Below are positions 1 to 64,000 of a DNA stretch of 64,000 nucleotides, one piece after another. The DNA is from Escherichia phage vB_EcoM_112: sequence record NC_024125.2. One strand, given 5' to 3'. The notes under the pieces were generated by a model, which was given only the letters and a program-made list of their open reading frames with translations, had not been told where the DNA came from and did no database searches. Both the position numbers and the translations under genes were made by a program. How positions within the stretch are numbered: the stretch's first letter is position 1; every line of letters starts with the position of its first letter.

Positions 1-147
1 ATCTATACGAAGTGTGCAGTACTGTTTAAGTAATTCTTCAAATGGCGGGATATATTCGTTTTTACAAATTTCTTCTACTCTAGCATCAGAATGGTGTGTA
101 AAAGCATTCATCAGGGATAGATAAGGACCAGTTAAAAATGTTCTCAT
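1..147 (-). CDS. hypothetical protein, N-terminal part (gene runs off window start)
   Basis: Minus-strand ATG at 147..145, open reading frame to position 1 (MRTFLTGPYLSLMNAFTHHSDARVEEI...); not in ORF track because incomplete. Confidence 0.3.
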   Translation of the reverse strand, partial: MRTFLTGPYLSLMNAFTHHSDARVEEICKNEYIPPFEELLKQYCTLRID

Positions 148-287
148 TTCTTCTCTCTAAGTTTGGGCCGTTCCATGGCGCATGAATTGTCCATTTCTGT
201 ATTTACCCATTACCGCACTTAGGCTCGACCTTATTACAGGTTGGCGGGAATCCCTCATAGAATCATGAGGTCCAGGTTGTTCCCATA

Positions 288-761
288 TTATTTGAACGAT
301 TTAACGTACTGAATAGAACCTTTACTATTCACAAAGGCAATTTTACCATTTTTATTATACATGGTAGCAGTACGTTGATAGCCATAAGTTTGTTTACCAG
401 ATTGATAACCAACTAATGCGAAATTATCTTCACCCATTTTATTCTGTTTAGCGCGAATGCGTTCATGACCATGTACCATAAGAACCTTAGCATCACCAGT
501 TGCAATGGATCTACGAGTTTTTTCATCTTCAACTGTATTAACAAAGTCGTCAAATGAATCAAATTTAGCATGAGATTTATTATACAGTTTTCCATCTACT
601 GCATAATTATATCCTTGTACATCCATCTCAACTTCTGTACCATCATCCAGTACAGCAGTGATTTTCTGTCCTTTTTTAAATTTCAAAAGATCAGTAAAAG
701 ATTCAGCAATAATTTGAGAATTAATAGCTGCTTCAGTAATAAATTCTTGATATGTTTTCAT
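288..761 (-). CDS. internal-protein-like capsid-targeted protein (157 aa)
   Basis: N-terminus MKTYQEFITEA matches T4 internal-protein capsid targeting sequence consensus; AAGGA RBS upstream; sits downstream of e where T4 has ipII/ipIII. Confidence 0.7.
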   Translation of the reverse strand: MKTYQEFITEAAINSQIIAESFTDLLKFKKGQKITAVLDDGTEVEMDVQGYNYAVDGKLYNKSHAKFDSFDDFVNTVEDEKTRRSIATGDAKVLMVHGHERIRAKQNKMGEDNFALVGYQSGKQTYGYQRTATMYNKNGKIAFVNSKGSIQYVKSFK

Positions 762-855
762 GTGTATCCTTTAAATGTAAATATTTTAATTAATAATTTA
801 TCTCTTCAAGTAACTGTGAATATACTATCACAATTCTAGGAGAAAGTAAATAACT

Positions 856-1824
<969 letters not shown>

Positions 1825-1843
<19 letters not shown>

Positions 1844-2313
1844 TCAGTGATAAAGTTATTTAAATTTTGAGCGTATTTCTTTTCATCAAAAATCTTTTGC
1901 TGTCTGCGTAAACGCCATGGCATTTCAATGAACACGCACCATATTCCTGATAATATTGCTGCTGTAAAAATATTAACAAGTATGGTTAAAAGAATCCAAT
2001 CTCCTATTCTGTCCATTGGATTTTTTATAAAAAAGTAAAATACGAATGATGTCACAGGAAGACTAATAATATACCACAGAATCATAATTTTATCTGTGAA
2101 CCAATCAGCGTTCGTTAACTTAGCGCGACCATTATGAATACACACGAATTTATCATCTGTTATAATAGATGGCTTAGCTGCTTGATATCCCATTCTAAAC
2201 TCCCTAATCAACAAATTTTTCATATCTTCGGAACAACCATTCCAGTCAACTCTATCAACTGAAATGCCATCATCCCCATCATCTAAATCATACCAGCGAG
2301 TTTTTAAAATCAT
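1825..2313 (-). CDS. hypothetical membrane protein (two predicted TM helices)
   Basis: 162 aa ORF; hydrophobic segments ILWYIISLPVTSFVFYFF and ILLTILVNIFTAAILSGIWCVF; ATGA start/stop overlap with upstream ORF. Confidence 0.6.
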
Positions 2314-2672
2314 TTAATTTTCCTACAATCACTCACAAACTCTTCCATTGATTCTTTTTCAATATAAGACATGTAGCTATTATATTCCTTTAATTGTATT
2401 TTGTAATCCTTTTTTCTTTGCCAATTTATTTTAAAATTATCATAATGAAAATATAACATGGTACCAAAGAATGAAAATAATGAAATCGCTATAGTATAAC
2501 GAAGTTCACTCCAAACCTCTGTTATAATTACTGTGCCGTCAATGTTTAAAATAAAACAGTCAATTAACAATCCAATAAGACTACCCGCAAGAGCTGCAAA
2601 TACTGATACAGCAAGAATTAATAGTGACTCAGGAAACGAATATTTGACTTTATTTAATTTTGGCTTTTGCAT
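2310..2672 (-). CDS. hypothetical membrane protein
   Basis: 120 aa ORF; hydrophobic segments LLILAVSVFAALAGSLIGLLIDCFIL and IAISLFSFFGTMLYF. Confidence 0.6.
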   Translation of the reverse strand: MQKPKLNKVKYSFPESLLILAVSVFAALAGSLIGLLIDCFILNIDGTVIITEVWSELRYTIAISLFSFFGTMLYFHYDNFKINWQRKKDYKIQLKEYNSYMSYIEKESMEEFVSDCRKIK

Positions 2673-3067
2673 CGTGATTCCTTAACAAATTTCATAATTT
2701 CATTAAATTCATACATATCTAGTTTAAGCTGGTGTTCCTTTTTAATCTTTTTACACTGAGCTTTCCAATCGCGTACACGTTTACGATAATGCCTTCCTTG
2801 ATACCAGTATCCTACCCAATTTACGGGTACTAATAAAAGTGGAACTATTAATGGAAGAATTAGCATTAACACAAGTATTTCGCCAGAATCAATATCAGTC
2901 ATAACATCTAAAACACCTCCAATAATCAATAGAATTACAAATGATATGAGTATAACAGGACCTATTAACACATCAGTAGAAATTATCTGACGCTTTAATT
3001 CATACTTCAACGGTTTACTTGGAAGGTATAGTGATGGTTTTGACATATTCTCTACATTCCTTAACAA
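2654..3067 (-). CDS. hypothetical membrane protein
   Basis: 137 aa ORF with non-ATG first codon; likelier start at ATG 3046 (MSKPSLYL); hydrophobic segments VLIGPVILISFVILLIIGGVL and ILVLMLILPLIVPLLLVPV. Confidence 0.55.
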   Translation of the reverse strand: MLRNVENMSKPSLYLPSKPLKYELKRQIISTDVLIGPVILISFVILLIIGGVLDVMTDIDSGEILVLMLILPLIVPLLLVPVNWVGYWYQGRHYRKRVRDWKAQCKKIKKEHQLKLDMYEFNEIMKFVKESRCKSQN

Positions 3068-3623
3068 ATTTTTCTAGTAATAAATCACTTTCAAAATTGG
3101 GATTTTCTACAAATTTATCAAAAAGATCATCAACAATAGTTAAGATATTCTTTTTACTAAGAATACGTTTATTTTCATGCTTCGTTTCAGAATCAACTAT
3201 AAGAGTAAAGAAATATTTCTTGCCCTGAAATTTTACAGTAGTATCAATATAAAATAAATTTGACTTTTGTAAATTACGTTTAAACCATGCGTCACTTAAA
3301 CTATAAACACCGAGATAATCAAAATCGTCGTTTAAATAACAAACTGTCCATTCAGGAGAAATGAAATCAGTAAATTCAACATCAAAATCACATGTTAATG
3401 AATAAATTGATTCAATACTGTTAATAAGTATTCCAGGACGTATTAAAGACTTTTTACCTCTAGAAAATCTTCCAGAAAGACTTTCATCAGTTTCATATGA
3501 AGAACCCCAATAATAATTACGTCCTTCTGCCATACGTTTAAGAGCATTTAGTAATTGGTCTGGAACATCAACCTGTCTTTGAAACTCTTCAAACATTGAA
3601 TTGAAATCACTTTGCATTTTCAT
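3015..3623 (-). CDS. hypothetical protein
   Basis: 202 aa ORF, same strand and operon context as neighbours. Confidence 0.6.
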   Translation of the reverse strand: MKMQSDFNSMFEEFQRQVDVPDQLLNALKRMAEGRNYYWGSSYETDESLSGRFSRGKKSLIRPGILINSIESIYSLTCDFDVEFTDFISPEWTVCYLNDDFDYLGVYSLSDAWFKRNLQKSNLFYIDTTVKFQGKKYFFTLIVDSETKHENKRILSKKNILTIVDDLFDKFVENPNFESDLLLEKFVKECREYVKTITIPSK

Positions 3624-3643
3624 TCCTATTTACTCCAAGTAAT

Positions 3644-3660
3644 AGGGGCCGAAGCCCCTT
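3644..3660 (-). repeat. GC hairpin GGGGC-CGAA-GCCCC, copy 1 of 3
   Basis: aggggccgaagcccctt; identical core at 44661..44677 and 63436..63453, all intercistronic on the minus strand. Confidence 0.7.
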
Positions 3661-3664
3661 ATCA

Positions 3665-4258
3665 TTATTTCAGAGAATTAATATATTCCTGAACATCGGC
3701 AGAGGTAGTTTCAACCCCAGAAATATTACCATTAAAGGTTTCAACTCGAGCAAGAGTATCTTCAATATCAACCTTAGTCAGCGCTGCAATTTCAACTACA
3801 TCATCGGCAGTACTAATTCCAAGGGCATTCGCTGCACGAGTTTCACGGATATATTCCAATTTAACTGCAAGTTCTTGGCGAGCATCATCCAATTCAACTA
3901 CTTTCTTAGCGATTTCAATTCGCATTTCAGCATAACCATCAGCTTTAGTAGTCAACTGCTCAGCTGTTCGACGATATAGTAAACCGAGTTTAGCATGCAT
4001 TGTTACATCTTGACCTTCGGAAAGAAGCTTGCGAATTTCACGCTCTTTTGATTCAGCCTGCTTATTCTTTTCGACAATAAGTTCACGAATACGCTTTTCT
4101 TCATTAATAGATTTAACGGAAGCAGTTTTTAGATCTTTAATCTTATCAAGTAGTTTTGCTGCTGCAGCAGTATACTGTTCTTCAACAGATAGATTTTTAG
4201 CCATAGCAGAACCAAGTTTAGTGCGAATAAACTCAACAATTTTCTTCAGTGTGTTCAT
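3665..4258 (-). CDS. hypothetical coiled-coil protein
   Basis: 197 aa, highly charged heptad-like sequence ([41 protein letters not shown]...); PspA/IM30-like architecture is a guess. Confidence 0.6.
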
Positions 4259-4314
4259 AGTATTTCCTTAGGTTGATACAATTAGATAATATCACGTTTT
4301 AATAGATTGTAAAC

Positions 4315-4650
4315 TTATTCTTCGTCTAGCTCGTCGATAAAGACGTTGATGGCCTCGATAACGGCATCATTGATAGCTAATAAAATAAAATCATCGTCAG
4401 TACCTTTAGAAGATTCTAAAGCATTGATATATGCTTGGTTGGCGAGTTCCCAAGCCTTTTTAAAATAAGGAGCTTCATCATCAGGACAAATATCCCGCAC
4501 GCCTTCAAAGATACGTTTGGCATAATCTAACACCCATTGTACAGGCATGTTTTGAGAGCGTTCGTTAAACTCTTTAAATTCCTTAGATTCAAAAAGCTCT
4601 TCAGGATAATAATTTCGATTACAAAAAGCTTTACTAAAGTTACGTTTCAT
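4315..4650 (-). CDS. hypothetical protein
   Basis: 111 aa ORF, acidic C-terminus. Confidence 0.55.
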   Translation of the reverse strand: MKRNFSKAFCNRNYYPEELFESKEFKEFNERSQNMPVQWVLDYAKRIFEGVRDICPDDEAPYFKKAWELANQAYINALESSKGTDDDFILLAINDAVIEAINVFIDELDEE

Positions 4651-4705
4651 AATGTTCTCCTCAAATTATAGGCTCATAATATCTCAATCATGAGCCTATG
4701 TAAAC

Positions 4706-4981
4706 TTATTTCATATTATTGAAATATTCTTCTGCGATTTCGTCGTTATCATGGTAAACTTTAGAAGACAGTTTAACATAACTTTCAGCAGTGAACATGT
4801 TAATCACAACCTTTACAGTATACCACTGACCGTCTTCATTGCCCATTACCGCATAAGTTTCAAACATCGGATGATCAGGACCGATAACTTTAATATCATT
4901 CACTGTACGACCGAAATCTTCTGAAACACATTTCATAAAGAAGTTGAACAGTTCGCCGTAATTATCCATTTCGTTCTCCAA
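4706..4981 (-). CDS. hypothetical protein
   Basis: 91 aa ORF. Confidence 0.55.
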   Translation of the reverse strand: MENEMDNYGELFNFFMKCVSEDFGRTVNDIKVIGPDHPMFETYAVMGNEDGQWYTVKVVINMFTAESYVKLSSKVYHDNDEIAEEYFNNMK

Positions 4982-5173
4982 GTTGTTTTCTGTATCAGTA
5001 GTTGATAGTTGTATAGTACCATGGAAGAACAGGGATGTAAACAGTTTTGTGAAAAAATTTTAAAAAATTTTGGGGAATTCTAGGGCAGGGAGGGGCAATT
5101 AAAAGATAGGATAATATATTATAAAGGATAGAAACTAAATGATGTCTAGAGAGGCCCGGAAAGGCCTAGATAC

Positions 5174-5204
5174 CAAAAAGCCCCAACCTTTTGGTCGGGG
5201 CTAA
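5174..5204 (-). terminator. GC hairpin with U-tract on minus strand; left copy of a 31-bp direct repeat
   Basis: aaaaagccccaaccttttggtcggggctaag; reads GCCCCGACC-AAAA-GGTTGGGGC-TTTTT on minus strand, directly after stop of 5210..5683. Confidence 0.65.
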
Positions 5205-5209
5205 GAATG

Positions 5210-5683
5210 TTATTTGATTTGTTTAGCAGACCAAATGCGATCTTTAATAATTTTTTGGATGTCTTCAACATACTCAAGAGAGTGAGCATGTGGGTTATCT
5301 TTGAAACTATAAGCACGAGCTAACTTTTGACCTTCAGTTTTGATTACTAAAAGCTCTTTAAGGATAGCTTCATATTTGGAGATAATTCCTTTAACAATAT
5401 TTTTTTCTTGTGTAGCTTTAGGATCTGCTTTAGGAGCAGGTTTACCTGAAGCCTTTGCAAAAGCAGCGCCAGTAGCAACTAAACTTTTCCAGGCCATACT
5501 AACAGCATTCCCCGTAAATCCTTCTGCTTTCATGTCGCGAGCAAATTGGAATCGCGATTCGTCAGAAGCATCTTTATAAGAATATTTACCCGCTGCAATG
5601 GCTGCTTTTGCGACAGCTTGAATTTCGGTGCTAGATGCTTCATTTAACACCGCTTCATTTAAAAATTGAGTATATGATTTCAT
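5210..5683 (-). CDS. CTS-bearing internal-protein-like protein (157 aa)
   Basis: ATG at 5683 preceded by AGGAAATAAG; N-terminus MKSYTQFLNEA resembles the capsid targeting sequence; the 231-aa track ORF 5210..5905 runs across promoter and terminator and is rejected. Confidence 0.7.
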   Translation of the reverse strand: MKSYTQFLNEAVLNEASSTEIQAVAKAAIAAGKYSYKDASDESRFQFARDMKAEGFTGNAVSMAWKSLVATGAAFAKASGKPAPKADPKATQEKNIVKGIISKYEAILKELLVIKTEGQKLARAYSFKDNPHAHSLEYVEDIQKIIKDRIWSAKQIK

Positions 5684-5721
5684 CTTATTTCCTGTTTTAA
5701 TTTGTAGATTTAATATACTTA

Positions 5722-5729
5722 TATTTATA
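5722..5729 (-). promoter_or_regulatory. T4 late-promoter motif TATAAATA (minus strand)
   Basis: plus-strand tatttata about 40 nt upstream of the ATG at 5683. Confidence 0.6.
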
Positions 5730-5731
5730 CT

Positions 5732-5762
5732 AAAAAGCCCCAACCTTTCGGTCGGGGCTAAG
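5732..5762 (-). terminator. GC hairpin with U-tract; right copy of the 31-bp direct repeat
   Basis: aaaaagccccaacctttcggtcggggctaag; 30/31 identical to 5174..5204, single difference in the loop. Confidence 0.65.
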
Positions 5763-6074
5763 CCTTGCGGCAACCTTGTCGGGGTTCCACCTGCTAAGGC
5801 AAGTGTTTGTACGAAACGCCGGGATTCGAACCCGGTTATCAAGCAGTTGACGCTACTCAATATTTTAAAAGGCCATATCTCGACCATATCCGAACGTTCC
5901 GTCAAAAACGCTACTCGGCTTACGGCAAAGATATTTCCTCGAATCGATAATTCGGTGCGCCGTTTCTGCTGTGATGTAAGGGGATATTAACAAATCGTAA
6001 AGATTTATTAAGACCAGTCCTTACTCAGGGAACATCAGTCCGACGACTTACCGGTAGCGACCCGGTTTCTTGTC
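5763..6074 (-). ncRNA. candidate stable small RNAs (T4 rnaC/rnaD-like region)
   Basis: 312 bp with no ORF between tRNA-Arg and a terminator; minus strand has tRNA-like T-arm CCGGG-TTCGAAT-CCCGG near 5815..5835; T4 encodes two stable RNAs next to tRNA-Arg. Confidence 0.4.
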
Positions 6075-6151
<77 letters not shown>

Positions 6152-6155
6152 TAAT

Positions 6156-6821
6156 TTAAAATTTCATTTTTCGACCTTTAAACCATCCTTCTGGAATTGG
6201 GTCAGTTTTCTTAATACGTTTAGAAACTTTTTCATCTAATGAATGAATCCACATCATACCGAATTGGGAATTCTTTTCACCTTTCTGGTGATTATTTTTG
6301 GCGTGAGATTCTTTCATTTTATTAATAGTTTCAGGAGTATGGGTCTTACCCAAGAAAGATTTAGTATTTAAAAATTTCTCTCTATACTTAGGATTATCCC
6401 AAAGCTGTTTAAACCTTTCTGAACCCATTTTACGATATTTTTCTTTAAGGTCTGGGTCGTTCTCAAATCTGGTTTTAAAAGCGGCAGCTCCTTTTAAGGA
6501 AGCTTCTTTCTTTTTATCCAAATATTCTTTAGTGTTTAAATGGTCCCAACCACCTTCACCACCTAATTTCAAATTATAAACATCAGGGCGCTTTAAAAAC
6601 TCTTCAGTCACAATATTCTTTTCTAACTCAAACATAGAGGTTTTATCGTCAAAGAACTCTAATATTTCTTTAGAAAAATTTTCTATACCATACTTATCTT
6701 GGGCTCTTTTTAATAATTTACCAGAACCCATATATCCATCATCTAAATTTTCGGTAGAATGAGCGCCTATATAGATTTTATTATTAATTTTATTTGTTAT
6801 TTTATAAATGTAATGGAACAT
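6156..6821 (-). CDS. segB: GIY-YIG homing endonuclease
   Basis: 221 aa; N-terminal GIY-YIG motif (HYIYKITNKINNKIYIGAH); lies inside the tRNA cluster as T4 segB does. Confidence 0.85.
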   Translation of the reverse strand: MFHYIYKITNKINNKIYIGAHSTENLDDGYMGSGKLLKRAQDKYGIENFSKEILEFFDDKTSMFELEKNIVTEEFLKRPDVYNLKLGGEGGWDHLNTKEYLDKKKEASLKGAAAFKTRFENDPDLKEKYRKMGSERFKQLWDNPKYREKFLNTKSFLGKTHTPETINKMKESHAKNNHQKGEKNSQFGMMWIHSLDEKVSKRIKKTDPIPEGWFKGRKMKF

Positions 6822-6862
6822 AAATATCTCCTATTTCTAAGAGTATTTATGTTCCCAAAATA

Positions 6863-6934
6863 TGGCCCTGGGTGGAATTGAACCACCATCTGGCGATTAT
6901 GAGTCGCTTGCTTGAACCTTCCAGCTACAGGGCC
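6863..6934 (-). tRNA. tRNA-Ile (anticodon CAU)
   Basis: Acceptor GGCCCTG/CAGGGCC, anticodon loop CTCATAA, T-arm GGTGG-TTCAATT-CCACC; no encoded CCA. Confidence 0.7.
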
Positions 6935-6940
6935 TTGATA

Positions 6941-7013
6941 TGCTGATTGGCGGAATCGAACCGCCGACGTCCTCATTACAAGTGAGGTGCTCTACCTACT
7001 GAGCTAAATCAGC
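6941..7013 (-). tRNA. tRNA-Thr (anticodon UGU)
   Basis: Acceptor GCTGATT/AATCAGC, D-arm GCTC..GAGC, anticodon loop CTTGTAA, T-arm GGCGG-TTCGATT-CCGCC. Confidence 0.8.
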
Positions 7014-7020
7014 GAAATTA

Positions 7021-7107
7021 CGGAGGCGATAGGATTCGAACCTATGAGTCGCCGGAGCGACTGCCGGTTTTCAAGACCGGTGCATTAAACCACTCTGCCA
7101 CGCCTCC
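7021..7107 (-). tRNA. tRNA-Ser (anticodon UGA), class II
   Basis: Acceptor GGAGGCG/CGCCTCC, anticodon loop CTTGAAA, long variable arm, T-arm TAGG-TTCGAAT-CCTA. Confidence 0.8.
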
Positions 7108-7109
7108 AG

Positions 7110-7183
7110 TCTCCGCGGCAGGATTTGAACCTGCGACATTCTGCTCCCAAAGCAGACGCTCTACCAAACTGAGCTACACGAAG
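7110..7183 (-). tRNA. tRNA-Pro (anticodon UGG)
   Basis: Acceptor CTTCGTG/CGCGGAG with G-U pairs, anticodon loop TTTGGGA, T-arm GCAGG-TTCAAAT-CCTGC; only 2 nt from tRNA-Ser (Pro-Ser dimer). Confidence 0.75.
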
Positions 7184-7195
7184 TAAATTAAATTT

Positions 7196-7267
<72 letters not shown>

Positions 7268-7273
7268 AAACTT

Positions 7274-7360
7274 TGGTACGAGAAGTGGGACTCGAACCCA
7301 CAAGGAAATCATTCCGCAGCATTTTAAGTGCTGTGCCTTTACCAATTTGACCATTCTCGC
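7274..7360 (-). tRNA. tRNA-Leu (anticodon UAA), class II
   Basis: Acceptor GCGAGAA/TTCTCGT, anticodon loop CTTAAAA, long variable arm, T-arm GTGGG-TTCGAGT-CCCAC, encoded CCA. Confidence 0.8.
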
Positions 7361-7361
7361 G

Positions 7362-7434
7362 CTGGGAATAAAGGACTCGAACCTTTGCATCTAGCAGTCA
7401 AAGTGCTATGCCTTACCAACTTGGCTAATTCCCA
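7362..7434 (-). tRNA. tRNA-Gln (anticodon UUG)
   Basis: Acceptor TGGGAAT/ATTCCCA, anticodon loop CTTTGAC, T-arm AAAGG-TTCGAGT-CCTTT; 1 nt from tRNA-Leu (Gln-Leu dimer). Confidence 0.8.
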
Positions 7435-7531
7435 ATTATTAACAAAGGCTCTCAAGCAAGAACCCTTGATGATAGAGGGTATTAATCAGTGCGGTATGAG
7501 TTAATAATAACAAATAATTCTTAAAGCATAT

Positions 7532-7819
7532 TTACCATTTATGATGATACATACTTACGATGCATTCAAGACCCAAAGAATTCTTGAAAATATCATATTC
7601 AAGAGGACCTTTTTCTGTTTCAATAAAGAAATCAAAATTTACTGTATTAAATTTACGGTCTTCCTTTACTAATTTAACTTGAGAAGATGAACGGTCAATG
7701 TAAACCTTTTCAACTTCAAAACATGTTAAAATGCCATAATCATCAATCAAGGCTTTAGCTGCTTCTTGATCATATTTATATCCATTTTCAACGGATGATA
7801 CTTTTGCATAAAGAATCAT
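7532..7819 (-). CDS. hypothetical protein
   Basis: 95 aa ORF between tRNA cluster and internal-protein-like locus. Confidence 0.55.
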   Translation of the reverse strand: MILYAKVSSVENGYKYDQEAAKALIDDYGILTCFEVEKVYIDRSSSQVKLVKEDRKFNTVNFDFFIETEKGPLEYDIFKNSLGLECIVSMYHHKW

Positions 7820-7821
7820 TA

Positions 7822-8205
7822 TCAGCCTTCATCAACAATAGTATGAGTATGGGCATTTACAATTTGCCACCAATCAAAGCGATTAGAACCATACATCGGT
7901 TTGTTTTCATTTTCTTTGATAATATCACGGAGTTCATCTTCAGTAGCGGCTTTCGCGATTAAATCAGCATATCCACCACGAGGATAATAATTATCACCTG
8001 CAAAAAGTAAAAAATTTGGTGTAATATTATTGAACTCTTCAAGAGTAATAACTGTTCCTGATGGTAGTTGAACAATCTCTACATAGTTATATCCTAATTT
8101 TTGAGCAGCATCTACTGCTTCAAGCAGGGTATCATGAGCCCGTCCTATTTGGCAATTTGGCTTTTTAGATGGATTAGCCTGATAATCCGCGTACACTTTA
8201 TACAT
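7822..8205 (-). CDS. hypothetical protein (127 aa from ATG at 8205)
   Basis: Track ORF 7822..8238; ATG at 8205 (MYKVYADYQ) has RBS AAAGGTGA and avoids overlap with the upstream ORF. Confidence 0.55.
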   Translation of the reverse strand: MYKVYADYQANPSKKPNCQIGRAHDTLLEAVDAAQKLGYNYVEIVQLPSGTVITLEEFNNITPNFLLFAGDNYYPRGGYADLIAKAATEDELRDIIKENENKPMYGSNRFDWWQIVNAHTHTIVDEG

Positions 8206-8206
8206 T

Positions 8207-8392
8207 CTATTCACCTTTAGAAATTTTATCCATAACAATAGCGATTAAACCAATTAAAAATGCTACTACAAGTGAAAACACATTTTCTGCTGTAGTCAAT
8301 AATCCACATATAAATCCAACAAACATTGAAAAACTAAAAGCGGAAGCAGAAATTGCAATAGCAACATTTCGAATTAATTCACAACGTTTCAT
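8207..8392 (-). CDS. hypothetical small membrane protein (61 aa)
   Basis: Almost entirely hydrophobic (AIAISASAFSFSMFVGFICGLL...VVAFLIGLIAIV); first gene after promoter element at 8412..8450. Confidence 0.5.
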   Translation of the reverse strand: MKRCELIRNVAIAISASAFSFSMFVGFICGLLTTAENVFSLVVAFLIGLIAIVMDKISKGE

Positions 8393-8411
8393 TTTATTCT
8401 CCTCAGTAGTA

Positions 8412-8450
8412 GATAGGGTAATAGTATCACTACCCTATCTAAAAGTAAAC
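8412..8450 (-). promoter_or_regulatory. early-type promoter with inverted repeat (promoter/stem-loop element), copy 1
   Basis: Minus strand: GTTTAC (-35), about 18 nt, TACTAT (-10); perfect inverted repeat gatagggta-atagtatcac-taccctatc on the spacer and -10. Confidence 0.55.
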
Positions 8451-8684
8451 TTATTTTTTACGAAAAATTGATTTATATTTATCAGCCCATTTCTCGATGA
8501 CTTTTTCTGGTCCATAGATAACAAAATAATCACCAAACTCTTCACCACCGAGTTGACCGAAATTATCTAATGCATCACGAAGAACTCCATGAGGCATTTC
8601 GCCCATTTTATCTTTCTTGCCAATGTAAATAAACTCAACTTTTACATCAGCAGCTTCAGCAATAAATTCTTGATACATTTTCAT
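8451..8684 (-). CDS. CTS-bearing internal-protein-like protein (77 aa)
   Basis: ATG at 8684 preceded by GGAG; N-terminus MKMYQEFIAEA; track ORF extends to 8702 through a non-ATG codon. Confidence 0.65.
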   Translation of the reverse strand: MKMYQEFIAEAADVKVEFIYIGKKDKMGEMPHGVLRDALDNFGQLGGEEFGDYFVIYGPEKVIEKWADKYKSIFRKK

Positions 8685-8711
8685 TTTATTCTCCAATTTC
8701 ACATTTGTTTT

Positions 8712-8750
8712 GATAGGGTAATAGTATCACTACTAAAACCCCGTGTAAAC
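8712..8750 (-). promoter_or_regulatory. early-type promoter with partial stem-loop, copy 2
   Basis: gatagggtaatagtatcactac...gtaaac; minus-strand -35 GTTTAC and -10 TACTAT retained, right stem arm degenerate. Confidence 0.5.
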
Positions 8751-8762
8751 AACTTTGTGAAA

Positions 8763-9020
8763 TTATTTTAAATCTTCTAATCGTTTCTTCATCTTAGAAC
8801 CGTTCTTAGCGATTTCTCCTGCATCAGAGCATAATGCTAAAAGTGCTTTAACTTTAGTTTGGTCTCCTTTAAAAGACGAAGGATCGACTGCAGCAGCAAG
8901 TTCTTTAATACGAGAGAAAAGACGCTCAGCTTCAGCTAAAGCCATTCCAAGCTTTACTTCCATACCGTGGGAAGATTCAGTGATAGTAGTTTTTGTAGCA
9001 AACTCTTTGAAAGTTTTCAT
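8763..9020 (-). CDS. internal-protein-like protein with CTS-like N-terminus (85 aa)
   Basis: N-terminus MKTFKEFATKTTITE; RBS AGGAAAA; own upstream promoter element. Confidence 0.6.
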   Translation of the reverse strand: MKTFKEFATKTTITESSHGMEVKLGMALAEAERLFSRIKELAAAVDPSSFKGDQTKVKALLALCSDAGEIAKNGSKMKKRLEDLK

Positions 9021-9041
9021 TTTATTTTCCTAATTAATTTT

Positions 9042-9080
9042 GATGAGGTAATAGTATCACTACCTCATCAGCATGTAAAC
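9042..9080 (-). promoter_or_regulatory. early-type promoter with inverted repeat, copy 3
   Basis: gatgaggta-atagtatcac-tacctcatc: stem retained by paired changes relative to copy 1 (GG to AG and CC to CT); -35 GTTTAC at 9075..9080. Confidence 0.55.
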
Positions 9081-9092
9081 AACTTTATGAAA

Positions 9093-9789
<697 letters not shown>

Positions 9790-9790
<1 letters not shown>

Positions 9791-10515
9791 TATAGTACCT
9801 TTAGTGTATTTTTAATTTTAGAAAAAAGTTCTTCAAGAGAACCATCATTTGTAATTACTAAATCGCCATCACGAATTGGCAATCCAGCTTCTGTAATATG
9901 TGTATCATTGGATTTTTGACCAGGACGAACTACATGAATTACTGTAGCACCCATCGCCCTAGCCGCATCCATTTCATGATCTTGACGAGTATCAGGAACG
10001 ATATAATAATCATAACCTGAGTTAAATTTATCAAGATAATCTAAAGCAAATAATTTTACCCAGTACATGCGATCGAAGTTATTAACAATCAAATCCGTAC
10101 CTAGGGCTTGCATCAGACGACGGACTGACCATTGATCTTCAATATTATTTATAACGTCAATAATCTTGTTAAATGCTACGGAATTAACTGATTCTTGTCC
10201 TTCGTCATCAAAAACAAACACACCCTTAATTGGGCTTTTACCATTAAGATAGCAAAATGCTTGTTCCATAATCGTGATTACTTCTAATTTAGTCAGATTT
10301 AAATTAGTCTCACGATCATAGTCAATTCCTTCAAACTCTTTACGAGTTAAGCAAGGATAGTCGGTGTTTGCTGCAAATACTCCCCATGCATAAGCCAATG
10401 CATCCTTAATAGGACCAGCAAGTTGGTATTTAACTGCAGAATAATTGCTCATGATAAAATCAGCAGTAGTATCTTTTCCACTACGCTTTACACCGCTTAA
10501 AAATATTAGTTTCAT
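9790..10515 (-). CDS. 1: deoxynucleoside monophosphate kinase gp1
   Basis: 241 aa from ATG 10515 (MKLIFLSGVKRSGKDTTADF), P-loop GVKRSGKDT; track ORF has a 13-codon extension. Confidence 0.9.
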
Positions 10516-10564
10516 GTGTTTCTCCTCAAATTTAATTAAGATTATAACACACAAAACTGAAGCA

Positions 10565-11095
10565 TTAAACTTCTGCTATAATTTTGCCATCTTTTTCTAC
10601 TTGAAAATACGTATAAGGAATCGTTGCAGTACATACTAAAGCTGGGTCTGAATCTTCCGTATAGCTAAATTCTACTTCAGATAGGTCAGAAACCCAAGGC
10701 TTATAAAAATTTATTGACATCACGATTTCAGTTTTGCTATTATCTAAAATGTAAAGCGTAATGTACTCAGGACCTGTTTTTTGGGCAGTATTTTCACCTG
10801 TAAGATAGTTGCTAGTTCCTAGCATCCATTCATACATTCCTATCCACGACTTAAGTTCTTCATCAACTATAAATCTCACGATGAGTGGATCGTACTCAAA
10901 TGTAGCACCCGGTCGTTGTGCTCGACCTAGTCCAAACGGCCCAGTCACGGTATCAGTAACAGGTATTCTAATTCCTGGAATAGGAACTGACTGAGCATTT
11001 AAAGTAAAAGCAGATGTAGTATTACTGTGTGGTATTGATACTACAAAGTTAGTTGTATTTGCTTGGTTAAAAATTTGTTGCAGAGCTTGCGACAT
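10565..11095 (-). CDS. 3: tail completion / sheath stabiliser gp3
   Basis: 176 aa from ATG 11095 (MSQALQQIFNQ...), matching T4 gp3 length; track ORF starts 27 codons upstream. Confidence 0.8.
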   Translation of the reverse strand: MSQALQQIFNQANTTNFVVSIPHSNTTSAFTLNAQSVPIPGIRIPVTDTVTGPFGLGRAQRPGATFEYDPLIVRFIVDEELKSWIGMYEWMLGTSNYLTGENTAQKTGPEYITLYILDNSKTEIVMSINFYKPWVSDLSEVEFSYTEDSDPALVCTATIPYTYFQVEKDGKIIAEV

Positions 11096-11201
11096 ATATT
11101 CCTCATAATGCTTTATAATTGTTGGTGGTATAATGGGTCTAAGTCCCTTCCATTCAATTCCATTTAGAACAAACAACAGAAAAGAATGGAAGATAATAGA
11201 A

Positions 11202-11876
11202 TTAATTTATTAGACTTCTTAAACGAGCAGAAGTCATAAATGGAAATTTTTCTAAAGTTGGCTTTCGCCAATATCTCGGATGACAAGTTGATTTAAAATC
11301 AAGAACAATTTTCTTTGCTTCATCAATAGTGTTAACTCCAAAGTTATCTAACATTATTTTCTTTTCTTTTTCCCACCGTTTATTAGCTAAAGCAGATTGA
11401 AGCTTTTTGTTTTTAAATGTGTCATTTTTTCTAGAATGAGTTGTTCCTTGTGTCGGACTCCATCCTCTTCCTAAAATAAATCCCTCAGGAATTATATCTC
11501 CATCATGCAATTTTATACATCTTTTACCATTATTATAATATTTTCGTCCAGTTTGTGTATTTGAAATATTATTTGCATGTTTTCTTTTTAACCAACCATA
11601 AACTTTATTATTTCTCCTAACATATTTAGTTGAAACCGTCATTTTTATGGCTGCATAAGATAATTTTAAAGAATTTGGGTGTATTTTTACTAATAGCTGA
11701 TGTGCAACATAATGCTCTTCTGGAGTTAAATCAACCAAGTTAGAAGCACCATTACTACCGCCTAAACATTTCGGAATAATATGATGTCTTTCTTTATATC
11801 CAGTAAGGGCTCTATTGCGAGCCCTATCAATTAGTGAATTATAAATTTTTTCATAATTCATCGTACATTGCTCCAA
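11202..11876 (-). CDS. HNH homing endonuclease (free-standing, inserted between genes 2 and 3)
   Basis: HNH core [30 protein letters not shown]; basic C-terminal half; start overlaps 3' end of gene 2 (alternative ATG at 11861). Confidence 0.8.
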
Positions 11877-12685
11877 ACTTTGTTTGCAGAGAAACGTTTT
11901 CCTTTGGAGTAGAAGCTTTGGAGCGGCATCAACACAACGTTCGCCCAGTCTTTCGGGGCGATTTCAACAAGGCTACCCATAATATTACCAGGTATATATG
12001 CCTTAATCATTTGATCTGCACCCCTAAATCCTTTCACTTGACTCCAATCAATTTTTAATTTCGTTTTATTAGTAATAGTAGGTGTATTTGAATATTGCTT
12101 TAAAAGCTCTTCTAGAAACTGTTGACGAGCTTTAGGCGGAATATAGTGCAAGTTTAATCCGTACATTAAATTATGCTTACCTAAACCAAGGTAAATTATC
12201 AAAGGAAATTTATCCCAGTAAGGAAGAGTTTCCTTGTGTTTAGCATCATAAGCAAAAGCATATATTCGTCCCGGCTGCGGGCGAACAACTTTATGTCCTT
12301 TTACTTGCTTAATAGTTTCGGCAAACCACTTTCTGGTTTTATTATTAATTGCTGCACCTTCATTACGAATTTTATCACGCAATGTTTGTCTGAATGAATT
12401 TATCATAAGCAGTTGTCTTTCTTGCTTATTGAGTTTATTCATTGGTTTTGATTCAAGCTTTTGAATCTTTTCAGCCGTTTTAATTCCTGAAGCATATTTT
12501 GACATTGCTGAAGTAAACGTAGAGTATTTGATTCCTCTTTCTTCAGCAAATTGCTTTCCTGTCATTCCTTTTGCTTTGGCCTTTTTATATTCAAGACCTA
12601 TCTGAATCCATTTCTTTTCGTTTAATGATTGCTTAACCTTTGGAACTTGGGGAGTGCTTTCATTAATTATTTGAAAAATAGCCAT
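11858..12685 (-). CDS. 2: DNA end-protector protein gp2
   Basis: 275 aa (T4 gp2 about 274); position between genes 4 and 3. Confidence 0.8.
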
Positions 12686-13137
12686 TATGCCCCCTTAAAG
12701 CCAAGAGCTCGTAATCCATCTTCTGTTAGAATTCTAAATTTTATTCCACGCTTTTCAGCTAAAGATTGTGCTGCTTTCCATTTGTCAGTGTTCACAGACC
12801 AGGTATAAATTTCATTCATAAATCTTTTCTTCGCTGCGGTTGTTAGATGTGCGGGTTTAACCGGTGGTTGTGTTTCTTTTTTAGGTTTTATTTCAATAAA
12901 AAATTCTTGCCCAGAAGAATCTTTCATCCAAATATCCATGAAGTATCTACGTTTTTTCCCTTCGGCATTACAAAAATAAGGAATTACTGCTGTTTCACTA
13001 CCCCATGCAATAATTTCTGGATTTTTATCTAACCATTCAAAAAAGAATTTTTCCCAATTTGATCTATACGTAATTTTTTTAGGGTCACCTCTATATTTTG
13101 ATATATTTTTAGGAACCCATTTTCCAGAATATGCCAT
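12685..13137 (-). CDS. 4: head completion protein gp4
   Basis: 150 aa; ATGA overlap with gene 2; divergent from gene 53. Confidence 0.85.
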
Positions 13138-13139
13138 TG

Positions 13140-13170
13140 GATTCTCCTTATAAATAGATAATATATTTAT
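13140..13170. promoter_or_regulatory. divergent late promoters for genes 4 (minus) and 53 (plus)
   Basis: plus-strand TATAAATA at 13151..13158 and tatttata at about 13165..13172 in the 47-bp gap. Confidence 0.55.
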
Positions 13171-13184
13171 AAACAGGAGGGCCC

Positions 13185-13775
13185 ATGCTCTTTACATTTT
13201 TTGATCCGATTGAATATGCGGCCAAAACGGTGAATAAAAACGCGCCGACTATTCCTATGACAGATATTTTTAGAAACTATAAAGACTATTTTAAGCGTGC
13301 TCTTGCGGGATATCGCTTACGTACTTATTATATTAAAGGTTCACCACGCCCGGAAGAATTAGCAAATACTATATATGGAAATCCACAGTTGTATTGGGTT
13401 TTATTGATGTGTAATGATAATTATGATCCGTATTATGGATGGATTACTTCACAAGAAGCTGCTTATCAAGCATCTATACAAAAATACAAAAACGTAGGTG
13501 GAGACCAAATAGTATATCATGTAAATGAGAATGGTGAAAAATTTTATAATTTAATATCATACGATGATAATCCATATGTTTGGTATGACAAAGGTGATAA
13601 AGCTAGAAAATATCCTCAATATGAAGGAGCACTTGCTGCGGTCGATACGTATGAAGCTGCTGTTCTTGAAAATGAAAAACTTCGTCAAATAAAAATAATA
13701 GCAAAATCAGACATTAATTCATTTATGAACGACCTTATACGTATAATGGAGAAATCTTATGGAAATGATAAGTAA
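13185..13775 (+). CDS. 53: baseplate wedge protein gp53
   Basis: 196 aa, matches T4 gp53 length and position. Confidence 0.9.
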   Translation: MLFTFFDPIEYAAKTVNKNAPTIPMTDIFRNYKDYFKRALAGYRLRTYYIKGSPRPEELANTIYGNPQLYWVLLMCNDNYDPYYGWITSQEAAYQASIQKYKNVGGDQIVYHVNENGEKFYNLISYDDNPYVWYDKGDKARKYPQYEGALAAVDTYEAAVLENEKLRQIKIIAKSDINSFMNDLIRIMEKSYGNDK

Positions 13776-15486
13776 TAACCTTAATTGGTTTGTTGGTGTT
13801 GTTGAAGATAGAATGGACCCATTAAAATTAGGTCGTGTTCGTGTTCGTGTTGTTGGTCTGCATCCACCTCAAAGAGCACAAGGTGATGTAATGGGTATTC
13901 CAACTGAAAAATTACCATGGATGTCAGTTATTCAACCTATAACTTCTGCAGCAATGTCTGGAATTGGAGGCTCCGTTACTGGACCGGTAGAAGGAACTAG
14001 AGTTTATGGTCATTTTTTAGACAAATGGAAAACTAACGGAATTGTCCTTGGCACGTATGGTGGAATAGTTCGCGAAAAACCGAATAGACTTGAAGGATTT
14101 TCTGACCCAACTGGGCAATATCCTAGACGTTTAGGAAATGATACTAACGTACTAAACCAAGGCGGTGATGTAGGATATGATTCCTCTTCTAATGTTATTC
14201 AAGATAGTAACTTAGACACTGCAATAAATCCTGATGATAGACCACTATCAGAGATTCCAACTGATGATAATCCAAACATGTCAATGGCTGAAATGCTTCG
14301 CCGTGATGAAGGATTAAGACTAAAAGTTTATTGGGATACCGAAGGATATCCGACAATTGGTATTGGTCATCTTATCATGAAGCAGCCAGTTCGTGATATG
14401 GCTCAAATTAATAAAGTTTTATCAAAACAAGTTGGTCGTGAAATTACTGGAAACCCAGGTTCTATTACAATGGAAGAGGCGACGACTTTATTTGAGCGTG
14501 ATTTGGCTGATATGCAACGTGACATTAAATCACATTCTAAAGTAGGACCAGTCTGGCAAGCTGTCAACCGTTCTCGTCAAATGGCATTAGAAAATATGGC
14601 ATTTCAGATGGGTGTTGGTGGTGTAGCTAAATTTAACACAATGTTAACTGCTATGTTAGCAGGAGATTGGGAAAAAGCGTATAAAGCCGGTCGTGATTCA
14701 TTATGGTATCAACAAACAAAAGGCCGTGCATCCCGTGTTACCATGATTATTCTTACGGGAAATTTAGAATCATATGGCGTTGAAGTGAAAACCCCAGCTA
14801 GGTCTCTATCAGCAATGGCTGCTACTGTAGCTAAATCTTCTGACCCTGCTGACCCTCCTATTCCAAATGACTCGAGAATTTTATTCAAAGAACCAGTTTC
14901 TTCATATAAAGGTGAATATCCTTATGTGCATACAATGGAAACTGAAAGTGGACATATTCAGGAATTTGATGATACCCCTGGGCAAGAACGATACAGATTA
15001 GTTCATCCAACTGGAACTTATGAAGAAGTATCACCGTCAGGAAGAAGAACAAGAAAAACTGTTGATAATTTGTATGATATAACCAACGCTGATGGTAATT
15101 TTTTGGTAGCCGGTGATAAAAAGACTAACGTCGGTGGATCAGAAATTTATTACAACATGGATAATCGTCTTCACCAGATAGATGGAAGCAATACAATATT
15201 TGTACGTGGCGACGAAACGAAAACTGTTGAAGGTAATGGAACTATCCTAGTTAAAGGTAATGTTACTATTGTAGTTGAAGGCAATGCTGACATTACAGTT
15301 AAAGGAGATGCTACCACTTTAGTTGAAGGAAATCAAACTAATACAGTAAATGGAAATCTTTCTTGGAAAGTTGCTGGGACAGTTGATTGGGACGTTGGTG
15401 GTGATTGGACAGAAAAAATGGCATCTATGAGTTCTATTTCATCTGGTCAATACACAATTGATGGATCGAGGATTGACATTGGCTAA
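13759..15486 (+). CDS. 5: baseplate hub and tail lysozyme gp5
   Basis: 575 aa; internal lysozyme domain MAEMLRRDEGLRLKVYWDTEGYPTIGIGHL paralogous to e; C-terminal beta-helix repeats (VEGNxT...). Confidence 0.95.
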   Translation: MEMISNNLNWFVGVVEDRMDPLKLGRVRVRVVGLHPPQRAQGDVMGIPTEKLPWMSVIQPITSAAMSGIGGSVTGPVEGTRVYGHFLDKWKTNGIVLGTYGGIVREKPNRLEGFSDPTGQYPRRLGNDTNVLNQGGDVGYDSSSNVIQDSNLDTAINPDDRPLSEIPTDDNPNMSMAEMLRRDEGLRLKVYWDTEGYPTIGIGHLIMKQPVRDMAQINKVLSKQVGREITGNPGSITMEEATTLFERDLADMQRDIKSHSKVGPVWQAVNRSRQMALENMAFQMGVGGVAKFNTMLTAMLAGDWEKAYKAGRDSLWYQQTKGRASRVTMIILTGNLESYGVEVKTPARSLSAMAATVAKSSDPADPPIPNDSRILFKEPVSSYKGEYPYVHTMETESGHIQEFDDTPGQERYRLVHPTGTYEEVSPSGRRTRKTVDNLYDITNADGNFLVAGDKKTNVGGSEIYYNMDNRLHQIDGSNTIFVRGDETKTVEGNGTILVKGNVTIVVEGNADITVKGDATTLVEGNQTNTVNGNLSWKVAGTVDWDVGGDWTEKMASMSSISSGQYTIDGSRIDIG

Positions 15487-16015
15487 TATACTTCCAATGA
15501 GCGCTGATTTAGGAGAATCCATGGAAGGTTCTTCTATCGACGTCACCTTTACCGCTCAATTAGAAACGGGTGAAACGTTAGTATCTATAAATATAACTAG
15601 TTACGAAGAAACTCCTGGGGTTTTAGTAGAAGAAAATCGCTTATATGGAACATATGAATCTGTATTTGGTTTCGGAAATGACGCGTTGAAATATCGTTTA
15701 GGCGATGAATTTAAAACTGCTGCTTCATGGGAAGAACTTCCTACTGATTCTGATACTCAGTTGTATTTGTGGAAAGCTCCTCAAAATCTCCAGAAGACAT
15801 TCACTTACGAAGTAACATTAATATATGACTACCAAGAACAAAGTGAATCTGGGGGTTCTGGCAGTAATTCTAGGTCATCTTCTGATACTACTGAACCAAC
15901 GAATCCTCCAGCTCCAATAAGAAAAACACTTGTTAAAAATTATACTAAAACTATAGTTGGAAATTGGAGTCGTTGGGCTAATAAATTGAGAAGCTATGTG
16001 TATGAGAGGCCATAA
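15458..16015 (+). CDS. 5.1: gp5.1-like protein
   Basis: 185 aa ORF between 5 and 5.4. Confidence 0.6.
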
Positions 16016-16309
16016 ATGTCAGGATTAAGTTATGATAAGTGTGTTACTGCTGGCCATGAAGCGTGGCCTCCAACAGTTGTGAATGCTACACAAAGTAAAG
16101 TATTCACTGGAGGAATTGCTGTTCTAGTAGCAGGCGATCCAATTACAGAACATACAGAAATTAAAAAGCCATATGAAACACATGGCGGAGTGACACAACC
16201 CAGAACTTCTAAGGTATATGTCACTGGAAAGAAAGCTGTTCAAATGGCTGATCCAATATCATGCGGTGATACTGTGGCTCAGGCATCATCTAAAGTATTC
16301 ATTAAATAG
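16016..16309 (+). CDS. 5.4: PAAR-repeat spike tip protein gp5.4
   Basis: 97 aa, Gly/Val-rich PAAR-like sequence. Confidence 0.8.
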
Positions 16310-16317
16310 GATTTAAA

Positions 16318-18300
16318 ATGGCAAATACCCCTGTAAATTATCAATTAACAAGAACAGCAAATGCTATTCCCGAGATATTCGTCGGGGGTACGTTTGCTGA
16401 AATAAAACAAAACCTCATTGAATGGCTTAATGGCCAAAATGAATTTTTGGATTATGATTTTGAAGGCTCAAGATTAAACGTTCTGTGTGACCTTTTGGCT
16501 TATAATACGTTGTACATTCAACAGTTTGGTAATGCTGCTGTGTATGAAAGCTTTATGCGTACTGCTAACTTACGAAGTTCAGTTGTTCAAGCTGCACAAG
16601 ATAACGGATATTTACCTACTTCAAAATCCGCTGCGCAGACCGAAATTATGTTAACATGCACCGACGCATTGAATAGGAATTACATTACTATTCCTCGCGG
16701 AACTCGCTTTTTAGCATATGCAAAAGATACTTCTGTTAATCCATATAACTTCGTTTCTACCGAAGACGTTATTGCTATTCGTGATAAAAATAACCAATAT
16801 TTTCCGCGTTTAAAATTGGCCCAGGGACGTATAGTAAGAACTGAAATCATTTATGATAAATTAACACCTATTATCATTTATGATAAAAATATTGATAGAA
16901 ACCAGGTTAAATTATACGTTGATGGAGCGGAATGGATTAACTGGACGAGAAAGTCAATGGTTCATGCTGGTTCAACATCAACGATTTACTATATGCGTGA
17001 AACTATTGATGGAAACACTGAATTCTATTTTGGTGAAGGTGAAATTTCTGTTAATGCTTCTGAAGGAGCTTTGACCGCTAATTATATCGGAGGTCTTAAA
17101 CCTACTCAGAACTCTACGATTGTTATTGAGTACATCAGTACTAATGGTGCTGACGCGAACGGAGCAGTCGGATTTTCATACGCAGATACATTAACAAATA
17201 TAACTGTCATCAATATTAATGAAAATCCAAACAGTGACCCAGATTTTGTTGGGGCAGATGGAGGCGGTGATCCAGAAGATATTGAGCGTATTCGCGAATT
17301 GGGTACTATTAAACGCGAAACCCAGCAACGATGCGTAACTGCGACTGACTATGATACATTCGTTTCAGAGAGATTCGGTTCTATTATTCAGGCAGTTCAG
17401 ACTTTCACTGATTCTACTAAACCTGGGTATGCATTTATTGCTGCTAAACCTAAATCAGGATTGTATTTAACTACTGTACAACGTGAAGATATTAAAAATT
17501 ATCTCAAAGACTATAATTTAGCTCCTATTACGCCATCAATTATTTCTCCTAATTATCTTTTTATTAAGACTAATTTAAAAGTCACATATGCTTTAAATAA
17601 ACTGCAAGAATCCGAGCAGTGGCTTGAAGGTCAAATAATTGATAAAATTGATCGCTATTATACCGAAGATGTAGAAATTTTTAACTCATCTTTCGCTAAA
17701 TCTAAGATGTTGACATATGTAGATGATGCAGATCATTCTGTCATTGGTTCATCAGCGACTATTCAAATGGTTCGTGAAGTACAAAACTTCTATAAAACGC
17801 CTGAAGCGGGTATTAAATACAATAATCAAATAAAAGATCGTTCTATGGAATCTAATACGTTTTCATTTAATTCTGGACGAAAGGTTGTAAATCCTGATAC
17901 TGGTTTAGAAGAAGATGTATTATATGACGTTCGTATAGTATCAACAGACCGAGATTCTAAAGGAATTGGTAAAGTTATTATTGGTCCATTTGCTTCTGGC
18001 GATGTTACAGAAAATGAAAACATTCAGCCGTATACAGGCAATGATTTTAATAAATTAGCAAATTCTGATGGACGCGACAAATACTATGTTATCGGTGAAA
18101 TAAATTATCCGGCTGACATGATTTATTGGAATATCGCTAAAATTAATTTAACATCTGAAAAATTTGAAGTTCAGACTATTGAATTATATTCTGACCCAAC
18201 CGATGATGTTATCTTTACTCGCGATGGTTCACTGATTGTATTTGAAAATGATTTACGTCCGCAATACTTAACTATCGATTTGGAGCCTATATCACAATGA
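16318..18300 (+). CDS. 6: baseplate wedge protein gp6
   Basis: 660 aa, T4 gp6 length and order. Confidence 0.9.
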   Translation: MANTPVNYQLTRTANAIPEIFVGGTFAEIKQNLIEWLNGQNEFLDYDFEGSRLNVLCDLLAYNTLYIQQFGNAAVYESFMRTANLRSSVVQAAQDNGYLPTSKSAAQTEIMLTCTDALNRNYITIPRGTRFLAYAKDTSVNPYNFVSTEDVIAIRDKNNQYFPRLKLAQGRIVRTEIIYDKLTPIIIYDKNIDRNQVKLYVDGAEWINWTRKSMVHAGSTSTIYYMRETIDGNTEFYFGEGEISVNASEGALTANYIGGLKPTQNSTIVIEYISTNGADANGAVGFSYADTLTNITVININENPNSDPDFVGADGGGDPEDIERIRELGTIKRETQQRCVTATDYDTFVSERFGSIIQAVQTFTDSTKPGYAFIAAKPKSGLYLTTVQREDIKNYLKDYNLAPITPSIISPNYLFIKTNLKVTYALNKLQESEQWLEGQIIDKIDRYYTEDVEIFNSSFAKSKMLTYVDDADHSVIGSSATIQMVREVQNFYKTPEAGIKYNNQIKDRSMESNTFSFNSGRKVVNPDTGLEEDVLYDVRIVSTDRDSKGIGKVIIGPFASGDVTENENIQPYTGNDFNKLANSDGRDKYYVIGEINYPADMIYWNIAKINLTSEKFEVQTIELYSDPTDDVIFTRDGSLIVFENDLRPQYLTIDLEPISQ

Positions 18301-21300
18301 CAGTAAAAGCACCTTCAGTCACTAGTCTCAGAATTTCCAAGTTATCCGCAAATCAGGTGCAAGTACGCTGGGATGACGTTGGTGCTAATTTCTACTATTT
18401 TGTAGAAATCGCTGAGACAAAAACAGACTCGGGGGAAAATCTCCCGAGCGATCAATATCGTTGGATTAATTTAGGATATACAGCAAACAATAGTTTCTTT
18501 TTTGATGATGCTGATCCACTAACATCATACATCATTAGAGTAGCTACAGCTGCACAAGATTTTGAGCAATCTGATTGGGTTTATACAGAAGAGTTTGAAA
18601 CTTTTGCTACGAATGCTTACACATTTCAAAACATGATTGAAATGCAATTAGCCAATAAATTCATTCAGGAAAAATTTACTCTTAACAATTCTGATTATGT
18701 TAATTTTAATAATGATACTATAATGGCTGCATTGATGAATGAATCGTTCCAATTCAGCCCATCATATGTTGATGTTTCATCAATAAGTAATTTTATTATT
18801 GGTGAAAATGAGTATCATGAAATACAAGGTTCTATTCAGCAGGTATGTAAGGATATTAACCGAGTTTATTTGATGGAATCAGAAGGGATTCTATATCTTT
18901 TTGAGCGCTATCAACCCGTAGTTAAAGTATCTAATGATAAAGGACAAACCTGGAAAGCTGTGAAGCTCTTCAATGACCGTGTAGGATATCCTTTATCTAA
19001 GACAGTATATTACCAATCTGCGAACACAACATACGTTCTAGGATACGACAAGATTTTCTACGGCCGTAAATCTACTGATGTTAGATGGTCAGCCGATGAT
19101 GTCAGATTTAGTTCACAGGATATAACATTCGCTAAACTTGGCGACCAATTACATCTAGGATTTGATGTAGAAATTTTTGCCACTTACGCGACTTTACCAG
19201 CGAATGTATACCGCATTGCAGAAGCTATTACTTGCACCGATGATTACATTTACGTTGTCGCCAGAGACAAAGTTAGATACATAAAAACGAGTAATGCACC
19301 TATAGATTCTGATCCATTATCTCCAACATATTCGGAAAGACTTTTTGAACCTGATACCATGACTATAACCGGAAATCCTAAAGCAGTATGCTATAAAATG
19401 GATTCTATCGGTGATAAAGTTTTTGCTCTTATTATTGGTGAAGTTGAAACATTAAATGCCAATCCGAGAACTTCAAAAATAATTGATTCTGCTGATAAAG
19501 GAATATATGTTTTAAATCATGACGAAAAAACATGGAAAAGAGTTTTCGGTAATACCGAAGAAGAAAGAAGACGTATTCAACCCGGATATGCGAATATGTC
19601 AACTGACGGTAAATTAGTTTCTCTATCTTCGAGTAATTTTAAATTTTTAAGTGATAACATTGTTAATGACCCTGAAACTGTGGTGAAATATCAGTTAATC
19701 GGTGCTGTTAAATATGAATTTCCCCGTGAATGGTTAGCTGATAAGCATTATCATATGATGGCATTTATAGCGGATGAAAAATCTGATTGGGAGACTTTTA
19801 TTCCTCAACCAATGAAATACTACGCAGAACCGTTCTTTAACTGGTCTAAAAAATCTAACACACGCTGTTGGATAAACAACTCTGATAGAGCTGTAGTAGT
19901 TTATGCTGATTTAAAATACACTAAAGTTATAGAAAATATTCCAGAAACATCACCAGATAGATTAGTTCATGAATACTGGGATGATGGTGATTGCACGATA
20001 GTAATGCCAAATGTTAAATTCACTGGATTTAAAAAATATGCGTCTGGGATGCTTTTCTATAAAGCCTCCGGTGAAATAATTTCTTACTATGATTTTAACT
20101 ATCGTGTGAGAGATACAGTAGAAATTATTTGGAAGCCGACTGGAGTATTTTTAAAAGCATTTTTACAAAACCAAGAGCATGAGACTCCTTGGTCACCAGA
20201 AGAAGAGCGTGGATTAGCTGACCCTGATTTAAGACCATTAATTGGCACAATGATGCCTGATTCTTATTTGCTACAGGATTCGAATTTTGAGGCATTTTGC
20301 GAAGCATATATTCAGTATCTTTCTGATGGATATGGAACTCAGTATAACAATTTACGAAATTTAATTCGTAACCAATATCCACGAGAAGAGCATGCATGGG
20401 AATATTTGTGGTCAGAGATATATAAAAGAAACATTTATTTAAATGCTGATAAACGTGATGCTGTTGCGAGATTCTTTGAATCACGTAGCTATGATTTTTA
20501 TTCTACTAAAGGAATTGAAGCATCATACAAATTTCTTTTTAAAGTTCTTTATAATGAAGAAGTTGAAATTGAAATTGAATCTGGGGCTGGTACTGAATAT
20601 GACATAATCGTTCAATCTGATTCTTTGACTGAAGATTTAGTAGGACAAACGATTTATACAGCCACAGGAAGATGTAATGTTACTTATATAGAAAGAAGTT
20701 ATTCTAATGGTAAATTGCAATGGACCGTAACTATTCATAATCTTTTGGGAAGATTAATTGCTGGTCAAGAAGTTAAAGCAGAAAGACTCCCTAGTTTTGA
20801 AGGCGAAATTATTCGTGGAGTTAAAGGAAAGGATTTGCTTCAAAACAATATAGACTATATTAATAGAAGTAGATCATACTATGTAATGAAAATTAAATCC
20901 AATTTACCTTCTTCCCGTTGGAAATCTGACGTTATTCGTTTTGTTCATCCAGTAGGATTTGGATTTATAGCAATTACCCTTTTAACGATGTTTATTAATG
21001 TTGGTTTAACTCTTAAACATACAGAGACTATAATTAATAAATACAAAAACTATAAATGGGATTCTGGATTGCCTACTGAATATGCTGATAGAGTAGCTAA
21101 ATTAACTCCAACCGGTGAAATTGAGCATGATTCAGTAACAGGCGAAGCAATTTATGAGCCTGGCCCAATGGCTGGTGTAGAATATCCTCTTCCTGATGAC
21201 TATAATGCTGAAAATAATAATTCAATATTTCAAGGTCAATTGCCGTCTGAACGACGTAAATTAATGAGTCCTTTATTTGATGCATCTGGAACAACATTTG

Positions 21301-21395
21301 CGCAATTTAGAGATTTAGTTAATAAACGTCTAAAAGATAATATAGGAAATCCAAGAGACCCTGAAAATCCAACACAGGTTAAAATAGATGAATGA
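18297..21395 (+). CDS. 7: baseplate wedge protein gp7
   Basis: 1032 aa, T4 gp7 length and order. Confidence 0.9.
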   Translation: MTVKAPSVTSLRISKLSANQVQVRWDDVGANFYYFVEIAETKTDSGENLPSDQYRWINLGYTANNSFFFDDADPLTSYIIRVATAAQDFEQSDWVYTEEFETFATNAYTFQNMIEMQLANKFIQEKFTLNNSDYVNFNNDTIMAALMNESFQFSPSYVDVSSISNFIIGENEYHEIQGSIQQVCKDINRVYLMESEGILYLFERYQPVVKVSNDKGQTWKAVKLFNDRVGYPLSKTVYYQSANTTYVLGYDKIFYGRKSTDVRWSADDVRFSSQDITFAKLGDQLHLGFDVEIFATYATLPANVYRIAEAITCTDDYIYVVARDKVRYIKTSNAPIDSDPLSPTYSERLFEPDTMTITGNPKAVCYKMDSIGDKVFALIIGEVETLNANPRTSKIIDSADKGIYVLNHDEKTWKRVFGNTEEERRRIQPGYANMSTDGKLVSLSSSNFKFLSDNIVNDPETVVKYQLIGAVKYEFPREWLADKHYHMMAFIADEKSDWETFIPQPMKYYAEPFFNWSKKSNTRCWINNSDRAVVVYADLKYTKVIENIPETSPDRLVHEYWDDGDCTIVMPNVKFTGFKKYASGMLFYKASGEIISYYDFNYRVRDTVEIIWKPTGVFLKAFLQNQEHETPWSPEEERGLADPDLRPLIGTMMPDSYLLQDSNFEAFCEAYIQYLSDGYGTQYNNLRNLIRNQYPREEHAWEYLWSEIYKRNIYLNADKRDAVARFFESRSYDFYSTKGIEASYKFLFKVLYNEEVEIEIESGAGTEYDIIVQSDSLTEDLVGQTIYTATGRCNVTYIERSYSNGKLQWTVTIHNLLGRLIAGQEVKAERLPSFEGEIIRGVKGKDLLQNNIDYINRSRSYYVMKIKSNLPSSRWKSDVIRFVHPVGFGFIAITLLTMFINVGLTLKHTETIINKYKNYKWDSGLPTEYADRVAKLTPTGEIEHDSVTGEAIYEPGPMAGVEYPLPDDYNAENNNSIFQGQLPSERRKLMSPLFDASGTTFAQFRDLVNKRLKDNIGNPRDPENPTQVKIDE

Positions 21396-22392
21396 TTCAA
21401 GTGTTATCTATCGTGCGATAGTTACTTCAAAATTTAGAACAGAAAAAATGTTGAATTTTTATAATTCAATTGGAAGTGGTCCGGATAAAAACACTATCTT
21501 TATCACATTTGGAAGATCAGAACCGTGGTCATCAAATGAAAATGAGGTGGGCTTTGCCCCACCTTATCCAACCGATTCTGTATTAGGCGTAACTGACATG
21601 TGGACGCATATGATGGGAACAGTAAAGGTTCTTCCATCAATGCTTGATGCTGTTATTCCTCGTCGAGATTGGGGAGATACTAGATATCCGGATCCATACA
21701 CATTTAGAATTAACGATATTGTAGTGTGTAACTCAGCTCCTTACAATGCTACTGAATCAGGCGCAGGCTGGTTAGTATATCGTTGTTTAGATGTTCCTGA
21801 TACTGGAATGTGTTCAATAACATCTTTAACTGATAAGGATGAATGCCTCAAATTAGGTGGAAAATGGACACCTTCTGTTAGGTCAATGACTCCTCCTGAA
21901 GGCCGAGGAGATGCTGAAGGAACAATTGAACCTGGAGACGGATATGTTTGGGAATATCTATTTGAGATTCCGCCTGATGTATCTATAAATAGATGCACAA
22001 ATGAATATATCGTGGTTCCTTGGCCTGAGGAATTAAAAGAAGACCCGACTAGATGGGGGTATGAAGATAATCTCACTTGGCAGCAAGATGATTTTGGATT
22101 GATTTACCGAGTTAAGGCAAATACTATCCGTTTTAAAGCATATTTAGATTCAGTTTATTTTCCTGAAGCTGCATTGCCAGGAAATAAAGGATTTAGACAA
22201 ATATCAATAATCACGAATCCTCTTGAAGCTAAAGCTCATCCAAATGACCCAAACGTTAAAGCTGAAAAGGATTATTATGACCCAGAAGATTTAATGAGGC
22301 ATTCGGGCGAAATGATTTATATGGAAAATAGGCCACCTATTATTATGGCAATGGATCAAACAGAAGAAATCAATATTCTGTTTACATTTTAA
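21388..22392 (+). CDS. 8: baseplate wedge protein gp8
   Basis: 334 aa. Confidence 0.9.
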   Translation: MNDSSVIYRAIVTSKFRTEKMLNFYNSIGSGPDKNTIFITFGRSEPWSSNENEVGFAPPYPTDSVLGVTDMWTHMMGTVKVLPSMLDAVIPRRDWGDTRYPDPYTFRINDIVVCNSAPYNATESGAGWLVYRCLDVPDTGMCSITSLTDKDECLKLGGKWTPSVRSMTPPEGRGDAEGTIEPGDGYVWEYLFEIPPDVSINRCTNEYIVVPWPEELKEDPTRWGYEDNLTWQQDDFGLIYRVKANTIRFKAYLDSVYFPEAALPGNKGFRQISIITNPLEAKAHPNDPNVKAEKDYYDPEDLMRHSGEMIYMENRPPIIMAMDQTEEINILFTF

Positions 22393-22397
22393 ATTAA

Positions 22398-22432
22398 GGG
22401 AGCCCATAGGCTCCCTTTTTTCTTTATAAATA
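22398..22432 (+). promoter_or_regulatory. terminator hairpin plus late promoter TATAAATA upstream of gene 9
   Basis: gggagcccataggctccc then T6 (22398..22421); TATAAATA at 22425..22432. Confidence 0.6.
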
Positions 22433-22456
22433 TTATAAACTCATAAGGAAACCGCT

Positions 22457-23323
22457 ATGTTCATTCAAGAACCAAAGAAATTGATTGATACCGGCGAAAT
22501 TGGTAACGCTTCTACTGGTGATATCTTATTCGACGGTGGTAATAAAATTAATAGTGATTTTAACGCAATTTATAATGCGTTTGGCGATCAGCGTAAAATG
22601 GCAGTAGCAAATGGCACTGGAGCTGATGGTCAAATTATCCATGCTACTGGATATTATCAAAAACACTCTATTGCTGAGTATGCAACTCCAGTAAAAGTTG
22701 GCACTAGACATGATATTGATACCTCTACTGTAGGTGTTAAAGTTATCATTGAAAGAGGAGAACTTGGCGATTGTGTTGAATTCATTAACTCTAATGGATC
22801 AATATCAGTTACTAATCCTTTAACGATTCAGGCTATTGATTCAATTAAAGGTGTTTCAGGTAATTTGGTAGTAACTACTCCATATAGTAAAGTTACTTTA
22901 CGCTGTATTTCATCTGATAATTCTACGTCGGTTTGGAATTATTCTATTGAAAGCATGTTTGGTCAAAAGGAATCACCAGTTGAAGGTACGTGGAATATTT
23001 CTACATCTGGATTAGTTGACATTCCATTGTTTCATCGCACTGAATATAACATGGCTAAATTGTTAGTTACATGCCAGTCAGCAGATGGAAGAAAAATTAA
23101 AACAGCAGAAATAAATATTCTTGTGGATATTGTTAATTCAGAGGTCATTTCTTCTGAATATGCTGTCATGCGAGTTGGGAATGAAACCGAAGAAGACGAA
23201 ATCGCTAATATTGCATTTAGTATTAAAGAAAATTATGTAACGGCGACTATAAGTTCTTCAACTGTCGGTATGAGAGCAGCAGTTAAAGTTATCGCTACGC
23301 AGAAAATCGGGGTGGCTCAATAA
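22457..23323 (+). CDS. 9: baseplate protein gp9 (long tail fibre socket)
   Basis: 288 aa. Confidence 0.9.
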   Translation: MFIQEPKKLIDTGEIGNASTGDILFDGGNKINSDFNAIYNAFGDQRKMAVANGTGADGQIIHATGYYQKHSIAEYATPVKVGTRHDIDTSTVGVKVIIERGELGDCVEFINSNGSISVTNPLTIQAIDSIKGVSGNLVVTTPYSKVTLRCISSDNSTSVWNYSIESMFGQKESPVEGTWNISTSGLVDIPLFHRTEYNMAKLLVTCQSADGRKIKTAEINILVDIVNSEVISSEYAVMRVGNETEEDEIANIAFSIKENYVTATISSSTVGMRAAVKVIATQKIGVAQ

Positions 23324-25128
23324 TGAAACAAAATATTAATATCGGTAATGTTGTAGATGATGGTACCGGTGACTACCTGCGTAAAGGTGGTATAAAAATA
23401 AATGAAAACTTTGATGAGCTTTATTACGAGCTTGGTGACGGTGATGTTCCATATTCAGCTGGTGCCTGGAAAACTTATAATGCTTCATCAGGACAAACAT
23501 TAACAGCAGAATGGGGAAAATCATATGCCATTAACACTTCATCTGGAAGAGTAACTCTACAACTTCCTAAAGGAACCGTTAATGATTATAATAAAGTAAT
23601 TAAAGCTAGGGATGTATTTGCAACATGGAATGTTAATCCAGTTACTCTAGTAGCCGCTTCTGGTGATACTATTAAAGGATCATCGTCATCAGTTGAAATT
23701 AATGTTCAATTTAGCGATTTAGAATTAGTTTATTGTGCTCCAGGACGTTGGGAATATGTCAAAAACAAACAAATTGACAAAATTATTAGTTCAGATATTA
23801 GTAATGTAGCACGTAAAGAATTTTTAGTCGAAGTTCAAGGACAAACAGACTTTTTAGATGTTTTCCGTGGAACTAGCTATAATGTTAATAACATCCGAGT
23901 AAAACACCGCGGTAATGAATTATATTATGGCGATGTATTTAGTGAAAACAGTGACTTTGGCTCTCCTGGGGAAAATGAAGGAGAATTGATTCCTCTTGAT
24001 GGATTTAATATTAGGTTAAGACAGCCTTGTAATATTGGTGACACTGTTCAAATTGAAACATTTATGGATGGTGTATCACAATGGAGAAGTTCATATACAA
24101 GACGCCAAATAAAAGTATTAGATTCAAAATTAACGTCAAAAACTTCTTTAGAAGGAAGTATTTACGTTACTGATTTATCAACAATGAAATCAATTCCATT
24201 CTCTGCATTTGGATTAATTCCTGGAGAACCTATTAATCCTAATTCTCTTGAAGTTCGTTTTAATGGAATTTTACAACAACAAGCTGGAACAGCCGGATAT
24301 CCTCTGTTTTTGTGTGAAGGTGCTAATTCAGATACGCAAGCAGGATGTATATCTCTTGGTGGTGAATGGAAAGAATCGAATACAGATTATTCTATAGAAT
24401 ATGAAGATGGAAAACCTGTCAGTCTTTTATTTGATAGAAAATTTGAATCTGGCGATATAATCGTTATAACATGGTTCAATAATGATTTAGGAACTCTTTT
24501 AGAAAAAGATGACATTATTGAATTAACTGATGACCGTTATGTTAGTAAAGGATCATCTACTGAAGTTACTGGTGATGTAGCCTTAACAGATTTTGATAAA
24601 ATCGGTTGGCCAAATGTTGAAAAAGTTGATTCTTATACTAGAACGTATAATTCAATATCATCTATTTTCGACAGCATTTATCCTGTTGGTTCAATTTATG
24701 AAAATGCTATAAATCCAAATAATCCAGTGACTTATATGGGATTTGGTTCATGGAAATTATTTGGTAAAGGGCAGGTTTTAGTAGGATGGAATGATGATGT
24801 TACAGATCCAAACTTTGCATTAAACAATAATGATTTAGATTCTAGCGGAAATCCTTCACATACCGCCGGTGGAACAGTTGGTACAACATCAGTAACGCTT
24901 GAAAACGCAAATCTTCCTGCGACTAAAACTGATGAAAGAGTTTTAATTGAAGACGAAAATGGATCAGTTATTATTGGAGGATGTCAATATGACCCAGACG
25001 AAACTGGTCCTATATATACAAAATATCGTGAAGACTACGCAACAACAAACTCTTCACATACTCCTCCTACTAATATTAGTAATATTCAACCGTCTATTAC
25101 TGTATACCGTTGGATAAGGATTGCATAA
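23323..25128 (+). CDS. 10: baseplate wedge protein gp10
   Basis: 601 aa. Confidence 0.9.
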
Positions 25129-25787
25129 TGAGTTTACTTAATAATAAAGCGGGAGTTATTTCCCGCTTAGCAGATTTTCTTGGTTTTAGAACTAAGAAAA
25201 ATGATATTTCGGTTATGAATAATCAGCCGGTAGGCGCTGTAACAATTTCACAAATAGCAAAAGGTTTTTATGACCCAAATGTAGAATCTGCTATCAATGA
25301 TGTTAGAAATATGGCAGAGCAACAGGTTGGAGCTGTATTAATTAATATAAGCGGCGTATCTCCTACTGGAGTGCAACAAACAGACTATTGGTCATTTGAA
25401 GGAACTGTTACTGATACTTCAGCCAAACCAGGTGACCCAGTTATTGTTAACATGTTTGGTATTCCAGTTAAAGCTACTAACGGAATGACTTCAATTGAAT
25501 TTACCAGTGCCGTTAGAATAGCTCTACAGGAAATGGTTGCAAAATTTATTGCAATTGATTCATTTGAAGACCATCCTACTATAGGGAATAAAATACAAGT
25601 TAAGTATTTAGATAACCAAGAACATATCTTAGAGCAATACTCTGATAAAGGAATTACTTTCAAACAAGAAATAATTTCTCCTTCTAAACCTGGATATGGA
25701 ACTTGGCAATTATTAGGTGCGCAAACTGTCACGTTAGATAGTCACACACAACCTACAGTATTTTATTATTTTGAGAGAATAGCATGA
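25128..25787 (+). CDS. 11: baseplate wedge protein gp11
   Basis: 219 aa from ATG 25128 ([20 protein letters not shown]). Confidence 0.9.
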
Positions 25788-27334
25788 GTAATAATACATA
25801 TCAGCACGTATCAAATGAATCAAAATATGTTAAATTCGATCCAGTGGGATCGAATTTTCCTGACACTGTTACGACGGTGCAGTCTGCATTATCAAAAATA
25901 AGTAATATCGGCGTAAATGGTATTCCTGATGCAACTATGGAAGTTAAAGGAATAGCAATGATTGCATCAGAGCAAGAGGTTTTAGATGGAACAAATAATT
26001 CTAAAATCGTTACACCAGCTACATTAGCAACAAGATTATTGTATCCAAATGCTACTGAAACTAAATATGGTTTAACGCGCTATTCAACAAATGAAGAAAC
26101 ATTAGAAGGCTCAGATAATAATTCATCAATAACACCGCAAAAACTGAAATACCATACTGATGATGTGTTCCAAAATAGATATTCGTCTGAGTCATCAAAC
26201 GGGGTTATTAAAATATCATCTACGCCTGCAGCTTTGGCTGGTGTCGATGATACTACGGCGATGACTCCGCTGAAAACCCAAAAACTTGCAATAAAATTAA
26301 TTTCACAAATAGCTCCTTCAGAAGACACTGCAACAGAATCTGTGAGAGGAGTAGTTCAATTATCTACTGTTGCACAAACTCGTCAAGGAACTCTCCGCGA
26401 AGGATATGCAATTTCCCCGTATACCTTTATGAATTCTGTTGCAACACAAGAATATAAGGGTGTTATACGTCTAGGAACACAAGCAGAAATTAATAATAAT
26501 TTGGGGGATGTTGCAGTAACAGGTGAAACACTAAATGGTCGAGGAGCTACCGGTTCTATGCGTGGGGTAGTAAAATTAACGACGCAAGCTGGTATTGCTC
26601 CTGAAGGTGATAGCTCTGGGGCATTAGCCTGGAACGCAGATGTAATTAATACTCGTGGTGGACAAACTATTAATGGTTCTTTAAATTTAGATCATCTCAC
26701 AGCAAATGGAATTTGGTCGCGCGGCGGAATGTGGAAAAATGGCGATCAACCTGTTGCCACTGAAAGATATGCGTCCGAAAGGGTTCCGGTTGGAACTATT
26801 ATGATGTTTGCGGGTGATTCAGCACCTCCAGGTTGGATTATGTGTCATGGTGGAACTGTGTCAGGAGATCAATATCCTGATTATAGAAACACAGTTGGAA
26901 CAAGATTTGGTGGGGATTGGAATAATCCAGGGATTCCTGATATGCGAGGTCTTTTCGTCAGAGGAGCGGGCACAGGTGGTCATATTTTAAATCAACGAGG
27001 ACAAGATGGTTATGGGAAGGATAGACTTGGTGTAGGATGTGATGGAATGCATGTTGGTGGTGTTCAAGCGCAACAAATGTCATACCATAAACATGCTGGT
27101 GGTTGGGGAGAATATAACAGAAGTGAAGGTCCATTTGGCGCGTCTGTTTATCAAGGATATCTTGGAACTAGAAAATATGCCGACTGGGATAACGCTTCAT
27201 ACTTCACCAATGATGGATTTGAATTAGGTGGACCGAGAGATGCCCTTGGTACACTTAATCGTGAAGGATTAATTGGTTATGAAACTAGACCATGGAATAT
27301 ATCATTAAACTATATTATTAAAATTCATTACTAA
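25784..27334 (+). CDS. 12: short tail fibre gp12
   Basis: 516 aa, [20 protein letters not shown]...; somewhat shorter than my recollection of T4 gp12. Confidence 0.9.
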
Positions 27335-27343
27335 GGATTACAA

Positions 27344-28801
27344 ATGATTGAATTAAAAGATTTACCTTTTGTTGATAGCGTTCCTGGCGAAGGTCAGGAA
27401 CGTATTTCATGGATTAAAAATGGTGAAGAAATACTAGGAGCTAGTACTAAGTATGGAAACGATGGATCAATGAATAGACCAACTGTTTCCGTGTTTAAAA
27501 ATGTCGAAGTTCTTGATGAAAATGTGGGAATTCTTAAAACTGCCGTTGAAACATCGCAGGAAGATATTAAAACAATTCAAGGCATTTTAGATGTATCAGG
27601 AGATATAGAAGCACTATCGCAGATCAGCGTTAATAAAAATGATATATCAAATTTAAAGACACTCACAAATGAACACACTGATATATTAAATGGTACAAAT
27701 ACCACAGTTGACCGCATTCTTTCTGATATAGGTCCATTTAATGAGCAAGCAAATTCAGTTTATAGAACGATTAGAAATGATTTGCTGTGGATTAAAAGGG
27801 AATTAGGGCAATATGCTGGGCAAGATATTAATGGTCTTCCTGTTGTAGGAAATAACAGCACGGGAATGAAGCACCGCATCATTAATAATACAGATGCTAT
27901 AACTTCCCAAGGAATACGTCTAAGTGATTTGGAAGAAAAATTTATTGAATCTGATGTAGGTTCGCTTACAATCGAAGTAGGAAATCTTAGACAGGAATTA
28001 GGACAAAGACCATCTTCATTTAGTGAAAGCATATATTCGCGTGTGCATAATTTAGATCAAGCACAAATTGATCTAAATTCTGAAATTAAATTTATAAAAA
28101 CTTCTATTGGATATCCAGGAAATACTTCTATAATCACAGATGTCAATGTCAATAGTCAAGAAATTTCAGCTTTAAATGATGAACTAAATAAAAGCGGAGG
28201 TGTTAAACAACGATTAACTATTATTGAAACATCGATTGGTTCAGATGATATTCCTTCTAGTATTAAAGGTCGAATTAAAGATAATACTACTTCTATTGAA
28301 TCTTTAAATGGAATTGTAGGTGAAAACACCTCGTCTGGTTTAAGAGCCAATGTTTCATGGTTAAACCAAATTGTTGGAACTGATTCTAGCGGTGGACAAC
28401 CTTCTCCTCCTGGGTCTCTTTTAAATAGAATTTCAACAGTTGAAACTTCCGTTAATAGATTGAACAATGATGTTCAAAACTTACAAGTTGAAATTGGTAA
28501 TAACAATTCCGGAATTAAAGGACAAGTTGTAGCATTAAATAAATTAGTAAATGGAACAAATCCAAATGGTTCAACTGTCGAAGAACGCGGATTGACTAAT
28601 TCAATAAAAGCTAATGAGACTAACATTGCTTCAATTAATCAAGAGATTCGTAGCATTAAAAGCGATGTATCTTCATTACAAAGGGATGTCCAGACTTTAC
28701 AGGAAGCCGGTTATATTCCTGAAGCTCCAAGAGATGGGCAAGCTTACGTTCGTAAAGACGGCGAATGGGTATTGCTTTCTACCTTTTTATCACCAGCATA
28801 A
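27344..28801 (+). CDS. wac: fibritin (whisker)
   Basis: 485 aa coiled-coil protein; C-terminal foldon [27 protein letters not shown]. Confidence 0.95.
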
Positions 28802-28832
28802 CATGGGGCCGCAAGGCCCCAAAGGATTTTAA

Positions 28833-30534
<1,702 letters not shown>

Positions 30535-30541
30535 TAAATAT

Positions 30542-30549
30542 TATAAATA
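30542..30549 (+). promoter_or_regulatory. late promoter TATAAATA upstream of gene 15
   Basis: exact TATAAATA about 35 nt upstream of ATG 30585. Confidence 0.55.
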
Positions 30550-30584
30550 TTATAAACTAATTAAAGCCCAGATTAGGAGAAATC

Positions 30585-33722
<3,138 letters not shown>

Positions 33723-33753
33723 ATATATTAAAGCATATTAAAGAGGATTAAAA

Positions 33754-35733
33754 ATGACTTTATTATCTCCGGGCATTGAGCTCAAAGAAACTACGGTTCA
33801 AAGCACCGTGGTTAATAACTCTACTGGTACAGCAGCTTTGGCCGGTAAATTCCAGTGGGGTCCTGCTTTTCAGATTAAACAGGTTACAAATGAAGTAGAT
33901 TTAGTTAATACTTTTGGTCAACCAACCGCTGAAACTGCTGACTATTTTATGTCTGCGATGAATTTCTTGCAGTACGGAAATGACTTACGAGTAGTTCGTG
34001 CTGTTGATAGAGATACCGCTAAAAACTCATCACCAATTGCTGGTAATATTGAATACACAATTTCTACCCCAGGTAGTAACTATGCGGTTGGAGATAAAAT
34101 CACGGTCAAATATGTTTCAGATGATATTGAAACTGAAGGTAAAATTACTGAAGTAGACGCAGATGGAAAAATTAAGAAAATTAATATTCCTACTGCAAAA
34201 ATTATCGCTAAAGCTAAAGAAGTCGGTGAATATCCAGAATTAGGTTCTAACTGGACTGCGGAAATTTCTTCGTCTTCCTCTGGTTTAGCTGCAGTAATAA
34301 CTCTTGGAAAAATTATTACTGATTCTGGTATTTTATTAGCTGAAATTGAAAATGCTGAAGCTGCTATGACAGCGGTTGACTTTCAAGCAAATCTCGAAAA
34401 ATACGGAATTCCAGGAGTAGTAGCTCTTTATCCAGGCGAATTAGGCGATAAAATTGAAATTGAAATCGTATCTAAAGCTGACTATGCAAAAGGAGCTTCT
34501 GCATTACTCCCAATTTATCCGGGCGGTGGTACTCGCGCATCTACTGCTAAAGCAGTGTTTGGATATGGACCACAAACTGATTCACAGTACGCTATTATAG
34601 TTCGTCGTAATGATGCTATTGTTCAAAGCGTTGTTCTTTCGACTAAGCGTGGTGAAAAAGATATTTACGATAGTAACATCTATATCGATGACTTTTTCGC
34701 AAAAGGCGGCTCAGAATATATTTTTGCAACTGCACAAAACTGGCCAGAAGGCTTCTCTGGAATTTTAACTCTGTCTGGTGGATTATCATCAAATGCTGAA
34801 GTAACAGCAGGAGATTTGATGGAAGCTTGGGACTTCTTTGCTGACCGTGAATCTGTTGACGTTCAACTGTTTATTGCGGGTTCTTGTGCCGGTGAATCTT
34901 TAGAAACAGCATCTACTGTCCAAAAACACGTCGTTTCAATTGGGGATGCTCGCCAAGATTGCTTAGTATTGTGCTCACCGCCGCGTGAAACTGTAGTTGG
35001 AATTCCTGTAACTCGTGCTGTTGATAACTTAGTCAATTGGAGAACTGCAGCAGGTTCATACACTGATAATAACTTTAATATCAGTTCAACCTATGCAGCA
35101 ATTGATGGTAACTATAAGTATCAGTATGACAAATATAATGATGTGAATCGTTGGGTTCCATTAGCAGCTGATATTGCTGGTTTATGCGCAAGAACTGATA
35201 ACGTATCTCAGACTTGGATGTCTCCAGCTGGTTATAATCGTGGTCAGATTCTTAACGTTATTAAACTGGCTATTGAAACTCGCCAGGCTCAGCGCGACCG
35301 TTTATACCAAGAAGCTATCAACCCAGTAACTGGTACAGGTGGTGATGGTTACGTATTGTATGGTGATAAAACAGCTACTTCTGTTCCTTCTCCATTTGAT
35401 CGTATTAACGTTCGTCGTCTGTTTAATATGTTGAAAACGAATATCGGACGTAGTTCAAAATATCGTTTGTTCGAATTAAACAACGCGTTTACTCGTTCAT
35501 CATTCCGCACAGAAACTGCCCAGTACTTACAGGGAATTAAAGCTCTCGGTGGAATTTATGAATATCGTGTAGTTTGCGATACAACAAATAACACTCCGTC
35601 AGTAATTGATAGAAATGAGTTTGTTGCAACATTCTACATCCAACCGGCGCGCAGTATAAATTATATCCAACTTAATTTCGTCGCAACTGCTACTGGTGCA
35701 GATTTCGATGAGTTAACTGGTCTTGCAGGTTAA
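33754..35733 (+). CDS. 18: tail sheath protein gp18
   Basis: 659 aa. Confidence 0.95.
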   Translation: MTLLSPGIELKETTVQSTVVNNSTGTAALAGKFQWGPAFQIKQVTNEVDLVNTFGQPTAETADYFMSAMNFLQYGNDLRVVRAVDRDTAKNSSPIAGNIEYTISTPGSNYAVGDKITVKYVSDDIETEGKITEVDADGKIKKINIPTAKIIAKAKEVGEYPELGSNWTAEISSSSSGLAAVITLGKIITDSGILLAEIENAEAAMTAVDFQANLEKYGIPGVVALYPGELGDKIEIEIVSKADYAKGASALLPIYPGGGTRASTAKAVFGYGPQTDSQYAIIVRRNDAIVQSVVLSTKRGEKDIYDSNIYIDDFFAKGGSEYIFATAQNWPEGFSGILTLSGGLSSNAEVTAGDLMEAWDFFADRESVDVQLFIAGSCAGESLETASTVQKHVVSIGDARQDCLVLCSPPRETVVGIPVTRAVDNLVNWRTAAGSYTDNNFNISSTYAAIDGNYKYQYDKYNDVNRWVPLAADIAGLCARTDNVSQTWMSPAGYNRGQILNVIKLAIETRQAQRDRLYQEAINPVTGTGGDGYVLYGDKTATSVPSPFDRINVRRLFNMLKTNIGRSSKYRLFELNNAFTRSSFRTETAQYLQGIKALGGIYEYRVVCDTTNNTPSVIDRNEFVATFYIQPARSINYIQLNFVATATGADFDELTGLAG

Positions 35734-35768
35734 TACGGTGCATTCTAAAGGCCTGTTTCGGCAGGCCA

Positions 35769-35835
35769 TATAAATACACTATATCCTTAATTCTTTAATT
35801 CTATATGCCCTAGGTTAAACATAGGGATATAAATA
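35769..35835 (+). promoter_or_regulatory. two late promoters TATAAATA upstream of gene 19, after a hairpin
   Basis: TATAAATA at 35769..35776 and 35828..35835; hairpin ggcctg-tttcgg-caggcc just upstream. Confidence 0.55.
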
Positions 35836-35849
35836 CTACAGAGGCTAAT

Positions 35850-36341
35850 ATGTTTGTAGATGATGTAACACGAGCGTTTGAATCTGGTGATTTTGCTCGA
35901 CCTAACTTATTCCAAGTAGAAATTTCCTATCTTGGACAAAATTTTACGTTTCAATGTAAAGCCACTGCTTTACCAGCTGGTATTGTAGAAAAAATTCCAG
36001 TCGGATTTATGAACCGTAAAATTAACGTAGCAGGCGATCGTACATTCGATGACTGGACTGTTACAGTAATGAACGATGAAGCTCATGATGCTCGCCAGAA
36101 GTTTGTTGATTGGCAAAGCATTGCTGCGGGACAAGGAAACGAAATTACTGGTGGAAAACCTGCAGAGTATAAAAAGAGCGCTATCGTTCGTCAATATGCT
36201 CGTGACGCTAAAACAGTAACAAAAGAAATTGAAATTAAAGGTCTGTGGCCTACTAACGTGGGTGAACTTCAATTAGATTGGGATTCAAACAATGAAATCC
36301 AAACATTTGAAGTAACTCTTGCTCTCGATTATTGGGAATAA
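35850..36341 (+). CDS. 19: tail tube protein gp19
   Basis: 163 aa. Confidence 0.95.
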   Translation: MFVDDVTRAFESGDFARPNLFQVEISYLGQNFTFQCKATALPAGIVEKIPVGFMNRKINVAGDRTFDDWTVTVMNDEAHDARQKFVDWQSIAAGQGNEITGGKPAEYKKSAIVRQYARDAKTVTKEIEIKGLWPTNVGELQLDWDSNNEIQTFEVTLALDYWE

Positions 36342-36373
36342 AATGAATGGGGAGAAATCCCCATCCTGCTTAA

Positions 36374-37998
<1,625 letters not shown>

Positions 37999-37999
<1 letters not shown>

Positions 38000-38214
38000 T
38001 GGAAGGTTTAATTGAAGCTATTAAATCAAACGACCTCGTAGCCGCTCGTAAATTATTTGCTGAAGCCATGGCTGCAAGAACGATTGATTTAATTAAAGAA
38101 GAAAAAATCGCTATCGCTCGTAATTTCTTAATCGAAGGTGAAGAACCTGAAGACGAGGATGATGACGAAGACGAAGACTCTGATGAAGATGACGAAGACG
38201 AGGATGATGAATAA
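37999..38214 (+). CDS. 67: prohead core protein gp67
   Basis: 71 aa with poly-acidic C-terminal tail; ATGA overlap with gene 20. Confidence 0.8.
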
Positions 38215-38639
38215 TGCTTCTGATCCCTGAAACTCATGAATTAGTTCTCGAGAATGTCGAAGCACTTATTCCTGAAGCACAGGGTCGCTTTGACGAATTG
38301 TCTTCTGCTTTAAATAAAGACGATATAAATACAATTGTCGAGAATATGCTTGATGATGAAACTGATTTAGCGGTTGCATTAGCTTCTATTAATGAAAACA
38401 TGCCGTTAAATGAATTCATTGTTAAGCACGTTTCAGCTCGTGGTGAAATTACTCGCACTAAAGACCGCAAAACGCGTGAACGAAATGCATTTCAAACCAC
38501 TGGGCTGTCTAAAGCAAAACGTAGACAAATTGCTCGTAAAGCTACCAAAACGAAGATTGCCAATCCAGCAGGTCAATCTCGTGCTCAGCGTAAGCGTAAA
38601 AAAGCTCTTAAACGCCGTAAAGCATTAGGATTAAGCTAA
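38214..38639 (+). CDS. 68: prohead core protein gp68
   Basis: 141 aa, basic C-terminus. Confidence 0.8.
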
Positions 38640-39277
38640 TGAATGAACCCCAATTACTAATTGAAACTTGGGGTCAACCTGGCGAAATTATTGATGGCGT
38701 ACCAATGCTTGAATCTCATGATGGAAAAGACTTAGGTTTAAAACCGGGTTTATACATCGAAGGAATATTCATGCAAGCGGAAGTCGTCAATAGAAATAAA
38801 CGTCTTTATCCAAAACGTATATTAGAAAAAGCGGTAAAAGACTATATTAATGAGCAAGTTTTAACTAAACAAGCTCTCGGAGAATTAAATCATCCTCCAC
38901 GCGCTAATGTTGACCCGATGCAAGCCGCTATCATTATAGAAGATATGTGGTGGAAAGGAAATGACGTATACGGACGAGCTCGTGTTATTGAAGGTGACCA
39001 TGGTCCTGGAGATAAATTAGCAGCTAATATTCGTGCCGGATGGATTCCAGGAGTTTCTTCTCGTGGATTAGGTTCATTGACTGACACAAATAAAGGTTAT
39101 CGTATCGTAAACGAAGGATTCAAATTAACTGTAGGTGTTGATGCAGTATGGGGTCCAAGTGCTCCAGATGCATGGGTAACTCCTAAGGAAATTACCGAAT
39201 CACAGACGGCGGAAGCCGATACAAGTGCCGATGACGCCTATATGGCTCTCGCAGAGGCCATGAAAAAAGCGTTATAA
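38639..39277 (+). CDS. 21: prohead core protease gp21
   Basis: 212 aa. Confidence 0.9.
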   Translation: MNEPQLLIETWGQPGEIIDGVPMLESHDGKDLGLKPGLYIEGIFMQAEVVNRNKRLYPKRILEKAVKDYINEQVLTKQALGELNHPPRANVDPMQAAIIIEDMWWKGNDVYGRARVIEGDHGPGDKLAANIRAGWIPGVSSRGLGSLTDTNKGYRIVNEGFKLTVGVDAVWGPSAPDAWVTPKEITESQTAEADTSADDAYMALAEAMKKAL

Positions 39278-39307
39278 ATATTATTATCTAAACAACAGGA
39301 CTACAAA

Positions 39308-40117
39308 ATGCTTAAAGAACAACTGATTGCCGAAGCGCAGAAAATTGATGCTTCCGTTGCTCTTGATAGTATTTTCGAATCAGTTAATATTTCTCCGGAA
39401 GCAAAAGAAACTTTCGGCACTGTATTCGAAGCTACCGTCAAGCAGCACGCCGTTAAATTAGCTGAATCTCATATCGCTAAAATTGCTGAAAAAGCAGAAG
39501 AAGAAGTAGAAAAAAATAAAGAAGAAGCCGAAGAAAAAGCTGAGAAGAAAATCGCTGAGCAAGCTTCTAAATTCATTGACCATCTTGCGAAAGAATGGCT
39601 CGCTGAAAATAAATTAGCAGTTGATAAAGGTATTAAAGCCGAACTGTTTGAATCCATGCTTGGTGGATTAAAAGAGCTCTTTGTTGAACACAACGTTGTT
39701 GTTCCAGAAGAATCAGTTGATGTTGTAGCTGAAATGGAAGAAGAGCTGCAAGAACATAAAGAAGAATCAGCTCGTCTGTTCGAAGAACTCAATAAGCGTG
39801 ACGCATATATCAATTATGTGCAGCGTGAAGTGGCATTGAGCGAAAGTACTAAAGATCTGACTGAGTCTCAAAAAGAAAAAGTCTCTGCTCTGGTCGAAGG
39901 TATGGATTATTCAGATGCATTCTCAAGTAAATTGAGTGCAATCGTAGAAATGGTGAAGAAATCTAATAAAGATGAAAGCACTATTACTGAGAGTATAAAT
40001 ACTCCTGATACTGAAGCAGCCGGACTGAATTTCGTCACTGAAGCTGTAGAAGATAAAGCTGCACAAGGTGCAGAAGATATTGTAAGTGTATATGCGAAAG
40101 TCGCATCTCGTTTCTAA
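39308..40117 (+). CDS. 22: prohead scaffold protein gp22
   Basis: 269 aa, highly charged coiled-coil. Confidence 0.85.
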   Translation: MLKEQLIAEAQKIDASVALDSIFESVNISPEAKETFGTVFEATVKQHAVKLAESHIAKIAEKAEEEVEKNKEEAEEKAEKKIAEQASKFIDHLAKEWLAENKLAVDKGIKAELFESMLGGLKELFVEHNVVVPEESVDVVAEMEEELQEHKEESARLFEELNKRDAYINYVQREVALSESTKDLTESQKEKVSALVEGMDYSDAFSSKLSAIVEMVKKSNKDESTITESINTPDTEAAGLNFVTEAVEDKAAQGAEDIVSVYAKVASRF

Positions 40118-40135
40118 TTTTAAAGGTTAACACAA

Positions 40136-41701
40136 ATGACTATCAAAACTAAAGCTGAACTTTTGAACAAATGGAAGCCATTACTGGAAGGTGAAGGTTT
40201 ACCGGAAATTGCTAATAGCAAACAAGCGATTATCGCTAAAATCTTTGAAAACCAGGAAAAAGATTTCCAGACAGCTCCGGAATATAAAGACGAAAAAATT
40301 GCTCAGGCATTTGGTTCTTTCTTAACAGAAGCTGAAATCGGCGGTGACCATGGTTACAATGCTACTAACATCGCTGCAGGTCAGACTTCTGGCGCAGTAA
40401 CCCAGATTGGCCCAGCTGTTATGGGTATGGTACGTCGTGCTATTCCTAACCTGATTGCTTTCGATATTTGTGGTGTTCAGCCGATGAACAGCCCGACTGG
40501 CCAGGTATTCGCACTGCGCGCAGTATATGGTAAAGACCCAATCGCTTCCGGCGCTAAAGAAGCATTCCACCCAATGTATGGTCCAGATGCAATGTTCTCT
40601 GGTCAGGGTGCTGCTAAGAAATTCCCAGCTCTGGCTGCTAGCACACAAACCACAGTAGGTGATATCTATACTCACTTCTTCCAGGAAACTGGTACTGTAT
40701 ATCTGCAAGCTTCTGCTCAAGTAACAATTAGTTCAAGTGCCGATGATGCAGCTAAATTAGATGCTGAAATTAAGAAACAAATGGAAGCTGGTGCACTGGT
40801 AGAAATCGCTGAAGGTATGGCTACTTCTATCGCTGAACTTCAGGAAGGTTTCAATGGTTCTACCGATAACCCATGGAATGAAATGGGCTTCCGTATCGAT
40901 AAGCAAGTTATCGAAGCTAAATCTCGTCAGCTGAAAGCTGCTTACTCTATTGAATTAGCACAAGACCTCCGCGCTGTTCACGGTATGGATGCTGATGCTG
41001 AACTGTCTGGCATTCTGGCTACAGAAATTATGCTGGAAATCAACCGTGAAGTTGTTGATTGGATTAACTACTCCGCACAGGTTGGTAAATCTGGTATGAC
41101 CCTGACTCCGGGTTCTAAAGCTGGTGTATTTGACTTCCAGGATCCGATTGATATTCGTGGTGCTCGCTGGGCAGGTGAATCCTTTAAAGCTCTGTTGTTC
41201 CAGATTGACAAAGAAGCAGTTGAAATTGCTCGTCAGACTGGTCGCGGCGAAGGTAACTTCATTATCGCTTCCCGTAACGTAGTTAACGTTCTGGCTTCAG
41301 TTGATACAGGCATTTCTTATGCTGCACAGGGTCTGGCTACTGGCTTTAACACTGATACTACCAAGTCAGTATTTGCTGGTGTTCTGGGTGGTAAATACCG
41401 CGTATATATCGACCAGTATGCTAAACAGGATTATTTCACTGTAGGTTATAAAGGTCCGAACGAAATGGATGCTGGTATTTACTATGCTCCATATGTAGCT
41501 CTGACTCCGCTGCGTGGTTCCGATCCGAAGAACTTCCAACCGGTAATGGGATTCAAAACTCGTTACGGTATCGGTATCAACCCATTTGCAGAATCCGCTG
41601 CTCAGGCTCCGGCTTCTCGCATCCAGAGCGGTATGCCTTCTATTCTGAATAGCCTTGGTAAAAACGCTTACTTCCGCCGTGTATATGTTAAAGGTATCTA
41701 A
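40136..41701 (+). CDS. 23: major capsid protein gp23
   Basis: 521 aa, MTIKTKAELLNKWKPLLEGEGLPEIANSKQ... recognisable as T4 gp23. Confidence 0.97.
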   Translation: MTIKTKAELLNKWKPLLEGEGLPEIANSKQAIIAKIFENQEKDFQTAPEYKDEKIAQAFGSFLTEAEIGGDHGYNATNIAAGQTSGAVTQIGPAVMGMVRRAIPNLIAFDICGVQPMNSPTGQVFALRAVYGKDPIASGAKEAFHPMYGPDAMFSGQGAAKKFPALAASTQTTVGDIYTHFFQETGTVYLQASAQVTISSSADDAAKLDAEIKKQMEAGALVEIAEGMATSIAELQEGFNGSTDNPWNEMGFRIDKQVIEAKSRQLKAAYSIELAQDLRAVHGMDADAELSGILATEIMLEINREVVDWINYSAQVGKSGMTLTPGSKAGVFDFQDPIDIRGARWAGESFKALLFQIDKEAVEIARQTGRGEGNFIIASRNVVNVLASVDTGISYAAQGLATGFNTDTTKSVFAGVLGGKYRVYIDQYAKQDYFTVGYKGPNEMDAGIYYAPYVALTPLRGSDPKNFQPVMGFKTRYGIGINPFAESAAQAPASRIQSGMPSILNSLGKNAYFRRVYVKGI

Positions 41702-41715
41702 TCTTTGACGATTTA

Positions 41716-41757
41716 AGGGACCTTCGGGTCCCTTTAGTTGTTTTTATGGTATAAATA
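41716..41757 (+). promoter_or_regulatory. gene 23 terminator hairpin (UUCG loop) followed by late promoter for gene 24
   Basis: agggacc-ttcg-ggtccct at 41716..41733; TATAAATA at 41750..41757. Confidence 0.65.
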
Positions 41758-41784
41758 AATCATATAAACTGAAAGGAAAGCGCA

Positions 41785-43068
41785 ATGGCTAAAATCAACG
41801 AACTTCTGCGCGAATCAACCACAACGAATAGCAACTCAATCGGTCGCCCAAATCTCGTTGCTTTGACTCGCGCTACCACTAAATTAATATATTCTGACAT
41901 TGTAGCAACGCAAAGAACTAATCAACCTGTTGCTGCTTTTTATGGTATCAAATACCTTAACCCAGACAATGAATTTACATTTAAAACTGGTGCTACTTAT
42001 GCTGGCGAAGCTGGATATGTAGACCGAGAACAAATCACAGAATTAACAGAAGAGTCTAAATTAACTCTCAATAAGGGCGATTTATTCAAATATAATAATA
42101 TCGTTTATAAAGTATTAGAAGATACACCATTTGCTGATATTGAAGAAAGCGACTTAGAGTTAGCTCTTCAGATTGCAATTGTTCTTTTAAAGGTTCGTCT
42201 ATTTTCTGACGCAGCGTCAACAAGCAAATTTGAAAGCTCTGATAGTGAAATCGCGGATGCTAGATTCCAGATTAATAAATGGCAAACCGCAGTTAAATCT
42301 CGCAAACTTAAAACTGGCATCACAGTTGAATTAGCACAAGATTTAGAAGCAAATGGATTCGATGCTCCTAATTTCTTGGAAGATTTGCTTGCAACTGAAA
42401 TGGCAGATGAAATCAATAAAGACATTCTGCAGTCTTTGATTACAGTGTCAAAACGCTATAAAGTTACAGGAATTACTGATAGTGGATTCATCGATTTGAG
42501 TTATGCATCTGCTCCTGAAGCTGGTCGTTCATTATACCGAATGGTATGTGAAATGGTTTCGCATATCCAAAAAGAATCAACTTATACAGCAACGTTCTGT
42601 GTTGCTTCAGCTCGTGCCGCTGCGATTCTTGCTGCATCAGGTTGGTTAAAACATAAACCAGAAGATGATAAATATCTTTCACAAAATGCCTATGGGTTCT
42701 TAGCTAATGGTTTACCGCTTTATTGCGATACTAACAGCCCATTAGATTATGTAATCGTTGGCGTAGTAGAAAATATCGGTGAAAAAGAAATTGTTGGATC
42801 AATTTTCTATGCTCCGTATACAGAAGGTCTCGACTTAGATGACCCTGAACATGTAGGTGCATTTAAAGTTGTTGTTGATCCAGAAAGCTTGCAACCGTCT
42901 ATCGGTTTATTAGTTAGATATGCTTTATCTGCAAATCCTTATACCGTAGCAAAAGATGAAAAAGAAGCAAGAGTAATTGATGGTGGAGACATGGATAAAA
43001 TGGCGGGCCGTTCAGATTTGTCTGTTTTATTAGGTGTTAAGCTACCAAAAATTATCATTGATGAATAA
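41785..43068 (+). CDS. 24: capsid vertex protein gp24
   Basis: 427 aa, paralog of gp23. Confidence 0.9.
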   Translation: MAKINELLRESTTTNSNSIGRPNLVALTRATTKLIYSDIVATQRTNQPVAAFYGIKYLNPDNEFTFKTGATYAGEAGYVDREQITELTEESKLTLNKGDLFKYNNIVYKVLEDTPFADIEESDLELALQIAIVLLKVRLFSDAASTSKFESSDSEIADARFQINKWQTAVKSRKLKTGITVELAQDLEANGFDAPNFLEDLLATEMADEINKDILQSLITVSKRYKVTGITDSGFIDLSYASAPEAGRSLYRMVCEMVSHIQKESTYTATFCVASARAAAILAASGWLKHKPEDDKYLSQNAYGFLANGLPLYCDTNSPLDYVIVGVVENIGEKEIVGSIFYAPYTEGLDLDDPEHVGAFKVVVDPESLQPSIGLLVRYALSANPYTVAKDEKEARVIDGGDMDKMAGRSDLSVLLGVKLPKIIIDE

Positions 43069-43071
43069 AAC

Positions 43072-43098
43072 AAAGGGACCGAAAGGTCCCTTTTTATT
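43072..43098. terminator. bidirectional terminator between gene 24 (plus) and rnlB (minus)
   Basis: agggacc-gaaa-ggtccct flanked by A/T tracts on both sides. Confidence 0.65.
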
Positions 43099-44102
43099 TA
43101 GCTCACCAACTCAATCCAAGCTGGACGAAGTACATCTTGTACCATTTTAACTAATTCCTTTTTAATCAAAGAAGGATTATCTGCTTGAGTTAGAGTAATA
43201 CCTTCACGAGAAGTTTCTTCCAAAATATCTTGAACAGTTAGCCCCATCACCTTTCCAAAATCTTTAGGACCAATTTCGCCAATTTTAGAAATAACGTTAT
43301 TTACTCGGTTCAGTGTAACGTAACAAGCTAAAATTCCCACCAATTTGTTATTGGCTTCTGATAGCTCAACTTTAGCTTTAATAGGCTTATCAGACTTTTT
43401 CTTTTCACTAAATTTAGAATTCTTGCATTTGATAGCGACACGATTTCCATTACGAAGCCAAGAAGGATAACAAGGTTTCAATACATATCCTTCAGCGGTA
43501 AATACTTCGCCTTTTGCTTCGGCATTCCAGACGCATTTATTTGCATCAACTAATCCAGCATGGTCTACTGTAAAATTATAATCTTGGACGACAGAATCTA
43601 AATCATTTGGCAATTTAATAAGCTCTTCAAATTTACCGCGACCTAAAAGTGGAGCCATTTTAAATTTAAATGTATTGCAGAATGATTCCATCATATAATC
43701 GTCGACATAAGTCACATCACCACTTTCTGTAGTGACAATAATGTCAAATACATAAAAATCTTTATCGCCATAATCGACATTCTTCTGAATGCCAGGTCCA
43801 GCGAATTCGCCAAAGACTTGATAAGATACAACTGCTGAAGTTTCCATAATATCTTGTACTGCTTTAATGGAATCAGCGTAATTCTTTAAAATAATTTCAT
43901 ACCCAAAGAAATCTTCAGCAGGAAGAATTGGTCCAGTACGTTTAGCGCAAGTTACTTTATCACGCTCAATAATCAATGAGAAATTTGTACCATGAATCTT
44001 TTCACGAGCTACCCATTCGCCGCCAGTCAATCCCAAGCTATAAAGTTTTTCAATAAATTTAGAGTTGTAATGATTTTCAAGACTGCTATACTTTTTAAAC
44101 AT
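43098..44102 (-). CDS. rnlB: RNA ligase 2
   Basis: 334 aa; nucleotidyltransferase motif I KIHGTNFS. Confidence 0.85.
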
Positions 44103-44111
44103 AATTAATCC

Positions 44112-44390
44112 TCAAAATGTAATTTCTAACCAATCACCATCACGCTGATCACTATTAACTTTAAAGCTGAATCCTTCTTTTCTCAGCCAATCACCAATTT
44201 CTTCAGTAATCAATTTATCACGAGCAATACAATAATAATTAAAATGTGTTTTACCTTGTTCAGCTGCTTTATTAGCAAGTTCTGAAAAATCTTTAATAAA
44301 ACACTCTAGCTTAAACTGTTTACTTTTAAGTGCTTTTTCGCGTAATTGATTAGCAAAAGATTCATTTTCATAAAGATCATACTGTTCCAT
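44112..44390 (-). CDS. hypothetical protein (T4 24.2 position)
   Basis: 92 aa ORF. Confidence 0.5.
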   Translation of the reverse strand: MEQYDLYENESFANQLREKALKSKQFKLECFIKDFSELANKAAEQGKTHFNYYCIARDKLITEEIGDWLRKEGFSFKVNSDQRDGDWLEITF

Positions 44391-44592
44391 TTTTCACCTT
44401 TTTATTAATATGTCTTTTTCTATAGACAACTTTTTCTCGAGTCTCAAATTTATTCTTAGCAGTCATAGCTCGAGCCCATAATACAGCCACTTCTTTCGCC
44501 TGTAAGTTCAATTCACGAGCAATTTCAATGAATGACTTTCCAGACTCATGGAGTGTAAACACCACAACCTCAGTTCTCATAATCAATCTCAT
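44377..44592 (-). CDS. hypothetical small protein with possible helix-turn-helix (T4 24.3 position)
   Basis: 71 aa; segment SGKSFIEIARELNLQAKEVAVLWARA resembles an HTH. Confidence 0.45.
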   Translation of the reverse strand: MRLIMRTEVVVFTLHESGKSFIEIARELNLQAKEVAVLWARAMTAKNKFETREKVVYRKRHINKKVKNGTV

Positions 44593-44660
44593 GTTATCGA
44601 GTTGGTGCCATTATATACATCATTTTCTGATTGTGTTTTGTGTGCTTTCAAAATGAAGAA

Positions 44661-44677
44661 AGGGGCCGAAGCCCCTT
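44661..44677 (-). repeat. GC hairpin GGGGC-CGAA-GCCCC, copy 2 of 3
   Basis: aggggccgaagcccctt followed by atgattat; first copy followed by atcattat. Confidence 0.7.
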
Positions 44678-44681
44678 ATGA

Positions 44682-45812
44682 TTATGGATAGGTATAGATG
44701 ATACCAGTTTCTAAAGCAGTTTTATGAATGATGTATCCATTACGCGATTCTTGGACATCAACTTCTGGATAATCTTTCATCATCTTCTGAAGAGTGTAAC
44801 GATGCAGGTAGTATTTACTATCTGGATCTTCAGTTTTCCAATCTTTACCTTCTTCAGTCATTTTTTGGATTTCATCCATAACCCACCAACCGCACCAGAT
44901 GTAAGCTGAAGTACGATGTGGAAGAGGATGAACATAAGGTAATTCACCTTCTGGTTCCGGAGCAACTTTATCAGTTACCTGAACTTGACCTTCTGCCGTA
45001 ATAGTTTTGCTATCATAATCAGCAGCAGTAACAGTTGCAGTAACTTCAATAGTTTGACTTCCAATAGATGAGGTATCAACGGTATATACATTAGTTGACC
45101 CTTCTACAGGAGAAGAATCTTTCTTCCATGAATAAGCAATTTGCGCTTCTTCTGGAGCATTAGTGACATTAGCGGTAAATGTAGCCGAAGCATCTTGCTG
45201 CACGTTAATAGAAGGAGGAGTCAATGTAACCTGTGGATTCATTGTCTTCTTATTAACCGTTAATGACACTTCATTAGAAGTAACTTCCTTTGCATCATAA
45301 TCTGTCGCGGTTACTTGAGCCACACACTTAATTCTTTTTACCCCGCTTTCGGCAGGAGTATAATTGAATGTAGCAGAAGTTGCTTCGCCCACAGGAGAAC
45401 CGTCAACGTACCATTGATACGTAGCAGATGCACCTGATGGCTGTGAAGCTAAGGCAGCGGTAAATTCAACAGCTGTTCCGATTACTCCTTCCGGAGGACT
45501 ATTAGGAGTTACAGCTAAGGTAGTCGTTTGTGTCTTATTTTGAACTGTGATAGTTGTAGTAGCTTCTGCTGTTTCAGCTTCAGCTTCTGGAACTGTATTT
45601 GTTGCAACTACTTTAATAGTCTTTTGTCCAGCAGGTCCTTTTAATACATAATCAAAAGTTGCTTCAGCTCCATCTTGTGGAGCATCATCTACAGTCCAAG
45701 CATAGGTAATAGTTCCACTTCCAGTTTCACCACTGGGTGTAGCAGTAAACTGCTGAGTCTGATCTATAACTCCAGTAGGTGTTTTAGGAGTTATATCAAC
45801 TGTAAAAGCCAT
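44682..45812 (-). CDS. hoc: highly immunogenic outer capsid protein
   Basis: 376 aa with repeated Ig-like segments (AxYxW..., VTAxDYD...). Confidence 0.85.
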   Translation of the reverse strand: MAFTVDITPKTPTGVIDQTQQFTATPSGETGSGTITYAWTVDDAPQDGAEATFDYVLKGPAGQKTIKVVATNTVPEAEAETAEATTTITVQNKTQTTTLAVTPNSPPEGVIGTAVEFTAALASQPSGASATYQWYVDGSPVGEATSATFNYTPAESGVKRIKCVAQVTATDYDAKEVTSNEVSLTVNKKTMNPQVTLTPPSINVQQDASATFTANVTNAPEEAQIAYSWKKDSSPVEGSTNVYTVDTSSIGSQTIEVTATVTAADYDSKTITAEGQVQVTDKVAPEPEGELPYVHPLPHRTSAYIWCGWWVMDEIQKMTEEGKDWKTEDPDSKYYLHRYTLQKMMKDYPEVDVQESRNGYIIHKTALETGIIYTYP

Positions 45813-45821
45813 AAGTTATCC

Positions 45822-46502
45822 TTATTTTAATGTTACGAAAGAAGAATTGCGTGTTTCACGAATTAAAACTGATCCATCACGATTAATGTAATAAATTAAG
45901 CTAAATAAAGTTTGGTGTGCTGACGCATGTTCAAAACTAGTTGGGTGAGATTTCCAATCCGGAGTTTCAGCAATCCATTGATAAATCCACCAAGGAACAG
46001 TACAGAATCCTGGATTTTTTCCAATCAGCTGAAGATTCGGACTAAAGTTTTCCGGAAGAGTAAATACAGACGGCTTTTCAGATTCAACAATCTCAGCTAC
46101 AGCCTGTTCGAATTTTTCTTCAACAAAAGGAGTATCTTCAATCAAAACTGAGGTATTTTCAGGAATTTTATCCGTTTCTACTACTTCAATTTTAATGTCA
46201 GATTTAACCGGAGAATCAATCAGAAGTGCTGCTTCTGGATTGACTTCTTCATCGTCATATTTTAATCCCTCTGCGGCATCAGCAGCATCAATTAGGTCTT
46301 TAATAGATAACCCATCAGTCTCAGGCATAGGTTCACTAGCGAGCTTCTGGAGGGCTTCTTCAATATCAATAACGATATTATCAAAAGATTTATTCTTTTT
46401 GACCTTTATACCAAACTGTTCAGCATATTCAGCTAATTTAGCCTTAGCTTCTTTATTATCATCAAGAGCCTTCAGCTCTGCAATATAATCTTTATCTATC
46501 AT
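45822..46502 (-). CDS. inh: inhibitor of prohead protease
   Basis: 226 aa, position between hoc and uvsW. Confidence 0.75.
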   Translation of the reverse strand: MIDKDYIAELKALDDNKEAKAKLAEYAEQFGIKVKKNKSFDNIVIDIEEALQKLASEPMPETDGLSIKDLIDAADAAEGLKYDDEEVNPEAALLIDSPVKSDIKIEVVETDKIPENTSVLIEDTPFVEEKFEQAVAEIVESEKPSVFTLPENFSPNLQLIGKNPGFCTVPWWIYQWIAETPDWKSHPTSFEHASAHQTLFSLIYYINRDGSVLIRETRNSSFVTLK

Positions 46503-46552
46503 AATATTTCCTCAGTATAAATATAGATATATTTATTACATGGTATTTAGAC

Positions 46553-48064
46553 ATGACTGACATTAAAGTACATTTTTATGATTTTAGTCACGTGAGAATT
46601 GATTGTGAAGAAAGTACATTTCATGAACTCCGTGATTTCTTTAGCTTTGAAGCTGACGGGTATCGTTTTAATCCGAAATACAAATATGGCCACTGGGATG
46701 GACGAATCCGTCTTTTAGATTATAATCGTCTTCTTCCATTTGGCTTAGTCGGGCAAATTAAAAAGTTCTGTGATAACTTTGGCTATAAAGCCTGGATTGA
46801 CCCGCAAATTAATGAAAAAGAAGAATTATCAAGAAAAGATTTTGATGAATGGCTTTCTAAATTAGAAATCTATTCAGGAAATAAAAGAATTGAACCACAC
46901 TGGTATCAAAAAGATGCAGTGTTCGAAGGATTAGTTAATCGTCGTAGAATTCTTAATCTTCCAACATCCGCTGGTAAATCGTTAATTCAAGCTTTGCTTG
47001 CGCGATATTATTTGGAAAATTATGAAGGTAAAATTCTTATCATTGTTCCAACAACTGCTCTGACAACTCAGATGGCTGATGACTTTGTTGACTATCGTTT
47101 ATTCAGTCATGCAATGATAAAGAAAATTGGTGGCGGAGCATCAAAAGATGATAAATATAAAAATGATGCACCAGTCGTTGTTGGTACATGGCAAACTGTA
47201 GTTAAACAACCAAAAGAATGGTTCTCACAGTTTGGAATGATGATGAATGATGAATGCCATCTTGCTACAGGAAAAAGTATTTCATCTATCATATCAGGTT
47301 TAAATAACTGTATGTTTAAATTTGGTCTATCAGGTTCATTACGTGATGGCAAAGCTAATATCATGCAGTATGTTGGAATGTTTGGTGAAATATTTAAGCC
47401 AGTAACGACTTCTAAGTTAATGGAAGATGGGCAAGTAACTGAGTTAAAAATTAATAGTATTTTTCTTCGCTATCCCGATGAGTTCACTACTAAATTAAAG
47501 GGAAAAACTTACCAAGAAGAAATAAAAATTATTACTGGGCTCAGTAAAAGAAATAAATGGATCGCTAAATTAGCTATTAAGCTTGCACAAAAAGATGAAA
47601 ACGCTTTTGTCATGTTTAAACATGTATCACATGGTAAAGCTATTTTCGATTTAATTAAAAATGAATACGATAAAGTTTATTACGTATCAGGGGAAGTTGA
47701 TACCGAAACCCGCAATATAATGAAAACCTTAGCTGAAAATGGTAAAGGAATAATTATAGTAGCAAGTTATGGTGTATTTTCTACTGGTATTTCAGTTAAA
47801 AATCTGCATCATGTTGTTTTAGCGCACGGTGTTAAATCAAAAATCATTGTATTACAAACAATCGGTCGTGTATTACGTAAGCATGGTTCTAAGACAATAG
47901 CAACTGTCTGGGACCTCATAGATGATTGTGGTGTTAAGCCAAAATCTGCTAATACGAAAAAGAAATATGTTCATTTGAACTATCTTTTAAAACACGGCAT
48001 TGATCGTATTCAGCGCTACGCAGATGAAAAATTTAATTACGTAATGAAAACAGTTAATTTATAA
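46553..48064 (+). CDS. uvsW: SF2 DNA helicase UvsW
   Basis: 503 aa; Walker A PTSAGKS, DECH box. Confidence 0.9.
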   Translation: MTDIKVHFYDFSHVRIDCEESTFHELRDFFSFEADGYRFNPKYKYGHWDGRIRLLDYNRLLPFGLVGQIKKFCDNFGYKAWIDPQINEKEELSRKDFDEWLSKLEIYSGNKRIEPHWYQKDAVFEGLVNRRRILNLPTSAGKSLIQALLARYYLENYEGKILIIVPTTALTTQMADDFVDYRLFSHAMIKKIGGGASKDDKYKNDAPVVVGTWQTVVKQPKEWFSQFGMMMNDECHLATGKSISSIISGLNNCMFKFGLSGSLRDGKANIMQYVGMFGEIFKPVTTSKLMEDGQVTELKINSIFLRYPDEFTTKLKGKTYQEEIKIITGLSKRNKWIAKLAIKLAQKDENAFVMFKHVSHGKAIFDLIKNEYDKVYYVSGEVDTETRNIMKTLAENGKGIIIVASYGVFSTGISVKNLHHVVLAHGVKSKIIVLQTIGRVLRKHGSKTIATVWDLIDDCGVKPKSANTKKKYVHLNYLLKHGIDRIQRYADEKFNYVMKTVNL

Positions 48065-48077
48065 GGGCTTCGGCCCT

Positions 48078-48320
48078 TTGGAGAAAAAGATGTTACTAGA
48101 ATTTAAACAATTTCTTTATGAAGCTTCTATTGATGAATTTATGGGTAAAATTGCCTCCTGTCAAACATTAGAAGGTTTAGAAGAACTTGAAGCTTATTAT
48201 AAGAAAAGAGTTAAAGAAACTGAATTAAAAGATACTGATGACATCTCAGTCAGAGATGCTTTGGCAGGAAAAAGAGCTGAATTAGAAGATTCAGACGATG
48301 AAGTAGAAGAAAGCTTTTAA
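48078..48320 (+). CDS. uvsW.1: UvsW.1-like small acidic protein
   Basis: 80 aa ORF directly downstream of uvsW. Confidence 0.6.
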   Translation: MEKKMLLEFKQFLYEASIDEFMGKIASCQTLEGLEELEAYYKKRVKETELKDTDDISVRDALAGKRAELEDSDDEVEESF

Positions 48321-48375
48321 ATTAAAAAAGGCCCAACCAAAAAGGAAGGGCCAAAACTATAGACTAAAGGTCACA

Positions 48376-48543
48376 CTATAGCAAAAGTTGTGTTTCATTT
48401 AATTGTTCTTCCGAACTTTCTGAAACTGGTAGTTCTTTAATGTAATTATAGCAAGGCCCAGGATGCACAGGACCTTTGTCTGTTTCAACAACCAATGCAG
48501 AATCGATTGGAGTTTTACAGACAACACAAATCTTATCTGACAT
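48376..48543 (-). CDS. hypothetical Cys-rich small protein (55 aa), not in ORF track
   Basis: ATG 48543 preceded by GAGGAGACAATC; MSDKICVVCKTPIDSALVVETDKGPVHPGPCYNY... (CxxC ... HPGPC). Confidence 0.45.
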   Translation of the reverse strand: MSDKICVVCKTPIDSALVVETDKGPVHPGPCYNYIKELPVSESSEEQLNETQLLL

Positions 48544-48666
48544 GATTGTCTCCTCTGAATTATATATCTATTTATAACCCCATCTTAAAACGCATTTCTT
48601 GTACACGCTTTAAACATGCTTCCATTTCTGCTAAAAGTCTAAATACTTCTTTATAATTTGTCATAT

Positions 48667-48894
48667 TTACCCCATATCTCTCATATGCATATCAATGCCC
48701 ATATCTTTAGAATAAAAATATTCATCAAGATATCCGGCAAATTTTCCTTTAATATAAAGGACATCTTCACCACACGGGTGGTCGGCCAGGATACGAATAT
48801 CCTGACGCTTAAGATTATGCTTTTTCATTAAGAATTGAATTTCCGTTTCAAATTCTTCTTCATAATTAAAAGCATCATCAATGCTATATCTCAT
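48667..48894 (-). CDS. hypothetical protein (T4 uvsY.-2 position)
   Basis: 75 aa ORF; ATGA overlap with uvsY. Confidence 0.5.
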   Translation of the reverse strand: MRYSIDDAFNYEEEFETEIQFLMKKHNLKRQDIRILADHPCGEDVLYIKGKFAGYLDEYFYSKDMGIDMHMRDMG

Positions 48895-49307
48895 TATTTT
48901 CCAGCCTCAAATGCCCGCATGTCTTGAATATGCTTAATAGCAAATCCGCGTGATTTAATAGCATCAAGAGCTCCGCTACAGAAATCTAATAAAATCCCCC
49001 AATACTGTAACGAGGTATCAACCTTTAAAACATCCTTATCAGCTGATAGAACTGTCTTCATTTCTGATTTCTCGTAACGATCCATACTAAATTCATCACC
49101 ATCTCCTCGTCCCGAGTAGTAGTCTAATTTAGCTTTAAGAGCAACTTTTTTCTGTGCTTCAATTCTAAGCATTTCCTTTTTAATACTTGAATGCTTATTA
49201 AGCCATTTACTATATAACATCACATTATTAGCTGCTTCATACTGTAATTTAGTCGAATCTATAAACACATCTTTCTTCAATTCTTCTTGAAGATCTTCTA
49301 ATCTCAT
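48894..49307 (-). CDS. uvsY: recombination mediator UvsY
   Basis: 137 aa. Confidence 0.85.
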   Translation of the reverse strand: MRLEDLQEELKKDVFIDSTKLQYEAANNVMLYSKWLNKHSSIKKEMLRIEAQKKVALKAKLDYYSGRGDGDEFSMDRYEKSEMKTVLSADKDVLKVDTSLQYWGILLDFCSGALDAIKSRGFAIKHIQDMRAFEAGK

Positions 49308-49373
49308 ATTGTTCTCTATTCAATTGTTATTGGATGGACTTAGATTCATTATACCACGTTTATACGTGAAGCA

Positions 49374-49772
49374 TTATACTCTATTACTGGAAGCCAATTG
49401 CAGTTTTATCTGTTCAATGTCATCGGGGTTATCAATGACTGAAAAGCGTATTTCTACTATAAGAGTATAATCATCATAAACGGGTATCACATTAACTGCT
49501 AATTTATCAATACGTGGCTCATAGTTTCTTACTGCGCTTTCGATATTGCGCTCAACTGTGTCAGCAGTAAGAGGAGTCATATTTTCAAAAAGCTGGTCGG
49601 ACAAATCGCATCCAAATTCAGGGTCAAACGGTCTTGAACCTTTTCTTGTTGTAATAATTCCCAAAAGACTGTTTTTAATTGACCTTAATCCAAGTGATCT
49701 GGAAACGTCTTTGTTCCAATCCATTTTCATTTCCGGGTCAATGTCAGAATAAAGCTTATTAATATTTGCCAT
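49374..49772 (-). CDS. 25: baseplate wedge protein gp25
   Basis: 132 aa. Confidence 0.9.
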   Translation of the reverse strand: MANINKLYSDIDPEMKMDWNKDVSRSLGLRSIKNSLLGIITTRKGSRPFDPEFGCDLSDQLFENMTPLTADTVERNIESAVRNYEPRIDKLAVNVIPVYDDYTLIVEIRFSVIDNPDDIEQIKLQLASSNRV

Positions 49773-50398
49773 TATAGTAACTCAAAGAACTCTTTGAGGC
49801 CTCTTATTACATGAGCATGGGTTTTTCCACACTCTGGACACTTAATTGGAACAGCCAAATAAACGGTAGGCTTTAAAAGCATATCTTTTATAGCTACAAT
49901 ATCTGACTCTGTGATGATAGAATATAAATCTTCTAGTTCCTTTTCATTTAAGTCTTCAACTGGAATGCTTTCCCCGTTAGCATGAATCGTTTCTATGCAT
50001 GATACTATCATGTGGGCTATATTTTTATCATCAAAAATTTTAGGGTATCGGAATTTAATTTTAATGTCACCCAGTGTATACCAGAGGTCTTCTGGTGCAT
50101 CTATTTGTGCATGTAATAGATTTATATGGGTTGGTATTTCAGTTCCACAGGTGCACTTCCAGGAGTTTTCGTGATTAACTTCGCCGAGAGAATGTGCCCA
50201 TAAATGAATCAGCAGTAGTTCTGATTCTTGGCGGTTTAAATCTTTTGCATTTGTGCAGTCTTTGATTAGCTTTTTAACAATTGCTTCTACAGAACCATTA
50301 TTTTTGGCAGTAATAAGTTCTAGATATTCTTTAAGCGTGAATGCGCGACAATTGATTATTTTAGAACCAACTCTCACATCAAATTTGTATTCATACAT
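49772..50398 (-). CDS. 26: baseplate hub protein gp26
   Basis: 208 aa. Confidence 0.85.
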
Positions 50399-50448
50399 AT
50401 TTAGCTCCTTTATTTATCATATTTATAAATAGAATAAAAGGAGCATCT

Positions 50449-51198
50449 ATGGCAAACATTATTCGTTGTAAATTACCAGATGGTGTTCATCGTTTTAAAC
50501 CATTTACGGTAGAAGATTATCGAGATTTTTTGTTAGTTCGAAACGATATAGAACATCGGTCACCACAAGAACAAAAAGAAATAATTACTGATTTAATTGA
50601 TGATTATTTTGGAGACTATCCGAAGACTTGGCAACCATTTATATTTTTGCAGGTATTTGTAGGGTCGATAGGTAAAACTAAAGTACCAGTCACATTCGTA
50701 TGTCCAAAATGTAAAAAAGAAAAGACAGTTCCATTTGAAATATACCAAAAAGAATTAAAGGAACCTGTTTTTGATGTAGCTAATGTTAAAATTAAATTAA
50801 AGTTTCCTTCTGAGTTTTATGAAAATAAAGCAAAGATGATTACTGAAAATATTCATTCTGTTCAAGTAGATGAAATTTGGTATGATTGGAAGGAAATTAG
50901 CGAGTCTAGTCAAATAGAACTCGTTGACGCCATCGAGATAGAAACATTAGAACAAATTCTCGATGCAATGAATCCTATTAATTTAACTCTACATATGTCA
51001 TGCTGTAATAAGTACATTAAAAAATACACTGATATAGTAGACGTGTTTAAGCTATTAGTTAACCCAGATGAGATATTTACTTTTTATCAAATTAATCACA
51101 CACTCGTAAAAAGTAATTATAGCTTAAATTCAATAATGAAAATGATTCCTGCTGAGCGCGGATTCGTATTAAAACTGATTGAGAAGGATAAACAATAA
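50449..51198 (+). CDS. 51: baseplate hub assembly protein gp51
   Basis: 249 aa. Confidence 0.85.
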
Positions 51199-52373
51199 TG
51201 AGTATGTTGCAACGCCCCGGATATCCAAATCTCAGCGTTAAATTATTTGATAGCTACGACGCTTGGAGTAATAATAGATTTGTTGAATTAGCTGCTACTA
51301 TTACCACATTAACTATGCGGGATTCTCTTTATGGACGAAATGAAGGAATGCTGCAGTTTTATGATTCTAAAAATATCCACACAAAAATGGATGGAAATGA
51401 AATAATTCAAATTTCTGTAGCTAATGCAAACGATATTAATAATGTTAAAACACGAATTTATGGATGCAAGCATTTTTCCGTGTCAGTAGATTCAAAAGGT
51501 GATAACATCATTGCTATTGAATTGGGAACTATTCATTCTATAGAAAATCTTAAATTTGGTAGACCATTTTTCCCTGATGCAGGTGAATCTATAAAAGAAA
51601 TGCTTGGTGTCATTTATCAAGACCGCACATTATTAACTCCAGCAATAAATGCTATAAATGCTTATGTTCCTGATATTCCATGGACTAGTACATTTGAAAA
51701 TTATTTGTCCTATGTAAGAGAAGTTGCTCTAGCTGTAGGAAGTGACAAATTTGTATTTGTGTGGCAAGACATCATGGGAGTTAACATGATGGACTATGAT
51801 ATGATGATAAATCAAGAACCATATCCAATGATTGTCGGCGAGCCATCTTTAATAGGTCAATTCATCCAAGAATTAAAATATCCATTAGCATATGATTTCG
51901 TTTGGTTGACTAAATCGAATCCTCACAAACGTGACCCAATGAAAAACGCTACTATCTATGCGCATTCGTTTTTGGATTCTTCATTGCCAATGATTACTAC
52001 AGGAAAGGGCGAAAACTCTATTGTAGTGTCAAGGTCAGGTGCTTATTCTGAAATGACTTATAGGAATGGATATGAAGAAGCTATTCGTCTTCAAACTATG
52101 GCGCAATACGATGGCTATGCTAAATGTTCTACTGTCGGTAATTTTAACTTGACTCCTGGCGTTAAAATTATTTTTAATGATAGTAAAAATCAATTTAAAA
52201 CCGAATTTTACGTTGATGAAGTTATCCATGAATTATCAAATAATAATTCCGTAACTCATCTATATATGTTCACTAATGCAACGAAACTGGAAACAATAGA
52301 CCCAGTTAAGGTTAAAAATGAATTTAAATCTGATACTACCACTGAAGAAAGTAGTTCTTCCAATAAGCAATAA
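51198..52373 (+). CDS. 27: baseplate hub protein gp27
   Basis: 391 aa. Confidence 0.9.
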
Positions 52374-52851
52374 AGAAGTTTCTATTCCTAAAATGGGTCT
52401 TAAACACTATAACATTTTAAAAGATGTTAAAGGTCCTGATGAAAATTTAAAACTTCTTATTGATTCTATTTGTCCGAATTTATCACCGGCAGAAGTTGAT
52501 TTCGTTTCTATTCATCTATTGGAATTTAATGGAAAGATTAAATCTCGTAAAGAAATAGATGGTTATACTTATGACATTAATGATGTTTATGTATGCCAAA
52601 GATTGGAATTTCAATACCAAGGAAATACATTTTATTTTAGACCTCCTGGAAAATTTGAACAATTTTTAACTGTAAGCGATATGTTATCCAAATGCTTGCT
52701 TAAGGTCAATGATGAAGTTAAAGAAATTAATTTTCTTGAGATGCCAGCATTCGTTTTAAAATGGGCAAATGATATTTTTACAACTTTAGCAATTCCTGGC
52801 CCTAATGGTCCAATAACTGGAATTGGCAATATTATTGGATTATTTGAATGA
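52318..52851 (+). CDS. 28: baseplate hub protein gp28
   Basis: 177 aa, overlaps 3' end of gene 27. Confidence 0.8.
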
Positions 52852-54620
52852 AAAAGCCACAAGAAATGCAAACGATGCGTAGAAAAGTTATTTCAGATAA
52901 TAAACCAACACAGGAAGCGGCTAAATCCGCTTCCAATACTTTATCTGGACTTAATGATATATCTACGAAATTGGATGATGCTCAAGCTGCTTCTGAATTA
53001 ATAGCTCAAACTGTCGAAGAAAAATCGAATGAAATAGTTGGAGCAATTGGTAACGTAGAAAGCGCAGTGAGTGATACTACTGCCGGTTCTGAGTTAATTG
53101 CTGAAACTGTCGAAATTGGCAACAATATTAATAAAGAAATCGGTGAATCACTCGGAAGCAAATTAGATAAATTAACAAGTTTACTAGAGCAAAAAATTCA
53201 GACAGCTGGAATTCAACAGACTGGAACTAGTTTAGCCACGGTTGAAAGCGCTATTCCTGTTAAAGTTGTTGAGGATGATACTGCTGAATCTGTGGGTCCT
53301 TTATTACCGGCTCCCGAAGCAGTTAATAATGATCCTGATGCTGATTTTTTCCCGACTCCTCAGCCAGTTGAACCCAAACAAGAATCGCCAGAAGAAAAAC
53401 AGAAAAAAGAAGCATTTAACTTAAAATTATCTCAAGCTTTAGATAAATTAACAAAGACTGTTGATTTTGGATTTAAGAAATCCATTTCAATTAGTGATAA
53501 AATATCAAGCATGTTATTTAAGTACACCATAAGTGCTGCTATTGAAGCTGCTAAAATGACTGCAATGATATTGGCTGTTGTTGTTGGAATAGACCTGTTG
53601 ATGGTTCATTTTAAATACTGGTCAGATAAATTTTCAAAAGCCTGGGATTTATTTAATACTGACTTTACTAAATTCTCTAGCGAAACCGGAACATGGGGTC
53701 CTTTATTACAGAGCATCTTTAGTTCTATTGATAAAATTCAACAATTTTGGGAAAAGGGAGATTGGGGCGGATTGACGGCAGCTATCATAGAAGGACTCGG
53801 AAGTGTTCTTTTTAATTTAGGAGAGCTTATTCAATTAGGTATGGCTAAATTATCTGCTGCAATTCTTCGAGTCATTCCTGGCATGAAAGACACTGCTGAT
53901 GAAGTAGAAGGAAGAGCACTGGAAAATTTCCAAAATACTACTGGAGCATCTCTCAATAAAGAAGACCAGGAAAAAGTTGCAAATTATCAGTACAAAAGAA
54001 TGAATGGAGACCTTGGTCCGATAGCAAAAGGATTAGACAAAATTGCGAACTGGAAAACTCGTGCATCTAACTGGATTCGTGGTGTAGATAATAAAGAAGC
54101 ACTAACATCTGATGAAGAGAGAGCAGAGGAAGAAGAAAAATTAAAGCAGCTTTCTCCAGAGGAAGCTAAAATTGCTTTAATGAAAGCTAATGAAGCTCGT
54201 GCTGCTATGAATCGTTTTGAAAAATATGCTGATTCAGCTGATATGAGTAAAGACTCAACGGTTAAATCTGTTGAATCTGCCTATGAAGACCTTAAAAAAC
54301 GGATGGATGACCCGGATTTAAACAATTCACCGGCAGTTAAAAAAGAACTTGCTGCTAGATTTTCTAAAATTGATGCTACTTATCAAGAGCTCAAGAAAAA
54401 TCAGCCTAATGCCAAACCTGAAACTTCTGCTAAATCGCCAGAAGCGAAACAGGTCCAGGTTATTGAAAAGAACAAAGCACAGCAAGCTCCTGTTCAGCAA
54501 GCATCTCCTTCAATCAATAATACTAATAATGTTATTAAGAAAAATACTGTCGTTCATAATATGACACCTGTCACAAGCACAACTGCTCCTGGTGTATTTG
54601 ATGCGACTGGAGTTAATTAA
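52848..54620 (+). CDS. 29: tail tape-measure / baseplate hub protein gp29
   Basis: 590 aa. Confidence 0.9.
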   Translation: MKKPQEMQTMRRKVISDNKPTQEAAKSASNTLSGLNDISTKLDDAQAASELIAQTVEEKSNEIVGAIGNVESAVSDTTAGSELIAETVEIGNNINKEIGESLGSKLDKLTSLLEQKIQTAGIQQTGTSLATVESAIPVKVVEDDTAESVGPLLPAPEAVNNDPDADFFPTPQPVEPKQESPEEKQKKEAFNLKLSQALDKLTKTVDFGFKKSISISDKISSMLFKYTISAAIEAAKMTAMILAVVVGIDLLMVHFKYWSDKFSKAWDLFNTDFTKFSSETGTWGPLLQSIFSSIDKIQQFWEKGDWGGLTAAIIEGLGSVLFNLGELIQLGMAKLSAAILRVIPGMKDTADEVEGRALENFQNTTGASLNKEDQEKVANYQYKRMNGDLGPIAKGLDKIANWKTRASNWIRGVDNKEALTSDEERAEEEEKLKQLSPEEAKIALMKANEARAAMNRFEKYADSADMSKDSTVKSVESAYEDLKKRMDDPDLNNSPAVKKELAARFSKIDATYQELKKNQPNAKPETSAKSPEAKQVQVIEKNKAQQAPVQQASPSINNTNNVIKKNTVVHNMTPVTSTTAPGVFDATGVN

Positions 54621-54628
54621 GGAATAAT

Positions 54629-55723
54629 ATGGCAATTGTTAAAGAAATAACTGCTGATTTAATTAAAAAGTCCGGTGAGAAAATTTCAGCCGGACAGAGT
54701 ACTAAATCAGAAGTAGGAACTAAAACATACACAGCCCAGTTTCCAACTGGGCGTGCTAGTGGTAATGACACTACAGGGGACTTCCAGGTAACAGATCTAT
54801 ATAAGAATGGATTATTATTTACTGCATACAATATGTCATCTAGGGATTCTGGAAGTCTTAGATCGATGAGATCTAACTACTCTTCTTCATCTTCGAGTAT
54901 TTTACGTACAGCCAGAAACACTATCAGTAATACAGTATCAAAACTATCAAATGGATTAATATCAAATAATAATTCAGGAACAATAAGTAAAGCTCCTATC
55001 GCAAACATTCTTTTACCGAGATCTAAATCTGATGTTGATACATCATCACATAGATTTAATGATGTTCAAGAAAGCCTTATCAGTAGAGGCGGAGGTACTG
55101 CTACTGGAGTGCTAAGTAATATTGCTTCAACCGCAGTATTTGGGGCACTGGAAAGTATAACACAAGGTATAATGGCTGATAATAATGAACAGATTTATAC
55201 GACAGCCAGAAGTATGTATGGTGGTGCTGAAAATAGAACTAAAGTGTTTACTTGGGATTTGACTCCACGTTCAACAGAAGATTTAATGGCTATTATTAAT
55301 ATCTATCAATATTTTAACTATTTTTCTTATGGTGAAACTGGTAAATCTCAATATGCTGCTGAAATAAAGGGGTATTTAGATGATTGGTATCGTTCTACGT
55401 TAATTGAACCTTTATCTCCGGAAGACGCAGCTAAAAATAAAACACTATTTGAGAAAATGACATCGAGTTTAACTAACGTTCTAGTAGTTTCAAACCCGAC
55501 AGTTTGGATGGTGAAAAACTTTGGTGCAACATCTAAGTTTGATGGAAAAACGGAAATATTTGGTCCATGCCAAATACAGAGCATTAGATTTGATAAAACA
55601 CCTAATGGTAACTTTAACGGATTAGCTATTGCTCCAAACCTCCCTAGTACATTTACTCTCGAGATTACTATGAGAGAAATTATCACGTTAAACCGTGCTT
55701 CTTTATATGCGGGGACTTTTTAA
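54629..55723 (+). CDS. 48: baseplate-tail tube junction protein gp48
   Basis: 364 aa. Confidence 0.9.
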   Translation: MAIVKEITADLIKKSGEKISAGQSTKSEVGTKTYTAQFPTGRASGNDTTGDFQVTDLYKNGLLFTAYNMSSRDSGSLRSMRSNYSSSSSSILRTARNTISNTVSKLSNGLISNNNSGTISKAPIANILLPRSKSDVDTSSHRFNDVQESLISRGGGTATGVLSNIASTAVFGALESITQGIMADNNEQIYTTARSMYGGAENRTKVFTWDLTPRSTEDLMAIINIYQYFNYFSYGETGKSQYAAEIKGYLDDWYRSTLIEPLSPEDAAKNKTLFEKMTSSLTNVLVVSNPTVWMVKNFGATSKFDGKTEIFGPCQIQSIRFDKTPNGNFNGLAIAPNLPSTFTLEITMREIITLNRASLYAGTF

Positions 55724-56646
55724 TGTATTCTTTAGAGGAATTTAATAATCAAGCAATAAACGCAGATTTCCAACGTAATAATATGTTTAGCTGCGTTTTT
55801 GCGACAACTCCATCAACTAAAAGCTCTTCGTTGATAAGTTCAATTAGCAACTTTTCTTATAATAACTTGGGCCTAAATTCAGATTGGTTAGGATTGACTC
55901 AAGGTGATATTAATCAGGGAATTACCACGCTAATTACTGCTGGCACACAAAAACTGATAAGAAAATCAGGGGTTAGTAAATATCTTATTGGTGCCATGAG
56001 TCAACGTACAGTTCAAAGTTTATTAGGCTCATTTACAGTTGGTACATATTTAATTGACTTCTTTAACATGGCATATAACTCATCTGGATTGATGATATAC
56101 TCTGTAAAAATGCCAGAGAATAGATTATCCTATGAAACTGACTGGAACTATAATTCTCCTAATATTCGTATAACTGGGAGAGAATTAGACCCTTTGGTTA
56201 TTTCATTTAGAATGGATTCAGAAGCTTGTAACTATCGTGCAATGCAAGACTGGGTTAACTCCGTTCAAGACCCAGTAACTGGACTGCGTGCTTTGCCACA
56301 GGATGTCGAGGCAGATATTCAGGTTAATCTTCATTCTCGTAATGGATTGCCTCATACTGCGGTGATGTTCACTGGATGCATTCCAATATCAGTGAGCGCT
56401 CCTGAGTTATCATATGATGGAGATAACCAAATAACTACATTTGATGTTACTTTTGCGTATAGAGTGATGCAGGCTGGAGCAGTTGATAGGCAAGCTGCGC
56501 TTGAATGGCTTGAATCTGCTGCTATAAATGGTATTCAAAGCGTTCTCGGAAATAGTGGAGGTGTTACTGAACTATCTAATTCGCTTTCACGACTCAGTAG
56601 ATTAGGTGGAACTGCAGGAAGCATTTCAAATATTAGTATACTATGA
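55723..56646 (+). CDS. 54: baseplate-tail tube initiator gp54
   Basis: 307 aa. Confidence 0.9.
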   Translation: MYSLEEFNNQAINADFQRNNMFSCVFATTPSTKSSSLISSISNFSYNNLGLNSDWLGLTQGDINQGITTLITAGTQKLIRKSGVSKYLIGAMSQRTVQSLLGSFTVGTYLIDFFNMAYNSSGLMIYSVKMPENRLSYETDWNYNSPNIRITGRELDPLVISFRMDSEACNYRAMQDWVNSVQDPVTGLRALPQDVEADIQVNLHSRNGLPHTAVMFTGCIPISVSAPELSYDGDNQITTFDVTFAYRVMQAGAVDRQAALEWLESAAINGIQSVLGNSGGVTELSNSLSRLSRLGGTAGSISNISIL

Positions 56647-56694
56647 CAGGGATTGTCAATTCGCAGAGTAAAATATTAGGAGCAATATAACAAC

Positions 56695-56712
56695 GGGGAC
56701 CTTTCGGTCCCC
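56695..56712. terminator. bidirectional hairpin between gene 54 (plus) and minus-strand ORF
   Basis: ggggacc-tttc-ggtcccc followed by atattttta. Confidence 0.6.
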
Positions 56713-56718
56713 ATATTT

Positions 56719-57009
56719 TTATTTGCGGAATGAAATGAAAGCAGAAACTGAAGCAACTAAACTGTCTTCAATATAAACTTCAATTTTTACCGGAGCTTCT
56801 GACTCAAATTTACCTGTTACTACACCCTGAAAAATACTTTCAGTCTGTTCTGGCTTTGAAAAATTTTCAGAAGGAAAAATTCCAAACTTTTTATCTGTTC
56901 CGAAAATTTTGATAAATTCATCATAAACTGCTTCATTAAAAGCATTATCAGCAGGAATAACGCCTTCAACTACAAGTTCTTGACCTAAAAAGCGTAAAGA
57001 AGATTTCAT
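56719..57009 (-). CDS. hypothetical protein
   Basis: 96 aa ORF downstream of the alt duplicate. Confidence 0.5.
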   Translation of the reverse strand: MKSSLRFLGQELVVEGVIPADNAFNEAVYDEFIKIFGTDKKFGIFPSENFSKPEQTESIFQGVVTGKFESEAPVKIEVYIEDSLVASVSAFISFRK

Positions 57010-57041
57010 TTTGTGTTCCTCATGTTATGTCAGTAAGACTA

Positions 57042-57427
57042 CTATAACACAACACGAGGGACTTGTAAACTACATTTTGAACTTTTTAGTACGCGTAATA
57101 GGCATGCGTCGATTTTATACTGTTTCATTGTTTGAAGAGCAGTATCAAAAACAGCATTAATGACACCAATTGGATTTCCACCCAAGTTTTTAAGCTTAAC
57201 TAATGATAGTTTCTCATTAACACCTATCATTACGATATGCATCATTTTATCGCCCGGCTTAACGTTTTATTCGTATCACCGCCAGAGGTGTATGTACAAA
57301 ATCTAAATCCAGGAAGCACGCTTTCTTCGCCGGCTTGAATAGCAAAAATTTGTGGTATTTTATGCTTAGGATTTAAGTTAACAACCGGCGCCGAAGCGCC
57401 GTCAAATAATTCTGTAATAAGTTCCAT
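57042..57427 (-). pseudogene. frameshifted partial duplicate of the alt N-terminal region (two ORFs of 61 and 67 aa)
   Basis: 57242..57427 (MELITELFDGASAPVVNLNPKHKIPQIF...) aligns to Alt residues about 2-57; 57042..57245 (MMHIVMIGVNEKLSLVKLKNLGGNPIGVINAVFDTALQTMKQYKIDAC...) to about 64-125. Confidence 0.65.
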
Positions 57428-57430
57428 GAT

Positions 57431-59482
57431 TTATCCTTGAACGAACTTGTAAGGCATGTTTGCAATATCTATGCAAGACGCAATAATTCCAAGAGATGAT
57501 TCTACTTTCTGTTTAACATTTGATGAAACAAATGATGCAAAGTCAACTCTATCTTCTATATCACCTGTCATTGTAACCAATTCACCAGTTTCCATTAAAC
57601 GGTCACCGTCATAAATTACCGATTCGGTGAGTTCTTCTGTGGTCATAACTTCAGCTTGAATAAGCTTGTTGTTAGTTCTAACTGTTCCATCGTTGTAAGA
57701 TGCATCGGTTATTTTATTAACTTTGACCATTAATCCACGTGGCAAAATGACTTCCATTTCATTTGAAGGCGCTAAACTTCCACCGGGTAAAACAACATTG
57801 ACCTTATCAGCCCCAGTAATAACCCATCCAATTCCAACTAAATTATCGCTAGAATTTACAAGTCCTTCATCAGTTTTATCAATAGAAACACTTAAACGCT
57901 TTTCGTCTGGTAAAACACCCACAGATGAATCAGTCATCCAAGTACCAAAAATATTTGGATATAATGATGTTGACACAAAGTTTCTAAAATAAAAAACTCG
58001 ATTTTTTACCATTGCTTCATATATTGAAGGTAACATTCGTTGTGAACGATACAAAGTAATACCTTTTGGTAATCGTTCACCATTTTTAAAGGCTGAATCT
58101 AAATTATCAATGGCTTGTTCTATTTCAGGTGCTGTTAAAATACTTGTACGCTCATCTGGATTATATAATCCCAAAAGAGCATTATTTATGTCTACATATC
58201 CTGAACCTACATATTCACGAATTCCGCGTTTTTGCGCTGGTGTGTATTTAGATGAATCTTTATTTTCGACTATAGGATGTAATGACCATCCAGCGGTAAG
58301 AGCATATCCACGTAATTCTCTTCGAATAATCTTTGTTTTTATTGCATTCCAAGAATTTTGTACTAACTCATTTGCAGCATCTTGGTTTAAATGCGAATGT
58401 CTGTTAATATTTCTTTCAAACCAAGCACCTTTATATTTTTCTAAAGTATCATCGACGATAGAAGCAATAGTTTCTAAAGTTTTTATTGAAGTAATAGATT
58501 CTTTTCGTAATTTTTCTAAAGCTTTATTTTTTATTTCTGCATTAATAATGGATTCTTTATCTTCAGGAATTATAGAAGCTTCTCTGAATGCCATCCCAGC
58601 TGTAACACTGCTAAGAGCATTCTCTAGTGCAAATCCTGAAGTAGAAATTACCGTTAATTCATTAGAATCAGAAATTAAAGGAGCGTCCGCTGGTTTATTT
58701 AATTCTGCCGCTGAAGCCTCAAATTTTTGAAACATCGGTGTTTCAAATCTAGAAGATTCCAATGACTGACTTTGTGCAATTGCTCTACGGGAAATTTTAA
58801 CTTTAACGATTACAGCTTGGTCAGAACGTTTATCATTTTCTTGTGCAATAGATGCTGCAATTGCCTCATTTTTAGTTACTTGAGCTCCAGTATCTTTATT
58901 GATATAAACATCACCGACCTTCGATTCAACTTTAGTAAAGAGCTCGGTACTAATTTCCGGAACCCCTGGAATGTCTTCTAGTGATACATTTTTGCGATGT
59001 ATAAGAATATATGCATACTTTTTATCATAATCCCAGAGTTCCTTAAGAAGGACGTATCTGCCACCTGAACGACTACGGATAAGTCTATCAGCAATAACTT
59101 GAATTTGTCGAGCTTGGCCAGCAGTTTTAGACTTAAGAATACGAAGCATACAAGCATCAATTTTATACTGACGCATTGTTTGCAATGCAACAGTAAAAAC
59201 CGAATTGATATAATTAATTGGGCTTGGACCAAGACCTTTCAATTTAGCAATTGAACCTTTAGCGGTTAATGTAAAAGGAACAATATGCATCATTTTATCG
59301 CCCATCTTTAAATCACGATTAGTATCACCTCCAGATGTATAGGTACATAAACGAAAGCCTGGTTGTTCAATTGCGTCATCAACATGAACTGAAAAAATTT
59401 GCGGTATTTTCTTCTTTGGATTTAAGTTTGTAATCGGAAGAGTAGTATCTTCGTCAAATAATTCTGTAATTAGTTCCATCAT
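57431..59482 (-). CDS. alt: ADP-ribosyltransferase Alt (virion-packaged)
   Basis: 683 aa; C-terminal ART-like R / S-T-S / E elements (LYRSQR, FVSTSLY, EMEVILPRG); late promoter upstream. Confidence 0.9.
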   Translation of the reverse strand: MMELITELFDEDTTLPITNLNPKKKIPQIFSVHVDDAIEQPGFRLCTYTSGGDTNRDLKMGDKMMHIVPFTLTAKGSIAKLKGLGPSPINYINSVFTVALQTMRQYKIDACMLRILKSKTAGQARQIQVIADRLIRSRSGGRYVLLKELWDYDKKYAYILIHRKNVSLEDIPGVPEISTELFTKVESKVGDVYINKDTGAQVTKNEAIAASIAQENDKRSDQAVIVKVKISRRAIAQSQSLESSRFETPMFQKFEASAAELNKPADAPLISDSNELTVISTSGFALENALSSVTAGMAFREASIIPEDKESIINAEIKNKALEKLRKESITSIKTLETIASIVDDTLEKYKGAWFERNINRHSHLNQDAANELVQNSWNAIKTKIIRRELRGYALTAGWSLHPIVENKDSSKYTPAQKRGIREYVGSGYVDINNALLGLYNPDERTSILTAPEIEQAIDNLDSAFKNGERLPKGITLYRSQRMLPSIYEAMVKNRVFYFRNFVSTSLYPNIFGTWMTDSSVGVLPDEKRLSVSIDKTDEGLVNSSDNLVGIGWVITGADKVNVVLPGGSLAPSNEMEVILPRGLMVKVNKITDASYNDGTVRTNNKLIQAEVMTTEELTESVIYDGDRLMETGELVTMTGDIEDRVDFASFVSSNVKQKVESSLGIIASCIDIANMPYKFVQG

Positions 59483-59502
59483 ATCCTCTCTAGTGTTTAT
59501 TC

Positions 59503-59510
59503 TATTTATA
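59503..59510 (-). promoter_or_regulatory. late promoter TATAAATA (minus strand) upstream of alt
   Basis: plus-strand tatttata; hairpin aaaggcccgaaggccttt at about 59518..59535 just upstream. Confidence 0.55.
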
Positions 59511-59531
59511 AAATTAAAGGCCCGAAGGCCT

Positions 59532-59720
59532 TTAGTAATCTAGTGGTAAGAGAGTACGATATATTTCAAACTTTGGTCCTTTTTCATAGGCATCAAATGT
59601 TTCTGTGAATTTATTATAAGCGTATGCATCTACAAATTCGAGAACGATTTGTGATACAGAAGTAGAAACATCTCCACCTTCTTTTTGAGCAATGACAATT
59701 GCTTCTAAGTAAGCTTTCAT
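59532..59720 (-). CDS. hypothetical protein
   Basis: 62 aa ORF with ATGA-type overlap to 3' end of gene 30. Confidence 0.45.
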   Translation of the reverse strand: MKAYLEAIVIAQKEGGDVSTSVSQIVLEFVDAYAYNKFTETFDAYEKGPKFEIYRTLLPLDY

Positions 59721-61180
59721 AGACCAGTTACCTCATGAAAATCGCCAAATACATCTTCGAACGTATTAGCTTTAGTTTTATCTTCGCGTAAACGAATCGC
59801 AATCGGAAGAAATAATTTAACGTAATCAGTGCGGCCATCAGATTTTAACCAACCGTTGCATTCGCACTCTAGAATTTTTCCAATATAATAATTTTGGTTT
59901 TCCATAATGCGAGTACGGTCAAGTTCATGCGATTTTACACCGGCTTTATCTTTTAAGCCTGAACCAGCATTTACCTTAATTTTTCCACACTCTGACTCAA
60001 GAATAAATCCACCTGCTTTAGTAGGGTCTTTACGGTGAGGATAAATTCCTACAATTTTTAAATCAACATCAATTACTTCTTTAAATTTATAAAGATTTTT
60101 TGAACGGGCATTTTCCCATAACCCATCAACGTTTTTGAGAATAATACCTTCAAGACCTTGGTCAATATACTTTTTATAAATTACCTTGGCTTCGTCTAGG
60201 TTATTTACTACCTGGTTTTCAATTAAAATTACTTTATCATAGCCTGATGTCATTTGTTCTAGTTTAGAAAAACGTACATCATATTTCAAACGAAATGCAG
60301 GAAGACCGTATATTTCTACCAACGGTACATAATCCCAGACCTGAAACTTCATGCATTGAGCTTCTTTTTCAGAAATGGTTCCCTTTAAAGATTTATTAGC
60401 GATTCCATTAGAAGTAGTACGTGATTCAGCTACTTCGGCGAATTCTTTGGCTTTACTAATTTCAGGATAAGCATCAAAAAGAAAATCTAGGCCTTCTGGT
60501 TCCTTTTTAACTTGCTCATGGTATACCAATTCGCCATCAATTAACACACCTTCTGGATGAATCTGGCGGGCTTCAGCAGTCATTTTGATTAACTCTTCCT
60601 TAAGAAGATCTAATCCTAGATATTCATTACCAGCTCGTGATAAAAGACGAACATCATCTAATTCATCACCTCTGACTTCGGCAAAGCACCGAGCTCCATC
60701 AGCTTTTAATTGGGCAAAGGCTGGAAATTTGATATTCTTATTAATGCCTTTTTCATCATAAGAACTTGCCAGCATTTGAGGTTGTTCAGGAATTAAACCT
60801 GGCCAAACTTTGTTTGCAATAGATACTGAAGCACCGCATTCAAGGTCTCGCATCATCACCCGACGCAAAACTTCAACATCATCTTTTTTACCGTCAGTAA
60901 TATATCCAGTTAATTCCTCAATTGCTGCATTGCCAGTTAATTTCCGAGTAGCTAACGTGAATTCAATGAAGTCAAGCATATCGGTAATAGTCAGCATTCC
61001 AAAACTCTGGGTAGCAATACCAGGTTTAGGCCATTTCTTGATATAATACTGCAACCCACGAGAATAAGTTAAACGATATACTCGTTTAAGCAATTCATTA
61101 TCTTTATTCTTTTCAAGAATTGCTTGCTTCTGCTTAGTTGAACCAATAGATGCTATTTCGTTCAGAATTTTAAGAATCAT
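59717..61180 (-). CDS. 30: ATP-dependent DNA ligase gp30
   Basis: 487 aa; adenylation motif KADGAR (LKADGARCFA). Confidence 0.95.
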   Translation of the reverse strand: MILKILNEIASIGSTKQKQAILEKNKDNELLKRVYRLTYSRGLQYYIKKWPKPGIATQSFGMLTITDMLDFIEFTLATRKLTGNAAIEELTGYITDGKKDDVEVLRRVMMRDLECGASVSIANKVWPGLIPEQPQMLASSYDEKGINKNIKFPAFAQLKADGARCFAEVRGDELDDVRLLSRAGNEYLGLDLLKEELIKMTAEARQIHPEGVLIDGELVYHEQVKKEPEGLDFLFDAYPEISKAKEFAEVAESRTTSNGIANKSLKGTISEKEAQCMKFQVWDYVPLVEIYGLPAFRLKYDVRFSKLEQMTSGYDKVILIENQVVNNLDEAKVIYKKYIDQGLEGIILKNVDGLWENARSKNLYKFKEVIDVDLKIVGIYPHRKDPTKAGGFILESECGKIKVNAGSGLKDKAGVKSHELDRTRIMENQNYYIGKILECECNGWLKSDGRTDYVKLFLPIAIRLREDKTKANTFEDVFGDFHEVTGL

Positions 61181-61446
61181 TGTTCATCCTTTAGAGTTTG
61201 GTTTACAGCTCTATTATAAATCAATTCATCATTAAGCTCAGTCAAAGACCTATGATATGTAGTTCTAACTTTATTTCCTTGCATCCAGTGCTTGACGTAA
61301 ATGAAACCTTGTTCTACGCATTTTTTAAAAATTCGTTCGTCTTTTTGAGCACGGAATTCTGGATTGCATCTAAAAAATTGATTTACGTGACCGTAATCAC
61401 GTGTAGTATTACCTTCATTTTCATAAATAGTATGAACAACAAACAT
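61177..61446 (-). CDS. hypothetical protein (30.1 position)
   Basis: 89 aa ORF. Confidence 0.5.
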   Translation of the reverse strand: MFVVHTIYENEGNTTRDYGHVNQFFRCNPEFRAQKDERIFKKCVEQGFIYVKHWMQGNKVRTTYHRSLTELNDELIYNRAVNQTLKDEQ

Positions 61447-62285
61447 TAGAATGCTCCTTGGAAAATATTATCACCACTAGTAGGTCTATTATACAAATAC
61501 TCTATACCGCCGGGTTTAATATAGTTCCATGTCTGAAACGGATGTGTCTGATATGGATGATATAGATGATTATAAGGATTAAATCCAGGAGTTCTCCAGG
61601 TAGTGTTCCAAGGAAAAGAATCGTTTTTAATCATCTTTTCAATTACATCTTTTATAGCTTTTTCACTATCAAAACTTTCTTTATTTTCCTTCGGTGAAAA
61701 AAGCTTATTCTCTACATCGTTCCATGTATAAACTCGCTGAGCAGTTTTTGGAATACTGTCACGTTCCCCTCGAGCCATCCAATAAACAGGAACATTTAAT
61801 ATTTCACTCGCGTGATCGCAGTGGTGAGCGAGATCGTCAATATAACAAATCACGTTATATTTCTCTTTTGCCTTTTTAAACAACTCTTCTTTTGAAGAAT
61901 CATGACCACACATCAGTACTTCTGAGAAGGCACCAGGAAAAAGAGCATTCAAATTAAATTGACGATTCAGCAGAGCGTCAATAGAATCACCCAATGCTGT
62001 AACAGCTACAAAATTATAATCTTCTTTTAATTTGTTAATTACACACAGGGCATCTTTATATGGAGACAAGTAACGAATAAAATCTGAACGATTGTATTTT
62101 TCAATTAACTTGACGCCAAGTTCTTCATCACAATTAAAAAGTTTACCAGGAGAAATAAATTTTTCATCTTGGATCATTTTTAAAATATGTTCCAATGGAA
62201 GATTATATTTCTGAGCAAAATAAGGAAGGCCTGATTGCCAGCTTAAACATACTCCATCAATATCAGTTAAAATAGTAGGCTTCAT
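61446..62285 (-). CDS. HAD-superfamily-like hydrolase (30.2 position)
   Basis: 279 aa; N-terminal DIDGV motif (HAD motif I DxDG). Confidence 0.55.
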   Translation of the reverse strand: MKPTILTDIDGVCLSWQSGLPYFAQKYNLPLEHILKMIQDEKFISPGKLFNCDEELGVKLIEKYNRSDFIRYLSPYKDALCVINKLKEDYNFVAVTALGDSIDALLNRQFNLNALFPGAFSEVLMCGHDSSKEELFKKAKEKYNVICYIDDLAHHCDHASEILNVPVYWMARGERDSIPKTAQRVYTWNDVENKLFSPKENKESFDSEKAIKDVIEKMIKNDSFPWNTTWRTPGFNPYNHLYHPYQTHPFQTWNYIKPGGIEYLYNRPTSGDNIFQGAF

Positions 62286-62746
62286 AGAGAGTCTCTTAAT
62301 AGGTTTAACACATCAATAAATTCAGCTTCGGTTAGTATTGTATCATCTTTTGTTAGACCACTAGCCATGCTGTGCTTCAAAACTTTTCCTTTCGAGGCTT
62401 GTAATGCATCACGAAAGCCCTTGTTTTGGATTGCTGCTTCAAAATATGCATTTGTGTATAATTCTTTCCACGCCGGGGAGTATCTTGAAAACGGAACTCC
62501 AAGCCAGAAGAGGGTCCCACGGTCCTGAGCTCTAGCATAAGACCTTCCAGCTTGTTGAGCGGCAAGCCCGGATAACCCAAATATACGACGTTGTTGTTCA
62601 ACATTTTTCACCTTGCATCCTTGGAGGAATCCTTCAAGACCTCCAAATTGAATACCATCCATAACGAAAGGCCATTGGGCGAAATTACTTAATGCACATG
62701 ATGGCCACCTAAAATTGCTTCTAATCTCTAACTCAGACATTTTCAA
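62282..62746 (-). CDS. NADAR / YbiA-like domain protein (30.3 position)
   Basis: 154 aa; LSNFAQWPFVMDGIQF resembles the YbiA/NADAR signature FSNFAAWPIKVDGKTW. Confidence 0.5.
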   Translation of the reverse strand: MKMSELEIRSNFRWPSCALSNFAQWPFVMDGIQFGGLEGFLQGCKVKNVEQQRRIFGLSGLAAQQAGRSYARAQDRGTLFWLGVPFSRYSPAWKELYTNAYFEAAIQNKGFRDALQASKGKVLKHSMASGLTKDDTILTEAEFIDVLNLLRDSL

Positions 62747-62939
62747 TGCTTATAATTTCAACATCAGCCCAATGACCATAGCAAGGAAGACGAAATTCAA
62801 CTGGCCAGTTAGGGTCCTTTTCTAATATAATAGACTCAACTCGTGGTTCTTCATGTTCATCAGTATATGGATTTTTATCTGTTACTTTATATGTGACCTT
62901 AATGTACTGAATTCCAAAAATCTTATTAATTATATTCAT
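62733..62939 (-). CDS. hypothetical protein
   Basis: 68 aa ORF. Confidence 0.45.
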   Translation of the reverse strand: MNIINKIFGIQYIKVTYKVTDKNPYTDEHEEPRVESIILEKDPNWPVEFRLPCYGHWADVEIISIENV

Positions 62940-63133
62940 ACTAATTCCTTTAATCCGTAGATAGGAGATAATTCATCGCCCATATGAAGGTCTTCATTTC
63001 CATCTACCCAAGAAACAATATAAGCCTCTTTTACTTGAACATCTCCCAATTTAAATGCGGGTAAAACCTTAGAAATTAATCCAGGTATACCAACTCCCTT
63101 TAATTCAACGGTTTGACCTAAAAAGAATTTCAT
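62936..63133 (-). CDS. hypothetical protein
   Basis: 65 aa ORF. Confidence 0.45.
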   Translation of the reverse strand: MKFFLGQTVELKGVGIPGLISKVLPAFKLGDVQVKEAYIVSWVDGNEDLHMGDELSPIYGLKELV

Positions 63134-63420
63134 TAGAACCTCATCTGAAACCCATGTGATTTAACATTACCGCCATTAATATCAGAACTATTAATTTCGC
63201 GTGCAATTGAGGGATCAATGTCAATTTCACGATTGAGTTTAGCGATAGCTAGAGTATCACGCCCATTTACAGTACGAAACTCTAAAGGGCAGACTGCATT
63301 AACATAGTTTTTAATCGATTCACTGGTAGGTTGCAAATGAGCAGGAAGGTCTTTAGGCGCCTTAGAGAAAACCACTTCACAGAAATTTTTGCGGGTATCA
63401 AAATAAGTAGTCATAAACAT
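63133..63420 (-). CDS. hypothetical protein (95 aa from ATG 63420)
   Basis: Track ORF 63133..63471; ATG 63420 has RBS GAGGA and leaves hairpin 63436..63453 intergenic. Confidence 0.5.
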   Translation of the reverse strand: MFMTTYFDTRKNFCEVVFSKAPKDLPAHLQPTSESIKNYVNAVCPLEFRTVNGRDTLAIAKLNREIDIDPSIAREINSSDINGGNVKSHGFQMRF

Positions 63421-63435
63421 AGTATTTTCCTCAGT

Positions 63436-63453
63436 AAGGGGCCGAAGCCCCTG
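63436..63453 (-). repeat. GC hairpin GGGGC-CGAA-GCCCC, copy 3 of 3
   Basis: aaggggccgaagcccctg. Confidence 0.7.
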
Positions 63454-63460
63454 TTTTATT

Positions 63461-63826
63461 TTAAATATCAAATTCGTTAAGAACTACATCAAAGATTGCT
63501 TCAAGATGCTCAGGTTTAGCTCTGTTACTCAGAATATGACGAATCCAAGTTTTAACCAGAAGCTTACGATTGACGCCATTCCAGCAAGGATGAGTCCCTA
63601 AATCACGTTGACGAAAATCATCATCTAATGCGATTTTAAAAGAAGAACCTTCTTTCGTGATTGAAACCGTGATGCCATTTTCAAATCGCATATAAACGTA
63701 GTTAGGAGTCATATACTGTTCAATTTCGCATACTGATCCATTTTGATGTTTCCAAAGGCAGATAGTATCAATAGAACCTGCAATACCGTTAGAAACATAT
63801 TTACGTTCAAAGTTGATGTAGTTCAT
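63461..63826 (-). CDS. hypothetical protein (30.7 position)
   Basis: 121 aa ORF; sigma70-like promoter on minus strand in 63827..63894 (GTTTAC, 17 nt, TATTAT). Confidence 0.5.
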   Translation of the reverse strand: MNYINFERKYVSNGIAGSIDTICLWKHQNGSVCEIEQYMTPNYVYMRFENGITVSITKEGSSFKIALDDDFRQRDLGTHPCWNGVNRKLLVKTWIRHILSNRAKPEHLEAIFDVVLNEFDI

Positions 63827-63894
63827 TTTTATTCTCCGAGATGTTTAATTGCGGTACAGATATATAATATCATATCCTGTACCAAAGTAAACAA

Positions 63895-64000
63895 TTATTT
63901 TACTACTTTCCAATGCTTCATGTCAAGTTTACCAACTTTTTTCATCTTCTCAATTAAGCGTTCGGCACGTTGGCGAGCTGTAACATAATACCATTCACCT
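63895..64000 (-). CDS. hypothetical protein, C-terminal part (gene starts beyond window end)
   Basis: Open minus-strand frame ...GEWYYVTARQRAERLIEKMKKVGKLDMKHWKVVK ending at stop 63895..63897. Confidence 0.35.
   Translation of the reverse strand, partial: GEWYYVTARQRAERLIEKMKKVGKLDMKHWKVVK

Follow-up and report, generated by a model that had tools for sequence, protein, structure and literature searches.

The first 287 nucleotides of the window, that is, of the 64,000-nt stretch of Escherichia phage vB_EcoM_112 DNA (NC_024125.2) analysed here, raise the question of which gene is cut by the window edge and what lies between this gene and the next one. A first-pass annotation had described a minus-strand open reading frame (ORF) that starts at 147 and continues beyond position 1, separated by 140 bp from the gene at 288..761. 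Both statements agree with the sequence. Translation of the reverse strand of 1-147 gives the quoted peptide MRTFLTGPYLSLMNAFTHHSDARVEEICKNEYIPPFEELLKQYCTLRID with no stop codon, and since the next minus-strand gene lies at 288..761, the gap extends over 148-287, or 140 bp. The genes at this end of the window are the following.

1..147, minus strand: first 49 codons of vs.8, with the ATG at 147-145 and about 130 codons beyond the window edge; identical to Maryam and RB14
288..761, minus strand: gene of the internal virion protein Ip4 (the "CTS gene" of the first-pass annotation), 157 aa, MKTYQEFITEA..., assigned by Pfam, PHROG and the RB14 annotation
856-1350, minus strand: T4-type lysozyme gene e

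On balance, it seems somewhat probable that the locus is explained by two features together: the ORF is the start of vs.8, and the gap encodes on the minus strand an RNA of about 88 nt that would act as a stable RNA in trans. The parts of this explanation differ in strength and are described separately below.

By sequence comparison, the partial ORF is the start of T4 gene vs.8 (NP_049732; PHROG 1488). A megablast search with positions 1-900 matched 713 phage records, the best of which were Escherichia phage vB_EcoM_Maryam (99.8%) and RB14 (98.4%), both belonging to Tequatrovirus. The ORF is annotated as vs.8 in RB14 and T4, where it lies between vs.7 and the Ip/denV block. The gene order of the closest genomes, vs.7-vs.8-(denV/Ip)-e, is also found here: e and Ip4 precede vs.8 on the minus strand, and the relatives go on with vs.7 and vs.6. 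The frame is real, as its 49 codons are identical to the start of the 179-aa Maryam gene and to RB14. When the ORF was extended leftwards by means of these relatives and searched at full length, as the first-pass annotation had proposed, a 179-aa product was obtained, which is 98% identical to T4 vs.8 and matches phrog_1488 with an E-value of 4e-79. A stop just past the window edge, which would have spoken against a gene, was not seen; the relatives read on for 130 more codons. The ORF had been left unassigned and regarded as possibly an accessory gene whose body lies outside the window. The body does lie outside, but the gene is vs.8 according to the annotation of the relatives. Since vs.8 is a known and conserved T4 gene, it is not a novel accessory gene, and the vs.8 fragment alone is ordinary.

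The start codon of vs.8 was located from the family alignment. The annotated lengths are 179 aa in Maryam (with the same start as the ATG in the window), 189 aa in RB14, and 219 aa in T4. PHROG 1488, which has 177 positions, aligns to residues 43-219 of T4 vs.8. Among 1.84 billion cluster representatives, the vs.8 profile found only 41 relatives, mostly of 163-185 aa and aligned from about the third residue. Both PHROG 1488 and these 41 family representatives begin at the Met of the ATG at 147 (MRTF). On this alignment evidence, the ATG at 147 is the true start of vs.8.

The product of vs.8 is predicted to be a single-domain RecA-like P-loop ATPase of about 179 aa, specific to T4-like phages. 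In a tblastn search (1,008 records), vs.8 was confined to T4-like enterobacterial phages. The Walker A (GGRQSGKS) and Walker B (ILYIIDEP) motifs, both of which are located past the window edge, do not vary across the family alignment and conform to the GxxxxGK[ST] and hhhhDE patterns of the ASCE P-loop NTPases, and the predicted fold is RecA-like alpha/beta. The structure predicted from a deeper alignment has a pLDDT of 87; a first model from 13 sequences, with a pLDDT of 49, was discarded. The ASCE P-loop domain type is shared with the large terminases (T4 gp17) and with the RecA1 domain of the SF2 DEAD-box helicases, to which the identity is 8-21%. Unlike these proteins, vs.8 consists of this one domain (about 179 aa) and has neither a nuclease domain nor a second RecA domain. 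Sequence searches of the PDB and NCBIfam with vs.8 gave nothing significant, and a literature search on "vs.8" returned only clinical "vs. 8" noise. It should be mentioned that vs.8 is labelled "endoribonuclease/RegB" in some records, apparently a wrong label that has been propagated.

On the other side of the gap, the product of 288-761 matches Pfam DUF7412 (E 3e-95) and PHROG 3155, "internal virion protein", and is annotated as Ip4 in RB14. It begins with the capsid-targeting sequence MKTYQEFI. Its match to T4 ipII is weak, with 31% identity over 77 aa. No homologue of denV or ipIII was found by tblastn anywhere in the 64 kb. The slot of denV differs among the relatives: the order is ipII-denV-vs.8 in T4 and e-denV-Ip4 in teqhad.

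The gap had been called untranslated. Positions 148-287 are indeed untranslated here, but they are more than a spacer, as they carry a conserved structured RNA-like element. The G+C content is 0.46 in the gap and 0.49 in the element, compared with 0.36 in the window. From the comparisons described below, the element is very probably a conserved functional structured RNA, neither coding sequence nor spacer. Three further features of the gap bear on its relation to vs.8.

157..258, minus strand: 33-codon ORF (MRDSRQPVIRSS...) within the RNA element; its frame is that of vs.8 and is closed by TAG; judged not to be a gene
148..159, minus strand: purine-rich stretch resembling a Shine-Dalgarno sequence (GAGAG at 157-153, within UAGAGAGAAGAA preceding the AUG), including the in-frame TAG at 159-157
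167..179, minus strand: small hairpin GCC-AUGGAAC-GGC with GGA in the loop, between the element and the ribosome-binding site of vs.8 (RNAalifold, groups A/B)

The stretch at 148..159 presumably serves as the Shine-Dalgarno sequence of vs.8, judging from its composition and position. The hairpin at 167-179 is found in T4-like phages only; its stem is invariant and covariation is absent, so that its status is weak.

Could the gap be coding sequence that has decayed? In that case, the N-terminal 40 codons annotated in T4 would be real, they would have been lost here to the amber codon or would be read by suppression, and the similarity would reflect descent. In an alignment with T4, RB14, Maryam, and teqhad, the gap shares about 95% identity with the initial 120 nt of vs.8 as annotated in T4. 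The 33-codon ORF at 258-157 corresponds to the annotated N-terminus of the 219-aa T4 protein and is parted from the vs.8 frame only by the TAG, where T4 has TAT. T4 also carries a 9-bp duplication near this TAT, and RB14 and teqhad have a 1-nt insertion there. However, the frame is open through the gap in T4 only, that is, in one of the 22 Tequatrovirus-type loci; in six of the 22, a TAG stands three codons ahead of the ATG, and in 15 the frame is shifted by 1-nt indels. Furthermore, the vs.8 family profile and the distant homologues begin at MRTF, the element sequence is also present in phages without vs.8, and no suppressor is found among the tRNAs of the window. The "N-termini" that gene callers have placed in the gap are of at least four kinds, mutually unrelated. 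No conserved translated frame was found in the gap and no ORF is common to groups B-E; Pfam and PHROG searches with the 33-codon ORF gave no match. Decay of a coding sequence is thus largely refuted by these comparisons, and we regard it as extremely improbable. Since a stop or a different frame is found in 21 of the 22 Tequatrovirus loci, the 40-codon extension of T4 vs.8 (219 aa, running through the RNA element) is probably a mis-annotation. Amber read-through or a leader peptide was also considered for the 33-codon ORF and rejected, as close relatives have different frames and the groups share no ORF.

The vs.8 annotations run into the element in different frames, with 219 aa in T4 (L003 2294-2413) and 189 aa in RB14 (L001 4148-4177). 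A 195-aa vs.8 cluster with 1,051 member sequences is likewise extended into the RNA element (proteins P0001 and P0010). The N-terminal extensions of vs.8 in T4, RB14, and more than 1000 database entries (195 aa) probably stem from faulty annotation.

The RNA element was mapped in the window as follows.

197..284, minus strand: conserved structured RNA element, 88 nt (model R2, pair counts, permutation tests)
284-280 / 250-246, minus strand: Pa, GGGAA/UUCCC
275-273 / 199-197, minus strand: pseudoknot (PK), CUG/CAG
270-265 / 258-253, minus strand: P1, CCUCAU/AUGAGG
200..250, minus strand: nearly invariant three-way-junction core, consisting of P3-P2-P4 and the junction nucleotides (core model R1)
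245-243 / 207-205, minus strand: P3, GCC/GGU
241-238 / 231-228, minus strand: P2, ACCU/AGGU, with the loop GUAAUA
227-225, minus strand: J, CGA
224-222 / 217-215, minus strand: P4, GC(C)/(U)GC
214-208, minus strand: GGUAAUG

When read on the minus strand, the element has in all groups a 5' hairpin, Pa, whose loop or internal loop pairs with nucleotides just past the core and forms the pseudoknot. An extra hairpin, P1, lies inside Pa in some groups, including the window, and is absent in group E. The three-way junction is closed by P3 (3-5 bp) and contains P2 (a hairpin, ACCU-GUAAnA-AGGU), CGA, P4 (a short hairpin, GCC-nAAGy-GC), and GGUAA. The junction and P2 are nearly invariant and read A-ACCUGUAAnAAGGU-CGA-GCCnAAGyGC-GGUAA. 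The spacer before the 3' strand of the pseudoknot is 1-8 nt long with no conserved C, and is AAAUA in the window. Only 3 nt separate the stop codon of Ip4 from the base where pairing in the element starts.

Compensatory changes in the alignments support this arrangement of the P3/P2/P4 three-way junction, the 5' hairpin Pa, and the pseudoknot. Across the alignments, 89-92% of the cells were paired, compared with 73-83% after shuffling (0/500) and 27-47% when the partners were slid. In A4, which comprises 25 natural sequences from RB69-, Moon-, and Karam-type phages aligned by plain MAFFT, the value was 92.2%, compared with 83.3% for column shuffles (0/500) and 31-47% for partners slid by 1-3 columns. 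Eight pairs were changed on both sides in this alignment, and the pseudoknot covaries at four of its five pairs (CG, UA, AU, and GC). In A5, which comprises 43 non-redundant cores from all groups, the two central P3 pairs, 7-45 and 8-44, are 100% paired, using CG, GC, UA, AU, and GU. In A8, which comprises 39 family-wide sequences aligned by fitting to model R2, 89.2% of the cells were paired, compared with 72.9% in shuffles (0/500), and Pa covaries at all five pairs. In addition, an alignment-free permutation test, in which a sequence's own duplexes were compared with those formed with other sequences, gave 0/2000 for P3, 0/5000 for Pa, and 0/5000 for the pseudoknot. G-U pairs occur on the minus strand only (A4 and A5), which fixes the sense of the element.

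The covariance models gave the same picture. R2 is a full-length model built only from RB69/Karam-type sequences. Almost all the other groups tested gave a full-length match to it (38 of 39 matches span the whole model), and in the window it matches 188-285 on the minus strand (51.9 bits, E 1e-10). The core model R1 has a single significant match in the 64 kb, at 250-200 (70.4 bits, E 2.4e-19). The helices are not equally supported. There is one compensatory case in P2 and there are three in P4; P2 and the first two pairs of P4 hardly vary, so that they are neither supported nor refuted by covariation. The third pair of P4 is usually unpaired, and the pseudoknot in the window has only 3 bp. 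The single-sequence folding energy of 140-290 was, for both strands, no better than that of shuffled sequences (z of -0.19 for the minus strand, and -1.44); this says little, because the fold is short and pseudoknotted and the folding tool models no pseudoknot. A GAAA-tetraloop-receptor reading of CCUAAG...UAAUGG was rejected, as the U is variable.

The element is widespread among phages. A sensitive blastn search with 140-290 matched 997 phage records, with one location per record, and a core of about 37 nt is almost invariant across these roughly 1000 records. About 40 nt (205-248 of the window) are 90-95% identical in phages unrelated to T4, as well as in T4-like genera of Klebsiella and Citrobacter. 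The carriers of the core beyond the close relatives include Vequintavirus (nimi, slur16, and rV5), Klebsiella and Citrobacter phages, and Pseudomonas phage PsgM04F; the matched region in such records is almost always unannotated. Exact-pattern scans of IMG/VR and metagenomes added more types, including 46-kb Klebsiella siphoviruses (DP01/BUCT541-like) and unclassified contigs. Among the T4-like phages, the vs.8 protein falls to 36-45% identity, whereas the RNA core is unchanged.

Cellular genomes gave a different result. No element was found in 5,426 complete E. coli genomes. One match, to the core only, was found among the E. coli records on a 137.6 kb "plasmid", which, judging from its size and from this core-only match, is probably an rV5-like phage genome. 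Among 185,579 bacterial and archaeal species, represented by one genome each, only chance matches in GC-rich coding DNA were seen. These sequence surveys show the element to be restricted to phages. Pattern matches in GC-rich MAGs and soil contigs were discarded as chance matches, since they lie inside coding sequence and are without the upstream half of the core. Matches in "Campylobacter phage" records were not counted as evidence of breadth, since these records are rV5-like.

Several groups carry variants of the element. Two tandem copies are present in some phages (L045 5077-5304, L047 8967-9195, L090, L101, and L102). The second copy has a divergent core (e.g., AAGGCCAGUCCGCGACGGUAA), and its P4 covaries (GUC/GAC and GCC/GGC). 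In the type of the 46-kb Klebsiella siphoviruses (L038, L040, L041, L046, and L103), the element lies within an extra 8-bp stem (GUUGUGAC/GUCACAAC) and is flanked by the motif AGTGCYCTTWYCGTTGTGR, which is repeated through the tRNA array; the array of L040 includes a tRNA with the CUA anticodon, resembling an amber suppressor. In the rV5-type loci, including nimi (L013 1870-1990), a structured insertion of about 70 nt follows the core and is itself followed by a consensus TTGACA-17-TAAAAT promoter. In a second group of Vequintavirinae, the element is flanked by the motif CCCYUAGAGGGCUUGAnAGUGC.

The genomic context falls into two patterns. In 12 of the 17 non-T4-like loci, tRNA genes on the same strand lie 46-720 nt from the element. 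In nimi and PsgM04F the element is within or beside a tRNA gene array, on the strand of the tRNAs. In the T4-like loci, it is at most 100 nt upstream of the vs.8 homologue and about 5.5 kb from the tRNA cluster. It lies between denV and the vs.8 homologue in Citrobacter phage Merlin. In L043 and L105, hairpins resembling terminators come after the element, which in L105 is also preceded by a promoter-like site. Within the gap 148-287 of the window, neither a promoter-like nor a terminator-like site was found, so that the element here is simply intercistronic mRNA.

The element was compared with known RNAs. Rfam 15 (4,227 models) was searched at E<=10 with the window and with short inputs from four other phage groups, and no model matched the element; with permissive settings, the five inputs gave only chance snoRNA or leader matches outside it. 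Neither ARAGORN nor the Rfam tRNA model recognised the element as a tRNA or tmRNA. A published bulk catalogue (PMC10690425) lists 8,495 candidate structured RNAs from IMG/VR, and may already contain the element anonymously. A literature search with sequence words of the core returned unrelated primers only. Three other resemblances were rejected. An RNase P minihelix (Pa and GCCA) is not formed, since the "CCA" belongs to P3 (GCC/ACC) and the junction A, and it is absent in groups B, C, and D2. Mimicry of the tRNA-Tyr anticodon loop by P2 was dismissed, as the "anticodon" positions of the loop are variable. The retron anti-defence factor "Rad", found in T5-like tRNA regions, is a 189-aa protein and not an RNA.

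T4 itself has stable RNAs, "species 1 and 2" (rnaC and rnaD), which belong to its tRNA cluster. To our knowledge, these are the only non-tRNA stable RNAs known in T4, and they are still unexplained. Like the element, they are small structured phage RNAs that travel with tRNA genes. There is no homology between them, however, and R1 has no match in the tRNA region at 5.8-7.4 kb. In this region, ARAGORN reports at 5809-5902 (minus strand), beside the eight-tRNA cluster, a 94-nt "tRNA-Lys(ttt)" that was unconfirmed by the Rfam tRNA model at its gathering score; this is probably one of the T4 stable RNAs (species 1/2) and not a tRNA.

What the element does has to be considered against the properties that the sequence comparisons establish: its conservation, strand, and fold with compensatory changes, its single copy, its restriction to phages, and its frequent residence in tRNA clusters. 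We tentatively take it to be a trans-acting stable RNA, slightly more in doubt than in confidence, since this role is deduced from the genomic context. The nearest rival is that the element acts in cis as the 5' leader of vs.8, either as a sensor of the riboswitch kind or as a translational operator, and that elsewhere it would regulate whichever gene comes next. The position of the element in the T4-like loci examined fits such a leader, because it is kept within 100 nt of the vs.8 homologue even where the proteins are only 36-45% identical, and in the window the element and vs.8 are not separated by a promoter. As in the three-way-junction aptamers of riboswitches, a near-invariant junction is combined with covarying stems and a long-range pseudoknot or tertiary lock, features typical of ligand binding, and in L043 a ribosome-binding site and an ORF come within about 35 nt after a terminator-like hairpin, an arrangement resembling a terminator-type expression platform. 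Nevertheless, the downstream genes are unrelated across the phage groups: they are vs.8 in the T4-like phages only, and tRNAs, a promoter, or unrelated ORFs elsewhere. Unlike riboswitches, the element therefore has no consistent regulated gene class or expression platform. The copies of Klebsiella and Pseudomonas phages are between tRNA genes, the promoter read from the sequence in the rV5-like phages (TTGACA-17-TAAAAT) parts the element from the next gene, and in L026 an Ip gene, inserted between the element and vs.8, follows the element instead of vs.8. Moreover, an alternative pairing with the Shine-Dalgarno sequence of vs.8 was not found by eye. A cis-acting leader seems unlikely.

A self-cleaving or processing RNA, either a ribozyme or a nuclease entry site, which would cut polycistronic or tRNA-cluster transcripts, is less likely still, and we consider it improbable. 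HDV-like "theta" ribozymes adjoin phage tRNAs and have been proposed to cut tRNA-cluster transcripts. The element shares with HDV-like ribozymes the nested double-pseudoknot order of helices: Pa < PK-5' < P1 < Pa-3' < junction domain < PK-3' corresponds to P1 < P2 < P3 < P1' < P4 < P2'. Proximity to phage tRNAs is frequent in both; tRNA genes adjoin the element in many phages, and in L104 and L093 it lies as close as 5-16 nt past the 3' end of a tRNA. In the T4-like phages, the element is exactly intercistronic. On the other hand, no Rfam ribozyme family matched, even at E<=10 on short inputs, and the equivalent of J4/2, 1-8 nt long, is without a conserved catalytic C. The P1.1/L3 signature is also lacking, and the equivalent of P3/L3 is absent in group E. 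The conservation of the element is concentrated in the equivalent of P4, a domain that is dispensable in HDV-like ribozymes. Conservation at the DNA level is yet less probable, and we give it very little credence. The sequence would then serve the hyperplastic Ip/denV region as a recombination linker or regulatory cassette, or it would act as a promoter or bind a protein. PeSLs are promoter-early stem-loop cassettes of the hyperplastic regions of T4-type phages, with several near-identical copies per genome, all of which carry an early promoter. Like a PeSL, the element is at the edge of a variable region, forming a fixed border where Ip genes and denV come and go, and a promoter is annotated over the rV5 copy. 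It differs from PeSLs in being far more conserved, in its presence in non-T4 phages, and in having no early-promoter match; as it is single copy and promoterless, it is not a PeSL cassette. Furthermore, compensatory changes keep the helices, and the G-U pairs would be A-C mismatches on the opposite strand. Its orientation always follows the tRNAs or the flanking genes.

If the element is a stable trans-acting RNA, as we tentatively prefer, a course of events can be proposed from its surroundings. In the T4-like phages, it would be transcribed within an early or middle polycistronic message, because the gap is without a promoter-like or terminator-like site. In other phages, it would be made from tRNA-cluster transcripts or as a small transcription unit of its own. 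It might then persist as a compact stable RNA acting in trans. The invariant junction might form a surface or pocket that recognises a partner shared by many hosts; this could be a conserved protein or RNA of the cell, or a small molecule. In the T4-like phages, the fixed place before vs.8 may add a cis effect on the expression of vs.8. The element may accordingly represent a new class of functional phage RNA. Its three-way junction, locked by the pseudoknot, would offer an invariant pocket for a target that many hosts have in common, and T4-like, rV5-like, and other phages with tRNAs would carry it in their tRNA-cluster toolkit. Our confidence in this proposal is a little below even.

Thus, the RNA in the gap appears to belong to an uncharacterised family, of which T4 itself has a member. 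If this is true, the copy of T4 has been overlooked for decades inside the mis-annotated N-terminus of vs.8. It would be a second structured RNA in one of the best-studied viruses, and would be directly testable with the existing genetics of T4. The element is more conserved than the surrounding proteins, is common to unrelated phage families, and is linked to tRNA clusters, which are increasingly regarded as counter-defence arrays. The near-invariant junction points to a specific partner, which could turn out to be a host target, a ligand, or a ribozyme of a new kind.

Follow-up and report, generated by a model that had tools for sequence, protein, structure and literature searches.

In an attempt to establish which protein Escherichia phage vB_EcoM_112 encodes directly after its lysozyme gene e, at the locus of T4 ipIII and ipII, and how that protein would act during infection, we analyzed a stretch of 64,000 nt of the phage DNA (NC_024125.2; hereafter, the window). 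The ORF listing of the window has, at 288..761 on the minus strand, a 157-aa reading frame with an ATG start (157 codons plus a TAA stop at 290-288), whose product begins MKTYQEFITEAAINSQ / MKTYQEFITEAAINSQIIAES and whose start is preceded at a distance of 5 nt by an AAAGGA ribosome-binding site (772-767). The upstream neighbour, 94 nt away, is a 164-aa ORF (856..1350, minus strand) with 97% identity to the T4 lysozyme e and a match to Pfam Phage_lysozyme, and the start of vs.8 lies downstream, giving the gene order vs.8 - Ip4 - e. The original prediction had described a 157-aa ORF with the leader MKTYQEFITEA, resembling a capsid targeting sequence, at the T4 ipIII/ipII locus downstream of lysozyme; both the leader, with 10 of 11 residues matching T4 IPIII, and the place 94 nt after e were confirmed, and the strand, which the prediction did not give, is minus. 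Over its first 1400 bases the window shares 99.9% identity with the Escherichia phages vB_EcoM_Maryam and BCU-2, and 97-98% with RB27, RB14, RB32 and AR1, all of the genus Tequatrovirus.

Profile searches identified the product. The ORF matched Pfam DUF7412 (PF24183) with 317 bits (E 3e-95; curated cut-off, 27 bits), residues 1-157 aligning to profile positions 1-158, and PHROG 3155, 'internal virion protein', with an E value of 2.4e-101. These full-length matches, together with 469 phage records, place the ORF far beyond chance. The orthologues in RB14, RB32 and AR1 are annotated as 'Ip4', the RB14 record noting 'similar to T2, RB70 Ip4'; the window protein is 99% identical to Ip4 of RB14 and, over the body, 99.3% identical to the T2 protein. 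A fold search of BFVD returned a single significant match, which was Ip4 of Enterobacteria phage K3 (Q38388; 98% identity, TM 0.91). Ip4 of K3, T2, RB70, RB14, RB32 and AR1 thus shows 98-99% full-length identity, the same length and the same position between e and vs.8. From the common Ip4 sequence the window protein differs by two substitutions, N136 in place of Ser and V97, at a position that is Ala in almost every family member; codon 97 (window 471-473) encodes this Val within LMVHGHE. By sequence, the gene therefore specifies the same protein as the named and catalogued Ip4, and is not new. The name probably goes back to Repoila et al. 1994, as the note in the RB14 annotation indicates. 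For additional Ip genes, a recent study refers to Repoila et al. 1994, as does the RB14 annotation (PMC12373910). In the searchable literature, we found nothing on the function, virion proteomics, cleavage or injection of Ip4.

The N-terminus of Ip4 carries the capsid targeting sequence of T4-type internal head proteins, MKTYQEFITE (codons 1-10; 732..761, minus strand). Ten of the first 11 residues of the protein are identical to T4 IPIII, and likewise ten of 11 to IPII; the sole difference from IPIII falls on position 9, which is the X of the L/I-X-E motif. In IPIII, the first 10 residues are enough for packaging, with residues 4 and 7 chiefly governing targeting and residues 8 and 10 processing, and the gp21 protease cleaves after the Glu of L/I-X-E (PMC9026906). 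All four corresponding residues, Y4, F7, I8 and E10, are present in Ip4, and cleavage by gp21 is predicted after E10 (I8-T9-E10). The following linker, AAINSQIIAE (codons 11-20; 702..731, minus strand), is predicted to be disordered and ends in a second motif, I18-A19-E20, in which E20 is invariant among 13 close family members and preceded at the -2 position by I, L or M. Because L/I-X-E occurs at residues 8-10 and 18-20 and nowhere else in the protein, the predicted mature N-terminus is A11 or S21, the latter being possible if gp21 cuts a second time after E20. The machinery that would be needed is encoded in the same window: the gp21 prohead protease (Peptidase_S77; 38639..39277, plus strand; Pfam E 1.5e-111), by which the leader would be cleaved off, and the gp22 scaffolding core protein (T4_CASP; 39308..40117, plus strand; Pfam E 1.7e-89), which is the structure expected to bind it, in addition to gp67 and Alt. 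Of the two known ip loci, one after e and the other beside 57B, the gene occupies the first, standing directly after e. Judged from this leader, locus and machinery, Ip4 is very likely packaged and processed.

Two exact T4 late-promoter motifs, TATAAATA, were found upstream of e at 1364-1371 and 1377-1384 on the minus strand, and a late e-Ip4 transcript probably starts from them. The intergenic leader between e and Ip4 (762..855, minus strand), which contains the ribosome-binding site and is common to T4 ipIII, has no exact late motif. No terminator-like site was predicted between the two genes on the minus strand, which suggests that Ip4 is co-transcribed late with e. This is the simplest reading of the arrangement, and it would fit a component of the prohead core. 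A promoter of its own for Ip4 was considered and rejected: besides the missing exact late motif, the sigma-70-like matches were weak and at chance frequency.

Downstream of the linker, codons 21-157 (291..701, minus strand) specify a cargo domain of 137 aa and 15.5 kDa, with a pI of 9.3 and 17 Lys. A first AlphaFold model, based on 13 close sequences, was weak (pLDDT 66), and a model with three distant homologues added reached a mean pLDDT of 85 and a pTM of 0.78. In this confident AF2 model, residues 11-20 have a pLDDT below 50 and block means across the body range from 81 to 94; residues 21-157 are predicted to fold into a compact alpha/beta domain consisting of a short helix, a beta hairpin, three helices and four strands. 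Among the 13 close family members 67 columns are invariant, 59 of them in the body. Depending on the mature start, the protein would be mildly basic (pI 9.1-9.3, 17 Lys, net charge +4 to +5 over 137-147 residues), as are T4 IPI*, IPII* and IPIII*. Apart from K3 Ip4, no structural neighbour was found among solved or viral structures, the model showing partial similarity to SH3/Sm/Tudor-like small barrels, and the fold search yielded no positive functional clue. Likewise, no sequence or fold relationship of Ip4 to a known GmrSD inhibitor was detected. An enzyme or otherwise known domain was rejected, since Pfam returned DUF7412 only, NCBIfam gave nothing but sub-threshold noise and the search against PDB profiles gave nothing below E 0.5. 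H64 and H99 are invariant in close relatives but replaced in the distant homologues, which argues against a catalytic centre.

To describe the distribution of the family, the Ip4 body alone was used in a tblastn search, which retrieved 469 phage records from three genera. Of these, 309 are at least 95% identical and belong to Tequatrovirus phages of Escherichia, Shigella, Salmonella and Yersinia, T2 included. A further 159 show 60-80% identity and come mainly from Jiaodavirus phages of Klebsiella and Gelderlandvirus phages of Salmonella; in representatives of these two genera, Ip4 again stands directly after e, abutting or overlapping it. Between genera Ip4 retains 69-70% identity, compared with 65-67% for lysozyme e and 55% for NudE. 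Ip4 is absent from T4, which has replacement genes at the locus, and from T6, which has no ip gene there; in T6, regB directly adjoins e (L010, 2495-3512), and the whole segment from vs.3 to vs.8 is missing, along with any ip gene at this locus. The original prediction of another hypervariable injected protein is borne out for the locus but not for the protein: Ip4 reaches 95% identity or more in 309 records and is as conserved between genera as lysozyme e, and hence not hypervariable. On this sequence comparison it behaves like a vertically inherited, constrained gene, the variable part being the presence or absence of the cassette at the locus. Beyond the three genera, an exhaustive profile search of 1.84 billion representative proteins brought up only three true distant relatives, at approximately 35% identity; its other matches were discarded, being a fragment, a copy with a frameshift and a false positive due to a repeat protein. 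Two of the three distant homologues carry a leader of the form M-N-F-x-x-F-L-N-E-S. One homologue, P0017, is encoded between 57B/gene 1 and vs on a contig that has T4-like markers; for another, P0016 (on L008), the gene immediately before it is denV-like and gives a weak Pyr_excise match.

The identity of Ip4, its leader and its locus were computed directly, as were the presence of the protease and the scaffold and the lack of an enzyme signature; the best overall explanation of these results, which we consider likely, is that Ip4 is a packaged, processed and injected protein, most likely inhibiting host defence. Ip4 would be synthesized late, probably on the transcript from the late promoters upstream of e, and MKTYQEFITE would dock it onto the gp22 scaffolding core during prohead assembly. 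There gp21 would cut after E10, and possibly again after E20, releasing a folded protein of 15.5-16.5 kDa, rich in lysine and mildly basic, which, as we propose, would survive maturation because it has no further L/I-X-E sites. By analogy with the T4 internal proteins, up to a few hundred copies may be kept in the head, and we infer that these are injected with the DNA, so that in the new host Ip4 could act ahead of any phage gene expression. It would most likely act as a stoichiometric protein inhibitor, directed against a host defence that attacks the incoming glucosyl-hmC DNA. The model for this is T4 IPI/IPI*, a small, basic, leader-bearing, gp21-processed and injected GmrSD inhibitor. Each of T4 Ip1, Ip2 and Ip3 inhibits a particular GmrSD-type (type IV) restriction enzyme and does not cross-protect against the others (PMC12373910, 2025), and a further subtype of these enzymes would be the prime candidate target of Ip4. 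Taken by itself, an anti-defence role of Ip4 seems to us evenly poised on this analogy.

That the target belongs to the GmrSD family appears rather doubtful. T4 IPII, which has the leader type and the ip locus of Ip4, inhibits the ECOR21 GmrSD/BrxU enzyme, and IPIII inhibits the ECOR17 GmrS1/GmrSD2 system, yet T2, which encodes Ip4, is restricted by both (PMC12373910); provided that the T2 stock of that study carries Ip4, these two variants are not targets of Ip4 at its native dose. Moreover, conservation across genera at the level of lysozyme, and above that of nudE, is not the pattern of a fast arms race with the diverse GmrSD enzymes. Both observations would suit an injected effector with a target other than restriction, be it another defence (abortive infection, toxin-antitoxin or retron) or a conserved host process in early take-over: a protein so highly conserved among phages of Escherichia, Klebsiella and Salmonella is more readily explained by a conserved target than by the very diverse GmrSD enzymes, T2 is still restricted by two GmrSD variants (PMC12373910), and a precedent exists in Alt, an injected T4 head protein that targets the host RNA polymerase (PMC9026906). 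We nevertheless regard such an effector as unlikely, given that Ip4 resembles no enzyme or known anti-defence fold and that the only precedents among small leader-bearing internal proteins are inhibitors of type IV restriction (PMC12373910).

The same conservation, equal to that of lysozyme in three genera, along with the fixed place next to e, could also indicate housekeeping, with Ip4 serving mainly as a structural or assembly protein of the head, in DNA charge neutralisation, packing, ejection or core assembly, and having no specific host target. The composition of the protein agrees with this, its pI being 9.1-9.3 and several of its 17 lysines (K58, K62 and K108) invariant even in distant homologues, as does the partial likeness of the model to SH3/Sm/Tudor-like small barrels, among which nucleic-acid binding is common. 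In T4, moreover, lysines of internal proteins contact DNA phosphates and IPIII affects head assembly, which is slower in IPIII mutants (PMC3012670, PMC9026906). However, a net charge of only +4 to +5 over 137-147 residues fits such a role poorly, T4 and T6 do without Ip4, which is thus dispensable for the shared head architecture, and specific anti-restriction targets are now known for each of the three T4 internal proteins, which had earlier been taken for structural ones (PMC12373910). A purely structural Ip4 is for these reasons quite unlikely, and inhibition of a host defence by an injected Ip4 remains our preferred reading.

The comparison with T4 bears on how this cargo came to share a leader with IPII and IPIII. 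In T4 the gene order is vs.8 - denV - ipII (100 aa) - ipIII (193 aa) - e, so that the length of 157 aa fits neither internal protein, as had been predicted. By blastn, a block of 95% identity to T4 spans window 730-1500, which starts within the ipIII leader codons and takes in the region upstream of them and e, and the homology breaks off at window 730, where the leader codons end; it resumes in window 1-288, which is 92.6% identical to T4 vs.8 and the sequence just downstream of denV. By this alignment the Ip4 body (289-729) occupies the place of T4 denV, ipII and the ipIII body, with the end of the leader codons and the stop codon as the junctions of the cassette. denV is absent between vs.8 and Ip4 (window 177-288), a position that the comparison covers. 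The leader codons and the region upstream of them are repeated ahead of T4 ipII and of both ip genes of Shigella phage SH7, which is the arrangement expected if this block were a recombination site for cassette swaps. The Ip4-vs.8 intergenic region (177..287, minus strand), which holds the 3′ junction and falls in the part homologous to T4, was also considered as a regulatory or RNA element; this was rejected, as the region had no Rfam match, folded no better than shuffles (z 0.20) and is homologous to T4 sequence downstream of denV.

Since the leader codons lie within the repeated cassette-exchange block, they could persist for that alone, and the leader might then be a relic of recombination on an unpackaged, cytoplasmic late protein. 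The critical leader residues are, however, kept in homologues of 60-70% identity, and a modified form is found in two of the three homologues at 35%; this retention in diverged homologues points to selection on the peptide and not on the DNA only, which makes a relic leader very improbable. That the ORF is merely a diverged orthologue of T4 IPII or IPIII, with no distinct cargo, can be dismissed as extremely improbable: it has locus and leader in common with them, and aligns with IPII in full-length pairwise BLAST at 31% over 77 residues, but the IPII alignment is carried by the leader (E 0.23 for the two bodies with leaders removed), the BLASTP alignment with IPIII is confined to residues 1-13 (10 of 13 identical), Pfam and PHROG give Ip4 a family of its own, BFVD finds only K3 Ip4, and Ip4 occurs in tandem with IPII in Klebsiella phage vB_KpnM_311F and beside another ip gene in SH7. 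The pairwise and body-only searches thus rejected a divergent orthologue, found no similarity of the mature part to IPII or IPIII and no high full-length identity to either. With IPIII, Ip4 shares the leader MKTYQEFI(A/T)EA, the place directly after e and the mild basicity, and differs from it in an unrelated body and in length (193 vs 157 aa); with IPII it shares leader type and ip locus, the bodies having no significant similarity. The earlier proposal of a different cargo delivered by the same packaging signal is supported in this respect, with the qualification that the cargo, although distinct from IPII and IPIII, was already named as Ip4 and is not an undescribed one.

In vB_KpnM_311F, a Jiaodavirus, the gene after Ip4 (L005, 3490-3792) is IPII, differing from T4 IPII in 6 of 100 residues as counted by eye. 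The lysozyme near this ipII is only 65% identical to that of the window, which is itself 97% T4-like. This suggests that the ipII cassette recently passed horizontally from one genus to another.

Ip4 may be the conserved protein that ancestrally filled the ip slot next to e in Tevenvirinae and may neutralise a further host defence, a tentative reading which we hold to be possible rather than probable. If it were true, the defence would be either a class of modification-dependent nuclease distinct from the three GmrSD variants of Ip1-3 or a non-nuclease system, common to Escherichia, Shigella, Salmonella and Klebsiella, to be met by a fold without solved relative, and the high conservation would indicate an unusually conserved target surface. 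As a discovery the gene carries little weight, for Ip4 already has a name and entries in both Pfam and PHROGs, and hundreds of sequenced phages carry it; its value lies in being widespread and unusually conserved, with a confidently predicted fold without relatives and a well-defined question of its target. Because T2 naturally has Ip4 and T4 and T6 do not, the genetic screens used for Ip2 and Ip3 are directly applicable.

Further genes of this type were observed elsewhere in the window. At the second ip locus, next to 57B, T4 ipI is replaced by two genes on the minus strand: Ip5 at 8763-9020 (85 aa; 100% identical to T6 Ip5; PHROG 3499) and an Ip6-like gene at 8451-8684 (77 aa; MKMYQEFIAEAADVKVEF), which is close to T6 Ip6. 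With Ip4 after e, the phage therefore has at least Ip4, Ip5 and Ip6, and it lacks T4 Ip1-3 altogether. Another 157-aa ORF, at 5210-5683 on the minus strand, begins MKSYTQFLNEAVLNEASS, with leader-like Y4, F7, L8 and E10 followed by a second motif, L-N-E, and an exact late-promoter motif TATAAATA lies about 40 nt upstream of it (5722-5729, minus strand). The product has a pI of 9.5, no Pfam match and a match to PHROG 2280, 'unknown function'; 510 phage records match it, and all 25 among the matches listed call it 'hypothetical protein'. To judge from its N-terminus, this ORF, which lies between e.8 and the tRNA cluster and at neither of the classical ip loci, may encode an unrecognised additional internal head protein. 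The cluster itself, at 6078-7434 on the minus strand, comprises eight tRNA genes and is interrupted by a 221-aa ORF (6156-6821) at the T4 segB position.

Follow-up and report, generated by a model that had tools for sequence, protein, structure and literature searches.

A PspA/IM30/Vipp1 homologue and neighbouring proteins with a common C-terminal tail motif in an early gene block of a T4-like phage

The 64-kb window, meaning the whole stretch of DNA that was analysed, comes from a T4-like phage (Tequatrovirus) and is 94.6% identical to T4 at the nucleotide level over 3.4 kb (NC_000866, 66947-70354). Across the e to e.8 region the gene order is fully syntenic with T4 and gene sizes match except for e.2. 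The first-pass annotation, made from the sequence alone, had described five consecutive minus-strand genes, and these were confirmed as e.6, e.5, e.4, e.3 and e.2 (4258-1825); the comparison with T4 e.2-e.8 that it proposed identified them, at the same identity and in the same order, with the T4 genes of those names. It had placed the block downstream of nudE, which is incorrect, as the five genes sit 5′ of nudE on the coding strand. These are early-expressed accessory genes of a T4-like phage, in the order e.6-e.5-e.4-e.3-e.2(-nudE), with the following features.

4286..4313, minus strand: early-type promoter before e.6 (TTTACA, 16-nt spacer, TG, TATTAT), from a promoter scan
3665..4258, minus strand: e.6, 197 aa, all-helical PspA/IM30/Vipp1 homologue (AF2, Foldseek, profiles)
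3644..3659, minus strand: GGGGCUUCGGCCCC hairpin with a UUCG tetraloop in the e.6/e.5 spacer (sequence, fold energy, L13089)
3015..3623, minus strand: e.5, 202 aa, soluble alpha/beta protein ending in an F-V-K-E-C-R helix (alignments, AF2)
3051..3068, minus strand: FVKECR codons of e.5, overlapping the 13-mer TTTGTTAAGGAAT, source of the Shine-Dalgarno (SD) sequence for e.4
2654..3046, minus strand: e.4, 130 aa, predicted two-pass inner-membrane protein (hydropathy, charge, T4 annotation)
2672..2689, minus strand: variant FVKESR codons of e.4, where the 13-mer TTTGTTAAGGAAT gives the SD for e.3
2310..2672, minus strand: e.3, 120 aa, predicted two-pass inner-membrane protein with tail FVSDCRKIK (hydropathy, e.4 paralogy)
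2310..2339, minus strand: FVSDCR motif of e.3 (2322-2339) and junction repeat TGTAGGAAAATTAAATGA (2310-2327), with SD and ATGA start of e.2
1825..2313, minus strand: e.2, 162 aa, two predicted TM spans, tail FITECRKLK; dispensable cassette (hydropathy, T4/T2 comparison)
1825..1854, minus strand: FITECR motif of e.2 (1837-1854) and repeat copy TGCAGGAAATTAAAATGA (1825-1842), with SD and ATGA start of nudE
1388..1828, minus strand: nudE (e.1), Nudix hydrolase, last gene coupled to the block, with an SD-preceded start at 1828

The block had been described as packed with overlaps. This holds for e.5, e.4, e.3, e.2 and nudE, whereas e.6 stands apart, separated by a 41-nt spacer. The overlaps measure 32 nt at e.5/e.4 (3015-3046) and 19 nt at e.4/e.3 (2654-2672), while e.3/e.2 (2310-2313) and e.2/nudE (1825-1828) are 4-nt ATGA overlaps, the latter holding the SD-preceded nudE start, a likelier start than the ATG at 1843. 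The e.4 gene is taken to start at ATG 3046, which matches T4 e.4 at 130 aa; the TTG start at 3067 given in the ORF list is not the annotated start and is disfavoured by the T4 gene. At each of the four junctions from e.5 to nudE an AAGGAA or AGGAAA SD sequence is embedded 5-10 nt before the ATG, so that the pattern of a translationally coupled operon (start/stop overlap with an SD in the upstream gene) is present four times; the e.6/e.5 junction does not fit it. The same junction signal had been read at every boundary, and this proved true for half of them: e.3/e.2 and e.2/nudE share an 18-mer whose SD lies within R-K codons, whereas e.5/e.4 and e.4/e.3 share a different 13-mer, TTTGTTAAGGAAT, present as an exact duplicate with its SD within K-E codons. 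Within the 64-kb window, the 18-mer TGYAGGAAAWTWAAATGA has exactly two copies, both in the block, and allowing up to two mismatches yields four matches against 0.14 expected. The e.2 gene is intact in the window, frameshifted in the T4 reference by a 1-nt deletion in an A-run, and absent from T2, where the e.3/nudE junction combines parts of both 18-nt repeats, the deletion crossover lying inside the junction repeat.

Transcription of e.6 has its own early-type promoter (4313-4286), and the 41-nt spacer that follows the gene contains the GGGGCUUCGGCCCC hairpin (CUUCGG), with a folding energy of -15.1 kcal/mol and a z-score of -1.9. In the old T4 record L13089, -35 and -10 signals are annotated at the corresponding site ahead of msp3 (= e.6), and a putative stem-loop at the position of the hairpin. 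The hairpin has no T-run on the coding strand and is probably either a leaky terminator or an RNA-stabilising structure. The separate promoter and the hairpin together indicate that e.6 is not translationally coupled to the remaining block genes. Candidate internal promoters in e.5 and e.3 were rejected, being weak sigma-70-like matches that shuffled sequence yields about as often.

The PspA/IM30/Vipp1 family comprises ESCRT-III-like proteins of bacteria, which bind inner membranes under stress and stabilise them. The 197-aa product of e.6, predicted in the first-pass annotation to be a coiled coil, is a divergent phage member of this family within the ESCRT-III superfamily. When a profile built from 34 diverse members of the e.6 family was compared with 177,635 PDB sequences, the top matches were Vipp1/PspA (E 1.2e-4 to 3e-3), collinear from residue 1 to ~146. 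Alignment of E. coli PspA with the e.6 family using hhalign covered residues 1-58 (E 2.9e-4); a shallow e.6-family profile gave an insignificant result against the same protein. Two distant family members, P0068 (39.0 bits) and P0066 (35.1 bits), score above the PF04012 gathering score of 33.9 and are matched over their full length by the e.6 profile (E ~1e-20). Because these intermediates and the family profiles link the two groups, e.6 is homologous to the PF04012 family. The relationship is distant: e.6 and 29 closer relatives had no PF04012 match even at E up to 10 and reached no Pfam threshold, returning coiled-coil noise only; phmmer with the single e.6 sequence found nothing among PDB sequences; and a HMMER search of 1.84 billion proteins with the e.6 profile recovered only a closed e.6 family of 45 clusters, with canonical PspA absent. 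For the Metamorpho homologue of e.6, an HHpred match of 99.9% to 4WHE_A (PspA) was given in a 2021 genome announcement (PMC7862958), where the PspA homology of e.6 is thus already in print.

The AF2 model of e.6 contains helices at residues 2-22, 25-80, 86-145, 154-160, 165-175 and 186-196, an architecture that fits the PspA family (an N-terminal helix, a long alpha1/alpha2-3 hairpin and shorter C-terminal helices), and all eight top PDB matches found with this model by Foldseek were Vipp1/PspA. The region collinear with PspA/Vipp1 comprises the long helical hairpin and, before it, an N-terminal helix with amphipathic character; the match is weaker over the '..a.aRfEsF' region. The hydrophobic moment of e.6 residues 2-19 is 0.45, compared with 0.42 for PspA, a marginal value reached by 6.4% of shuffles. 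The phage protein is shorter than E. coli PspA (197 against 222 aa) and scores below Pfam thresholds, and it differs from Vipp1/IM30 and from the ESCRT-III proteins Snf7 and CdvB in its last 50 residues, which are restricted to its own family. The gene is present in 1098 phage records and is the conserved anchor gene of the block.

Kyte-Doolittle windows identified two hydrophobic spans in each of e.2, e.3 and e.4; e.5 and e.6 have none. The description of three proteins made mostly of TM helices is therefore right as to their number and predicted membrane location, but in each of them the two TM spans are accompanied by a 32-52-residue cytoplasmic tail. All three are predicted to be two-pass inner-membrane proteins with an N-in/C-in topology; their tails are assigned to the cytoplasm because the N-termini and tails are basic and the loops acidic. 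The basic tail of e.4 is 52 residues long and ends in FVKESRCKSQN, while e.2 additionally has a 75-residue acidic N-terminal domain. Comparison of the e.3 and e.4 families by hhalign gave a probability of 94.5% (E 7.5e-8, 109 columns), and on this profile evidence the two are tandem paralogues. All three predicted two-TM proteins of the window are encoded within 2 kb downstream of e.6, and two-TM proteins were also found downstream of e.6 in six of eight other genera examined.

The gene directly after e.6 encodes a protein of another kind. In e.5 no TM span was detected by Kyte-Doolittle analysis, and its AF2 model has low confidence (pLDDT 58) with a C-terminal helix at 181-196. Family alignments revealed N98, C190 and R191 to be invariant and F186 nearly so, placing the F, C and R of the tail motif described below among the few (nearly) invariant residues of the family. 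Across genera, the product of the gene in this position varies in size from 93 to ~300 aa and is barely recognisable in sequence. A search of PDB sequences with e.5 produced a single insignificant match (E 0.046).

The proteins encoded by e.5, e.4, e.3 and e.2 all end in a predicted cytoplasmic amphipathic helix with the signature (L/I)-(E/N)-x-F-(I/V)-x-x-C-R. The tails read ...FVKECREY.. in e.5, ...FVSDCRKIK in e.3 and ...FITECRKLK in e.2, with Ser replacing Cys in the e.4 variant. The strict C-terminal form, [FW][IVL]xxCR, ends three of 414 ORFs of the whole T4-type genome, all of them in the block (e.2, e.3 and e.5), compared with a mean of 0.2 in shuffles. Genome-wide counts and shuffles thereby rule out a chance origin of both the repeats and the motif. 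Among 40 IMG/VR loci the motif was found in none of 322 ORFs upstream of e.6 and in 86 of 401 downstream, and the first ORF after e.6 ended in the strict motif at 36 loci. The same asymmetry was seen in eight GenBank genera (0/73 upstream, 18/88 downstream). The motif is, by these counts, tightly linked to e.6 across T4-like phages.

The likeness of the gene ends had been noticed before and is real, but its explanation as an SD sequence read through as codons proved wrong. Across nine genera the motif Arg is encoded by AGA (7), CGT (5), AGG (4), CGA (3) or CGC (2) and the Cys by TGC (12) or TGT (9), while F, I/V, C and R are kept. In other genera the SD falls outside the motif, and the motif is also found at the C-terminus of proteins whose genes have no overlapping neighbour downstream. 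Since Arg uses five codons and the motif occurs where no gene overlaps, codon usage and distribution indicate that it is selected at the protein level and is not an SD by-product; the codon counts rule out the motif as an SD only.

All five genes are represented in early RNA, and all five proteins have been detected in T4-infected cells (PMC9697503 supplements). In a T4 dCas13d knockdown screen (CRISPRi-ART) on a laboratory host each block gene scored 'Not Fit', as did the lysozyme gene e in the same screen. A block dispensable and without phenotype, named beforehand as an outcome that would speak against the proposal, is thus observed for that single laboratory host. Most Tequatrovirus copies of e.3 and e.4 are only 80-90% identical to those of the window, whereas for e.5 and e.6 the identity is mostly 95% or more, and from genus to genus the stretch between e.6 and nudE varies strongly in content, with unrelated soluble families interleaved.

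Several known systems resemble the block in part. In E. coli, pspB and pspC adjoin pspA, much as e.6 lies near genes for small inner-membrane proteins. The phage block has no PspF-type regulator and is expressed from a phage early promoter, and its membrane partners, with two TM spans, are unrelated in sequence to PspB and PspC. BLASTP of e.2-e.5 against PspB, PspC and PspD found no similarity (best E 0.11, for e.4 against PspB, and at least 2.3 for e.2, e.3 and e.5), the F-I-x-x-C-R tail was not found in these three E. coli sequences, and e.2-e.5 matched no PspC-domain, Pfam, NCBIfam or PADLOC family. In Bacillus subtilis, the small two-TM anchor LiaI recruits the PspA homologue LiaH to the membrane. 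Set alongside by description only, LiaI-LiaH shares with the phage block a PspA-family gene beside a gene for a small two-TM protein; the phage block has three membrane proteins and one soluble protein, a common tail motif and a reversed gene order in which the PspA-like gene comes first. The T4 proteins Imm, Sp and RIIA/RIIB, the last pair annotated 'membrane integrity protector', are likewise early phage proteins at the envelope, but no relation to the block in sequence or domain was found, and they are encoded elsewhere in the genome and lack the tail motif. Searches of the block proteins for Imm, Sp, holin, antiholin and spanin families in Pfam, PHROGs, NCBIfam and PADLOC found none, returning families of unknown function or nothing. 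Promoter-stem-loop cassettes and modular gene shuffling via short boundary sequences in T4-type genomes have reportedly been described by Arbiol, Comeau and Krisch. The block is alike in that short identical gene-boundary sequences coincide with precise whole-gene gain or loss (the T2 e.2 deletion); unlike the intergenic promoter/hairpin cassettes, its boundary sequence is coding, comprising the last codons of a conserved peptide, an SD and ATGA.

Taken together, the overlaps with embedded SD sequences and the three predicted membrane proteins support the earlier proposal of a membrane-directed gene set that is probably co-translated. Our tentative reading, to which we assign a probability of about 0.4, is that the block is a phage-encoded Psp-like membrane-maintenance module whose partners dock via the tail peptide, with gene order and co-occurrence suggesting the link between e.6 and the motif. 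Translational coupling would supply the products of e.5 to nudE in fixed proportion. The tail helix would serve as a common docking or assembly element, joining e.5 and the membrane proteins with one another, with a putative e.6 polymer on the cytoplasmic side of the inner membrane, or with both. If the helix docks the membrane proteins in this way, they would therefore act as anchor or sensor, as PspB/PspC or LiaI serve PspA or LiaH. The module would keep inner-membrane integrity and proton-motive force during infection, at a time when T4 would have shut off the host sigma-54-dependent Psp response. Identical junction sequences may double as recombination sites, so that whole cassettes could be gained or lost in frame, and T2 may have lost e.2 by this route. 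We regard as rather unlikely the more far-reaching proposal that the F-I-x-x-C-R tail is a docking tag by which a changing set of two-pass and soluble adaptors plugs into a viral PspA/ESCRT-III-like polymer, forming a modular membrane-repair machine that replaces the shut-off host Psp system, could neutralise pore-forming or depolarising abortive-infection effectors, and has its adaptors swapped in frame via the gene-end sequence.

A doubtful but possible alternative is that these are independent accessory genes in a hyper-variable e.6-nudE stretch, that the tail is a general-purpose helix (for self-association, stability or binding of a host factor), and that e.6 acts alone in a PspA-like manner. 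Strong variation of the e.6-nudE content among genera, with unrelated soluble families in between, the separate transcription and translation of e.6, and the presence of the motif at the ends of ~100-aa soluble proteins several genes away from e.6 are all consistent with it. It accounts less well for a motif that recurs on the gene directly after e.6 at 36 of 40 loci despite sizes from 93 to ~300 aa and that is missing from the rest of the T4-type genome.

By analogy with eukaryotic cells, where ESCRT-III mends gasdermin pores, the block could be seen as an anti-defence module, in which a PspA-like polymer and its adaptors repair or block pores and depolarisation caused by membrane-targeting abortive-infection effectors, while fast-evolving membrane proteins track different host effectors. 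Early expression, dispensability in a laboratory strain, the gain and loss of cassettes and the greater divergence of e.3 and e.4 relative to e.5 and e.6 in Tequatrovirus would agree with such a role. However, relaxed constraint would likewise be expected to let TM segments diverge faster, and the proteins matched no described anti-defence protein (PADLOC, which covers defence proteins only, gave nothing). We judge this explanation unlikely. Least probable is the idea that the similar gene ends are a nucleotide junction signal (SD and ATGA) read as peptide, with the membrane proteins acting in superinfection exclusion or lysis timing: SD sequences are indeed built from motif codons (AAG GAA or AGG AAA) at the four window junctions, the 18-mer and 13-mer are each exactly duplicated, and Imm and Sp are also small early membrane proteins by T4 annotation, but the motif is retained with CGN Arg codons, with an SD at another position, without an overlapping gene and at the ends of soluble proteins; prediction places the tails in the cytoplasm rather than the periplasm, and no homology to Imm, Sp, holin, antiholin or spanin was found.

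What this work adds is the motif family together with its linkage to e.6, the paralogy of e.3 and e.4, and the cassette junctions. At six residues, including an invariant Cys-Arg, the motif offers a directly mutable handle, and one short sequence would be put to use as peptide, ribosome-binding site and recombination site at once. In T4, the best-studied lytic phage, the five 'hypothetical proteins' e.2-e.6 become a testable hypothesis. The Psp-like reading raises the question of how the inner membrane can stay energised during infection and lysis inhibition in a cell whose gene expression the phage destroys, and it may further bear on resistance to membrane-attacking host defences.

By sequence comparison, the block is the e.2 to e.6 stretch of phage T4, carried in a Tequatrovirus genome segment. 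Window 1300-4700 shares 94.6% identity with T4 (NC_000866, 66947-70354); identity to other T4-like phages reaches 97.8%, and comparison with T4 e.2-e.8 showed agreement in gene order and gene sizes. Translation bore out the open reading frames, lengths and similar peptide ends listed in the first-pass annotation; the block lies upstream of nudE on the coding strand, not downstream as stated there. The genes are:

856-1350, minus strand: e (lysozyme)
1388-1828, minus strand: nudE
1825-2313, minus strand: e.2
2310-2672, minus strand: e.3
2654-3046, minus strand: e.4
3015-3623, minus strand: e.5
3665-4258, minus strand: e.6, with e.7 and e.8 next

The T4 annotation lists e.2-e.6 as hypothetical throughout. 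In the old GenBank record L13089 they appear as msp7 to msp3, with early promoters annotated ahead of e.8, e.7 and e.6 and a stem-loop behind e.6. Several deposited T4-like genomes (database hits H10, H28, H36, H48 and others) label e.6 'host specificity protein' and two genes within the e.2-e.5 stretch 'sulfurtransferase'; nothing in the present analyses supported either name. Elsewhere in the window, two 157-aa ORFs (288-761, starting MKTYQEFITEA, and 5210-5683, starting MKSYTQFLNEA) stand in place of T4 ipII/ipIII, at the sites of T4 rnaC and rnaD. We take both to be internal head proteins with a capsid-targeting leader; the first resembles the Ip4 gene of T2 and RB51 in size and position.

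The ends of e.2 (FITECR), e.3 (FVSDCR) and e.5 (FVKECR) had been read as a mere Shine-Dalgarno (SD) signal. When the regions downstream of e.6 were compared in eight further genera (Dhakavirus, Marfavirus, Jiaodavirus, Tegunavirus, Biquartavirus, Roskildevirus, Pseudotevenvirus and Karamvirus), proteins with the same C-terminal peptide were encoded in all eight, with the consensus (L/I/F/V)-(E/N)-x-F-I-x-(Y/E)-C-R. The strict form, [FW][IVL]xxCR, occurred in 21 proteins, 1-22 residues from the C-terminus, with free synonymous variation at Arg (AGA 7, CGT 5, AGG 4, CGA 3, CGC 2), Cys (TGC 12, TGT 9) and Phe (TTT 13, TTC 7). In other genera the following gene has its SD outside the motif, and the motif is also present on proteins without an overlapping downstream gene. 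On this codon and positional evidence the resemblance of the gene ends reflects a protein motif and is no SD artefact. In both alignments of the e.5 family the motif Cys and Arg are invariant; the Phe is fully conserved in one of them and almost so in the second. Outside the motif only N98 is invariant, joined by P21 in a single alignment. The spacing L(-3), F(0), I(+1), C(+4) falls on one helix face, and the motif segment of e.5 (residues 181-196) is helical in the AF2 model.

The motif is closely tied to e.6. In a T4-type genome (T4 1-67,000, the window and T4 128,000-168,903) it was found in 3 of 414 ORFs (e.2, e.3 and e.5), compared with 0.2 in residue shuffles. Across eight GenBank loci it was carried by 0/73 same-strand ORFs upstream of e.6 and 18/88 ORFs downstream; across 40 IMG/VR loci collected by an e.6 profile the counts were 0/322 and 86/401. 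The first ORF behind e.6 bore the strict motif in 36 of these 40 loci; two of the others had F-x-N-Y-C-I and two were apparently truncated. This first gene ranges from 93 to ~300 aa and is hardly alignable between genera, with a weak but significant chain of similarity (T4 e.5-Marfa, E 6e-6; Marfa-KP1, E 4e-17). Therefore the conserved core is the pair of e.6 and a protein with an F-I-x-x-C-R tail directly after it. In most genera this pair is followed by two-TM proteins that carry this tail or a relaxed form of it (F-[IVL]-K-E-[SVI]-R-K).

Loci of other genera (L005 5522-6561; L006 5567-6616 and 6942-7139; L008 5553-6576; L013 5303-5829) also encode a further family of small (65-100 aa) soluble proteins between e.6 and nudE, in 2-5 copies per phage. 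Their C-terminal pattern is W-[VFYLQ]-[ST]-S-S-x-x-C or W-x-[PT]-S-S-C, and in most of them Cys is the final residue; none of the sequences examined carried the strict F-I-x-x-C-R tail, and the window's block contains no member of this family.

Searched alone, e.6 matched no Pfam or PDB entry. A search of 1.84 billion proteins returned a closed family, which forms 45 clusters at 50% identity; nearly all members are ~200 aa long, and the family occurs in 1098 phage records. A profile of 34 diverse members, run against all PDB sequences, placed Vipp1 and PspA on top (E 1.2e-4 to 3e-3) in a collinear alignment (1-146 to 1-147), and the same profile matched E. coli PspA at its N-terminus (E 2.9e-4). 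Two distant members, matched by the e.6 profile over their full length at E ~1e-20, scored 39.0 and 35.1 bits against PF04012, above the gathering score of 33.9, and for one the Pfam hits precomputed for its metagenomic contig give the same assignment. In the AF2 model of e.6 (pLDDT 74) an N-terminal helix precedes a long hairpin (25-80, 86-145), and the C-terminal helices are short; the model's best eight Foldseek matches were all Vipp1/PspA, with archaeal CdvB2 next. Profiles and predicted fold together identify e.6 as a PspA/IM30/Vipp1 homologue. According to a 2021 genome announcement, Klebsiella phage Metamorpho has an e.6 homologue whose HHpred match to E. coli PspA (4WHE_A) is 99.9% (PMC7862958); the literature searched on PspA with T4 or T4-like phages yielded no further account of the homology, nor any functional work on e.6, and the link is absent from the database annotations examined. 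On metagenomic contig L017 (4001-5383), a distant e.6-family protein scores directly as PspA_IM30; the next two proteins are one of 186 aa that has a TM segment at its N-terminus and a 60-aa TM protein ending ...SIIKHARSRTRQ, a Cys-less echo of an F-I-K-H-C-R tail.

The three membrane proteins proposed in the first-pass annotation were recovered: by hydropathy e.2, e.3 and e.4 have two predicted TM spans each; e.5 and e.6 have none. The three have basic N-termini and C-terminal tails with acidic inter-helix loops, a charge pattern that indicates an N-in/C-in topology with the tails predicted to be cytoplasmic. After 104 unique TM-containing ORFs downstream of e.6 had been clustered, the e.3 and e.4 family alignments matched each other (hhalign probability 94.5%, E 7.5e-8, 109 columns) and two more families of other genera (94.8%); by profile comparison, e.3 and e.4 are thus tandem paralogues inside a wider two-TM-plus-tail superfamily. 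e.2, which has an additional 75-residue N-terminal domain, ties weakly over its TM-plus-tail part (33%, E 4.6e-4). None of the three resembled a Pfam, NCBIfam or PADLOC family, and PHROGs lists them as unknown. Among Tequatrovirus copies, most e.3/e.4 are 80-90% identical to the window's, and e.5/e.6 mostly at least 95%.

Packing by overlaps, claimed for all five genes, holds from e.5 through nudE: 32 nt at e.5/e.4, 19 nt at e.4/e.3, and ATGA at both e.3/e.2 and e.2/nudE. The nudE ATG at 1828 has AGGAAA 7 nt upstream; the start annotated in T4 lies another 15 nt upstream and has no SD. e.6 stands outside the set, with its own promoter in a promoter scan (TTTACA-16-TATTAT, 4313-4286) and a 41-nt spacer before e.5 that contains a GGGGCUUCGGCCCC hairpin. 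The proposed common junction signal, TGYAGGAAAWTWAAATGA, is exact at two junctions only (four matches with at most two mismatches in the 64-kb window, 0.14 expected); the remaining two share an exact 13-mer, TTTGTTAAGGAAT, which differs from it, so that the SD falls in different peptide codons at the two junction types. The initiation regions of e.5 (3624-3640, cttGGAGtaaataggaATG) and e.7 (4651-4665, tttgaGGAGaacattATG) include a GGAG, which is the cleavage motif of the T4 endoribonuclease RegB; that of e.6 has AAGGAA instead. A second in-frame e.5 ATG 6 nt downstream (3617), better spaced from AGGA, is the start annotated in L13089.

e.2 is intact (162 aa) in the window and RB51. In the T4 reference (L001 ~3700-3760, window ~2020-2030) a 1-nt deletion in an A-run (AAAAA versus AAAAAA) shifts the frame and truncates the product to 102 aa, and PHROGs holds the T4 fragments as separate families (phrog_35263, phrog_35580). 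T2 lacks e.2 exactly (L002 2505-2575), and tblastn returned 530 records for e.2 versus 642 for e.4 and e.5. T2 e.3 ends with the e.3-specific ...GAGTTTGTGAGTGAT followed by TGCAGGAAATTAAAATGAAAAC, the e.2/nudE form. The sequence of this hybrid junction places the crossover that removed the e.2 cassette, or equivalently the site of its insertion, within the 18-nt repeat that the e.3/e.2 and e.2/nudE gene ends have in common. The event kept reading frame, tail motif, SD and ATGA overlap; the gene end therefore serves as peptide, ribosome-binding site and in-frame recombination site. In the T2 record nudE is mis-annotated as a 972-nt CDS overlapping gene e.

In T4-infected E. coli the five genes are all of the early RNA class and each of their proteins was detected: e.4 and e.5 early, e.2 and e.6 middle, e.3 late (PMC9697503 supplements). 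In a T4 dCas13d knockdown screen e.2 to e.8 and nudE all scored 'Not Fit', as did lysozyme gene e, so the sensitivity of the screen is limited (PMC11879866 supplement).

Our tentative reading, to which we give a probability of about 40%, is a Psp-like module whose e.5 to nudE products would be made in fixed ratios through coupling. The tail helix would act as an assembly or docking element, joining these products to each other, to an e.6 polymer at the inner membrane face, or both, and the module would keep the inner membrane and proton-motive force stable during infection. T4 shuts off host transcription, so the host sigma-54-dependent Psp response is not inducible; PspA-family proteins elsewhere need small membrane partners (PspB/PspC in E. 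coli, LiaI in Bacillus). Both considerations argue for a role as inner-membrane stabiliser. Independent accessory genes sharing a general-purpose tail are a less probable explanation. An anti-defence role against membrane-attacking abortive-infection effectors is unlikely. The original proposal, SD-only ends with exclusion or lysis timing, is very improbable given the codon variation of the motif. The Psp-like module would differ from known Psp systems in being phage-borne with unrelated partners, e.2, e.3 and e.4 showing no resemblance to PspB, PspC or PspD.

e.2-e.6 were already known as ORFs of the best-studied phage, and the e.6 PspA link was in print. As far as our searches show, the tail-motif family with its near-obligate e.6 linkage, the paralogy of e.3 and e.4, the prediction that the tails are cytoplasmic and the triple use of the junction sequence are new. 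They hold no surprise of principle; they offer a cheap and direct experimental route into five orphan T4 genes, one that also opens onto phage management of the host membrane.

Follow-up and report, generated by a model that had tools for sequence, protein, structure and literature searches.

The internal proteins of bacteriophage T4 provide the classic example of proteins that a phage delivers along with its DNA. Repoila et al. (EMBO J 13:4181) reportedly described in 1994 two loci holding ip genes in T4, with ten ORFs reported. The T4 IPIII leader requires Tyr 4 and Phe 7 for targeting and Leu 8 and Glu 10 for cleavage (PMC9026906, reporting Mullaney & Black 1996), and IPIII lacking its targeting sequence is active in the cytoplasm (PMC9391042). 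In 2025, T4 Ip1, Ip2 and Ip3 were each found to inhibit a different GmrSD type IV enzyme (PMC12373910), and for this reason every further leader-bearing ORF is a candidate inhibitor. Among T-even phages the ip cassettes are polymorphic. As cited in PMC12373910 and PMC3012670, the leader is the only feature common to their ORFs, which are otherwise unrelated or highly diverged and vary in number and identity by phage, with conserved non-coding flanks as possible recombination sites. In the PeSL modules of RB49/phi1 and other T4-like phages, an accessory ORF has a copy of a terminator stem-loop unit on either side (PMC2839356, PMC4122927); indel end points between close relatives fall in the repeated units, and recombination between these would excise the ORF.

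The locus described here resembles both kinds of arrangement. It was examined in a window of 64,000 nucleotides from Escherichia phage vB_EcoM_112 (NC_024125.2), within which all positions are numbered. We consider it likely, though well short of certain, that the gene at 5210–5683 is an accessory Ip-type gene of T-even phages at a third Ip locus, located between the tRNA/stable-RNA cluster and e.8 and empty in T4. As read from the sequence it is a self-contained unit consisting of a late-promoter motif, a ribosome-binding site (RBS), a leader-bearing ORF and a terminator, bounded by a duplicated hairpin. From these motifs and by analogy with Ip1–3 we infer packaging into the virion, cleavage, injection and anti-defence activity. 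The locus differs from the polymorphic ip cassettes in being empty in T4 and in having, as its flanking repeat, a terminator hairpin to which a late-promoter motif is fused.

The hairpin-bounded cassette

The coding sequence occupies 5210–5683 of the minus strand, stop codon included, and the ORF listing bears out the originally predicted product of 157 residues. It starts with MKSYTQFLNEAVLNE (N-terminus MKSYTQFLNEA by ORF translation). A longer frame with a TTG start, 5210–5905, also appears in the ORF listing and was rejected as a mechanical extension because it crosses the terminator hairpin and the rnaC region. Upstream of the gene lies one copy of a 36-nt repeat (5727–5762, minus strand, stem 5736–5759), a predicted intrinsic terminator ending the tRNA/rnaD/rnaC stable-RNA unit. 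The other copy (5170–5205, minus strand, stem 5179–5202) lies 4 nt past the stop codon and would serve as the terminator of the cassette. The copies are identical at 34/36 positions and are spaced 557 bp apart, which defines a 557-bp unit absent from T4 (5206–5762, minus strand) consisting of the coding sequence with its RBS and late-promoter motif, plus one copy of the repeat. In each hairpin, 7 of the 10 stem base pairs are GC and a T-run follows on the minus strand; the calculated folding energies are -20.3 kcal/mol (z-score -3.5) for the upstream copy and -19.5 kcal/mol (z-score -4.1) for the downstream copy. The original prediction had described a pair of 31-bp hairpins identical at 30/31 positions with the sole difference in the loop, and this stands, except that the first interval was one base off and should read 5175–5205 (paired with 5732–5762). 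The 30-nt repeat pattern occurs twice in the 64 kb, with 0 occurrences expected. Changes found in the downstream copy in other phages preserve pairing (GA to AG, and C to T giving G-U), and 10/10 stem pairs are kept in RB33, JEP6, SH-2 and F13076. Besides marking the module boundaries, the hairpins are intrinsic terminators of the ordinary kind. Since the 34/36 identity includes flanks outside the stem, we regard them as copies by descent rather than as independent terminators.

The late-promoter motif claimed at 5722–5729 (minus strand) proved to be an exact match to the T4 late-promoter core, TATAAATA, and lies 6 nt past the stem of the upstream terminator and 38 nt before the ATG. This motif occurs 24 times in the window against 10.3 expected, a number reached by 0/100 shuffles, and is found at the same offset in 8/8 Tequatrovirus copies of the cassette. 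The RBS had been described as good, and indeed a Shine-Dalgarno sequence AGGAAA (5688–5693, minus strand) precedes the ATG by 4 nt, with no differences among the eight Tequatrovirus copies examined. In the window, TATAAATA also comes straight after a terminator at other late genes (near 22425, 41750 and 59503), so that the arrangement alone is nothing special. PeSL modules share the repeated terminator stem-loop but have a sigma-70-like early promoter beside it, whereas the late core is found here; a sigma-70 scan gave no match at the junction of hairpin and late core, the nearest minus-strand match being the e.8 promoter ~140 nt downstream. The module would thus work like a PeSL yet falls outside the PeSL definition. 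The late motif behind a terminator also distinguishes the gene from the ipI-locus ORFs of the window, which have early-type promoter blocks. The leader-bearing ORFs at 8684 and 9020 lie behind sigma-70-type early-promoter blocks without the late core, and a late promoter is therefore no general mark of Ip genes.

Comparison with T4 agreed with the original statement that no protein gene exists there at this position: the T4 site consists of a single hairpin copy with no gene. The T4 counterpart of the upstream hairpin (T4 sequence L003, 6832–6861) directly follows the rnaC trailer, and the intergenic region measures 239 nt in T4 versus 795 nt in the window, with identical flanks. In the window the downstream copy is followed by GGTATCTAGGCC, the same sequence as that 3' of the single hairpin of T4. 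Megablast similarity breaks at query positions 516–526 and 1067–1080, corresponding to 5165–5175 and 5716–5729 of the window, that is, at the two hairpin copies. The suggestion that the pair marks insertion boundaries, to be judged by aligning the locus across T-even genomes, holds as to the boundaries, but the event was probably the reverse of an insertion, as synteny (described below) indicates.

The locus exists in several states among T4-like phages. Here the gene of the window is called A, and two further leader-bearing genes at the locus are called B and C. The locus is empty in T4, and RB9 and JE01 look the same by megablast span. A alone is found in the window phage, RB33 and JEP6; B alone in RB14 and, as a frameshifted copy, in RB69; both A and B in fPS-90, SH-2, ime09, OE5505 and F13076; and C in the Mosigvirus phage 55. 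Truncated or frameshifted copies occur in OE5505, SfPhi01 and others. The gene is accessory, being missing in T4 and broken in several records. By tblastn, variant A was found in 510 phage records, at one place in each; B is present in 165 records and C in 144.

The 157-residue protein and its leader

The protein matches the PHROG 2280 profile with an E-value of 4.2e-60, residues 1–157 aligning with profile positions 1–172 of 178. PHROG 2280 is listed with function "unknown" and without annotation, and its entry records neither a link to internal proteins nor the conserved locus or the promoter/terminator module. The family is widespread in T4-like phages, yet unstudied, and was overlooked because the model phage T4 is without it. 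Pfam yielded no family (best match E 0.12, short of the cut-off), NCBIfam no meaningful family, and the PDB no sequence match to either the single protein or a profile (E > 0.3). Every annotated row among the tblastn matches listed reads "hypothetical protein". The identical protein has a public entry, e112_137 of phage vB_EcoM_112; RB32 and PP01 also carry the gene, and a member of the cluster is encoded by Bas42. Only 13 proteins were recovered when 1.84 billion representatives were searched exhaustively with an HMM, and all those whose source could be traced come from T4-like phages, so there is no cellular homologue to lend a function. Literature searches covering the RB32 ORF name, virion proteomes of carrier phages and further named Ips found no paper mentioning the protein, nor any virion proteomics covering it.

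The predicted structure is all-helical with two domains joined by a Pro/Lys/Ala-rich linker; confidence in the model is moderate (pLDDT 75, pTM 0.45), and it was built from an input alignment of 8 sequences. Foldseek comparison of the model with the PDB gave no informative fold (best E 2.6), and matches in a viral structure library were to family members only. The predicted mature protein comprises ~142 residues (~15.5 kDa, pI 9.6) with 24 Lys + Arg versus 16 Asp + Glu.

The leader (codons 1–15; 5639–5683, minus strand) reads MKSYTQFLNE/AVLNE/A, the slashes marking the candidate cuts, and is assigned as capsid-targeting-type from the IPIII-critical residues and from the motif count. All four critical residues (Tyr 4, Phe 7, Leu 8 and Glu 10) are present in MKSYTQFLNE, which has Tyr 4 and Phe 7 in common with the T4 IPII/IPIII leader, MKTYQEFIAE. 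As a sequence pattern, then, the T4-type capsid targeting sequence ending in L/I-x-E had been correctly recognised. The leader contains two L-N-E sites (Leu 8-Asn 9-Glu 10 and Leu 13-Asn 14-Glu 15), both fitting the L/I-x-E preference of gp21, and all 8 sequences of the family alignment have Glu 15. The doubled site falls in an N-terminus predicted to be disordered, with pLDDT below 50 for residues 4–15. The pattern M..[YF].[EQ]F[LIVM].E has 3 occurrences in the six-frame translation of the window (128 kb), all at ORF starts (761, 5683 and 8684), so that the N-terminal pattern previously ascribed to these three ORFs is limited to them. A fourth leader-bearing ORF, missing from the original prediction, is located at 8763–9020 and has a start, MKTFKEFATKTTITE, of the T4 IPI type. 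Family members from other genera that are otherwise only 20–30% identical to the 157-residue protein still have its leader, which argues for selection on the leader itself. A possible further gp21 site, L-K-E, is found at residues 108–110 in the long C-terminal helix, and cutting there would fragment the protein in the manner of a core protein and leave no surviving effector. Both partners required by the proposed packaging mechanism are encoded within the window at 38639–40117, namely the gp21 prohead protease (38639–39277, plus strand; Pfam Peptidase_S77, E 1.5e-111) and the gp22 scaffolding core protein (39308–40117, plus strand; Pfam T4_CASP, E 1.7e-89). The window also encodes gp23.

The protein thus resembles T4 IPI, IPII and IPIII in a leader ~10 residues long that is aromatic at position 4, with Phe at position 7 and L/I-x-E at positions 8–10; in being small, non-essential and variably present; and in that gp21 and gp22 are encoded by the phage. 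The predicted mature form is basic, like IPII and IPIII. It differs from the T4 proteins in that its gene is not at the ipI or ipII-ipIII loci but between e.8 and the tRNA cluster, in its predicted all-helical, two-domain fold without a structural match, and in a mature part without detectable sequence similarity (BLASTP E at least 10 against IPIII, and no match to IPI or IPII). Likewise, the part following the leader had been called unrelated to the other leader-bearing proteins of the window, and BLASTP comparisons agree (all E at least 10).

Proposed role and competing explanations

In the reading we prefer, the terminator at 5736–5759 would halt tRNA/rnaC transcripts, and the gene would therefore be read from its own TATAAATA by late (gp55/gp33-modified) RNA polymerase; both motifs are present, and their activity is presumed. 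The leader, by its Tyr 4, Phe 7, Leu 8 and Glu 10 and its conservation, is expected to bind the gp22 scaffolding core, so that the protein would be built into the prohead. Cleavage by gp21 after Glu 10 and/or Glu 15 would then leave the basic, helical, two-domain mature protein amid the packaged DNA. By analogy with Ip1–3, it may be injected with the DNA and act before any phage gene is expressed, and the most likely role on this analogy would be that of an inhibitor of a host nuclease attacking modified T-even DNA.

An internal protein might alternatively be packaged for a structural or physical role only (charge neutralisation, DNA condensation or ejection) with no specific host target; such a role was the older view of the basic IPII and IPIII. 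A small, helical, basic mature protein with a Pro/Lys/Ala-rich linker and no fold match to an enzyme or known inhibitor would suit such a role, but the basic Ip2 and Ip3 of T4 proved to be specific GmrSD inhibitors (PMC12373910). Moreover, the gene is dispensable, being missing in T4 and frameshifted in several genomes, the N-terminal domain diverges faster than the rest (65–73% identity between close relatives versus 85–95% for the C-terminal domain), and variants A, B and C are allele-like; these features are better explained by an arms race with specific hosts than by a generic physical role, which we regard as rather unlikely.

It is less probable again, and in our estimate quite improbable, that the late product is carried into the prohead core by its leader and is then degraded by gp21, like gp22, gp67 and gp68, thus acting as a transient accessory of assembly or of the scaffold. 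The promoter motif is of the late type, as for head genes, and there are three L/I-x-E sites including the internal L-K-E, but gp21 sites within folded helices often escape cutting. The doubled site in the disordered N-terminus is propeptide-like, the gene differs from those of core scaffold components in being dispensable and highly polymorphic, and multiple propeptide sites are known in related phages (PMC5694885). Marginally less credence still is given to a leader likeness without function, in which case the protein would act only inside the infected cell, late, and the hairpins would be two plain terminators. The likeness is only about 10 residues long and has Gln at position 6 versus Glu in T4 leaders and Thr at position 5 versus Gln; against chance stand the confinement of the pattern to three ORF starts in the six-frame translation and an N-terminus that is kept where the remainder is only 20–30% identical. 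Plain terminators would also leave the match of the hairpins beyond the stem unaccounted for.

As an accessory Ip-type gene, in the reading preferred here, the protein is a candidate new inhibitor of bacterial defence whose head packaging and injection are predicted from sequence signals. It may form one half of a new defence/counter-defence pair and could have a bearing on host-range prediction for therapeutic T-even phages.

Family members and direction of change

Variants A, B and C match PHROG 2280 over the full length with E-values of 4e-60, 2e-53 and 2e-58, respectively. Profile comparison by hhalign related A to C with 79% probability (E 1.6e-5) and the broad family to B with 59% (E 9e-5). 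BLASTP gave no match between A and B, and hhalign of the A-family profile with B aligned only the 10-residue leader. The B family is too uniform to build a profile of its own. We had considered B an unrelated cassette and dropped this assignment after the PHROG and broad-profile matches; B is probably a very diverged paralogue of A, the evidence for homology being the match to the PHROG profile together with a low-scoring hhalign alignment.

In Tequatrovirus, Mosigvirus, Dhakavirus and Karamvirus the interval from the tRNA cluster to e.8 contains a PHROG 2280 member; Jiaodavirus has one in the corresponding neighbourhood, downstream of its tRNAs. Dhakavirus JS98, Karamvirus PG7, Jiaodavirus KpV477 and Mosigvirus (phage 55) share the arrangement of hairpin, TATAAATA and leader-bearing ORF, in that order. 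Because family members occupy the same place in other genera, the gene is probably ancestral at the locus, and the T4 state is probably a deletion by recombination between the repeats that left a single hairpin. Insertion into a T4-like ancestor was rejected as the likelier direction, since synteny in the other genera speaks against it. Homologous recombination between the 30–36-nt repeats would add, swap and delete modules and so generate the empty, A, B, A+B and C states, and the locus offers a clean natural example of accessory gene gain and loss through recombination between duplicated terminators. A broader proposal, which we hold as possible but on balance doubtful, is that this was an ancestral third Ip locus of the Tevenvirinae, lost in T4, whose single fast-diverging PHROG 2280 family (alleles A, B and C, two of them in tandem in some phages) would comprise packaged, injected proteins countering a host defence other than the GmrSD subtypes that Ip1–3 block, with the N-terminal domain under diversifying pressure and alleles swapped through the module of terminator hairpin and late promoter as the late-gene counterpart of PeSLs.

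The relatives in Yersinia and Klebsiella phages had been taken to combine the same N-terminal domain with an unrelated C-terminal domain. This was dropped, as a wider alignment shows a common C-terminal pattern, TPDLY / ...DRI..., of which variant A has a shortened version.

Genomic setting and anatomy of the cassette

The cassette lies in the e/tRNA/ipI segment of a T-even (Tequatrovirus) genome, where the genes are read from the minus strand in the order: an internal-protein-type ORF (288–761; PHROG 3155, 'internal virion protein'), lysozyme e (856–1350), nudE and e.2 to e.8 (e.8 at 4706–4981), the 157-residue ORF referred to here as gene A (5210–5683), the stable RNAs rnaC and rnaD followed by tRNA-Arg (6075–6151), segB (6156–6821) and seven tRNAs, two ipI-locus ORFs (8451–8684 and 8763–9020), and then 57B, 57A, gene 1 and gene 3. 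Gene A shares the window with genes for the gp21 protease, the gp22 scaffold and gp23. Within the region aligning to T4 rnaC (species 1 RNA), ARAGORN called a 94-nt 'tRNA-Lys (ttt)' at 5809–5902 (minus strand); the Rfam tRNA model had no match there, and neither rnaC nor rnaD is represented by an Rfam family. An ORF of 224 residues (11202–11876, minus strand), located between genes 3 and 2 and bearing an HNH-type motif ending in EEHYVAH, is probably a free-standing homing endonuclease.

The ORF described in the original prediction is present, with the N-terminus MKSYTQFLNEA, and is preceded by the expected ribosome-binding site (AGGAAA, 4 nt 5' of the ATG) and by the T4 late-promoter core motif TATAAATA at 5722–5729 (minus strand), 38 nt 5' of the ATG. 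The two hairpins are indeed copies of one sequence, identical at 30 of 31 positions with the sole mismatch in the loop, although the first interval had been placed one base off (in register, 5175–5205 and 5732–5762). The direct repeat extends to 36 nt (5170–5205 and 5727–5762; 34/36 identical) with a spacing of 557, and a 30-nt repeat pattern has two matches in the window where none would be expected. Read on the minus strand, both copies fold into a stem of 10 bp, 7 of them GC pairs, with a 4-nt loop and a T-run (folding energies of -19.5 and -20.3 kcal/mol, z-scores of -4.1 and -3.5) and are predicted to be textbook intrinsic terminators. In other phages the downstream copies have substitutions (GA to AG; C to T, which gives G-U) under which all ten stem pairs are retained, as would be expected for working terminators. 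The cassette is, by its predicted signals, a terminator-insulated unit with a late-promoter motif. Terminator-plus-TATAAATA junctions also stand at other late genes in the window (near 22425, 41750 and 59503), and such an arrangement is in itself usual for T4.

The leader and the predicted mature protein

The N-terminal capsid-targeting-type leader was said to recur at ORF starts at 761, 5683 and 8684, and the pattern M..[YF].[EQ]F[LIVM].E, which occurs three times when the 64 kb are translated in all six frames, is found solely at these ORF starts. A fourth leader-bearing ORF (8763–9020, MKTFKEFATKTTITE) has the other leader type, as in T4 IPI (MKTFKEFTSTTTPVSTITE). Also as anticipated, the mature part of the A protein resembles none of the window's other leader-bearing proteins; BLASTP found no similarity to T4 IPI, IPII or IPIII either. 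A repeated minus-strand block, ATTTCA(C/T)AAAGTTGTTTACA-N17-GATACTATTACC, precedes both ipI-locus leader-bearing ORFs and the next ORF (8392–8450, 8703–8762 and 9021–9092). It is a promoter block of the sigma-70/T4 early type, resembling the promoter-early stem-loop (PeSL) modules of T4-like phages, and TATAAATA is absent ahead of these three ORFs.

The A protein has Y4, F7, L8 and E10; in T4 IPIII, targeting depends on residues 4 and 7, and processing on residues 8 and 10 (Mullaney & Black 1996, as related in PMC9026906). The leader is conserved, with the presumptive targeting and cleavage positions intact. L-N-E occurs twice, at 8–10 and 13–15, and every sequence of the family alignment has E15; relatives without the duplication retain one site, followed by A/Q-S. 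Related phages provide examples of propeptides with several sites (PMC5694885). Cleavage at E15 would leave a product of 142 residues, 15.5 kDa and pI 9.6. In the structural model (mean pLDDT 75, pTM 0.45) the leader region is disordered (pLDDT <50 at residues 4–15), and beyond it lie a three-helix N-domain (18–71), a linker of sequence PAPKADPKA and a helical hairpin that is long (88–154). Among close relatives the N-domain is 65–73% identical, whereas the C-domain is 85–95% identical. Sequence and fold searches gave no lead to the function of the protein.

The locus in T4 and related phages

The distance from the rnaC trailer to e.8 is 239 nt in T4 versus 795 nt in the window, and T4 has no protein gene here, in line with the original prediction. 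Since T4 contains exactly one hairpin copy, with flanks on both sides the same as ours, the window equals T4 plus a 557-bp unit holding the late-promoter motif, the RBS, the coding sequence and one extra hairpin. Megablast of 4650–6200 matched 786 phage records, and 384 of them cover 80% or more of the query. When the 786 were sampled at even intervals, similarity to the window broke at both hairpin copies (query 516–526 and 1067–1080, window 5165–5175 and 5716–5729); about half of the sample carries A, about a quarter of those B too, and about 5% are empty like T4.

Twelve related loci were read directly 3' of the rnaC terminator. T4 is empty, and by megablast span RB9 and JE01 look empty too; the window, RB33 and JEP6 have A only; RB14 and RB69 (copy frameshifted) have only B, another leader-bearing gene at this site; fPS-90, SH-2, ime09, OE5505 and F13076 have A then B; and Mosigvirus phage 55 has a third such gene, C. 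B encodes 187 residues (N-terminus MKTYAEFLTEAAKLP) and has its own terminator, TCCCTATCTAAATGATAGGGCTTTTT; C encodes 208 residues (N-terminus MYTFNEFLAETEVITEAG), with TATAAATA directly 3' of the hairpin and another hairpin copy 3' of the gene. Every junction falls at the end of the T-run, where GCTTTTT is followed by GGTATCTAGGCC (T4-type continuation), AGTATAAATA (A) or AGTTTGAATC (B). These arrangements show the locus to be accessory and modular. In several relatives a 114–116-residue ORF (MKGNVYLVVHDL..., PHROG 3355) lies just 3' of tRNA-Arg, before rnaD-like sequence (JEP6, L007 1720–2070; SH-2, L006 2410–2760; RB69, L004 1849–2193; phage 55, L012 2145–2489). It has no capsid-targeting-type leader, is not in the window or T4, and is thus an independent, second indel in the region that holds A.

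A, B and C each match PHROG 2280 (annotated function unknown) over their full length (E 4e-60, 2e-53 and 2e-58, respectively). Profile comparison related the A family to C (79% probability, E 1.6e-5, 126 columns) and the broad family to B (59%, E 9e-5, C-terminal 77 columns). A and B did not match by BLASTP, and B would therefore be a very diverged paralogue of A at best. By tblastn the number of phage records with a match was 510 for A, 165 for B and 144 for C, always at a single place per record and, among the rows listed, as 'hypothetical protein' in every annotated one; the exact 157-residue protein is likewise public as a hypothetical protein (e.g. e112_137 of phage vB_EcoM_112). Searched exhaustively by HMM, 1.84 billion representative proteins yielded just 13, and all traceable sources were T4-like phages.

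In Dhakavirus JS98 (orf135, MKTYNEFLNESVLNEAG) and Karamvirus PG7 (gp146, MLNFKEFITESEYDMITEAG) a family member sits between the tRNA genes and e.8; the one of Jiaodavirus KpV477 (MKFKEFLAEASSDV) is located downstream of the tRNAs. At all three loci a GC hairpin with T-run is followed immediately by TATAAATA, then an RBS and the leader-bearing ORF, and JS98 and PG7 have another terminator-like hairpin 3' of it; the hairpin sequences themselves vary from genus to genus. This synteny argues that the gene occupied the site ancestrally. Were the two direct repeats to recombine, the gene would be lost and a single hairpin followed by GGTATC would remain, exactly the state that T4 shows, and we infer from this match and the synteny that T4 is a deletion product. 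The original prediction thus described a real feature correctly and had its anatomy largely right, but the window as an insertion was not adopted, given the conservation of the gene across genera and the T4 state. In JS98 the unit of hairpin plus TATAAATA occurs twice in tandem. The second unit drives the family member and the first a 184-residue ORF (orf136, L013 877–1431) whose N-terminus is hydrophobic and membrane-like and which lacks a capsid-targeting-type leader, so that genes with such a leader are not the only ones served by the module.

Proposed role and decay of family copies

From T4 biology, gene A would be transcribed late, and its leader would bring the protein into the scaffolding core, where gp21 would cleave it; the product would stay among the DNA and be injected. 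By analogy with Ip1–3, the T4 internal proteins, it would then inhibit a host defence. Each of the three blocks a GmrSD type IV enzyme of its own (PMC12373910), and IPIII is active in the cytoplasm without its leader (PMC9391042). We consider it likely that A is a packaged, processed internal protein; an anti-defence effector is a tentative proposal drawn from this analogy, and a GmrSD-type target specifically would be more doubtful still.

A purely physical, DNA-associated role would suit the basic pI of the mature protein, but the polymorphism and dispensability of the gene speak against it. The same non-essential, variable nature does not fit a transient core component that gp21 destroys, which the internal L-K-E at 108–110 could otherwise suggest. 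Against a leader resemblance without function stands its conservation in relatives otherwise 20–30% identical. The value of A is practical: the protein is common, absent from T4 and probably injected, and standard experiments can now be used to seek its target.

In kind, A is an uncharacterised, probable T-even internal protein in a recombining cassette and no new type of system. Its flanking module resembles RB49/phi1 PeSLs, both in form and in an apparent shuffling role (PMC2839356, PMC4122927), but has a late-promoter core in place of their sigma-70 early promoter and so is not a PeSL. Hypervariable T-even loci reportedly hold varying sets of leader-bearing ORFs (Repoila et al. 1994). The locus of A would be a further one and is empty in T4.

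At the boundary of linker and C-domain, codons 94–96 (E-K-N; 5400–5406) include seven consecutive A on the minus strand. Three independent truncated database copies (SfPhi01 P0006, P0014 of a Mosigvirus-like subtype, and P0008) lose frame at or beside it, after ...AQEK. The run seems to be a frameshift hot spot, frame loss at which would yield N-domain-only proteins, and these truncations could be sequencing error, real inactivation or slippage. Both family copies of OE5505 (L009 842–1404 and 1530–1964) and the B copy of RB69 (L004 857–1419) are split or truncated through frameshifts, consistent with frequent decay of an accessory locus. In Klebsiella phage KpV477 the family member (L015 1495–2030) contains an in-frame stop (…TAKP*AAKK…); the orthologue of Klebsiella phage KP01 (P0010) is intact at 177 residues.

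Follow-up and report, generated by a model that had tools for sequence, protein, structure and literature searches.

The window analyzed here, 64,000 nucleotides of Escherichia phage vB_EcoM_112 (NC_024125.2), comes from a Tequatrovirus, i.e. a T4-like phage, and its minus strand carries the T4 tRNA cluster (Gln, Leu, Gly, Pro, Ser, Thr and a tRNA with a CAU anticodon). This cluster is followed by the homing endonuclease gene segB (6156-6821) and then by tRNA-Arg(UCU) (6075-6151; called by ARAGORN and by the Rfam tRNA model at 71.2 bits), both on the minus strand. Downstream of tRNA-Arg(UCU), and in the same transcription unit, lies an interval at 5763-6074 with a G+C content of 0.44-0.45, compared with about 0.30-0.34 in the flanking genes. 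Read 5' to 3' on the minus strand, this interval contains rnaD, the homolog of T4 species 2 RNA (about 120 nt, at about 5954-6073); a 6-nt spacer, GAAUUA (5948-5953, placed by alignment to the T4 annotation); rnaC, the homolog of T4 species 1 RNA (138 nt, 5810-5947); and a 47-nt trailer (5763-5809). The start of rnaD at about 6073 and the end of tRNA-Arg at 6075 make the two directly adjacent. The unit ends in an intrinsic terminator identified by a terminator scan (5731-5762, minus strand), which consists of AGCCCCGACC-GAAA-GGUUGGGGCU and a U-run, with its stem at 5759-5736.

An earlier note, made from the sequence alone, had described this segment as structured and as lying inside a transcription unit, and both descriptions held. 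The tRNA-Arg(UCU) gene lies upstream and the terminator stem downstream on the minus strand, and each part of the segment folds better than shuffled sequence: rnaC has an MFE of -49.3 kcal/mol (z = -3.8, with 0 of 200 shuffles as good), rnaD an MFE of -35.9 (z = -2.8, with 2 of 200 shuffles as good), and the trailer together with the terminator a z of -4.1.

The rnaD and rnaC RNAs of T4 are small stable RNAs known since the 1970s, and the species 1 RNA was reportedly sequenced by Paddock and Abelson in 1975. The T4 genome (NC_000866) annotates rnaC ("species 1 RNA", T4s001) and rnaD ("species 2 RNA", T4s002) immediately 3' of tRNA-Arg, as does that of RB33, and the window interval can be aligned with T4 over its full length, through rnaD and rnaC to the terminator that follows them. 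Against T4, rnaC is identical at 135/139 positions (97.4% to a T4 record by blastn), rnaD at 106/120 (88%), and the trailer and terminator together at 75/79. We also built covariance models for rnaC (R1) and rnaD (R2). Model R1 scored 159.2 bits at 5810-5947, the sole copy in the window, and model R2 scored 142.8 bits at 5954-6071. Given the end-to-end alignment, the annotation of T4 and RB33, and these model scores, the interval almost certainly holds the orthologs of the two T4 stable RNAs, as the earlier note had suspected from the position beside tRNA-Arg. Both are already-known genes, annotated in T4 and RB phages; they are expected in any T4-like phage, and their presence here is routine. 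They are also among the oldest known RNAs without an assigned function. That their function is undefined even in T4, as the earlier note stated, agrees with two published accounts, one of which describes the biological roles of both T4 RNAs as unknown (PMC3014915), while the other classes rnaC and rnaD as late in T4, with Northern blot validation and RNA-seq showing late accumulation (PMC9697503).

A query of 461 bases around the interval matched 773 phage records, nearly all of them T4-like phages, with Escherichia, Shigella, Yersinia, Salmonella and relatives as the named hosts of the T4-like matches. The best match was Shigella phage SfPhi01 (98.1%). Sequences resembling rnaC were found in 747 phage records, with identity reaching at least 95% in 682, and rnaD, which is more variable than rnaC, in 733. 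A metagenome scan added T4-like contigs only. A pattern scan of bacterial and archaeal genomes produced 21 matches, none of which was confirmed by model R1, and we consider these to be coincidental hits in genomes rich in GC. When the entire interval was searched by blastn against 5,426 complete E. coli genomes, no match was returned at E <= 1, indicating that there is no host homolog and no long antisense target, with short seeds still possible. The Rfam covariance-model search suggested in the earlier note found no family for either RNA: only true tRNAs scored above threshold, and scanning the interval at the gathering threshold and at E <= 10 gave nothing beyond noise. Without such a family, automatic pipelines mislabel both RNAs as hypothetical proteins or tRNA-OTHER, or annotate nothing at all.

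From folding and covariation, together with homology to T4 and model R1, we modeled rnaC as a tRNA-shaped RNA without an anticodon arm, in which an acceptor-like stem of 7-8 bp would be stacked on a canonical T-arm. The predicted path leads from the terminal stem through a 3-bp helix (AGG/CCU) into a long bulged arm and then along a single-stranded U/A-rich strand to a 10-bp hairpin (loop CGUCAA), two A's and the T-arm. The terminal, acceptor-like stem, which is supported by covariation, pairs the 5' strand UCGAUUCG (5940-5947) with CGUUUCGU (5811-5818), and the annotated 3' end of rnaC is the A at 5810. The 5' end annotated in T4 lies 1 nt upstream of the start of a canonical 7-bp acceptor; the stem would have 7 or 8 bp. 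The long arm, identified by folding and alignment, spans 5870-5939 and has about 26 bp with bulges. The 10-bp extra, or variable-arm-like, hairpin occupies 5837-5862 and the T-arm, CCGGG-UUCGAAU-CCCGG, occupies 5819-5835. Conserved single-stranded stretches in rnaC are AAAAAU and GAGGA. The T-arm quoted in the earlier note is real, with CCGGG (5819-5823), ATTCGAA (5824-5830) and CCCGG (5831-5835) on the plus strand, and is part of a tRNA-like fold that extends over the whole 138-nt rnaC, not of a hidden tRNA gene.

The same MFE architecture was recovered in six of seven lineages, each folded independently. In an alignment of 16 sequences, the paired fraction of cells is 94.3%, and compensatory changes occur at 14 pairs, compared with 0-2 in slid controls. 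Pair 4-137 of the terminal stem covaries, being A-U in nine of the 16 sequences and G-C in the other seven; two pairs of the T-arm covary (CG/UA and GC/UA); and six of the ten pairs in the extra hairpin have compensatory changes. The terminal stem is a perfect 7-bp helix in the Tegunavirus type, with tandem U.U mismatches in the other 14 of the 16 sequences. Besides these U.U mismatches and the offset of the T4 5' end, two further features count against the fold. In Tequatroviruses, ACGGAACG can form an alternative 8-bp pairing with CGUUUCGU, and in the Kanagawavirus type the T-loop is replaced by UGCAUGC, so that the T-loop motif is gone. Relative to the terminal stem, rnaC ends at the same points in T4 and in the window, and in both it is placed after rnaD and before the trailer and terminator. 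The T4 and window sequences differ at four places (a 1-nt deletion in an A-run, two changes from U-A to U.G in the extra arm and one from U.G to C-G in the long arm), all of which are compatible with the rnaC fold.

The two large arms of rnaC carry complementary loops, UUGACG at the apex of the long arm (5900-5905) and CGUCAA in the extra arm (5847-5852). From GenBank phages, IMG/VR and metagenomes we assembled a set of 33-35 distinct rnaC sequences. Each arm was folded on its own to find the two loops, with the loop sequences unused, and the matches were counted in Python. In 33 of 33 distinct rnaC sequences the long-arm apex and the loop of the extra arm were exact reverse complements, with a match of 0.97 in register versus at most 0.44 out of register. 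Three haplotypes were found: UUGACG/CGUCAA; a Tegunavirus-type variant, UUGAUG/CAUCAA; and UUGGCG/CGCCAA, which six sequences of the Klebsiella-phage type carry. These amount to two independent double substitutions, each reachable via a G.U intermediate. In the Karamvirus and Klebsiella-phage types, the long arm has an unrelated sequence of equal length (61-62 nt), and in Karamvirus fGh-Ecl01, Klebsiella phage KLB31 and other Klebsiella phages the complementary hexamer is central in this unrelated arm. That hexamer position and arm length are kept despite the unrelated arm sequence suggests a defined three-dimensional architecture. We conclude that rnaC is very probably a four-way junction with loop-loop pairing. 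The covariation would fit an intramolecular or an intermolecular loop-loop contact alike, and in ROOL RNA a kissing loop predicted to be tertiary turned out to be quaternary (PMC12286853).

Several features make rnaC resemble a tRNA: its acceptor-like stem sits on a T-stem of 5 bp capped by the loop UUCGAAU, its long extra arm immediately precedes the T-arm on the 5' side, where class II tRNAs carry theirs, and its gene occupies a slot for a tRNA gene. Unlike a tRNA, it has no D-arm and no anticodon arm but a 61-62-nt arm instead, and mostly has tandem U.U mismatches. No complete cloverleaf was found in the interval with RF00005 or clan CL00001, the best match being tRNA-Sec at 16.8 bits. The tRNA-like domain of tmRNA, the 3' tRNA-like structures of plant viruses and bacterial YrlA also invite comparison with rnaC, which was made here through the Rfam scan alone. 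To our knowledge, the structural model of the two RNAs and their wider distribution have not appeared in the literature that could be searched.

rnaD, which we delimited by alignment to T4 and RB33 and by model R2, has a separate conserved fold, supported by covariation. It begins with a hairpin at the 5' end, is closed on the 3' side by a long-range helix, and contains an invariant internal-loop core and a freely exchangeable central hairpin. Hairpin 1 (ACCGG-GUCGCUA-CCGGU, 6050-6066, minus strand) has 5 bp and a 7-nt loop in the RNAalifold prediction, and compensatory changes are seen in five of its five pairs once divergent genera are included. The long-range helix, also from RNAalifold, joins GUCGUCG (6041-6047) to the 3' strand CGGCGCAC (5955-5962), with 95.5% of cells paired; its core pairs are invariant, and one pair is CG in place of GC in the copies from Kanagawavirus (L004) and the Erwinia type (L017). 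A third element is a short helix with a covarying U-A/A-U pair (RNAalifold, 17 sequences). The central hairpin (5973-6027) is hypervariable and mosaic, with at least three unrelated alleles among relatives; the base of its helix covaries (AU/GC, UA/GC, AU/UA) and its interior sequences are unrelated. Altogether 14 of 23 pairs in rnaD have compensatory changes, a count made on an alignment (A6) that was fitted to the model structure and is biased towards that structure. GACUGAU and GAAAC are conserved as single-stranded stretches. Compared with T4 rnaD, the 5' 45 nt and the 3' 25 nt form a near-identical core, T4 has an extra G, and the central hairpin differs, the window allele being that of SfPhi01, to whose rnaD the window rnaD is 100% identical. 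Separately, hairpin 1 appears as a terminator-like site in a scan of the plus strand. Candidate motifs picked out by eye were discarded: kink-turn and sarcin-ricin motifs did not fit the internal loop of rnaD, and complementarity of rnaD GAAACG with rnaC CGUUUC, or of the rnaD loop GUCGCUA with rnaC UAGCG, was not conserved across genera.

Model R2 also gave weaker but specific matches (22-28 bits, E about 1e-3 to 2e-5), lying in stretches of tRNA clusters that carry no annotation. These divergent rnaD copies, from phages of the Klebsiella, Enterobacter and Erwinia types, were found in Kanagawavirus, where rnaD directly follows tRNA-His, in Klebsiella phages and in Erwinia-type contigs; they retain the core AAGUCGUC...UCCCUG...CACAG...GGCGC, and their helices covary. 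Both RNAs were found in tRNA clusters of Escherichia, Klebsiella, Enterobacter, Erwinia and Yersinia phages, in arrangements that vary. Dhakavirus loci have rnaD and then the trailer and terminator, without rnaC; some other genera have a tRNA gene separating rnaD from rnaC; and in RB69-type phages a 351-nt gene lies between tRNA-Arg and rnaD. The two RNAs are separable and occur independently.

The trailer (5763-5809, minus strand), which in Dhakavirus lies directly 3' of rnaD, contains a predicted 7-bp hairpin, CACUUGC-CUUA-GCAGGUG (5788-5805). Its 47 nt are nearly invariant in Tequatrovirus, Mosigvirus and Dhakavirus, with so little variation that no covariation evidence arises. This conserved sequence may be a processing site.

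Several of the more distant rnaC copies sit among tRNA genes. Erwinia phage COW86c and Karamvirus fGh-Ecl01 have rnaC between tRNA-Trp and tRNA-Gly, Kanagawavirus Entb_45 and Klebsiella phage kv_tblp5 have it 3' of a tRNA-Met, and Tegunavirus TG1 has it 5' of tRNA-Trp. The start of rnaC is within a few nucleotides of the 3' end of a tRNA gene in the Erwinia, Karamvirus, Kanagawavirus and kv_tblp5 loci, with a CDS taking that place in Tegunavirus, and the gap from rnaC to the following tRNA gene, where one is present in this set, is 2-20 nt. The genomic tail after the terminal stem reads U-ACA-A in the window, U-UCA-A in Tegunavirus and U-CCA-A in the Klebsiella types. The tRNA-slot setting, the CCA-like tail and the acceptor/T-arm module fit maturation by the tRNA machinery. 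T4 species 1 RNA was also reported in 1976 to be cut by RNase III in vitro, which would fit the long double-stranded arm of rnaC.

We lean towards an RNase P-type processing of rnaC, within the following scheme. rnaD and rnaC would be co-transcribed with the minus-strand tRNA cluster and then cut from the precursor. The acceptor/T-arm module would make rnaC a substrate of the host tRNA-maturation machinery, with the RNase P cut forming its 5' end. The U-[A/U/C]CA tail of rnaC would be trimmed and possibly CCA-repaired, like T4 tRNAs without an encoded CCA. The same RNase P cut would leave rnaD with a short 3' trailer, to be trimmed back to the terminal helix of rnaD, and the compact folds of both RNAs would make them stable after release. 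CCA repair has a precedent among the T4 tRNAs, as tRNA-Ser has UAA instead of CCA (PMC11143913).

rnaC is far better conserved than the adjacent tRNA-Arg, for which the window allele is identical to that of T4 at 43 of 77 positions (56%) and to that of RB33 at 76 of 77, and this difference argues against a mere spacer. T4 deletions of the whole tRNA region grow on laboratory strains, a point against the following proposal. We tentatively suggest that rnaC and rnaD could be accessory decoys of tRNA-like form, or sponges, that bind a factor of the host or the phage which recognizes the shape of the tRNA acceptor/T-arm. A decoy function with an effect only in some hosts is our best guess, held with low confidence. 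The literature on the function of rnaC and rnaD yielded only statements of unknown role and a single hint at function: when the T4-like phage BW1 was adapted to ECOR34, a semi-permissive strain, the same rnaD SNP arose convergently in all three lines, although it could have pre-existed in the ancestral stock (PMC12685909).

A more specific version of the decoy proposal draws on the loop-loop contact and is, in our view, unlikely. Here rnaC would be a self-locking or self-assembling tRNA mimic, forming a rigid ring-like tRNA-shaped body, or head-to-tail dimers or larger rings, whose acceptor/T-arm ends would trap a host factor. The trapped factor would be one that acts on tRNA 3' ends or acceptor stems, e.g. 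a tRNA-directed defense toxin or a maturation enzyme. If this were true, rnaC and, separately, rnaD would be RNA-based host-range or counter-defense factors conserved across several T4-like genera. The phage and prophage RNAs ROOL and GOLLD are likewise phage-encoded and found beside tRNA genes, and GOLLD levels increase late during lytic growth, but they are 500-800+ nt long and form 8- to 14-mer cages with conserved kissing loops (PMC12286853). At 139 and 120 nt, rnaC and rnaD are much shorter and show no sequence similarity to them. No match to the ROOL or GOLLD Rfam models was found in the interval at the gathering threshold or at E <= 10. With the fold model, the 6-bp loop-loop contact and its two compensatory variants, the strict arm length, the conserved rnaD core with its swappable hairpin, the spread of both RNAs over phages of several host genera and the reported host-adaptive rnaD mutation in hand, function becomes more directly testable.

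As the main alternative, rnaC and rnaD could be cis-acting parts of the tRNA operon transcript, that is, structured spacers or 3' caps that are stable only as compact by-products. They would then guide processing by RNase P, E or III, or shield upstream tRNAs from 3' exonucleases. In keeping with such a role, the two RNAs are always inside or at the 3' end of tRNA clusters and on the same strand, several genera have rnaD immediately after the 3' end of a tRNA, conserved trailer and terminator sequences lie downstream, and rnaC and rnaD occur independently of each other. In several genera, however, rnaC is in the middle of a cluster and not at its 3' end, and what is conserved includes loop sequences, junction strands and arm length besides the helices. 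Moreover, across 682 of the 747 phage records rnaC has stayed at 95-99% identity, while the adjacent tRNA-Arg has been exchanged for a 56%-identical allele, and a point mutation in rnaD was selected in the host-adaptation experiment. We regard a purely cis-acting role as doubtful.

It is improbable that the two RNAs are base-pairing regulatory small RNAs acting on host or phage mRNAs, or sponges of host small RNAs in the manner of 3'ETS-leuZ, a spacer of an E. coli tRNA operon that sponges small RNAs. Each RNA does have conserved single-stranded stretches, but most of each molecule is locked in helices, and rnaC has a tRNA-type architecture, not one of seed plus terminator. The absence of matches at E <= 1 in the 5,426 complete E. 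coli genomes excludes long complementarity, though not short seeds. One study refers to rnaC and rnaD as small regulatory RNAs (PMC9697503), and another reports that no trans-acting small RNA had been functionally characterized in T4 (PMC3014915).

Part of rnaC has also been called as a tRNA. ARAGORN reports a 94-nt tRNA-Lys(ttt) at 5809-5902, the Rfam tRNA-Sec model, aligned to 5811-5902, gives an acceptor of 8 bp and a T-arm, and some GenBank records place a 'tRNA-OTHER' over this tRNA-like segment, which could suggest a genuine or decayed tRNA-Lys gene with anticodon UUU and a long variable arm. We consider such a gene highly improbable. The ACGGAACG/CGUUUCGU pairing is perfect in Tequatroviruses, but its 5' strand, ACGGAACG, comes from inside the long arm, the sequence of which is replaced in the Karamvirus and Klebsiella types. 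The acceptor proposed by ARAGORN and tRNA-Sec shows zero covariation; 7 of 16 sequences have an A.C mismatch in it, the Tegunavirus type breaks it, and the substitutions that break the tRNA-Lys acceptor are all compensated in the full-length rnaC fold. The tRNA-Sec score of 16.8 bits compares with a gathering score of 47, RF00005 has no match in 5763-6074 at the gathering score or at E <= 10, and mature T4 rnaC is annotated as 139 nt, not 94. Thus, with no covariation of its own and with compensation in the full-length fold, the tRNA call is an artifact of an alternative, lineage-specific pairing.

Finally, it is scarcely credible that the interval encodes one or more short proteins, even with listed ORFs of 24-47 aa on both strands, at least one stop-free frame in 20 of 29 rnaC sequences, and a 'hypothetical protein' placed over rnaD and rnaC by automatic annotation in many GenBank records, because no frame is open in all homologs and T4 rnaC has none, homologs differ by 1-nt indels (with rnaD lengths of 121, 122, 125, 126 and 128), substitutions track base-pair covariation and not codon position, and all ORFs in the interval start with TTG and have no obvious ribosome-binding site by reading. 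Nor was a conserved short reading frame with a non-ATG start found across the homologs, T4 and eight other rnaC sequences having stops in all six frames. The statement in the earlier note that no ORF of any size lies here was nevertheless wrong as worded, as four ORFs of 24-47 aa fall inside the interval, at 5776-5850, 5807-5950 and 5847-5990 on the plus strand and at 5865-5993 on the minus strand. A 29-aa ORF (6070-6159, plus strand) overlaps only the last bases of the interval, and the upstream end of a 231-aa TTG ORF is present as well.

The interval downstream of tRNA-Arg is an insertion hotspot. RB69, HY03, ECO4, and Sfk20 carry a hypothetical-protein gene of 345–351 nt between tRNA-Arg and rnaD, and among the compared loci of related phages this gene occupies the gap at 352–702 in L008, L034, and L035, and at 361–705 in L038. 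Several other phages (RB51, RB68, OMNI12, and fPS-90) have about 360–530 bp of inserted sequence that interrupts their match to the window.

The tRNA-Arg(UCU) of the window (6075–6151, minus strand) is identical to T4 tRNA-Arg at only 43 of 77 positions, but to RB33 tRNA-Arg at 76 of 77, with segB and rnaD, on either side of it, conserved. The entire tRNA-Arg allele has been swapped in place.

At the other end of the unit, the window contains two near-identical terminator hairpins on the minus strand, AGCCCCGACCAAAAGGTTGGGGCT and AGCCCCGACCGAAAGGTTGGGGCT, at 5179–5202 and 5736–5759. These copies flank a 157-aa gene (PHROG 2280, 5213–5683), to which a late-promoter motif, TATAAATA, at 5722–5729 belongs. 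The gene is absent from T4, whose sequence past the terminator agrees with the second copy in the window. The PHROG 2280 gene looks like an inserted cassette, with the terminator duplicated in the process.

The same motif, TATAAATA, also occurs at 7773–7780 on the minus strand, approximately 340 nt upstream of tRNA-Gln (7434), the first tRNA gene. In T4, the tRNA cluster, rnaC, and rnaD are expressed late (PMC9697503), and the motif at 7773–7780 is consistent with that report. Within the cluster, ARAGORN called a tRNA-Met(CAT) at 6863–6934 (minus strand), the same position as the T4 gene annotated as tRNA-Ile.

Rfam has no family for either rnaC or rnaD. ARAGORN called a 94-nt tRNA-Lys(ttt) within rnaC (5809–5902, minus strand), some GenBank records (H53, H155) annotate a 'tRNA-OTHER' at the rnaC position, and many others lay a 'hypothetical protein' over rnaD or rnaC; all three labels are annotation artefacts. 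A consensus scan also reported a 'terminator-like' site on the plus strand at 6050–6066, which is merely the opposite-strand reading of rnaD hairpin 1.

Finally, divergent, unannotated rnaD-like RNAs, scoring 22–28 bits with the rnaD covariance model, are found in tRNA-cluster gaps of Kanagawavirus, Klebsiella, and Erwinia-type phages. Among the compared loci they lie at 335–460 in L004 (Kanagawavirus), 122–213 in L036, 154–245 in L037, 6807–6905 in L009, and 791–888 in L017 (Erwinia-type), and in some records short 'hypothetical protein' calls overlap them.

Follow-up and report, generated by a model that had tools for sequence, protein, structure and literature searches.

Sequence comparisons indicate that an open reading frame (ORF) on the minus strand of the window, which is the whole stretch of 64,000 nt analysed here, is very probably a freestanding homing endonuclease gene of the T4 Mob (HNH) type, belonging to a lineage dedicated to the gene 2/gene 3 junction of T4-like (Straboviridae) phages. 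The gene itself is already known. GenBank has contained it since the RB32 genome was deposited (2006), and it was included among mob-like genes in 2010, when RB32 was listed with two mob-like HNH genes (Petrov et al. 2010, PMC2993671). RB32ORF146c (YP_803088.1) is the same gene, with 99.5% amino-acid identity and the same slot between genes 2 and 3, and its annotation reads 'homing endonuclease; similar to mobB; not conserved from T4 position'. Orthologues are also found in RB33, HY03, fPS-2, Elenatom and others, and the copy in the window differs from that of RB32 by a few substitutions. The sequence-only reading that preceded this work missed the existing annotation in RB32 and many other phages; the feature is of an ordinary kind for T-even phages, and its recognition is a correct rediscovery. 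The fidelity of the gene to the gene 2 stop codon across genera and a polymorphic patch in gene 2, both described below, are incremental additions to what was known.

The endonuclease gene and the edges of its cassette

The window represents a Tequatrovirus-like phage with no more than 97% identity to any record over its first 25 kb. The longest frame of the ORF covers 11202..11876 on the minus strand and encodes 224 aa from a TTG start. Judged from its context and its homologues, the true start is almost certainly the ATG at 11861, which gives a protein of 219 aa (11202..11861, minus strand, with the stop codon TAA at 11204-11202). The TTG at 11876 would add five codons ahead of this ATG and is an unlikely start, since it lies inside the GGAG ribosome-binding site, since MNY or MDY forms the N-terminus of the homologues (25 of 25 aligned) and since the ATG is the annotated start in the RB32, Elenatom and fPS-2 records. 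The sequence-only reading had described a 224-aa ORF that starts within the end of gene 2 and lies between two conserved genes. The ORF on the minus strand stands, while its length has to be corrected to 219 aa; the overlap was borne out by the ATG (11861-11859), which forms an ATGA together with the gene 2 stop codon TGA (11860-11858). The location was also confirmed, as the flanks could be identified by synteny with the T4 and RB32 records. Upstream lies gene 2 (DNA end protector, 275 aa, 11858..12685, minus strand), the probable target gene, and downstream lies gene 3 (tail completion or sheath stabiliser, 176 aa, 10565..11095, minus strand), which matched Phage_T4_gp19 in Pfam; both genes are collinear with their annotated counterparts. 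On the minus strand the elements follow one another as 4 - 2 - ORF - 106-bp spacer - 3 - 1.

The left edge of the cassette is the endonuclease-linked form of gene 2 codons 270-275 with the stop codon (11858..11878, minus strand), which includes the ATGA overlap. Here gene 2 ends in GTT TGG AGC AAT GTA CGA TGA, compared with GTC TGG TCA AAT ATC TAA in T4. Since the window-type end was found, in the rows sampled, only in records with the ORF or its remnant, the cassette supplies its own last five codons of gene 2. The GGAG Shine-Dalgarno sequence (11871..11874, minus strand), 9 nt upstream of the ATG, was created by the serine switch from TCA to AGC at gene 2 codon 272. The right junction reads TAA|TTCTATTATC in both occupied and empty forms, and in Dhakavirus it is likewise precise (...TAA|TCTATTATCC). 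The 106-bp spacer between genes 2 and 3 (11096..11201, minus strand) is kept downstream of the insert, with 1 difference in 106 nt relative to T4. The alignment of both edges showed that the gene, a promoterless cassette of 0.66 kb, is inserted exactly at the gene 2 stop codon.

Two further observations were made at these edges. The spacer (11096..11201) is almost invariant between occupied and empty Tequatroviruses, and blocks of it are also conserved in Dhakavirus (TCTATTATC; TTGAATGGAA..GAC.TAG.ACCATTATAC); the spacer contains no late-promoter consensus. The last 10-16 nt of the endonuclease ORF (11204..11219) resemble the gene 2 3′ terminus of the empty allele in both genera, with AAGTCT..AAAT..TAA common to the ORF end and T4 gene 2, and GAATT(T/C)ATAA common to the Dhakavirus phages QL01 and WG01. 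This likeness could be microhomology left from the original insertion, or it could be chance. The ~16 terminal nt might also be what is left of the recipient's gene 2 terminus, although the family conserves the C-terminal peptide (LRxLI) at the protein level.

A consensus scan of the same strand detected no late promoter between gene 4 and the ORF. The only match to the T4 late-promoter consensus (TATAAATA) upstream of the ORF was located ahead of gene 4 (13164..13171, minus strand), so that the ORF would be read as part of a late 4-2-3 transcript. Scans for sigma-70 promoters and for terminators gave signals at chance level. RNA folding around the start codon predicted a weak structure that pairs the GAG of the ribosome-binding site and a hairpin just past the AUG (z -2.2); it would suit coupling-dependent translation but is too weak to count as significant. 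The ORF is probably translated by coupling to gene 2. The mobA, mobC, mobD and mobE genes are likewise promoterless cassettes (PMC2988022).

A Mob-type HNH module joined to a private C-terminal half

The ORF product consists of two parts. The N-terminal Mob-type HNH nuclease module (residues 1-95; 11577..11861, minus strand) is common to Mob-like genes at many other loci, and it contains the HNH (beta-beta-alpha-metal) core (residues 24-54; 11700..11792, minus strand), which was delimited from the residues invariant in 61 relatives and from an AF2 model. The lineage-specific C-terminal half (residues 96-219; 11205..11576, minus strand) is presumed to be the DNA-binding or specificity domain. 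In the 61-sequence alignment H26, H27, N41, E49, H50 and H54 were invariant. The clear HNH core claimed by the sequence-only reading was therefore recovered with its H-N-H residues intact, and the degenerate motif that the reading had named as a possible refutation was not observed. The same reading had pointed to a basic C-terminal half; that half is indeed basic, but this is not peculiar to it, as both halves are equally basic and the protein has a pI of 10.15.

The AF2 model of the ORF product had an overall pLDDT of 91. In the HNH core (pLDDT >95) it predicted strands at residues 24-27 and 42-45 and a helix at 47-60 in a beta-beta-alpha topology, with the catalytic His at the end of strand 1, the Asn and the metal-binding His of the helix arranged on this fold as in HNH / His-Me finger enzymes. 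The C-terminal half was modelled as a beta-hairpin (106-119), a flexible low-confidence linker (~130-150) and a four-helix bundle (152-218). The protein matched PHROG 655 'homing endonuclease' with an E-value of 1e-57. Pairwise BLASTP comparison with the T4 Mob proteins, which took in MobB, MobC and MobE and left out MobA and MobD, gave 60% identity to MobE over residues 1-62 (E 2e-26), 44% identity to MobB over residues 1-114 (E 3e-29) and 33% identity to MobC (E 3e-17), and the three alignments end at residue 62-128 of the ORF product. A Foldseek search of viral models retrieved MobB (E 1e-10), MobC and many phage HNH endonucleases. When the C-terminal 122 residues (98-219) were used alone in a tblastn search of an annotated phage collection, they matched only 76 phage records, with one place in each. 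The C-terminal domain thus goes together with the locus, as it should if it gives a site-specific enzyme its specificity, and it agrees with the T4 Mob proteins in being specific to its own member. By all the sequence-level characters of the family, the ORF product is a T4 Mob-family HNH protein.

Pfam gave nothing above threshold, either with default settings or at E<=10 (HNH, PF01844, 12.8 versus 21.4 bits; HNH_5, PF14279, 15.3 versus 27.5 bits); PF01844 was matched at E<=0.01 by 16 of 26 relatives of the ORF product. The protein has TPEEH in place of CxxCH and therefore lacks the Cys4 zinc site that PF01844 members typically carry, which lowers its score. A search of PDB sequences yielded no significant match to any solved structure, and Foldseek against the PDB gave weak local HNH matches only (Cas8-HNH and McrA, E>=0.4). 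An NCBIfam match to IscB was rejected as spurious, being below threshold and confined to the HNH core. The NUMOD3 and I-HmuI-like modules (Pfam PF07460 and PF22083) were not matched in the ORF product even at E<=10; these NUMOD-type domains were found only in relatives with other C-termini, and the resemblance of 'IPEGFILGR' to them was noted by eye.

The AT-rich context and the lack of a Pfam match above threshold would be compatible with an ORF that arose in an AT-rich spacer by chance or through faulty annotation. This explanation is extremely improbable, and we regard it as refuted by the PHROG match and the confident AF2 model given above, by the 2926 homologues detected at E<=1e-3 in a large protein database, and by the ratio of substitution rates. 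Among homologues from different genera, where dS could be estimated, dN/dS was 0.14-0.30 in both halves of the protein, values that are rough upper bounds because dS is saturated between genera; they show that a functional protein has been under selection over the long term.

A second ORF of the window deserves mention here. It encodes 221 aa (6156..6821, minus strand), begins MFHYIYKITNKINNKIYIGAHS and ends ...IPEGWFKGRKMKF, and lies in the tRNA and internal-protein region; its sequence resembles that of a freestanding homing endonuclease of the GIY-YIG (Seg-like) kind. What it has in common with the HNH ORF is limited to a short 'IPEG(W/F)xxGR' motif.

Distribution, signs of mobility and decay of the gene at the gene 2/gene 3 junction

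A 2.1-kb query spanning genes 3 to 2 matched 513 phage records. It was covered in full in 35 of these related records (occupied), whereas about 478, T4 included, aligned in two pieces at 69% coverage, which means that about 660 bp are absent from the empty records. The endonuclease gene is missing from T4 and ~93% of its close relatives, and in T4 genes 2 and 3 are separated by the 106-bp spacer without an ORF. The sequence-only reading had supposed that T4 lacks an endonuclease here and had proposed to compare this interval among relatives, where a gene present in T4 and all of them would speak for a core gene; such general presence was not observed, and T4 carries an intact empty site as do the other ~478 of 513 records. 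The same polymorphism was detected in Dhakavirus, where 9 of 58 records are occupied and ~85% are empty.

The position of the gene is constant. All 17 full-length tblastn matches that were sampled (>=99% coverage, 50-99% identity) overlap or adjoin the DNA-end-protector gene; in 3 of these rows the endonuclease or gene 2 is unannotated, and the position was read from the record. The full-length matches came from Tequatrovirus, Citrobacter phage Ursula, Erwinia phages Gravdalen and Cronus, the Dhakavirus QL01, VR25 and Acinetobacter phages W16 and AC4. The 4-2-ORF-3-1 order, with an overlap of 1 or 4 nt at the gene 2 stop, was seen in QL01 (Dhakavirus), in AC4 (Lazarusvirus, subfamily Twarogvirinae) and in Cronus (Roskildevirus), and the gene recurs at the gene 2/3 site in at least 10 host genera. 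The N-terminal ~95 residues, in contrast to the C-terminal half, have Mob-like counterparts at numerous loci and in numerous phages. In a scan of IMG/VR with the family alignment, all the matches listed were related to the N-terminal domain alone and lay elsewhere in the genome. A scan of IMG/VR with gp2 gave 53 loci, none of them with this gene downstream of gene 2; 3 were on close Tequatrovirus contigs, too small a number for a census of alleles. No Rfam family, group I introns included, was detected in the region at E<=1, so the gene is freestanding and not intron-encoded. Like the Mob genes, it stands free between conserved genes and occurs sporadically, with an intact empty site in its absence.

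In three distant T4-like IMG/VR contigs (one of 235 kb) a different Mob-like HNH gene was observed upstream of the gp2 homologue, at ~340-940 of each locus, with similarity restricted to the N-terminal 107 residues (46-55% identity). The gene 4/2 neighbourhood thus hosts other HNH insertions too. Elsewhere in the window, the internal-head-protein region (~7880..9140) is hypervariable, with 20-45% pairwise divergence or non-homology among six genomes, and it matches the Ip cassette swaps annotated in RB32.

Several observations indicate that the presence of the gene is uncoupled from the history of its flanks. Nucleotide diversity among six occupied genomes was 0.71% in the endonuclease gene compared with 3.35% in gene 3, 2.02% in gene 2 and 2.26% in gene 4, a result to be read with the small sample and with the fact that other 200-bp windows nearby are also low. 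Over gene 3 and the spacer, 5 nt separate the empty T4 from the occupied RB32, but 24 nt separate RB32 from CE1, which is occupied as well. Gene 2 shows the same pattern, so the flanks do not sort by occupancy. The empty phage F26 is 98.6% identical to the flanks of the window and is closer to it than several occupied genomes.

Decayed copies were found at the same site. Shigella phage CT01 carries a 486-bp internal deletion that removed the HNH motif; it retains the recoded end of gene 2 along with 40 nt from the start of the ORF and ~130 nt from its end. In FL23 and FL44 a deletion of 1 nt shifts the frame, and the gene is annotated as two pieces; the copy in CE1 has an in-frame deletion of 3 nt. 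A 57-aa 'hypothetical protein' of CT01 (1138..1311 of the extracted locus) is an in-frame remnant of the endonuclease gene.

Such decay raises the question of whether the copy in the window is itself a recently dead homing endonuclease gene, kept because its loss would disturb the gene 2 stop codon and downstream translation. The cassette does supply the stop codon of gene 2, which would favour retention, and T4 itself retains the defunct I-TevIII (PMC2988022, PMC2790892). The window's copy also carries a private substitution, D38G (codon 38, 11748..11750, GGT compared with GAT in five other Tequatrovirus copies), two residues before the conserved Asn region. However, residue 38, which lies within the GGSN(D/G)ASN of the HNH loop, varies across the family (D/A/K/E/S) and is not among the invariant positions, all of which are intact in a full-length ORF. 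The ORF is intact at >=99% identity in ~32 genomes, that is in ~32 of 36 copies, and the variable codons of the five full-length copies comprise 6 synonymous and 4 nonsynonymous ones. Together with the long-term purifying selection on both domains, this makes a dead copy unlikely.

Purifying selection on both domains would equally be expected if the gene had been domesticated as an accessory nuclease acting with gp2 or in head completion (DNA end processing), like the terminase-assisting HNH proteins of HK97-like phages. The constant synteny with gene 2 over two subfamilies at 50-64% identity and the translational coupling also fit such a role. We nevertheless consider it very unlikely. The phages that lack the gene, which make up ~93% of Tequatrovirus and ~85% of Dhakavirus relatives, are viable, and isolates that lost it by deletion or frameshift still grow. 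It has the N-terminal domain of MobE, a mobile enzyme, its diversity is below that of flanks which do not sort with its presence, and T4-type packaging relies on gp17 as its nuclease. A homing endonuclease, as proposed by the sequence-only reading, accords better with these data, and all the in-silico predictions of that reading hold: Mob homology, an intact H-N-H, empty sites, precise insertion, a freestanding gene, decayed copies and presence uncoupled from the flanks.

The 3′ end of gene 2 as a candidate target and comparison with known systems

Differences between T4 and the window in gene 2 are concentrated at its 3′ end, where 16 of 25 fall in the last 63 nt (hypergeometric P 2.5e-13) and form two clusters, at codons 254-260 and 270-275. 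The first is a polymorphic patch (11906..11926, minus strand) in which 12 of 21 nt differ from T4, mostly synonymously (four codons). Between the two clusters lies a 29-nt block (gene 2 codons 261-270; 11877..11905, minus strand) that is the same in occupied and empty Tequatroviruses. We regard the patch as a candidate nick site or immunity determinant and the 29-nt block, by analogy with MobE, as a candidate binding site for the DNA-binding domain. On the same analogy, the target may lie in the 3′ end of gene 2 and need not be the 2/3 junction itself. In Dhakavirus, QL01 (occupied) and WG01 (empty) have nearly identical gene 2 sequences but for a stretch of 60 nt, at the corresponding position, that contains 17 differences. 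Clustered and largely synonymous substitutions around codons ~250-260 thus occur in two genera within an otherwise very conserved gene.

Strict linkage of the codon 254-260 patch to the endonuclease gene was ruled out. About 14 Tequatrovirus genomes (e.g. 215Ecol030PP and GRNsp7) carry the patch with a T4-type terminus and without the insert, and the empty Dhakavirus JS10 resembles the occupied QL01 at the patch. The patch may for this reason be ordinary mosaicism, but it could equally represent an allele for resistance or the product of recombination. Immunity would be explained most simply by the insert itself, which splits the site. A more far-reaching idea is an arms race across genera between the gene 2/3 Mob lineage and its target in the gene 2 3′ end, with the patch as the nick site, the ~14 empty carriers resistant and the enzyme serving mainly as a weapon of interference. 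We consider this idea doubtful. If it were true, the enzyme would damage the essential DNA-end-protector gene of co-infecting phages, and the ~14 patch-bearing genomes without the gene would represent naturally resistant alleles.

For the preferred reading, a freestanding Mob homing endonuclease gene, the following course of events can be proposed. Late transcription would start at the promoter ahead of gene 4, and coupling to gene 2 would allow a low level of translation. When two phages infect the same cell, the private C-terminal domain would bind the conserved 3′ end of gene 2, perhaps with the start of the spacer, in a genome that lacks the gene, and the N-terminal HNH domain would then nick or cut nearby. 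Recombination-dependent repair of T4 would copy the gene and a short flanking tract from the donor. The host genome would be protected because the insert splits the site, because the substitutions in gene 2 codons 254-260 and 270-275 alter it, or by both. We infer the nuclease activity, the choice between a nick and a double-strand break, and the target site from the sequence, and no biochemical or genetic test of the ORF product or of any orthologue was found in the literature searched.

The discovery value of the gene is small. It has a modest value as a model, since functional data on Mob proteins exist only for MobE and partly for MobA. Occupied alleles, empty T4-type alleles, empty alleles with the recoded patch, internally deleted alleles and frameshifted alleles form a natural allelic series, and this series, together with the recurrence at one site described above, makes the questions of specificity, immunity and nick versus break testable.

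Among the known systems, MobE of T4, located between nrdA and nrdB, resembles the present gene in being freestanding and promoterless, in overlapping the upstream stop codon and in its sporadic occurrence among relatives. The two differ in that MobE has 141 aa, a short and different C-terminus and a target in nrdB, while the ORF product has 219 aa, a private C-terminal domain and the gene 2/3 locus. MobE is a mobile, strand-specific nicking enzyme that depends on its HNH motif and has its target in an adjacent conserved gene, and its expression needs upstream transcription (PMC2790892). At the nrdB site the region that is nicked is polymorphic and borders on a conserved block to which the C-terminal domain is thought to bind; the nrdB polymorphisms are believed to shield mobE-carrying genomes (PMC2790892). 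The gene 2 patch beside its conserved block resembles this pattern. MobE has resisted cloning. MobB, encoded between alpha-gt and alpha-gt.2 of T4, and MobC share the two-domain layout and were matched by Foldseek at the level of models, but their C-terminal halves are unrelated to that of the ORF product and their loci differ; the activity of both is listed as 'ND' (Edgell et al. 2010, PMC2988022). Later genomes label the present gene homing endonuclease, HNH endonuclease or, loosely, 'mobB'. As a statement of orthology the last label, used in some records (e.g. CAM-21), is a misnomer, and annotators should not take it to mean orthology to T4 mobB.

I-HmuI and I-TevIII also join an HNH module to an extended DNA-binding region, but they are intron-encoded, whereas the ORF is not; I-HmuI is a nicking enzyme that still promotes homing (PMC2988022, PMC2790892). 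The terminase-associated HNH proteins of the HK97 gp74 type differ in distribution and in neighbourhood, since the present gene is absent from most relatives and adjoins genes 2 and 3 instead of the terminase. The Seg endonucleases (SegF, SegG and others) have the same freestanding intergenic lifestyle with a different catalytic fold (GIY-YIG). Their way of life, as an intergenic cassette with a target in the neighbouring conserved gene, includes co-conversion of flanking markers and marker exclusion (PMC2988022).
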